From: Paragordius varius
Taxonomy: Eukaryota > Animalia > Nematomorpha
Assembly (NCBI GenBank): GCA_964247055.1
Contig: OZ176056.1
Span: 4,557,001 to 4,590,000 of the forward strand
Direction of reading: 5' to 3'
Length of the DNA: 33,000 nt
In this document: positions 1-33,000 of the stretch, piece after piece
Layout: each line of letters starts with the position of its first letter
How positions within the stretch are numbered: the stretch's first letter is position 1
Program-made: the position numbers and the translations under genes
Notes under the pieces: model-generated
Told to the model about the DNA's origin: nothing
Database searches by the model: none
Seen by the model: the letters and a program-made list of their open reading frames with translations, nothing else

Positions 1-445
1 AGATAATTAAATATGACCACTTTAAAATGAATAGGGCTTACCCAAACACATCATGGGTAAAAATGCACCCCATATCAATAATTCATTAAAGTAAATCATA
101 TTCTAAATTTTCTTATAAAAATAATATGTAAATGATATAATCGAAAAGATAATTGAGTTCAACAAAATGTTGGTACATTGAACCTGTATACTCATATTAA
201 AATAGCCAATTAGCAAAAAATTTTAACGTTCGAATTTAAAAAAGGTTCAACATGGCAATGTTTTTTATGGCTGGATGAATGTGTTGATACCATCGAGGTC
301 GATACCTTTTGCAATATTGGAAATGAAATCTCTCGAATTGCGGTTTTTAATTTTATATAGTATTGAGTTCCAAAGTTGGATCATAAACGTTTTAACATTC
401 GGATACAACACATTCATTTTAGTCCTTCGCTTCAAATTAGGGTAG

Positions 446-928
446 TTAAATACCCCAGGCCTGTTTAAAATTAAATTCTCTAAAAAATATGGAGGGAATC
501 GAAACATGGCAAAATTTAGCCCTTATATATCATTAATAAACCGAAATATATAAAAAATTTATTCAAAAATTCTTGATATTACTTAATTTAAGCTAAAACC
601 GAATGGTAAAAATTTGGTCAACGTGGCATGTGTGCACTGGGAAAATTAAGAAATAATATAAAATAAACCGCTTTTTCTATTTCTATCAATGTTAGATGTA
701 ATTTAAATAAAAAATTAGCTTTAATTTTACCCTTAATCTTTTTGCAAAAATTTTGTAAAATAAAAATGGCGTCGAAGTAGTTTGACATGGAACTTTTCTT
801 TCAAAACAAAATTTTATTTAGATATTTTGGCAAATATTTTTGTTAGAATAGAAGCAATTTAAATTGGGACCGATTCATTCAGTAGTTTTTTTAAAAATCA
901 TAACCTAAAATTTGTCTGGGGTATTTAA
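446..928. mobile_element. Non-autonomous TIR element, family C (copy 1)
   Basis: TTAAATACCCCAG at 446-458 is inverted at 916-928 (CTGGGGTATTTAA). The interior is a diverged direct match to 8130-8545 and an inverted match to 7030-7356. No coding capacity. Confidence 0.65.
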
Positions 929-1575
929 ATTCAGATGAAAAGTTTATATAAATCTTTTAGTATAGAAAATTATTTGTAAAATAAATTGAGTGCTGAGTTA
1001 TTAAGGTAATTTCACAAATAAGTTTTTTTACTGCAAATATTTATCACATGTCTAAATTGCAATCGATCGATTAATTTTGCATGTGAGTACAGATTTGATA
1101 AACCGTAATTTTCCAAAATAAGCTGGTGTCGTGTCAATGTAAAATAGTCGCGTTTGCGATAAAGGTAAAATGTTTGCGTTATTTAATTAAAAATAAATTA
1201 GGTAATTAAGTAAAAAAGTTTAATCCAATGCCTATGTCTAGTAAAGGGTAAATGATTGACTTAAAAGATTATTTTAATGTTACTTTAAGTAAACCAGTAA
1301 ATGAGATATTTTGGGCGTATCTATTATAAATAAATTTGTTGATATTTGGGCGTGCTGATGTTTTCATAAGAGACCTTATAGATGATAAATAAGCTACAAG
1401 TGGAGAAAACTAATTATAATTTGTGACGTTAATATTGGGATTATAATCAGATATATTAGTGCTGTATTTCAGCCGACGATGATGTATAATACACAAAAGG
1501 CCAGTAAAGAATCTGAAGAAATAAGGGAAAGGAGAATGCTTGACTGATGAGTTACGAGAAATATACAGTCATAGA

Positions 1576-2770
1576 TATACCATTTTTAATGCAAAAACAC
1601 CATTTTTTCAAGCAAAGACAATATTTTTTCAACCAAACGCATTTTTTTAAGCAAACCCAACCAACATCTTTTCAAGCAAAAACAACAATTTTTTTAAATT
1701 AATAAGATTTTTTTTATGCCAATTTAATTATTAAGTATATTTAATTTTAAGATAATATAATAAGGTTTCAGCGAGGAATTATGATTTTTATTGTTATATC
1801 ATTATCATCAATTGATGATATAATTGATTTTCAAACATTTTTAATTTTGCCCATAAGTTGCATTATTTATTTATATTAATTATTTTTTTTCTTCACCTAA
1901 TCAATCTATTCAAGAGTTTCTTTGATTTAGATTATCCTTCTCTTATTATAATTCCTTTTTTTTCAGTTTGCATAAAGTGTTGTTTTTGTTTTATTTAAAC
2001 TAATATCCAGTTTGCATAAAGTGTTGTTTTTGTTTTTTTAAATTTAAACTAATATCTATATTTATTAATATTTTTTGAACCAAAATTAATATTTTCATAG
2101 TTAAGAACAACCTTTATGTTTCGAGCTAATTTTCTTTAATTTATCAATATTTTAAACATTAATGTTTTTAACTAAATATCACGATCTATAACCCACGAAA
2201 CTTATGTATTTTTTAATGTTAAATTTTTCAAAGATAATAATAACGATATACCATTATTAAAGAAATGGTATTCTCTTATAAGTTTAGCTTAAATAAAGAA
2301 AATAGGTTTAAAATGATAGGATAGATGAATATTTTATTGTTTCATTAATAAAAGTTAAAATCAAAATTAAAATATTTAAGGATTAACTTGAAGTCCTCTA
2401 GCAGCTTTAAACTTTCAAGGACGATCTTGAAGTGCAAATTATATATATTGATTAGGTGAAACTGTTTTAAAAGAAAAAAATAATATAAATAAATAATGCA
2501 ATTTATGGGCAAAATTAAAATGTTTTAATATACCATTAAATTTTAATGATAAAACAATAAAAATCATAGTTCTACGCTAAAATTAAAATAAATTAACTTT
2601 AAATTTAATATGTCATAAAATAAAAAAAATTTAATTTAAAAAAATTGTTGTTTTTGCTTGAAAAAATATTGTCTTTGCTTGAATAATGTTGCGTTTGGAT
2701 GAAAAAATGTTTCTTTGGTCGAAGTTGCGTTAACTCAAAAAAAATGATGTTTTTGCAAAAAAATGGTATA
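1576..2770. mobile_element. ~1.2-kb foldback element, family D
   Basis: Exact terminal inverted 10-mer TATACCATTT (1576-1585) / AAATGGTATA (2761-2770). Imperfect arms ~1576-1900 vs ~2450-2770, e.g. TTTTGCCCATAA/TTATGGGCAAAA and CACCTAATCAAT/ATTGATTAGGTG. Arms contain ~20-bp TTTTTCAAGCAAA-like subrepeats. Confidence 0.75.
1967..2056 (+). repeat. Tandem duplication, ~42-bp unit x2, inside the family D spacer
   Basis: CAGTTTGCATAAAGTGTTGTTTTTGTTTT...TTTAAACTAATATC occurs twice in tandem. Confidence 0.85.
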
Positions 2771-3548
2771 GATGTAGTTTAAATGTTGTTTAACTGATAA
2801 TATTATGGTCAACCGGGTGGTGACCTTTTTTACAACTACACTCTTAGTTTTTTAATAATAAGGCTGCATTATTTACGAATTTATTGTACCTCACATCTTA
2901 ACTCTAATTTTTTAAATTATGGTTACACCCTCCTGTGCAATACTCGACTCCAAACATACCCATCTTCATCGCCATAAAAACCACATCCTGCTTACGCTTA
3001 AAATCTGAAAAACCAAATAACTCAAATCTTCCATGCAAAAAAATCATAAAATCTTAAATAATTTATATTTCTTTACCAAATGTTTTGAATAAATCTTTTC
3101 AATCCCTGAACTAGAAAAAATTATAAATAGAAATCAACAGGAGAAGATTTTAGGTGGCCTACTTAGGTGAATATCTAATATATTAGAATTAGATTATTCA
3201 TGTTGGCAAAGAGACCTTAAGAACCCAAATTTGTTGGCAGTGTTTAATCCTGTGCGACGCGTTTAGACCTGTTGTGGACTTATCAATCACATTTAATGAA
3301 CTCGGGTAAACACTGTGAGTTAAGGAATGGTACATATTTATATTGAACTCCATTCAATTTAAAACCGAAAGTCGATGAAATGTCCGATTATATTAATATT
3401 TAGCCAGATATAGCTGTTGATTTCTAACTCATAAGAAGATGGCGCCTTTGGCTCTATAATTAAAATTAGTTGAGACAAATAGTTATATACTTTTACAATG
3501 TTATACAATCTGTGTAAAATATGAAATATTTATATATTTCCCTATATA

Positions 3549-3660
3549 CACTGTGTCCCACCGAAATCGGGTATATATAAAAATATCCTTAACTTATACC
3601 TTTTGAGAGAAAAATGTATCAGGATTATTATGGTGCTTTTGGCTTTGGTTACAAATCCTA
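3549..3660 (+). mobile_element. Family A foldback element, isolated left end
   Basis: TA|CACTGTGTCCCACCGAAATCGGG...AAAATGTATCAGGATTATTATGGTGCTTTTGGCTTTGG matches arm starts at ~6890, ~15540 and ~16410 and inverted copies at ~5670, ~17440 and ~18020. Confidence 0.6.
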
Positions 3661-3711
3661 AAAAATGACCCATGTCATTTTAATTTTTAAGCGTATTACA
3701 ATTTAGGTGAA

Positions 3712-3715
<4 letters not shown>

Positions 3716-3753
<38 letters not shown>
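3716..3753. repeat. (AT)n microsatellite
   Basis: Perfect AT dinucleotide run. Confidence 0.95.
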
Positions 3754-3759
<6 letters not shown>

Positions 3760-3780
3760 ATCATGTAAACATGTTTTTGT

Positions 3781-4260
3781 TTTGAGAAGCGTAAAGAACA
3801 AGCGATAACCAATTTGATTCTCTTGGCTCATTTATTAAAAACCATGTCGAAAAAATTTTAAACAGCGACGATACCACAAAGGCACTTGATGCTCTTAAAT
3901 GTTTATGTCTCAATTGTGATTTTCTATGAAAAAAATCTATTCATATTTTGTAAAAGATATGGTTAAAAATGGAATTATTGAAAAGTTGGAATATGGCCCT
4001 TTAAAGATCGAAATATTTTGGAAGTTTCTAGGTTCAATTAACGACTATCAAGACTTGTCTTCACTGGTCATGAGAGTTATTTATACCCGCTTCAAGTAAG
4101 TGCAGCGGAAAGAAGTTTTTTATGCAAAAATGTTTACATAATCCCATAGAAACCTTTCAAATGAAAATCGTTTAAACAAATTAAGGACTGATAAATATAA
4201 TTTACGGCATGTTGACACAACTGGCAGTGATGAAGATGAGGATAAAACAATTATTAATTG
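3781..4260 (+). pseudogene. Decayed hAT-superfamily transposase, C-terminal dimerisation region
   Basis: Manual translation across frameshifts gives FEKRKEQAIT..LAHLL / YGPLKIEIFWKFLGSINDYQDLSSLVMRVIYT / PASS / AAERSF (GAA AGA AGT TTT at 4108-4119) / RNLSNENRLNKLRTDKYNLR. This fits the hAT pattern W..YP.L..LA.R.L..PASSA..ERSFS...RNRL...L..L..IKYN. Stops and frameshifts are present. Confidence 0.72.
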
Positions 4261-4659
4261 TTTTTGGATTTGAAATATATATTTTATTAACTTTATGGGC
4301 CAATGACTAGAGTATAGAGAAATATTTGGTTTCAATAAAACGTTCAGCAGATTTTTGTTTTTGTTAATAATTTAGATTTTTTATTGTGTTAATTTTAATA
4401 CTTAACGCTATTTATCTTTTGCCTTTGATTTAAAACTTTCATAAGGCCATATATATGATTCCAGGAGAGATCCTTTATTGTAAAAATTTAATATATTATA
4501 ATTTATCAGTGTATTGGTGTTAATAATTCTTTTTGAAATATTTTTTATTTAAAGACCTTCCTAATAATTATTATAAAAGTTTATGTGTGTAGTTTTTCAT
4601 TTAGTCTGACCTAGTTCTTCTTTTATTGGAAAAGGGGGTCAAACTCACAACCCTAGTTA

Positions 4660-5720
4660 CGGGTGATAAAACAAAGTTATTTGCGCTTTTATAGTGACTG
4701 CTCCGTATTAAAAATGGCAAAATTTGAACATATTTTAAATAAAAATTTTTGCTCTACGGTAAATACTCTATTTCCAAAAATATCACTAAAATATATCATA
4801 TAGCATAAAGAAAACAAAAAATATTAAAAAAAATATTTTTTAGATGTGGGCTCCAGGTTTCCCAAATTCTATCGCTCTTCTAAAATGAATTAGTTCTCTC
4901 AAAAAAAACAAGAAACGGGATTGCGCAGTAAAAAAATTAAATATATGCTAAATTTTGATATCACTAAAATATTTAAAAAAAAATTTTTTTTAGCAAAATT
5001 TTGTTTAAGCGCACATACTATTTTGAGGCAGGATAGAAACGGTATAAAAATGCTTGAAGATATTATAAAAAACATATTTTCGAATTAATTCGATGAAACA
5101 TTTCTATCACTTCAGAATTATGATTTAAAGGTTATTTGCTTTAAAAGTTTGGTGTGTAAGAAAACACAATATTAATTTGACATGATTTGAAGACAAACGA
5201 ATATTTTAATCGAAATTTTAAGGTAAAAAGGTTCAGCATCATTGATTCATATAGAAAAGCGTATTTATACCGTTTCCATAATGGTTTTAAAGAGTATAAC
5301 GTACGCATCAACATAATTTTGCGAAAAAATAAAATTTTTAGAAAAACTGTGCATTTTTTATAAATTTTTAGAAAAAGTGTGCATTTTTAAAAAAATATTT
5401 TTTGTTTATATCAATAATTAGCAGTATCTTACCGCGCAATCCCGGCATTGCAAAAAAATTTGGGGCTTTCAGAGGCCACATATTTTTAAAAACAATGCTT
5501 TTCTTTTATAGGTAGTTTATGATATATTTTAATTTGGAATGATGCATTTACTCAAAAGACTTATCTATAGTTTGCGCCGATTTTGATATCTTCTGATATA
5601 GCCCTTTCCACAAAAGTGGATATAGTTTTCTCAAATCACTCGTAAGCACCAAAAGAGCACCAAAAAAATCCTGATACATTTACTATCAAAATATATATTC
5701 CATCAGGTTATTTTTTGTGG
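4660..5720. mobile_element. Family A ~1.1-kb foldback element (near-complete copy)
   Basis: Symmetric inverted landmarks around a centre near 5150: TAGATGTGGG (~4841) / CCACATATTT (~5476), GGGATTGCGCAGTAA (~4917) / TTACCGCGCAATCCC (~5429), AAACGGTATAAAAATGCTT (~5037) / AAGCGTATTTATACCGTTT (~5257). The same landmarks occur at 16400-17500. Confidence 0.75.
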
Positions 5721-6111
5721 ATGTTATGCAGCGCGGTCCGCAAAGCCATATGTATTGAACACCTCTCACCTAATACTTCATTACCATTTCACTCTTTTGT
5801 CCTAGTTTACTTTTTGGGGTAGTTTTATATCTCAGAGCTCCATTATGTAAATAAACTACAAAAGCGTATATTTTTACAGTTCTGTGACTTCCAGAGTCCA
5901 AAATTGGGCTCCAGGCGATTGAAACGAACAGCTGATATTAAAATCAAATTATATCAAGTTTTTGCTGGAATGTAGCCTGATAGCTTGTCAAAGTTAATTA
6001 TTTACATTTAATATACACTTATTTGTCTGTTGCATTAGCGATTTAAAAAAATTATAAAAAATGGGGACAAAAAAAGATGAGGATTTTTTTACAATTATAC
6101 ATTTTTTTTTA

Positions 6112-6209
6112 AAAAAATTGCATAATCGCCTCAAGGGCTAAAGGCTAATTTAAAATTCGTAAAAAATTGCATAATCGCCTCAAGGGCTAAAGACTAAATT
6201 TAAATTCGA
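6112..6209 (+). repeat. Tandem duplication, 49-bp unit x2
   Basis: AAAAAATTGCATAATCGCCTCAAGGGCTAAAG(G/A)CTAA(T/A)TT(A/T)AAATTCG at 6112-6160 and 6161-6209, nearly identical. Confidence 0.9.
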
Positions 6210-6889
6210 CTTAATACCTTAATTATTTTTAAGATTAATTTCAAATGGCTTTGGGATATAAAATCTATCCCAAAAGGGAATAGAGTGTTAATATATAATT
6301 ATATGGGTCATTATACTTTCACGAATAACTTATATAAATAGTTTACAAATAGCACAAAATATACCCCAAATTCGCTTAATACAGTAACGAATGACTTGAA
6401 CAATGAATTTGTATTATCCGACTTAACATTTATTATATTAACTATATCGTAATCAATTTAATTAATACAAACTTTTTGTCATAAATATAAAATAGTTTCA
6501 TTGAATTAACTCTAATAAAACAAACTGGGTCATTTAACTTTATAATATCCTTAAAAAAGTTTATTTTGTTTTTTAAAATTAAAGTAATATAAGCTGGCTA
6601 CAATTTTCACGAATAAATGCCCTCAAGTCCAAAGAGAATGATACAAAAGAGGTTTTTCACTTGAAAAATTTTATGATTATAAAACTGCACAATTTTGCGA
6701 AAAATGTAAGTTTGGTTGGCATAGCTTAAGCTACTAGTATTCCATTTTCTTTTCCGAAGTTTTCTTTCACAGAGCGAATCGAAATTTGAAAAAAATAATT
6801 TTTTAGCCTTCGTGATTAAAAAGTATAAATTGCCTATATACACAGTGTTTAAAAACATGTCAAAATTTATATAATATATATATAGTAAT

Positions 6890-7005
6890 AGGAAAATGTA
6901 TCACGATTATCATGGTATTTTTGGTTTTGGCCTTACGAGAAGAAAGTTATTTACACTTTTGTGGTAAGTGCTCCATATTTTAAAATGGTAATTTTTGCGC
7001 ATTTT
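6890..7005 (+). mobile_element. Family A left arm (outer layer of the nested cluster)
   Basis: GGAAAATGTATCACGATTATCATGGTATTTTTGGTTTTGGCCTTACGAG...CACTTTTGTGGTAAGTGCTCCATA, homologous to 15586-15670 and inverted at ~8940-9040. Confidence 0.65.
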
Positions 7006-7029
7006 ATTCCACTTTGATCGAAATTGGGC

Positions 7030-7356
7030 TATTAAAATACCCCACTTTAAATAAGTTGATATTTTTAAAAAACTATTGAAAGAAACGGTCCCAATTTAAA
7101 CTTATGCTTTTCTAATAAAATTATTTAAATAAACCAAGATATTTAAATAAAATTTAGTTTTGAATAAAAAGTTTTATATCAAACTATTTCGATGCCATTT
7201 TTTTTACAATATTTTGCGAAATATCAGTTTTATTTAATTTTTAAAGCTGAAATTAATATTTTTTCTTAATTATATTTAACATAAATGAAAACGGAACAAG
7301 TGGTTTATTTTGTATTATTTTGAAATTTAGCTAATACTCACATGTCATTTTGACCA
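7030..7356 (-). mobile_element. Family C partial copy, inverted, truncated where family B begins
   Basis: Reverse complement aligns by eye with 615-930, e.g. GGTCCCAATTTAAA vs TTTAAATTGGGACC and CACATGTCATTTTGACCA vs TGGTCAACGTGGCATGTG. Confidence 0.65.
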
Positions 7357-7357
7357 A

Positions 7358-7990
7358 GTGTGGGGTGAAAAAAAATTTTTTTACTTGGTCTGCAAGTTTC
7401 TCAAGTCATGGCTTGCTTTCATTTGATAAAAAAATTTAACATTAGACGACTTAACTCAACAAAATCTTGGAGGTGATAAAAAATCATATGATCAAGTAAA
7501 ACTTATGAATTTGGCAAGTGTGGCGTAGGGAACACTTGAAAGATTTGAAAATATGGATAAAAATATTTTTTTAACTATTTATGTATGTAACATAGGCTTT
7601 GTTAATAATATTGTTTATTTGAAATTTTGGTTATTTAATCTATTCAAATTGGGTGGATACGAGGATAAATTGTTAAAAAAACTGTGCTAATATTTAAGAA
7701 TGCATATAAAATATGCTAAATATATCGATTGCGTGAACCCGAAAAAAAATTTGATTGTCGATATTCTTATTAATAATTACTTGTGAAATTTCAAATCTTC
7801 GTTTAATAAAAGCTAAAATTCATTAAATAATGTAAATAATTTATTTCATCTAAATTTGTTTCTAATGGGATGTTGATAATCTGATAAAAATAATAATATG
7901 TATTGTATAAACATTCCCCATTATATTTGCAAATGATCTCCTAACAAAATGACTAGTATTGTAAAATAATAGAGAGTGTTTTGAGAGCGG
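7358..7990 (+). mobile_element. Family B partial copy (inverted relative to 9400-10100)
   Basis: About 630 bp inverted-homologous to 9400-10092, e.g. CAAGTCATGGCTTGCTTTCAT vs ATGAAAGCAAGCCATGACTTG and GGAGGTGATAAAAAATCATATG vs CATATGATTTTTTATCACCTCC. Confidence 0.8.
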
Positions 7991-8116
7991 TTTTATAATT
8001 AAAACCTTTGAGTTTTATCACAAAACAAGTTATATCTAGTATATTTGAACGATTTATTTATATTTTGATTGATTAATACTTGTATTTAACACATTCATAT
8101 AAGTCCTTAGATTAAA

Positions 8117-8674
8117 ATTGGGGTATTTAAATACCCAGGGTTATTTAATATTAAATACAACAAAATATAGAGAAAATTGGAATTATGGCAAATGTTTGCA
8201 CTAAAAAAATAAAAAATACTTGATATTACTTATTCAGAAATTAATCTCAAAGGTAAAAGTTTGAGAAGCATGACATGTGTGTTTTTGGTAAATAATAAAA
8301 TAATGCAAAATCATTTTTTCATCAATGTTAAATATGTTTTTAATAAAAAGGTAACCTTAATTTTAGGCTCATAAAAAATTTGCAAAAATGTTCTAAAATT
8401 AAATTGGATGTAGTTTGATACGGAACTCTTTTCCCAAAACTATTTTTTTATTGCTTATTTATATAATATTTATTGGGATTAAAGCGTAAATTTTAATTTA
8501 AACCGTTTGTTTCAGTAGTTTTTAAAAAATATTAACCTAAATATTGTATGTTTTTCGTTACCGAATTGAAGCCGATGTATAAAAATTATATAAGTGCAAA
8601 CATTTTCCATGGTTTCGATTCCTTCCACATTTTTTAAGTTTTTAATTAAAAGGCCTGGGGTATCTTACCCCAAT
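8117..8674. mobile_element. Family C MITE, complete-looking copy with ~85-bp imperfect TIRs
   Basis: Left end ATTGGGGTATTTAAATACCCAGG...ATGGCAAATGTTTGCACT; right end reverse complement ATTGGGGTAAGATACCCCAGG...ATGGAAAATGTTTGCACT. Interior matches 450-910. Confidence 0.7.
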
Positions 8675-8789
8675 ATGAAATGAAGCGCTGGAATAAATAT
8701 ATTTTCGTAACTAATTTTAGCCTACGGTAAACGACCCGAATTCCGAAAGCTGAATAAATTTGGGAGCCATTCCAAAAATATCCATAAAT

Positions 8790-9092
8790 CTATATCATAA
8801 ACTATCTATACAAAGCAAAACATTTTTAAAAATTAAAAATTTTCAAATATAATTTTTTTATAGGTGGTTTTATTTTAGTGAGTTTTTCGAATTAAGCATT
8901 TGGCTTTCGCCGAAAAAAATATTTTAAATGTGGACAAATTTTGCCATTTTCTCATATGGAGGACTCACCACAAAAATATATGAAACCTTCTTATATAACT
9001 CGTAGGCCAAAATTAAAATCACTATAATAATCCTATACGTCCTCTCAAAATTTATTAATATATTTCATCAGGTTATTTTTTGCGACACTGTG
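8790..9092 (-). mobile_element. Family A right arm
   Basis: Inverted family A landmarks CTCACCACAAAA, ACTCGTAGGCCAAAA and CATCAGGTTATTTTTTG, ending in ...GCGACACTGTG. Confidence 0.6.
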
Positions 9093-10100
9093 GGTGGGGT
9101 GATGAAAAAGTCGCACTTGACTTGTAAGCCAAGCGTGGCAAGTTGAGCAAGATTACTTAAGCCAGCAAGTGTACACTTGAAGATCGGTGATTGAAAAAAC
9201 ACTCAAGTCAAGTCTTTTGCTTATGAATGTAACAGTTTTTTGCCACCCAATTCGAATCATTTTCAGCTAAAATTTATGAAATAAGGCACAAAAAGATAAA
9301 AAATAACAATATGCATTTATTGAAGTTTTTCAAACTTACTGGCACGTATCTTATATAATATTATAGAGTTTTCTGAATTGTGATGGTGATAATTTTTAGA
9401 TTGATGAAACCATTCGCCCTTAAAACACTTTCCATTTATTTAACCACACTACTTATTTTGTTTGGAGTCCAATTGCAAATATAATGGGAAGATGTTTATA
9501 CAATACAACATAATTATTTCTAATTGATTATAAACATTACATTCGAAATAAATTTATGATGAAATAAATTCTTGACATTGGATAAAAGTGTTGCTTTTAA
9601 TAAACGAAGATTTAAAATTTTACAAAATTAATATTTAATTATTAATTTTAAGAAATTTTCGAGAATCCATTTTTTTTCCGGTCACGGAATTGATATATTT
9701 AGCATATTTTTATGGGCCATGTTATTTAATATTAGCAGAGTCTTTCTATAAATTTATCCTCTTTTGTATCCACCCAATGAATAGATTAATTAGCCAAAAT
9801 TTATCAAATTAACAATTTATAGCATTAATAAAGGTTTGAATTACATATAAAACCATTTTGTATATAAATAGTTTCCAAAATAATTTTATCCATATTTTTA
9901 AATCTGTCAAGTGTGCCCTACACCACACTTGCAAAATCTTTAAGTTTTACTTGAACATATGATTTTTTATCACCTCCTTATCAAGTCTTGCTTGACTTAA
10001 GTCGTGTAATGTTAAATTTTTTATATCACATGAAAGCAAGCCATGACTTGAAAAACTTACAAGTCAAGTCAAAAAAAATTTTTTATCACCCGACCCTGTG
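9093..10100. mobile_element. Family B ~1-kb TIR element ending 200 bp upstream of RPS13
   Basis: Left end GGTGGGGTGATGAAAAAG; right end reverse complement TA|CACAGGGTCGGGTGATAAAAAA (TA at 10101-10102). Rich in ACTTGA/TCAAGT subrepeats. The TA + CACAG terminus is Tc1/mariner-like (inference). A similar end motif GGGGTGAGGTGAAAAAA occurs at ~32948. Confidence 0.65.
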
Positions 10101-10299
10101 TACATGAGAATAATGTTATATAAATTTTAAGTCAAATAGTTTTAACGTATTTAAATAAAACCAAAATATAAACCAGGTCAAAAAGTGAAAAGGGAATGAA
10201 GTATTAAAAAATTATACTAAAATGTTTTAATTCCGATTGAAAAAAACTATCATCTGTTTACACTTTGTTTGGTTATAAACATCCTAACAACATCTCAAC

Positions 10300-11774
10300 A
10301 TGGGTCGTATGTACGGAAAAGGGTAAAAACAATTTTCATTGTCTTATATGATGACATATTTATTTGTGATGCATTGCACATGATTTTTATTAGCTCTAGC
10401 TGATTTCCACATTTAATTATATTAATTAATTAATTTCTTAATATATATTTTAGAAAAGGGATATCCCAGTCCGCTTTGCCTTACAAGAGATCTGTTCCAA
10501 CAGTATTTAGTTTTTATTTTATACTTTAGTGGCAAAAAATGACTGCAGAAGAAGTTAAAGATCAAATATGCAAGTTTGCCAAAAAAGGGTTAACACCATC
10601 ACAAATTGGTAAAATATTTTGAAAAAAAAATTAATAATATAAATGTAATGATTTTAAATAACTTTTTATGATATTTTACCGTTTTTTAACGCAAAATATA
10701 TTTCAATAAGGTGTCAAATTGCGTGATCAGTTTGGAATAGCGCAGGCAAAAGCTATCACAAGCAATAAAATTTTGAGAACTCTAAAGGCTTGTGGAATGG
10801 CCCCTGAAATCCCCGAAGATTTGTACAATTTAATCAAGAAAGCTGTAGCTATGCGTAAACATTTGGAACGAAACAGAAAAGTAAGGCATTATTAAGTTTT
10901 TATTAACATTTTAAAATATATTTTCCGACTAAAAGTATTTCATAATTTACGAATTTGTAAGTTTTTATAAAAAACGGTTTTTTACGCTAAAAGGTTTTAA
11001 TATAGTCAATCTTTACTATTTTGAATATGTTAATTTATTAAAAAAACCTGATTAGTTCCGAACGATTTTTAACACGAAAGTCATTAGTTTTGGTTTTTTG
11101 CGAATAGCTGAGCCTAGAAATAATATATAATAGTAGAATTTATCAAAACTTTTATAACTATATAAAATATAACCACATTTTAATTTATACACGTGGGCCT
11201 TTAAAATATTTTTGCGGCCCGCGAAGCAAATTGTATTGGACACCCTTGAATTTGAACGATTAATAATTCGGTTTTTGCGTGTTTTGATTTAAATCAGATT
11301 ATAAAACTGGTTGTTTGCTTACAATATAATTATATAAAACGGTGTCTTGATTATATTATCCATTAAACCACCTGCTCTTATAATTATATTTTTTATGTCA
11401 GGACAAAGACTGCAAATTTAGGTTAATTTTAGTGGAGAGCCGGATTCATCGAATAACCCGATATTACAAAAAGAGAAGTGTTGTCCCGCCCAATTGGAAA
11501 TAGTATGAAAAATTTTTTGATACTGGATTAAAATTCTAAATATGATTTCAAATAAGAATAACTTAGTATCACATTGCCTAATAATATAAAAGCATTAATT
11601 AGTGTGTTTTTTTAATTTGACTTATGGAAAAATTTTAAATAAGATTTATTCGAAAGTTTTTGGTAGCTTTTACAGCATATTCCTTATTCTATATCTAACT
11701 TATTAACATATAAACTGACACTTGTTTCAATATAATTTAGTGATTCATCAACAGCATCGGCTTTGGTTGCATAG
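10300..11774 (+). CDS. RPS13: 40S ribosomal protein S13 (uS15), complete, 6 exons, 151 aa
   Basis: Exons 10300-10322, 10454-10502, 10530-10608, 10711-10880, 11402-11502 and 11741-11774 (23+49+79+170+101+34 = 456 nt), all GT-AG. Translation: [151 protein letters not shown]. Confidence 0.98.
10343..10408 (+). ncRNA. Intronic box C/D snoRNA, SNORD44(U44)-like, predicted guide for 18S rRNA Am166-equivalent
   Basis: Box C ATGATGA at 10348-10354 and box D CTGA at 10400-10403. The 12-nt antisense element TATTAGCTCTAG (10388-10399) directly upstream of box D is the perfect complement of the conserved 18S motif CUAGAGCUAAUA. It lies in RPS13 intron 1, 50 nt from the acceptor. Mature ends are approximate. 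Confidence 0.85.
11214..11248 (-). mobile_element. Terminal remnant of a hAT-type MITE in RPS13 intron 4
   Basis: Reverse complement CAAGGGTGTCCAATACAATTTGCTTCGCGGGCCGC resembles the CAGGGGTGTCCAA...GCGGGCCGC termini of Charlie/Buster-like hAT MITEs. The partner end was not found. Confidence 0.5.
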
Positions 11775-12139
11775 AATTTGCAGGAAATTGCGATGCATTC
11801 ATACACCCTTAATATCCTACATATTTATATACAAATAAATAGTTTACCATATTTCGTCATAGATTTTATATTTTTTATAAAATACCAGCGTAAATCTCGA
11901 GTCCGAAAGCCTTTATACGAGATGATCTCATAATATTGGCGAAAAATAGCCTCAAAAACATATTGTTGAGCGGGTTTAAGGGTTCAAAATCCCCAAGCAC
12001 ACTAAATTTTAACAATGTTAACAAAAAATATTTATTCAGCAATGATATTAATATAAATAAAAATAAGCAGTTATTGTGTGAAATGTGCAATTTGACATCG
12101 TATATATAAATAATAAAAAGGACTTTAATTTTGTCCTTC

Positions 12140-13385
12140 GAAAAAGTTTGGTACTCAGTTTTATTTATTGATATTGCGAAGGCAAGTTGAACAGGAAATT
12201 GCGATCTTTTAAATTCAAAGAGTATATTTGGAATCAGAGGAATAAAAACATTCTCACCTTTAAAAGGTTCCGTTAATATAGTCGCTTCTATTATATGATA
12301 ATAAAATTTTTCACAATAAGTCGTGTGCCATTGCAAAGTCTTGGCTGATTAATATTGCCTATCAATATTATTGGAACTCCTACCTTTAGGCGCAATAAAT
12401 GGGGTGGTTTTCCTGGTGTATCATAGGAATTTAGGAATTCGGTTGCATAATTAACTGCATCACCTAATTCAACTACCATATTTATGGATGTATAGATTAA
12501 TGCATTTTGATTGATTTTAGATAAAATATAATTGTTTATTTCAAATACATTTTGGTTTTTTGGAGTCAAAATTGCACGAGCATACAATAGTTGCTTTGAA
12601 TATTAGAAAGCAGATTGTTTATTAACTCCGCTCTTGATGTCATAATTCTGCAAATGTTAATGACAACGTTATACCTCTAATATCCATGTTAATTGGTAGA
12701 GTCCCATTTCCGATTGCTAATAAGTGTTGTGAAAAAATCTGCTGAGGTATTATTTTAAAAATGTACACGCATTTTTAATTGTTAACGTTCTAACAAAATA
12801 GATTTTTTAAGGCACGAATTTATTTGGTTAGTGGGGTAGAGCGAGGAATGACAGGGAATCTTTCTAAAATCTCCGGAGAGTATACCGAAACATTCCCAGA
12901 AATTTTCCCCCCTGTCGCTTAAATCTTGTAATTATTGATCAAGGTCCTTGGGTGATATTATATGCACCATTGTACATTCCTCATATAATGATTTTACATT
13001 TTTGCATAACCTTCTCCATGCCAAATGATTTCGACACATAATATTTTCATGTATTTAGTTCCTCTGGGTAATAAGGTAGCATATCCCAGAAGAACCTATA
13101 GCCAAAGCTATATTTTTTACTTCTGAGCCAATATTAGCTTTAAAAGAAATGTTTTACTGGTCTCCCCTGGTGCATCCAAAAAATGTATCCCACGAACATC
13201 ATTTGAAATATCTCGCATTATTTTATCGTATATTATCTTTTCTTCCTGTGTTAGTTTGGATAAATAGCAATTTAGATAGGATGTTTACTCAAATTCATTA
13301 TAACTTTGTTCAAGACGAAGTTCTATGATGGAAACGACAGCATTCGATTTGGAGATGGCATTTCCAATAGCTTAAGAGGCCTGTT
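12140..13385 (-). pseudogene. Helitron PIF1-like helicase relic with frameshifts and stops
   Basis: Minus-strand motifs in correct order: GMPSPNR / SKLTQEEKIIYDKIM / FLDAPGETSKTFLL (eroded Walker A) / IALAIGSSGI, TLLPRG / QKCKIII*EECTM (Walker B WDE) / LSGDFRK, NQINSCLKKSI / RAILTPKNQNVFEIN...EFLNSYDTPGKPPHLLRLKVGVPIILIGNINQPRLCNGTRLIVK (ORF 12291-12587) / IIEATILTEPFKGENVFIP..FEFKRSQFPVQLAFAISINK (ORF 11875-12336). No Rep domain seen. Confidence 0.92.
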
Positions 13386-13424
13386 TGATATCTAGAGACA
13401 AATGTTCTCACGCAGTTTCTATAC

Positions 13425-14170
13425 GCAGTTTTAGGCGGGTAGCCCCTACCCAGAGGCCAACATAATAAAGGCGTTTGATAAAAAAATTTCCTTTATAAGA
13501 GGAATACCTGGAATCATCATTCATTCCATATGTTCTTAATAGTTTTTGGAAGAACGGCTTCAAAACTAAATAATAATTCAATGATAGCCCATTGTTTGGA
13601 CGTAAAGGCCAAATTAGCGGCTAATTAAAAAAACCGGTAGACTTAAATTTTTGCCTTTTTACGGGTAATATTTCAGGCCCTTATTAAACTTATATAGCCT
13701 GAAAAGTTTTTTGAAATTACCTTCTAAATAATGCAATTTCAATATGTTGGCTTGTTTTAGACGGGCCCCCTACCTAGAGGCTGATGCAAGAAAAGCGCTT
13801 GATTAAAATATTTGCCTTTTTACGGTGAATACCTCGAATCATGATTGATTTCATATTCTCTCATTAGTTTTTGGAAAAATTGTCTCAAAACTAAAAAATC
13901 ATTCTATGGTAGCGCATTTTTCAGGCGTGAAGGGTATACAAAACGGCTAATTTTAAAAAACCGCGCGACCTAAATTTTTGCCTTGTTACGGGTAATATTT
14001 TAATCAGCTATAATTATATGGCCTGATAGGTTTTTTTAGCCCCAAAGGCAAGCTATAACGATATGACGAGGCAGTTTTAGCGGGTATCTCCTTACCCAGC
14101 AGTCAATATAAAAGAAACGCACGATTAAAAATTTTGGCTGTTAGGGAATACCTGGAATTTTCATTGATTT
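13425..14170 (+). repeat. Diverged tandem array, ~320-326-bp unit, ~2.3 copies
   Basis: Anchor TTTAG(G/A)CGGG..CCCTACC.AG at 13430, 13756 and 14076. Shared internal motifs GAATACCT(G/C)GAAT, CAAAACTAAA, CGGCTAATT and TAAATTTTTGCCTT.TTACGGGTAATATTT. Confidence 0.85.
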
Positions 14171-14448
14171 ACGGTCTACCTTGGGCGAAAAATAAATTCA
14201 AAAAATTATTTTTGTGGACTTAGTTTACCGACAAGTCGAAAAAACTATGATTGAGCATTGAACACTAATATTTGGTTTAAAAAAATCAAATTTATTTTGA
14301 AATATTTGAGATCTACGAATGATCCTTTTTGTGTTGTCTGATCTAATATTATGGGAATATAATTATGAGTAAATTTTTTTAAAAAGGCGACATCATTAAA
14401 ATTTAAATATAGCGCTTGGAATTACTAATGGCATAATAGTGGTTTTCT

Positions 14449-14468
14449 CCCCCCTTGGTACGCCACTG
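14449..14468 (-). mobile_element. Isolated CAGTGGCGTAC-type DNA-transposon terminus
   Basis: Reverse complement CAGTGGCGTACCAAGGGGGG. A similar terminus CTGTGGCGTACCGAG...GGGGCAAA is at 16255-16293. The two ends point away from each other, so they are not one element. Confidence 0.4.
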
Positions 14469-14617
14469 GGACCCACGGCCTAATTTCAACTTCAGATTAA
14501 CAATAAAGCATTCACAATAAAAATTATTTTTACAATATTTCTATTTATTTCTATAGAAATAAATGATCTTTATAAACACATTAAACTATTTAGTATTCTT
14601 TGTAAAATATTCTCTGC

Positions 14618-14969
14618 TCATGAGACTGGTTCATCACTAAATGATGATATATTGAGACGAACATGTTTAGATATAAAACATCTTGAAATTGGTGTCGTTG
14701 TTAAATATGAATTCCAAAAAATTTCGATATAACCAATACTCTTAACAGTCGTAATTTTTTGGTATGGAGATGTAAGTGACTGAGAATAATGTGATGAATG
14801 CGTTAGCATCTTTCTAAGGTGATTAAAATTAGCAGGATATGGACTTTAACCTGAATATCATTATCTGTGGTGAAGAGAACTCGACTTTATACCGATACTT
14901 ATAAACCGTTATATTTTCTCGGTAAAAGGAGTATAAGTGAGATATTTCGTGATGATATCGATTTGTTAG
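14618..14969 (-). CDS. Tentative last two exons of an unknown gene
   Basis: Exon 14969-14851 (CAG| acceptor, open frame LTNRYHHEISHLYSF...SSPQIMIF) joins in frame through a 37-nt GT-AG intron (14850-14814) to 14813-14618 (KMLTHSSH...DEPVS*). An AATAAA lies downstream on the minus strand. No recognisable homology, and part of the upstream exon is duplicated out of frame at ~15043-15092. Confidence 0.25.
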
Positions 14970-15296
14970 CTGTTGATAGGATTAATTAGATTGCAGGTTA
15001 AGACTGTATTTAAAATCAGTATCTGTTTATTTAGAGACAACACGACTTAATACCGATACTCTATCCGCTAATATTTCTCGGTATAAGGAGCAAAGTTAAA
15101 TGATTATGTTTGTTTACCGTTTAAAACCTTTTTGCTCTATTATACACAATTTAGAGTGATATTTTAATTTTTTATTTGCTCCCTGATATTTGAGGTGTGA
15201 ATAACTGTTTAGTTTTGATATTTATAAATTTTTAAAATGTTGAAGGCATTAAAATATATAAATGATTGGTAAAGCGATTGTCCTTAAACGTATTAA

Positions 15297-15299
<3 letters not shown>

Positions 15300-15336
<37 letters not shown>
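15300..15336. repeat. (AT)n microsatellite
   Basis: Perfect AT run. Confidence 0.95.
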
Positions 15337-15338
<2 letters not shown>

Positions 15339-15539
15339 AGAGTATAAAATAACATTAGACAACCAATTAAGATCATCTCTAATTGCCATTCCCGAAAAAC
15401 TCAATTATGAAAAAATATAAAATAAAAATTTCTTAAACAAAAAAATTTTTGATTTAAGTTATTTGTAAATTTTTAAACTAAATTTATTCAATAGCCATAG
15501 TATTCAGCAGCAAAAAATAAATGCTTTTAATTCCTATAA

Positions 15540-15965
15540 AACTGCATCCGAAATCGGAAGTATAAAAAAATCCCGATCTTCTGATAGAAAAATGTATCAG
15601 GATTATCATGATGCTTTTCGCTTTGGTCCTTATGAGTGTAAGAAAGTTATTTATACTTTTGTGGTAAATGCCTCATGAAATTTGCCCACAAAAAGCTAAA
15701 TGCTTAATTCAAAGAAATATAACTGAAATATTTCATATCTATTTATTCGTCTAAATGGGATAGTTCTCTTAAACAAAACGAAAAGTGTATATTTTAGAAT
15801 GGTTTCATTAAATTCCATATTATTTAGAATATTTGAAATATTTTTTGTAATTGAAAATAATGTCGCTAAATTTGCGAATGTTTTGTATTTAATCACCACA
15901 AAAGTGCGGTTTTTTGATATTACTTGTAAGGTCTAAAATTCAAAGCATATATTTTATCGGAATTT
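15540..15965. mobile_element. Family A internally deleted foldback copy
   Basis: Left arm 15540-15675; inverted partner CACCACAAAAGTG...CTTGTAAGGTCTAAAATTCAAAGCAT...TTTTATCGGAA at ~15896-15962. Confidence 0.6.
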
Positions 15966-16399
15966 TTTACGTGTGCGCTGTGTGTATTTTTTCGCAAAGC
16001 CCGAAACCAAAAACACTAGGATATGATGCATTTATCCACTAAATATATAAGATTATCAGTTTTTATCCCAAGGGCCCATCTTGCGACTAATATAATTACC
16101 TAAATAGAACATGATATCACAAAGTTTTATTTAGTATGTACCTACCGATAATTTTCTTTCTTTTATAAATCGTGTCTGAAAAATTCTTATCATAAATGCA
16201 TGTTTGCATACCATAAAGAATACATTGATAACCCTATTGTGTATCAATTCCTTGCTGTGGCGTACCGAGCATTTGCGGCGCGTGGGGCAAAAACTCTTAG
16301 GCCCTCCTTCTCTCTTTTTGTATGCAAATAAAACAATATTTTAAAAAAATTAAAGGCTCGCAATTCAAACATCCTAAATAAAACCGTCTTGTTATATTA

Positions 16400-17500
16400 T
16401 ATTCCGATTGGAAAATGTACCAGAAAATCATGGTGCTTTTAGTTTTGGGACAGTTATTTAAAACTTTTGTGACATGCTCTATATCAGAAAACGGCTCCAG
16501 CATATTTTTTGTAATAAAATTTTTTTGGTGAAAGCTAAATGCCATATTCTATAAATATTACTAATATATATCATAAACTACTTGTAAAAAGCAAAACAAT
16601 ATTATTATATTATTAAAATTTTTAGATGTGGCCTCTCATTTTTTTGCGCTTCTAAAACGGGTTAGTTCTTTTTAAATATGCTGGGATTGCTGGATAAAAT
16701 TATAAAATTTATGTTAAATTTTGCAACAAATTTTTTTTAAATAAAATGCTTACTTTTATAAAAATTTAATCATTTGTTAAAGCGTGCTTTATCCTTTTTT
16801 AGGCATGATGAAAACGATATAAAAAAGCTTTTGATATTATAAAAACACTTTTTTTAGTTTGATGCTGAACATATCTATTACCTAGAATTTCGATTGAAAT
16901 ATTTGTTTGTATTCAATGTCAAATATATGTATTAAAATCACCAAAGTTTGAAAGTAAACGCACCTATAAATTAATATTTAAAGCGATAGAAATGTTCATC
17001 ATCAATTATATAGAAAGAGTGTTTTTACAATATCTAAAAGCGCTTTTATACAGTTTCCCCATGCCAAAAATAGTAGGAAATACGCTTCAACAAAATTTTG
17101 CTAAAAATTGTTCTAAAAGCATGCATTTTTTAAAAAATATTTTTTTGACTTCAAATTTAGCATATAATTAAAAATTTTATTGTCGAAAGAACTAACCCGT
17201 TTTATTGAATGTAACCATTTGGGAGTTTTGGAATCCACATCTAAAAATTTATTATAAAAATATTGTTTTGCTTTTTTAAGTGGTTTATGATATATTTTAG
17301 TGATTTTTAGAATGAAGCATTTAGCTTTCATTATAAAAAATGTGGTCAAATTTTGTCATTTTCTGATACGAAGCACTTAACACAAAGTGTAAATAATTTT
17401 ATATCACTCGTAAGGGCCAACTAAAAACATCCTGATCATCCGTATACATTTTTTTATCAGAATATATTTATGACATCTCGATATTTTTTCGCCCGATTTC
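16400..17500. mobile_element. Family A ~1.1-kb foldback element (near-complete copy)
   Basis: TTTAGATGTGG (~16621) / CCACATCTAAA (~17235), AAAACGATATAAAAAGCTT (~16811) / AAGCGCTTTTATACAGTTT (~17039), centre near 16940. The spurious ORFs 16297-16545 and 17113-17349 fall in or on these arms. Confidence 0.75.
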
Positions 17501-17579
17501 GTACACTTATATTATAAAAACACTTTTTTATAATTCGATGGCCATTTCCACATTGATATTTTCCTTTGTCCTCAAATGT

Positions 17580-18089
17580 TAATTATAAATTGTGTTTAGA
17601 CAAATTTATCCCAATTTGAAAGCTAACAAACCTTTGAATTTTTTCGAGGTGATGGAGATATTCAGATCATCAAATTATTTAGAATAAGTGCTGTTATAAT
17701 ATCTTAAAGCGTTTTTGAAACAGTGTTTACTAATCCTCAAAAATTTTTCTAAAAATTAAATTTTTGAAAAAAGTAGACATTTTTAAAAATATTTTTAGTT
17801 GGTAAATTTTTATAGCGCAATACTGGCATTTTGCGTTTATTAGATCAAAAAATGAGACTTTTCCGCATCTTTAAAATTAGTTATATTTAGTTTATAGTAT
17901 AGTTTGGTTCACCGAAATTATTTTTTAAAAAATGTGCGCAAATTTTACATTCTGATATGGAGCAGTTCTAATAAATATGATAATAATCTTATATCACTCG
18001 TAGAGGCCAAATCCAAAAGCACCATGATACTGATACATTTTCCTATAAGAATATTTATTTCATGAGTTTATTTTTTCTCTTCGATAGTG
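17580..18089 (-). mobile_element. Family A right half, ending in ...ATAGTG|TA
   Basis: Inverted landmarks GCGCAATACTGGC, ATCACTCGTAGAGGCCAAATCCAAAAGCACCATGAT and CTGATACATTTTCC. Confidence 0.65.
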
Positions 18090-18452
18090 TAAATTATCCG
18101 AATATTTTTTTTAGTTTAGTGTCATTTTTAAGTGGGAATCAAATGATTTCCATATGATGGCGGGAAATTCAAATTTTTAATACGTCGAGTTTTTTCAAGA
18201 TAAATGTATTAGTACGGAAAATTTATGCACATCAGATTCGTACATTATCAATTTAAGTCTCAGGATTAGGAGATTTAAAAAACATAAATTGTATCTTTAT
18301 TTAAGGCAGTATTTAACTTATTTTTGTTACCCAAGTAGACGGTTTAGTGAGGATTTTGGCATGTTTGAAACCAGCATTAAATTGTGACCAAGTTTTTAGC
18401 TATTGGATAAAATGGTCATTCTAAAGAGGTAGAAAGAGAAAATTTAATATAG

Positions 18453-19543
18453 AATGTGCGGAATGTTAACATTAACAATAATAAAGTATTCCTGAATGAT
18501 TAATAGCTGCTAATCCACATTTGGTAACGATTTATCAATAACACGTGGGTACTTTAAATTTATAAAGGAGGAGTGCTGAACTCATATGGCTTGCAGGCCG
18601 GGTTTTTCAAAATTCTTTTGATAAAATTACCCAAAAAGTTTATAAAGTAATAAAAAATATATATTTCTGAATAAATAATCAATAAATATAATATCGATTT
18701 ACCTAAATTCTGGAAAGTGTTATCCTTTTTTTTAACACGTTGACGGACAGTAGGAACAAGCGAAGTTCGAAAATTGACACTATATGTTTTTGTGATTTTT
18801 AGAATGTTAGAAGTATAGTTTTACTCTTTCTGCTTAAATAAACTTAATTTTGATTAATTTAGTACCTTTAATTAGGTTGAGTTATATAAATAATAATAAA
18901 TATCGTTAAACGTATCAATAAGAACTATAAATCCAATAGAAAACACGATCGCACTACTCCCTTCACAACCACGTGCATACTGAATCTGCAACTCGTATAA
19001 CAGGTGAAATATGAACTTCAACCTAAAAAGATGTTTTCAAAACACGACACTATGCTTCTACATATACGCCAGTAAGTGCACATTTGTGCTGCTATAGCCG
19101 TAGTGTCTAAAAACGACCGTTTCGTTTTGGACGGCTATAGCAGTCATGCCACATTGTGAACTTCGCTTTGACGGCTATAGCCGCAATTGTCCGTCAACGT
19201 GTTAATATTTTCGTGTTAAAATTTTTTGGAGGATAGTTCGGATACTCCAGCTATAATACACAACCCTGCTCCTAACTTTGAAAACGAAAATGCGCAACAG
19301 AGGTTTAGAAAAAATTAATTTAAACGAGTATTTATTTTATTTCAATTATATAGTTGTTTTAGAATGAAAAAATGAAAGTTTTAATGCTTCGTATTTCAGC
19401 AGATCTCTAAAAACGCCAGAAAAGGCTCAAATTAACATAGGTACGTATTTGTTATTTTTTTATTAATTTGTAAGTATGGACATTTTGAAATTATAGGTAA
19501 TAAGACTAGAAAGACTATATTTTTTCTTAAAAATATATTTTAA
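18453..19543 (+). CDS. Tentative orphan multi-exon gene (partial)
   Basis: Hand-built in-frame chain: 18453-18485, 18507-18523, 18568-18646, 19232-19302, 19400-19440, 19497-19543 (alternative last exon 19725-19756). Translation: NVRNVNINNNKLLIHIWRSAELIWLAGRVFQNSFDKITQKVYKDSSDTPAIIHNPAPNFENENAQQSRSLKTPEKAQINIGNKTRKTIFFLKNIF*. The 19232-19440 junctions are the most convincing. No homology recognised, and the model could arise by chance. Confidence 0.3.
18736..19201. mobile_element. piggyBac-type MITE, 466 bp, TTAA target-site duplication
   Basis: TTAA (18732-18735) | CACGTTGACGGACA ... TGTCCGTCAACGTG | TTAA (19202-19205): perfect 14-bp TIR. Subterminal AAGCGAAGTTC occurs in both arms; GCTATAGC-type motif occurs three times at the right end. 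Confidence 0.9.
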
Positions 19544-19842
19544 ACATCATCCGGAATAATAAAAATATCTAAGAAATAGGTTAGTTATTCACACTTCTCT
19601 GTCCTTCTGTCAATCATCTCCATGATTGACAAGCAACTCTTTAGGCTTAATTTTAATATTGTAACAAAATTATATAAATGACAAAATTTAAACATTGTTC
19701 TCAATTTTTAAATTTTATGTTTAGGTATATCCGTTAGATACGCTAATATTTTATAATCTTATAATAAATTAATTGTTAAGAACCTACATTTTTCTTTAGT
19801 GTTAATATATAGAAAATCAACTATTTATAACTAACCTTTATT

Positions 19843-19866
19843 TATATATATATATATATATATATA
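19843..19866. repeat. (AT)n microsatellite
   Basis: AT run. Confidence 0.9.
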
Positions 19867-20776
19867 AACCCTTATGTATATTAACCAACATTAATATCCT
19901 CCAAATTTAATAATTTGGCACGCTTTGCTTATTATAATGTTATAGATTATGGTTGTTGAAAGAAAAAATAGAGGCTAATGAAATATGCGACAGTTTGACG
20001 GACGGCATTTTCATTCTACTTTTTTACATCATTATTACATGAAATATATATTACTTCCGATTTCTGTGTAAATCATATCATATAAATAAATTATCAAAAA
20101 ACCAAAGTTCATTATTTTAGGGTTAAATTTTATTGATAATTACTAATAATAAATAGATTAGCAAGATATACAAGCTACTTGTTAGATTGTCGGCACCATA
20201 TTCATTCTCCATACAATTAACTTACCTTATTGTAATAATTGTCTAATTAAACAATTATTCTTTGATCTATTTAAACAGTGAGTGGTGTACTATATATTTT
20301 AAAAAAGCTTGAATTATCCAATAGATATATATATGGATTATGCAATGAAAAGATATTTATTTAATACCCCACACTCTTTTTTAATAAATGCAAAAGGTAT
20401 ATATATTAGATAAATATCGGGGAATTCTTTTGTACGCAGGAAATAAGGTGACATATGGTTGAAATGACAAAAATTTATAGATTTGATATCAAAAATAACA
20501 TTTTCAACCTTATTGATGTATAATAATATTAAAATGTTAAGAAAATAATAATATTAAACAATAATTTTATATAACTTTATTTTTTAGGCAAGAATTTGAA
20601 ACATTTATACATAATATTATTTATTGATAAACATGGAGATACAACATAACGTATTATAAAATATTAAATTTCACAAAATAATATATATAATTAAATAAAT
20701 TATTAATTGCAGGTTTTTGATAAGAAAATATTTTAGATTGCAATCCAGGAATGTATGTGTAATATATTCAATTATT

Positions 20777-21349
20777 CTAAAAATTATATATAAAGAAACA
20801 ATAGTTGATAATATAAAGACATAAAAATACATCTAGAAAATTATGATGAGTAATTTGAAAAATAATATTAAGAAAAAATATTAGTATATCAATAAAAATA
20901 TATATTTGGCCCAAAATATATCGTTTAAAATTTGTGAAATATTGCATTTTTGTAAGTTGATTTTTAGATAATTTTTGCATTGCTTTTTGCCGTTGATGCA
21001 TTTCAAAATCATCTCCCAACATTCTGAAAGTTATTGCACATTTTCGAATAATTTTTTCATTTTTTAAATTTTTGGTAATATTATAATTCTTGATTTTATT
21101 AATGGTAGTTTTTTGACTTTTTGGTGAATATGGATCTATGTTCTCAAAATGTTTTTTGAATTTTGTTTCAAAAGCTTTTTTTGTATCTTGTCGCATAATA
21201 TTTCCCTTTTCACTATAAGTTTGAATATATTTCATTGGTGGGTTTCTCCTAACCTGTTCCAAGTCACCACCATTGCGATTTCCTTGAATACTGAAGTGAG
21301 AAACGTTTCTAAGCTTTATTAATTGATTTAGATCTAGTTGAGCTACCAT
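20777..21349 (-). CDS. 190-aa protein with BH3-like motif and C-terminal hydrophobic anchor (candidate BH3-only Bcl-2 family protein)
   Basis: Longest uninterrupted ORF in the window. Residues 104-116 are CAITFRMLGDDFE (nt 21040-21002), followed by a hydrophobic stretch at ~144-164. A plausible 5'-UTR intron lies at 21477-21353 (CAG|GTAAAT donor; pyrimidine tract and TAG acceptor 3 nt before the ATG). The gene is well supported; the product is an inference. Confidence 0.65.
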   Translation of the reverse strand: MVAQLDLNQLIKLRNVSHFSIQGNRNGGDLEQVRRNPPMKYIQTYSEKGNIMRQDTKKAFETKFKKHFENIDPYSPKSQKTTINKIKNYNITKNLKNEKIIRKCAITFRMLGDDFEMHQRQKAMQKLSKNQLTKMQYFTNFKRYILGQIYIFIDILIFFLNIIFQITHHNFLDVFLCLYIINYCFFIYNF

Positions 21350-22119
21350 ATTCTAATATTTTGTAGAAAAAAAATAAATTTTATTGTTTTTGGAAAGTTA
21401 AAAAAAGCAAATAATTTGAATAAATATTTGCAATATTTTGAATAAAAAACTGAATAAAAAAATATTTATAGATTTACCTGAAACAGTCAAATTTATCTTT
21501 GAACAGTATAGCAAATTGATATTAAAGTAATTATGGAAAAAAAATTTTTAAACAATTTTTATAAAATAAAAAAATAATTTGAAATTTAAATAATTAAAAA
21601 ATTTGGTAAAATCAATAGTAATAGTATAAATATACATAATTTAAAAGATAACATAACATAATTTTAATTTTTTAAATTCCTAATTTTCCAATAAATAATC
21701 CCTTTCAATTTTATTTTTACTTTAACATTAAAAATTAATCATATATAAATAATGACATAAGATGACATAAGCCACACACAATATATTCCTAAAATATTAA
21801 TCTACTGGTATACTTAACTAATTTTATTGAAAATTATAATTGTTTTGAGGATAAAAATTTATTTGTTTTAAGTGTAATAACCATTAATTTATGGTTGATT
21901 GGATGAGAATTATTTTCTATTCCTAATTTTAGAATTTACACTTGATTACAGTTTTTTACCCTAAGCCATTTTTATATATTTTACATGAAAAGTATTTAAC
22001 ATCGGTGCTAATTTACAGAAAAAAGAAATTTATGAGGATAAGACTAAAAACTTAAGGACAAATATGATTTTTTCTAAAGATAACCCATTCTAATTTAAAC
22101 CATGAATTTTTACCTATTA

Positions 22120-22390
22120 AATTATGCAGTAAAAATTAAATTTATACGGACAAAACGTAAAAATATGAAGACAAATATTTCTAAAAAACAACCATACTTT
22201 TTGCATCTTGATTTTAAAATTTAAATAATGGTTTAAATTTGAAAAGTATGGAATATGATGTATATTGGTAACACAATCAATTAAATATTATGGAAAAAAA
22301 ATAGATTTAAAAAAGTATGGTTGTCTTCTCAAAATACTTGTCTTAGTATTTTTCGTTTTGTCCGTATAGTTTTAGTTTTTACTGTATAAC
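22120..22390. mobile_element. Family E palindromic MITE (copy 1)
   Basis: TATACGGACAAAACG (~22143) / CGTTTTGTCCGTATA (~22355) and ACAACCATACTTT / AAAGTATGGTTGT. Homologues at ~24790-25030 and ~31410-31870. Outer limits are uncertain. Confidence 0.75.
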
Positions 22391-23253
22391 TTAGTGTATG
22401 AACAATTGTGTCTAAATTCCTTATTTTGCTCTTAACCCAAAAACAAGAATTAGAAAATATGGTTGTCTTTTTTAATTTTTTTAATCATTTTACATAATTT
22501 TAATTTTCACAATAAAAATTTCTATTTTATCTCGTATAAAACAAAACGTTGTATTGTAATACCATTATCACAAAAATTATGGCCAAACTTTATTTTTTGT
22601 TTTTGCTAAACCTTTAAAAATACTAGAAAATAAATATTATAGTCAATAATAAATTGCTATTTAAATTAGATGGGTGTTATCTATATTAATTAAAAATTTA
22701 ACAATAACAACTACTAAAATTGTACTTTTATATTATAGTATAAGCTCTGAATGAATCGTCAAGGAATAATGCGTTTAGGAAATATGTGTTCACACTCTAG
22801 TTATATCTATAACTAAATCTATTAACTAATCATAAACATAATTTTATACTCATCCTACCGCTTTCACCATTATTAAATCATTTTTTCTTTTAAGCGATAT
22901 GGTTTAAAAAATAATTTTCCATATTGGTTCTCAGGATAGGAAATTTAATTTAAATAAAATTATTAATATAGAAATAACAAAGGTATTTATCCGTATATCA
23001 GAATGTTATATTGTGGGACATAAGAGCTACAAAAATGATTCGAAATTAGCGGTTCAGACTAAAATTAAAGCCTAATATAAATATAAAATATACAGGAAAA
23101 ACGAAAAAATTTATTTGATCCAAATTGATAGGATTTTTTTTCTTTTTTCAACGATTCATTTAACTTATTAAAGAAATTAACCACACAAGCATATTTAAGG
23201 ACAGAACTGACAACTAATTTGTCAGTTTGAAAAAATGAAGTATTATATTGCAG

Positions 23254-24205
23254 ATTGGGCGATCTTTGATTGTTTGGAAATTTGAATTTGTTTTGCGTAA
23301 ACATTCGATTTTTGCATTGAAAAAGAGATATTATATGAATACATTATGGGATATACTTAAAGTTTTTTTCGCTATATAAACTTATTTTATCACTCTTTAA
23401 ATCCTGCCTATGAAACAAACATATCACACAATAAATGTCCATAATTTTGTTTCAAGGTAAAAATCCAACACGCGGATTTCCGTTACATATTGTGAAGACC
23501 GCCAAAAATTATCAAAAAATCATAATAATAAATTTGCAATTTTTCGACAAATATTTTATTAAGATCGGTAAAAGTAATAAAAAGATATTTTCATTTTTAC
23601 TCAATTTAATGCTTTAATTTTTTGGGTAATAATTTTTTCAACTCGGAAAAGGGGCTATCGATTATAATTTGTAAAACCTTTATTGTTGATGCCCTAAAAT
23701 AAGATTATATACACCCTATTTTTGTCCCCTTAAAAACAGGTTTTTAATAACGTAAAAATAAAGCATATGCTCATACGATATTGCCTGCATTAATTTGGTT
23801 TAACGAACAGCGTAAAGGTACTCAGTATTAAATATTTTATAAAAAAATAATTATATGGGTGATCGATTAAAAAAAGTATGCGTTTACAAGAATTAAAACT
23901 CTAACATCACCCACGCTTTTAATTTTTCTAACAAAATATAATATTTTTAAGCAACATTTTCAAAACGCAACATTTATTCAGCTGTCTCTGCTAGAAAAAA
24001 TGTTTTTGACTTAAAAATCGCTTATTTATTTACACCATCAAATGGTAAAATAAGTTTTTTTGGTATTATATTCGTAAAAAACTATCCTTTTAATTATTTC
24101 AATTATGTGGCCCGTAAAGCCATTTGTTTCGAGGACCGCTGTGTAAAATATAAGACAAAAATATCAACATTAAATTTTAAACCTGACAAAGGAACACACG
24201 TCTAA
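23254..24205 (+). CDS. Tentative orphan multi-exon gene with short introns
   Basis: In-frame chain with five phase-1 GT-AG junctions: 23254-23296, 23457-23567 (or from an ATG at 23435), 23704-23739, 23764-23817, 23982-24044, 24120-24205 (TAA). Translation: IGRSLIVWKFEFVLRKNPTRGFPLHIVKTAKNYQKIIIINLQFFDKYFIKIDYIHPIFVPLKTAYAHTILPALIWFNEQRKAVSARKNVFDLKIAYLFTPSNAICFEDRCVKYKTKISTLNFKPDKGTHV*. Includes a 24-nt intron (23740-23763) and may extend upstream via 23132-23224. No homology recognised. Confidence 0.4.
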
Positions 24206-24789
24206 GAAAAAAATGCTGAAAATATTTAAACAGCTTTTAGAAATTAAACATTGATGTTTTTAATTAGTTATTAATAGATTATAGATTCTCCGAGAAATAT
24301 CCAAGTAGCGATTAATAAAGAGCTCATAACATACAACTTGAGAAAGTTTTTTTGCGGGAAATTAAATATTTAATTTTCCAATTATTTTAACATAAAATAT
24401 ATTTTTGGGGAGTAAACACGATGACTTTGGTACTAAATACGATTAGCAAAGGGTTCTACAACAATTGTCGGAATCTTAATTTTGACAAGTCCATAAAATA
24501 TTCCCAAAATTTACTTAAGTTAAGGGTTGTATTTAGCATTTATGACTTTGAATTCATAAAAAATGAATATTCTTTTTGGGAAAAAAGTGTCATCGAAACT
24601 TTGTATTTGTGACACAACGAGGAATACATATAAAAAGACATTTTAAATGATTGAAAAAAAATAACTGTTTTATATTTTTTTTTAAAAATATAATAAGTTG
24701 ATAATATGTAAAGAAAAGAAATTTTGCAAAAAAATTAATTTATTTTTTTATCATGGTGTTAGTTAATTTAGCCATTTATAAAAAAATGT

Positions 24790-25030
24790 ACACAGTAAAA
24801 ATTGAAATTATACGGACAAAATTTTTTTTTATAAACGACAACCATACTTTTCAAAACTTAATATTTCCCATATAAATTATTTACAATTGTAAAATATATA
24901 ATTGATATTGATACAAATATCTCTATTTATTACTTTGCATTTTTAAACAATGATTTTTAGCATAAAAAAATTAGATTGAAAAAACATGGTTGTCCTTCAG
25001 TAAAAAATATTTTTATATCTGTGAATTTAA
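24790..25030. mobile_element. Family E MITE (partial or diverged copy)
   Basis: GAAATTATACGGACAAAA, ACAACCATACTTT and AAAACATGGTTGTC landmarks shared with 22120-22390. Confidence 0.65.
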
Positions 25031-25530
25031 ACCATTTGTCTTAAATAATCAATAATTTCTGCCGATAAAACAGAAGCCGTTTTGCCCAAAATCGTTTAAC
25101 AGGAACTAGAAACAAAAAAGGTTTATTAGAATCTATATCGCTGGTAACCTTAAAAAGTATTAATTAAACGCAAAATCCACACATAGTAACTCATTTTTAA
25201 CATAAATTATAATATATTTATTGATAATATATATATGATGATAGAAATAATTGGGATAAGTTATTTTTTGCCTTTTATGTAGCACTTGTAATTAAAAAAC
25301 TAGCTATTTAGATACAGCAGTTTCGTTATTATAACCATTAACTCTATACTAAAGCATTTATATAAACTGACAACGTGATATTAAATAAATTTGGTATTTT
25401 AATTATTCTTTCTGTAAAACAAACACATTACATATTTCAAACATATTTTTACATCTTTGCATCATTTTGAAAAAAAATCTTCTATAATCAAAATTCTTGT
25501 CTTTTGATCTCTCCAATATAACTCAACAAA

Positions 25531-28500
25531 CTAATAAATCATTCTAGAATTTAAATTTTTGTTATTGGTTGTTGTATTGTTGAAATTGACATTTGTCATC
25601 CAATCTTGATTGGAATAATCTTTGCTAGAATTTTCAGAGGCATTTAATGCGCCACCACCACCACCACCCAAGAAATAAGAGGTGGGAAATGGGATAGCTT
25701 CAGAAACATTATCAGCATAATTATAATTATTATTATCGTTATGATAATTAGTATTAAAGTTTGTATCGGCAGATTTGGGGGGTTTATTCATCGTCAAATT
25801 ATTCATAGAGGTTTGATTGGGCGCTACAGGCATCTCCTTGTAATGTTCCTTGAAATAACTAATGAGTGCCGTTACTGAGCCAAAGATTTGTCCTCTATAC
25901 CTTAGCCCATTAATGATAACACTAATGTATTCATAATGGGTTCGGGTTCGGGGCATAAAAGCCAAAATGAATTTACCTAACATATATAAGCAAATAAAAT
26001 TACATTACACACCAAAGATTATGGTAACTTATCAGTGAGATAAAATTTAATATATGAAAAACACATATAAAATTAATCAATCTGTTATTAAACTAACATT
26101 CAATAATTATTGACCAAAAAGAAAGTATATTGAAAATTTTACAGTCAATTTAGGTTTTTATATCTTCCTATTCATAATTGATAAAAATTTACAGTTAAAA
26201 AAAATAACCGGTGAGACATTATAAAATAAAAAGTAAAGTAAGGTATGTTGTTAGTACCAGGATATTCTTTGGATGGGCCAAATGCATAAGGGATTCGAGA
26301 CGGCGTAGCTTTTTTATTTTCCCGTAATACATAATCAAGCAATCTAGAATTGATAAAATTAGAATATATATATATATATAATGTTAATACAATAGAACCC
26401 TGACCACATAAAAATTATATGTTTTTGGGTAGTTTTTAAAATAATTCAAAAAAAGGATATTATATATATTCCATTATTATTGGTTTATAATAATATACAA
26501 ATATCTTAAACAAATTAATTCGTACAAAAGCGGACTCAGTATTTTGTACTTACTGGGAAACCTTATATTCAAAAAACCTAACAGTGTAGAATGATAGCAG
26601 GATAATTATTAGAAAAGCGCTGTATATACCTAATTATTCCCAAATTGGAATTATTTAATTCATTTTTCACATTTCAAAAATTAATGAATGGAGAAAAAAG
26701 TGTGCAATGATTTAGCTAATTAATTTAACTACTCATCTATATGTAAAAACTTATTATAAAAATTTAAAAAAAATATAGAAGCCAAATAAATTACAGTGTA
26801 CATTTTGATGGTTGCTTATTTCACATAATAGGGCAATTCGCAACACAGTAAAGTAGGGAAAAACAACAAAATGTTGAATAAACAATTATTCCTTTTCTTT
26901 TTTCCATACATTCCTGTGTTACAAATTGCCCTACTATAAAGTGAAATAAGCAACTATTAAAATAAATTCTATATATGCGTCGTTGACCTACCTACATATT
27001 AATCCAAAACACTCCCTATAAACATCAAAAATAGCACAATAATATTTAGTATAAATAAGCGCCATTTACCAACCTATATATTGGCAAAAATTTTAAATAT
27101 AGAATAAAATAATTTAACATAAACAACCTTTTAAATTCCTCGTCACTGGTTGAATCTTTTGCCGTAAGAGTTTCATCATCGTTAATGGCATTGAGTATTT
27201 CCTGATCAGCGGTGAGCAATGTTGGATTTTCATAGAAATATTTGTGATTTGCCAGCTCTCTAACGTACCCAGCCAGGGGTGTTATATAACGCGCCAATAT
27301 TTCATCTAAATCTTCAAATTCTTCCGTGTCAATCCACAAACTTTTACCAAGCATGTAGGGTTTATCTTTACCCTCCTCTTTAATATCTATTGTGATATAT
27401 ATATATATATATATAAACGATAAATATATTAGTAAACACTGGATTCTCGGGCCAATTGGCAGTACAACAGCATATATGGCAAAAACAACAAATGATTGAA
27501 ATTAAACAAAAATCATCTTAACTTTAATCAAATTAATTTATTTGAATAAACTTTGTTTTGTATTCATACGTTCCAGTATAAAAATTTAATCAAATATCGC
27601 TTTGTACATCGTTTGAATACAGATGATAAAAATATAATGAAAACGGCAAAATAGGTTAAAAAAAGTTTTTTATTATAACTTATATTTCATGACTTGCATG
27701 TATATAATATCGGATGCTATAAAACCAACAAAAACAAAATAAAATGCAAATTATGTACAAATTTCTTTTCGCCTTTATATATTTCCTATCAAATCATAAT
27801 TAAAAGTAATATATATATACATATCTTAAAAAAGAAATCAATCAAAAATTACCAATGTGTTGAACAACACCATGCCAAACCTTCCACCCCAAACTCAAGT
27901 GATTAGGACCCTTACTAAAGCTCGGTCTGATAAGGACTTCCCCGGGGCTTAAACCAGCCAGGTGGCGTCGTACTTGAGCATATGTCGTAATATTTCGAAA
28001 GCTCGGATGCGATATAAGCCGTTTACATCCATATATTTTATTATTATTATTGATAGTACTGTTCGACTGCTTATGAAGGTTTTGTTTGTATGCTGATATG
28101 AATAAAAAAAGATGAAAAAATTGACCATGGTGAAACCATTAATTGTATTAGTATAAATACCAGCAATACCATCTAATATATTCTGAAAGAGCACAACAGC
28201 ATAATTATGTTTAAGTTAGTTCTTTAGTAAAAATGTTAATATGATAAAAAACTTACATATTCCAAACTCGGAATCTTCCCGTTTAATTTTGTTATTACCC
28301 AAATTGGGTAGAGCAGAGGTTTGATTAAGGGATGCTTGTAGAGATTTTTTCTTTAAAAATGTCGTCCGCAAAGCTTGGTATTGTGTTTCCTCGTCATAAT
28401 CATAGTATATGTCACGCGGGGGTTTAAATTCATTGTTAGAATCGGCCAAGTCTGAGCTTTTGCTAGTTAATTCCACCGAAAATTTTTCCACATCGATACG

Positions 28501-30236
28501 TAAGACACGGGCAAATATAGTCATACCCATTTTGACTCGATCTTCAGGGTTACGTACCATACTATCCGATAAATTTTTCACGTGAATAAATCCCATCAGC
28601 CCATTTTCTAATCTCACCCTTTGAGAATTAAATAGTGTAAATTTAGTAAATTTTTGTTTATGATTATAAAATACAAAATATATTGCTGCTGAATTTACAA
28701 TGTTTCCAATTAAACACACTTAAAATTGATGTCTCTCAGAGTGTAGCTAGCAAATTAACAACAGATACCAGTTTTATATGTGTTAAAAAACATAGATCTG
28801 TTAAGACAGGACTTTTTTCATGTTAATTTGTCTCCATTTTACAAGATATTCAAAAGATAATGATAAATTTGAAGTTTAAATAGTGCAAAAAGTTATGCTA
28901 TACTAAAAAAGCTTTTTGTTTAGTATACTTTATGCCAATAGGTTGACCGGGACACATTTCAGAATCATAATGTTGCCACACTTCGGAAAGTTCCATAAAA
29001 TCTGATTTAAAACACACGGGACAACTCCAAAGCCCAGTTTCTTCGATTCGAATAGGATTGTAACCACCTGGGAGCATTAAATTTATAGTAAAAAGGACTG
29101 GTAGTAAAATCAACTCAAAAAATAAAATGTAAAAGAAAATTTATATTTTTATATTGGAAACACCATTTTTGATTCTTGTTTTTTTAATTTAACGTATATG
29201 ATTATTACATTTTCTGTTCGCTACTTCGACAAGAAATATATTAAATGTATCAATGTCCTAAAAATACGGCCTTTTATCACTAAATGTCAATTCACTTTTA
29301 TATTTAATTAAATCTTTAAAATTTTTATTATGTTATAAAACACCCTAAAATCTGTATCGAAAAAAAACCAATTAACCAACCTACCTCCATTGTTAAGTCT
29401 TTCTACAGCCTTTCGGGCAGGGGTATAGGCCAATCCAATGACACGAACTGCAACAAGTTTTCCAATGTAAAAAGTTTGGGGTGTTTCTTTCGTCACCATG
29501 TTAAAACGTTCTTCAAGCGTTGGTTCCATAGGTGGGATACGGGTATCTTTATACCTTAAAACACAAAATTTATATTAGTAAATATAGAAACAAAAGTTTA
29601 AAAGACAGACTTTGAATTTCTAAATAATTCATATAACATCGTATTTTTAAAATAAATAATTGAAAGTGTAGCATTTTAGATTTCGACCAGATTTAATTTA
29701 TGATGTATATCACATTATTAATTTGAAAAATATAATTATTATTAAAATTTGAACATTATACAATAATAATTAAACATTGTTCCACCAAATAATTCACAAA
29801 TACCGTTTATTGTATTTTTTTATATACATGTATTATTATACCAATGTAAGATCATATCGAAAAAATAAAATATAAAATGGTAATAAAAGTTAAATTTTTT
29901 CAACTTTTTATTACTAAGATACACGCATAAATTTCAACATAAATACATGTAAAACTACTCACCTATGAGTCAATTCGGAGCGAATATCATACAGCGTAGC
30001 AGTTTTATTGCCGAAACCTTGACGGGCCAATTCCTCAGCAAAAGCATCCAAGTCCAAATCTTTAAGCTTATCAGGGCATTCAAATATCTCTTCTATGGCA
30101 GACGCAGGGTCTGTCGTCCCTGTACCCTTTCCCCCGTGCTTATCTTTATTTCGTTTTTTGGGTACTTTTTTCCCCTTCTTACTACTTTTACTTTTCTATG
30201 ATATGAGCAAAATAATATTTACTGTCATGATAATTA

Positions 30237-30284
<48 letters not shown>

Positions 30285-32168
30285 TCTTTGAGGTATTTAA
30301 TAAACATGACTCCTTTCGTTAATTTTTTGTTTCAACAATGATATTTATAATATTAAATAATTCGTTGAACACATTATAAAAAGTACAATATATACAAAAA
30401 TTGTACCATGAAATCAAGAAACTCTCAAATTTCTTTTACAAACCATCATCGACGCATTTGCCAACGTATTTTAAGCGACTTGCCAGTCTCACAAATTATT
30501 TATTAAAAGATTCAAAAAAAATGATAAACTAATTCACACACACTCACCAACCTTTTTATTTTTTTGTTTGGGCATAAGGGATTGTAGGACGCCACATTCT
30601 TGTTCTTCGCTATTGTAGTCATCAGAATTTTGGGCAGAATCGTTTTGTTCGCTTTCTTCATCATCAGAAGCGCTTGCATTATTTTCATTCTCATCCTCGT
30701 CATCGTATTCTAAGGCATCGATAGCCATTTTGCGGGCCCATTCATACGTTTCAGGGTGTATACGCGTGCTATCAAGCACTTCAATGTAATACTCATCACT
30801 GGTAACTATTGAATAATATAGATACATTTTATTTACAACAAAAAAATGATCTTTTACTGTTTGTGTTGTGTAGTTGAATGAATTTTATTTTATATATACC
30901 ATTTACAATTCCCCCTCAAATAATTATATGTTTTTTATAATTAAAAATTACGTATATTTTTAAAAAATATAATTTTTTTCAAATTTAAATAATACGGAAA
31001 AAATCATAAACTATGCCATAAAAATATATATCATATTAGTAATGAGTTATATTAGTTCGAAAATACATATTTTATTTTTAGGGTGAATTTGAATTGTTCG
31101 AGGGTGACTTTGAATTGTTCAGGGGTGAATTTGAACTGTAAATGGTATATTAAAACAATCTATTTTTCTCCGTTATTTTTGTACAGAACATGGATTTAAT
31201 TTATAGGATTAAAAAACTCAATAATTAGCTTTAATTTTATCATAATCTTCCTAATTAACTATTAAATGTTATTGGCATATGTTGAATTGGAATTCATCCT
31301 TCGATTATTTTATCGCATAGCATATTATTTTTATCAAGAATTTATATATGGAAAAACTCTAAATCTTAAACCTTTGTAATTAACAATTCTAATATTATAC
31401 ATTTTTATAAACCATAAAAAGTTGAAATTATACGGACAAAACGTGAAAATATAAATGAATATATTTTTCTACCGATACCATACTTTTTAAATCTTGATTT
31501 TTTTTTAATTATAACCCATTGTTAGCAAAGTATTATATAGAGATGTAAATTGGTACCGCAATCAATTACAGTCATGTATGAGAATTGTCAAACATACATT
31601 TTTAATTGATTTTACTTTGTTTTTAATTGTTATAATGTTTGATATGTCAACTTTAAACATGCGCATTTTTAAGCCTTAAAATAATGATAGCCATATATTG
31701 TAAACAATTAAATTCAATTAAAAACGTTTATTTGACAATTCTAAACACACATGACTGTATGTTTTTTACGATTATGATTAAATGTTTTTAGAAAATAAAT
31801 TAAGGTTTAAAAAAGTATGGTGGTTGTCTTTTAAAAAAAATTGTTTCCTTTATATTTTTTGTCCATATATAAAAAAATTTAAATCTGTCTTATTTATAAG
31901 GAAATGTAAAATCAAAATTTTTTAAAGGTAAAAAAAACCTAAGCGTCCTTCCTCTTCCGCTAAGCTCTGGGCCCGAGTATCGATGCGAATAAAACCGGCC
32001 AGGTTAACAAATACTCTCGGTCCAAGACCGGCTTGAGTAACGAGTTGTGTTCTATTTTGCAATCCAACAATCAATCCACCCGATAAATGGATACCTAATG
32101 TGGAAAAAAATATTTTTTTAAGCTAAGCCTATTTTTTAAACGGTTAAATTTTTTGTTTCAGTTAAATT

Positions 32169-32225
<57 letters not shown>

Positions 32226-32747
32226 ATTATAATGCAAAAGAAATGTAAATTAATAGGAATATATCCCTGATAAATGGATGCCTAATAAAAGGAAAGAAAT
32301 ATAATTAATTGTATGACATTTTGTCCTACTTATACATAAAGATATAAATAAACAATTAATGATAATTATTATCTAATGAGAAGAGAATTTTCAAAGCATT
32401 AAATTTTTGACTTTTTAAGCTAAAAACAATATTACGATGTTTCACAAATAAAACATAAAAACCGGCAAACTCATTTCAAATTTTAAAGCTTAACAATTAG
32501 CCCGAAATTATAAATAAATGTCCAAATGTAACTGTATTATATCCATATCTTCAAAAATTTCATATATATATTTAAATATAACTATTTATTAATTAAAAAT
32601 TTAGATAAAAACCTGCTGTAGTTTTTAACTGAGCCCTTCGACGCTCTAGAATTTTGAGTAAAGCGGCCCCTTTCCTAGGCCCAAGCCCCGAAAGGTATTG
32701 AACCAAACAATTGGCTATACTGTTTGCCGATGATATGGATCCCAAAT
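25531..32747 (-). CDS. SUPT6H: Transcription elongation factor / histone chaperone SPT6, 3' part (HhH, DLD, S1, tandem SH2, C-terminal tail); 5' exons lie beyond the window
   Basis: Eleven phase-consistent GT-AG exons: 32747-32613, 32094-31939, 30805-30552, 30195-29963, 29554-29385, 29067-28929, 28618-28257, 28092-27853, 27386-27128, 26343-26258, 25976-25531 (TAG). Diagnostic motifs: [139 protein letters not shown]. Confidence 0.96.
26811..26954. repeat. Inverted repeat (~55-bp arms, ~40-nt loop) in an SPT6 intron; probable small MITE
   Basis: GTTGCTTATTTCAC..TAGGGCAATT..AACACAG vs CTGTGTT..AATTGCCCTA..GTGAAATAAGCAAC. Confidence 0.8.
30240..30281. repeat. (AT)n microsatellite in an SPT6 intron
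   Basis: Perfect AT run. Confidence 0.95.
30895..31149. mobile_element. ~255-bp MITE in an SPT6 intron with a 21-bp subterminal tandem repeat
   Basis: TATACCATTTACAATTC (30895) / GAACTGTAAATGGTATA (to 31149). GGGTGA(A/C)TTTGAA(T/C)TGT occurs three times at 31081, 31102 and 31123. The terminal 10-mer is identical to family D. Confidence 0.7.
31410..31870. mobile_element. Family E MITE, interrupted by a Tc1/mariner MITE
   Basis: GAAATTATACGGACAAAACG, ACCATACTTTTT ... AAAAAGTATGGT and TTTTGTCCATATA landmarks. Confidence 0.7.
31569..31757. mobile_element. Tc1/mariner-type MITE, 189 bp, TA target-site duplication
   Basis: TA|CAGTCATGTATGAGAATTGTCAAA ... TTTGACAATTCTAAACACACATGACTG|TA. Confidence 0.85.
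32171..32224. repeat. Compound (AT)n(GT)n microsatellite
   Basis: AT run 32171-32212 followed by a GT run to 32224. Confidence 0.95.
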
Positions 32748-33000
32748 CTAATGTATAAATACATTTTAGAGATAAAAAATTAATATCACAAATAAAATAT
32801 TATTATTATAAAGAAAAAAAAACGCTTCTGAACCCAATTTTTTTAATATAACACATAGTTTTGGGTTTCAAAATAATGATAAGAAATGTAAATTGATAAA
32901 AGTCTCATATACAGTTCATTTGTTAGAGTCATTTAGAATAAAATAAAGGGGTGAGGTGAAAAAAAGTAGAGTTGTCATTTTTAAAAAAATATAGATCTTT

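Follow-up and report, generated by a model that had tools for sequence, protein, structure and literature searches.

The window, a 33,000-nucleotide stretch of the Paragordius varius genome (contig OZ176056.1, positions 4,557,001 to 4,590,000), carries a 190-aa open reading frame (ORF) on its minus strand, 4 kb downstream of SPT6. An earlier note on this DNA had proposed the ORF as a candidate BH3-only apoptosis initiator. The frame is present where the note placed it and occurs as one copy in the genome. Listed in the 5′ to 3′ direction of the minus strand, with positions of the window, the locus contains the following features:

21478..21530, minus strand: putative 5′ non-coding exon, its 3′ end set by the donor
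21353..21477, minus strand: candidate GT-AG intron of 125 nt within the 5′ UTR, from sequence signals, ending 3 nt before the ATG
20777..21349, minus strand: ORF of 190 codons, with an ATG start and a TAG stop at 20777-20779
21218..21232, minus strand: LC8/DYNLL-type core K-x-[TVI]-Q-[TV] (KYIQT), aa 40-44, from a regular-expression match
21002..21040, minus strand: BH3-like 13-mer CAITFRMLGDDFE, aa 104-116, read in the sequence and matched to a signature
20921..21001, minus strand: basic linker, aa 117-143, with a net charge of +7 and no acidic residues
20849..20920, minus strand: hydrophobic, membrane-span-like segment, aa 144-167, from hydropathy and an AF2 helix
20783..20839, minus strand: second hydrophobic stretch, aa 171-189, an AF2 helix
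20620..20625, minus strand: first AATAAA after the stop, ~150 nt into the putative 3′ UTR

The ATG lies one codon past an upstream stop and has an A at -3 and a G at +4. Upstream of it, the 125-nt candidate intron begins with the donor TTTCAG/GTAAAT (exon end at 21478, with a TGA in frame 9 nt upstream of the donor) and ends with the acceptor TATTAG/AATATG, whose AG is at 21354-21353 and is accompanied by a T-rich tract. The signals of the 5′-UTR intron proposed earlier can thus be read directly in the sequence, and a real intron is plausible. The same AG could equally be a trans-splice acceptor. For the putative exon, the 5′ end was guessed at ~30 nt downstream of TATAAAA at 21557-21563. Within the ORF, a good donor, CAG/GTTAGG, is found at aa 33. 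After the BH3-like motif, no GT occurs before aa 174 (window 20830), so that the first one falls C-terminal to the hydrophobic segment at aa 144-167, as had been stated; the sole possible in-frame GT donor after the motif, GAT/GTATTT at 20830, falls in the aa 171-189 stretch. The AATAAA at 20620..20625 is weak evidence, as the hexamer is common in such AT-rich DNA. Genome size is 110.6 Mb, compared with 200-300 Mb for published nematomorph genomes, and the GC content of Gordionus (26.93%) is similar to that of the window. The spliced leader of the ctenophore Hormiphora californensis gave no match here when up to 2 mismatches were allowed, and ctenophores are reported in the literature to lack Bcl-2 genes, which, unlike ctenophores, the present genome encodes.

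To analyze whether the ORF is a gene, we compared it with chance expectation and with known exons. It is unlikely, in our judgement, that the ORF is no gene but an intergenic frame left open by chance, with splice- and poly(A)-like signals that arose accidentally from a composition of 79% A+T. The 191-codon open frame exceeded the longest frame in all 300 Markov-1 simulated 33-kb windows, in which the longest frame averaged 105-111 codons and never surpassed 163, and none of the 300 windows reached 190 codons. However, extrapolation of the same simulations to 110 Mb gives ~2 frames of at least 190 codons expected by chance. The codon score of the whole ORF also sits at the 76th percentile among non-coding ORFs, local GC is 21% compared with 33-40% in known exons, and no gene with an identical product is on record. 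Against a chance frame stand the start context described above and a GC1 > GC2 > GC3 periodicity along the frame, with both off-frames scoring far lower. Additionally, all other window ORFs of at least 97 aa have their own Pfam match, with the exception of one adjoining a Pif1 fragment (SPT6 exons were scanned singly against Pfam). The motifs considered below would, moreover, have to fall in one of a handful of chance frames.

Coding signal is unevenly distributed along the ORF. The per-codon coding score, which is 0.14-0.40 in known exons, was +0.21 over aa 1-60, fell to -0.11 over aa 61-103, rose to +0.12 over aa 104-146 and dropped to -0.20 over aa 147-190, while GC content falls from 33% in aa 1-60 to 15% in aa 147-190. 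Codon usage looks coding for aa 1-60 only, and aa 61-103 and aa 147-190 look non-coding. The fall in coding score and GC, the good donor at aa 33 and the complete orphan status of the ORF among 1.84 billion representative proteins all agree with a young or de novo ORF, in which the first 30-60 codons would derive from an older exon or expressed region and the AT-rich remainder would have opened recently, giving a product that may be transcribed and has no settled function. We regard such an origin as quite improbable, since ~130-157 extra stop-free codons at a stop frequency of ~8% amount to an estimated 1e-5 to 1e-6 event per exon and the motif coincidences would still have to be explained.

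The BH3-like motif places Cys104 at h1, Phe108 at h2, Leu111 at h3, Gly112-Asp113 at the small residue-aspartate pair and Phe115 at h4. The general 13-residue signature, Phi1-Sigma-x-x-Phi2-x-x-Phi3-Sigma'-D-Z-Phi4-Gamma, is matched once in the ORF, at aa 104, with Cys taken as Phi1 (residue classes for the signature count were from Biopython's Kyte-Doolittle table). When the hydrophobic positions were limited to L/I/V/M/F and Cys was excluded, the ORF did not match. The minimal BH3 core is L-x(3)-[GAS]-D, with a near-invariant Leu at h2 (PMC10107002). The motif does not fit this core, because the Leu at h2 is replaced by Phe108, and the core is matched nowhere else in the ORF. Thus aa 104-116 fit the general signature and not the minimal core; the F in place of the conserved L had been pointed out in the earlier note.

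How often does such a motif occur by chance? The match in the ORF was the only one to the general signature among 29,186 residues of open frame, and shuffling of aa 1-146 produced the signature at a frequency of 2.25e-5; however, 1-9 chance matches are expected in a proteome of 4.1 million residues. The hydrophobic moment, calculated over the whole protein in 18-residue windows, peaks at aa 98-116, with the BH3-like motif inside the peak. A Pfam search of the ORF returned no Bcl-2 domain, in agreement with the earlier reading that no BH1 or BH2 is visible: neither PF00452 nor PF02180 matched at E ≤ 10, so that no BH1, BH2, BH4 or Bcl-2 fold was detected, and no PDB sequence matched.

N-terminal to the BH3-like motif, the KYIQT core lies at a distance of 65 residues (Q to h2). 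LC8 binds the motif [D/S]-K-x-[T/V/I]-Q-[T/V]-[D/E], which BMF carries as EDKATQTL, and both BMF and BIM are LC8 clients (PMC3078936). LC8 genes are encoded in the genome. The flanks of KYIQT are Met at -4 and Tyr at +2, neither of them a preferred residue. The core was noticed post hoc, and when aa 1-103 are shuffled an LC8 core turns up in 1.6% of cases.

C-terminal to the motif, the basic linker described earlier is confirmed; it bears a net charge of +7 and lacks acidic residues. The hydrophobic segment reported next to it is also present at aa 144-167, with a 19-residue Kyte-Doolittle mean of up to 2.29. Tail-anchored membrane proteins carry one transmembrane segment no more than ~30 residues from the C terminus and no N-terminal signal sequence; in the ORF, whose tail was scored by hydropathy, the aa 144-167 segment is followed by 23 residues that include the second hydrophobic stretch. 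The coding strand of aa 144-167 is 15% GC and 55% T, so its hydrophobicity could be an accident of composition. Indeed, hydrophobic 19-mers this strong occur in 3-5% of open segments translated from local non-coding DNA; therefore the caveat attached to the original proposal, that AT-rich tails are easily hydrophobic by chance, is correct. A single-sequence AF2 model had a mean pLDDT of 55. In it, aa 1-98 are below 50, and this N-terminal region is probably disordered, judging from the low model confidence. A helix is predicted for aa 97-168, with the BH3-like motif near its start at a pLDDT of ~45-60 and values of 74-89 over aa 144-167, and a further helix is predicted for aa 171-189.

The ORF has no relatives in Pfam, in PDB sequences or by word search with the whole ORF or aa 92-146, and phmmer against 1.84 billion representative proteins yielded no accepted relative. 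This protein set should include the Gordionus proteome because its parent collection holds Gordionus proteins. The single phmmer match, P0001, is a 1073-aa tandem-repeat protein of which 9 stretches aligned to aa 61-85, and we rejected it as a repeat artefact. No orthologue was found by word search or phmmer. A full-length match to an unrelated family, named in the earlier note as a result that would count against its proposal, was likewise sought in Pfam, the PDB, word search and phmmer, and none was found. We also rejected two other identities for the ORF. For a SNARE or coiled-coil tail-anchored protein, the heptad register before the anchor, judged by eye, would put Leu in the central layer in place of Gln or Arg, and Pfam gave no SNARE match; for a transposon or repeat origin, the ORF is single copy and flanking terminal repeats are absent.

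In the HMM scan suggested as a check, no Pfam BH3-only model reached its cut-off on the ORF or its fragments. NOXA (PF15150) was the sole Pfam family touched by a 36-aa motif fragment, at profile positions 24-46, i.e. the BH3; the fragment scored 15.5 bits and another fragment 14.5 bits, relative to a cut-off of 27 bits, and the whole ORF gave no score. As a control, we scanned the genome with the same model and found three unrelated places scoring 14-16 bits, one of them inside an unrelated 236-aa ORF. An N-terminal control fragment matched the irrelevant family RGI1 at the same E-value as the NOXA match. The NOXA match is ruled out as independent evidence by this chance level and by the RGI1 control. 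The BMF and BIM models (PF15185, PF06773 and PF08945) gave no match at E ≤ 10 in the ORF or fragments and none genome-wide, and the EGL-1 model (PF11430) matched neither the ORF nor the genome.

Among the top 30 ESM Atlas neighbours shown, every family-bearing set was BH3-only or Bcl-2-family. The best was BMF (0.87, with 192 of 256 shared features), BIM clusters were also present, and a BIK cluster scored 0.80. All scores were below 0.9 and recognition was low (1649), a value typical of shuffled sequences that favors a chance frame. Additionally, the N-terminal 100 residues, which lack the motif, also draw BMF clusters, with a score (0.79) that is at chance level; the Atlas BMF clusters may thus simply attract disordered sequences.

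Taken on these results, the ORF may also be a real, established orphan gene encoding a small membrane-anchored protein unrelated to Bcl-2, its BH3- and LC8-like motifs having arisen by chance in K/N/I/F-rich low-complexity sequence. We consider this possible, if somewhat doubtful. The length of the open frame, the context of its ATG and the candidate intron favor a gene, and Pfam and the Atlas provide no more than leads. The general BH3 signature is expected 1-9 times per proteome by chance, the motif lacks the invariant Leu, and the LC8 core, noticed after the fact, occurs in shuffled sequence at the rate given above. However, we estimate that well below one small protein per proteome would combine the 13-mer BH3 signature with an LC8 core upstream of it and a hydrophobic anchor downstream. 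In addition, Pfam, the PDB and phmmer offered no alternative family or fold for such a protein, and the SNARE-like alternative fails by eye.

A BH3-only protein would act on Bcl-2-family partners, which had been proposed as a genome-wide check. The search gave a mixed outcome, with one Bcl-xL-like gene and two caspase loci present and no Bax/Bak type or NB-ARC detected. A genome without any Bcl-2-family partner, named in the earlier note as a refuting outcome, is thereby not what was observed. The Bcl-xL-like gene is the single PF00452 locus (G000:C6:6424730-6425179; 110 bits), matching Bcl-xL chains at E 2.5e-30, and the genome yielded no additional Bcl-2-family locus of Bax/Bak type. Relative to human Bcl-xL, its BH3 'DEFE.RY', BH1 'ELF.DG..WGR' and BH2 'ENGGW' are conserved, and this Bcl-2 ORF shares 66% identity with a protein of Gordionus (Nematomorpha) encoded on a pseudochromosome of 31.75 Mb. 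One caspase locus is a 412-aa ORF with a Peptidase_C14 match (1.3e-48) and a sub-threshold CARD (E 0.012), and the second is a multi-exon caspase on C5. A search for NB-ARC (Apaf-1/CED-4) found no match in the genome. Because no BMF, BIM-BH3 or EGL-1 profile match exists genome-wide, no other candidate ligand is known for the conserved groove.

That the ORF encodes a functional BH3-only protein is, to our reading, a tentative possibility, though narrowly the favored one. The proposal of an unannotated BH3-only protein gains from the Bcl-xL-like partner, the LC8 core and the Atlas neighbours and loses from the Phe at h2, the sub-cut-off Pfam scores and the unclear coding past aa 60; as read from the sequence, the positive case is made up entirely of short motifs. 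The fuller version, a BIM/BMF-type BH3-only protein in Nematomorpha with Phe at h2 and a single Bcl-xL-like target, in a genome where no Bax/Bak-type gene or NB-ARC was detected, we hold to be possible but slightly more doubtful.

If the BH3-only reading is correct, the gene would be lineage-restricted and have its coding sequence in one exon. Its product would be disordered in the N-terminal half, continue as one long helix, end in a hydrophobic anchor and act as a BIM/BMF-style death initiator. The helix at ~aa 98-116 would insert Cys104, Phe108, Leu111 and Phe115 into the groove of the Bcl-xL-like protein, and Asp113 would pair with the conserved Arg in its BH1 'WGR'. The hydrophobic tail would put the product on the membrane of its partner, while KYIQT could tether it to LC8-containing motor complexes until a stress signal frees it. 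Neutralization of the Bcl-xL-like protein would then free caspase activation through the CARD-like caspase and the second caspase.

In Bcl-2-regulated cell death, BH3-only proteins serve as the stress sensors. To our knowledge, their evolution is so rapid that none has been recorded for entire phyla. They are reported not to have been identified in sponges and placozoans, to have been found only recently in Drosophila and not to be transferable by sequence search between protostome branches (PMC8998228, PMC10107002). Among the full-text literature matches listed, no paper pairs Nematomorpha with BH3-only, egl-1 or ced-9. The genome studied here has an intact-looking Bcl-xL-like groove, yet no recognisable ligand, Bax/Bak-type gene or NB-ARC protein. 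Nematomorpha are known for heavy gene loss, and a validated ligand would reveal how the pathway is wired in such a lineage. We know of no BIM/BMF-type architecture in Ecdysozoa so far. If the reading is true, the LC8-BH3-anchor architecture would occur in Ecdysozoa and would either predate the protostome/deuterostome split or have arisen again convergently. If the motif is a chance occurrence, the locus would hold an ordinary orphan ORF and serve as a warning on motif-only calls in DNA of 75-80% A+T.

Sayonara (Drosophila CG14044; PMC10107002) sets a precedent, in that its BH3 motif arose within a lineage-restricted protein of otherwise unrelated sequence and escaped homology searches. Sayonara differs in belonging to a conserved coiled-coil family (PTHR21974), in keeping the Leu and in having experimental support, whereas the Paragordius ORF has no family and is known from sequence alone. 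HRK and BIK share with the ORF the order of BH3 helix, short basic linker and C-terminal hydrophobic anchor, the helix and anchor of the ORF being predicted ones. There is no sequence relationship to either protein, and in the ORF a further 23 residues, including a second hydrophobic stretch, extend past the anchor and do not end in basic residues. Like the motif of the ORF, NOXA carries Cys-Ala starting at h1 and contains R-x-[FL]-G-D. In contrast, NOXA (PMAIP1) is ~54 aa, the ORF is 190 aa, and the profile match falls well short of the family cut-off (15.5 vs 27 bits).

Nematoda are generally regarded as the sister phylum of Nematomorpha, and EGL-1 of Caenorhabditis (PF11430) is a BH3-only ligand of a single Bcl-2 protein, CED-9, comparable to the one Bcl-xL-like gene here. 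Its BH3 core reads small residue-D-D-F-acidic, as does that of the ORF. Unlike the ORF, EGL-1 retains Leu at h2, and it is not known to have a membrane anchor; additionally, PF11430 matches neither ORF nor genome, and NB-ARC (CED-4) was not detected here.

The differences from BMF and BIM are the Ile rather than Thr at -1 of the LC8 core with its non-preferred flanks, the Phe rather than Leu at h2, and the lack of an HMM match to PF15185, PF06773 or PF08945. BMF and BIM nevertheless resemble the putative product of the ORF in being small, with an LC8/DYNLL K-x-T-Q-T-type motif N-terminal to the BH3 helix, and largely disordered, as its N-terminal half probably is, and they are its nearest ESM Atlas clusters. 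Convergence or chance could account for this likeness equally as well as homology. BIM has a hydrophobic C-terminal anchor like the candidate one of the ORF, and the Q-to-h2 spacing of BMF is close to the 65 residues seen here.

The 190-codon frame on the minus strand at window 20777-21349 (hereafter the ORF) is the longest ORF of the window. An earlier note, made from the sequence alone, had proposed that it encodes a BH3-only protein, and the frame, motif, basic linker and hydrophobic segment that it described are all present:

aa 104-116, window 21002-21040, minus strand: BH3-like 13-mer, CAITFRMLGDDFE, read from the sequence
aa 117-143, minus strand: linker, net charge +7, zero acidic residues
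aa 144-167, minus strand: hydrophobic segment 1, 19-residue Kyte-Doolittle means ≤2.29
aa 171-189, minus strand: hydrophobic stretch 2, downstream of segment 1
exon end 21478 (donor TTTCAG/GTAAAT) to AG 21354-21353 (acceptor TATTAG/AATATG), minus strand: putative 5'-UTR intron, 125 nt, with a T-rich tract

After the motif, the first GT on the reading strand falls at aa 174, beyond segment 1 as the note had stated. Therefore, under GT-AG splicing, motif, linker and hydrophobic segment 1 would lie in one exon. An in-frame TGA precedes the putative donor by 9 nt, the start ATG has A at -3 and G at +4, and AATAAA occurs ~150 nt past the stop. The intron that the note called credible thus has its donor, T-rich tract and acceptor, but splice, start and poly(A)-like signals are cheap in 79% A+T DNA and all of these are putative.

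Several observations were counted for a gene. Among 300 Markov-1 simulated 33-kb windows, the longest open frame had a mean of 105-111 codons and a maximum of 163, and none (0/300) reached 190. The window has six other ORFs of ≥97 aa: four are SPT6 pieces and one is a Pif1 fragment, each with a Pfam match of its own, and the last is next to the Pif1 fragment. Additionally, GC1 > GC2 > GC3 holds in the ORF frame, both off-frames have a far lower coding score, and the ORF is single copy in the assembly. No transposon-like repeats were found flanking it. Counted against a gene, the extrapolated Markov-1 model allows about 2 frames this long per 110 Mb, the whole-ORF codon score reaches only the 76th percentile of non-coding ORFs, and GC along the ORF drops from 33% to 15%. 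A codon model that had eight known coding pieces as its training set gave aa 1-60 +0.21 bits/codon, like known exons (0.14-0.40); the scores that follow, -0.11 (aa 61-103), +0.12 (aa 104-146) and -0.20 (aa 147-190), were likewise counted against. On balance, the ORF is probably either a genuine gene or, at the least, expressed. That it is not a gene is unlikely, and that it is a young or de novo ORF is quite improbable.

Other features share the window. A gene for an SPT6-type transcription elongation factor has its exons, scanned one by one, at 25531-30827 (-), with HHH_9, S1/Spt6_S1 and tandem SH2_2 pieces and introns of ~0.2-1 kb; its last coding piece, co-directional with the ORF, ends ~4.2 kb upstream of it. 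Two overlapping ORFs of 98 and 153 aa at 11875-12587 (-) belong to a Pif1-type helicase (Pif1_2B E 1.1e-16) and probably represent the decayed remains of a Helitron-like element, its frame broken near 12291-12336. At 22118-22393, 0.8 kb upstream of the putative promoter of the ORF, a compact ~276-bp element with long inverted arms (22118-22202 and 22310-22393) that are 84-87% complementary resembles a MITE or hairpin.

The motif claim stood in part. CAITFRMLGDDFE conforms to the general 13-residue BH3 signature if Cys104 is taken as hydrophobic at the first hydrophobic position (h1), but departs from the minimal core L-x3-[GAS]-D, with Phe108 at the second (h2). A non-Leu h2 is rare among known BH3 motifs. 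The signature matched once, at the ORF motif, in 29,186 open-frame residues (window plus fetched loci) and arose in 2.25e-5 of shuffles of aa 1-146; for a 4.1-million-residue proteome, composition predicts 1-9 chance matches, or 6-44 for the looser pattern of the earlier note. Within the protein, amphipathicity peaks in an 18-residue span that contains the motif. The motif lies near the N-terminal end of a predicted helix (aa 97-168), which follows 98 low-confidence N-terminal residues in a model with a mean pLDDT of only 55.

An HMM scan, proposed as a check in the note, gave no Pfam match for the whole ORF at E ≤ 10. A 36-aa motif-centred fragment had a sole Pfam match, PF15150 (NOXA; E 0.016, 15.5 bits), over the profile's BH3 region and within chance level genome-wide. 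Because three unrelated places in the genome score alike on this profile (14-16 bits), one inside an unrelated 236-aa ORF, and a motif-free N-terminal control fragment matches an irrelevant Pfam family at E 0.019, we gave the NOXA match no independent weight. The 236-aa ORF (L006:980-1690 (+), contig C1:2360979-2361689) has an N-terminal membrane span and, by eye, candidate glycosidase-like motifs of an amino-acid-transporter heavy chain; its 14.9 bits show the ease of chance matches to NOXA.

The ORF had no match among PDB sequences, nor did the whole ORF or aa 92-146 in a word-based search of 5.8 billion clusters. The sole phmmer match among 1.84 billion representatives was rejected as a tandem-repeat artefact. 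These blank searches carry limited weight because the assembly's own proteins are evidently absent from the libraries (no self-match) and because even Bcl-2 shares no more than 66% identity with its counterpart in the closest proteome available. In the ESM Atlas, the top 30 neighbours of the whole ORF came down to sets for BMF, PXT1, BIM, BIK, a Bcl-x isoform and an unnamed arthropod cluster, with no unrelated named family. The BMF set scored 0.87 (192/256 features); scores fell short of the 0.9 line of the tool, with low recognition (1649). Residues 1-100 alone returned BMF clusters again at a chance-level 0.79, so there is either a BMF-like feature within the N-terminal half itself or a tendency of these clusters to attract disordered sequences.

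BIM and BMF are LC8 clients, and the LC8/DYNLL motif is [D/S]-K-x-[T/V/I]-Q-[T/V]-[D/E], with EDKATQTL as the BMF ligand (PMC3078936). KYIQT, at aa 40-44 of the ORF, fits the core of this motif, with 65 residues from Q43 to h2, and LC8 genes are present in the assembly. The core occurs in 1.6% of shuffles, and we discounted it, as a post hoc observation with less than ideal flanks. At the other end, 3-5% of the open segments (≥40 aa) translated from the window's non-coding DNA contain a stretch as hydrophobic as the ORF tail (55% T, 15% GC in its DNA), bearing out the note's caveat that AT-rich codons yield such tails by chance. The tail could serve as a membrane anchor but is weak evidence for one.

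The assembly (110,561,105 bases, 44 contigs) was searched in six frames exon by exon, an approach that split or divergent genes can escape. The multi-domain Bcl-2 partner that the note said to look for was found: profile and protein searches detected a sole Bcl-2-family locus, L002:1366-1818 (+) (contig C6:6424730-6425179). Its ORF is strongly Bcl-xL-like, matching PDB chains at E 2.5e-30, and BH3 'DEFE.RY', BH1 'WGR' and BH2 'ENGGW' align. The best match of this ORF, at 66% identity across 97% of its length, is a protein of the nematomorph Gordionus sp. m RMFG-2023 encoded on a pseudochromosome-sized contig. The Gordionus genome has 26.93% GC, similar to the window. The source is thus probably a nematomorph, although published nematomorph genomes measure 200-300 Mb; an identification as the ctenophore Hormiphora californensis was rejected, as the spliced leader of that species is absent from the assembly and ctenophores are reported to lack Bcl-2 genes. 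Past the BH2 'GGW', the Bcl-2 ORF reads V-N-V-F-stop, the Val codon giving a GT directly after the Trp codon; Bcl-2 genes have a known intron position splitting BH2, which this GT fits. The Gordionus Bcl-2-type protein P0002 runs on from GGW into a C-terminal anchor. As annotated (175 aa), it is without the BH3 stretch ('...LTHLSDEFEARYQ') of the Bcl-2 ORF here, which may be either a mis-called intron or a real difference.

Caspases were also found, at two loci. One is an apparently intronless 412-aa ORF (L004:1148-2386 (+), contig C6:5262647-5263885; Peptidase_C14 1.3e-48) whose N-terminus is CARD-like below threshold (E 0.012), a candidate initiator caspase. For Apaf-1, NB-ARC and CARD profiles gave no exon-level match in the assembly, where exon-wise searches may miss split genes. 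EGL-1, BMF and BIM-BH3 profiles had no match there either. The groove of the Bcl-xL-like partner looks maintained, no recognised ligand was detected by these exon-wise searches, and a maintained groove makes the existence of a BH3-only gene likely.

For the combination of the signature with an LC8 core upstream and a hydrophobic segment downstream, and with a post hoc penalty, we estimate roughly 0.004-0.03 chance look-alikes per proteome. For a genuine BH3-only gene of precisely this appearance the expectation is of similar order, about 0.006, assuming that the gene exists, is anchored, and has an LC8-type or similar regulatory motif and a non-Leu h2. Between the two it is close to a toss-up. 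The BH3-only proposal keeps its partner and general signature, but the Leu core and a family match fell away; a functional BH3-only protein is possible, though short of probable, and an orphan gene with its motifs by chance is almost as likely.

A linear motif defines the functional class of BH3-only proteins, and judged by its residues the ORF has the general signature without the Leu core. It does not belong to any of the sequence families tested (BMF, BIM, NOXA and EGL-1). A full-text literature search gave no BH3-only report for Nematomorpha among the matches listed; if real, the ORF would be such a protein in a phylum without one among them. Its putative architecture is most like that of BIM and BMF (LC8 motif, BH3, anchor), with HRK and BIK (BH3, basic linker, anchor) as the alternative closest arrangement.
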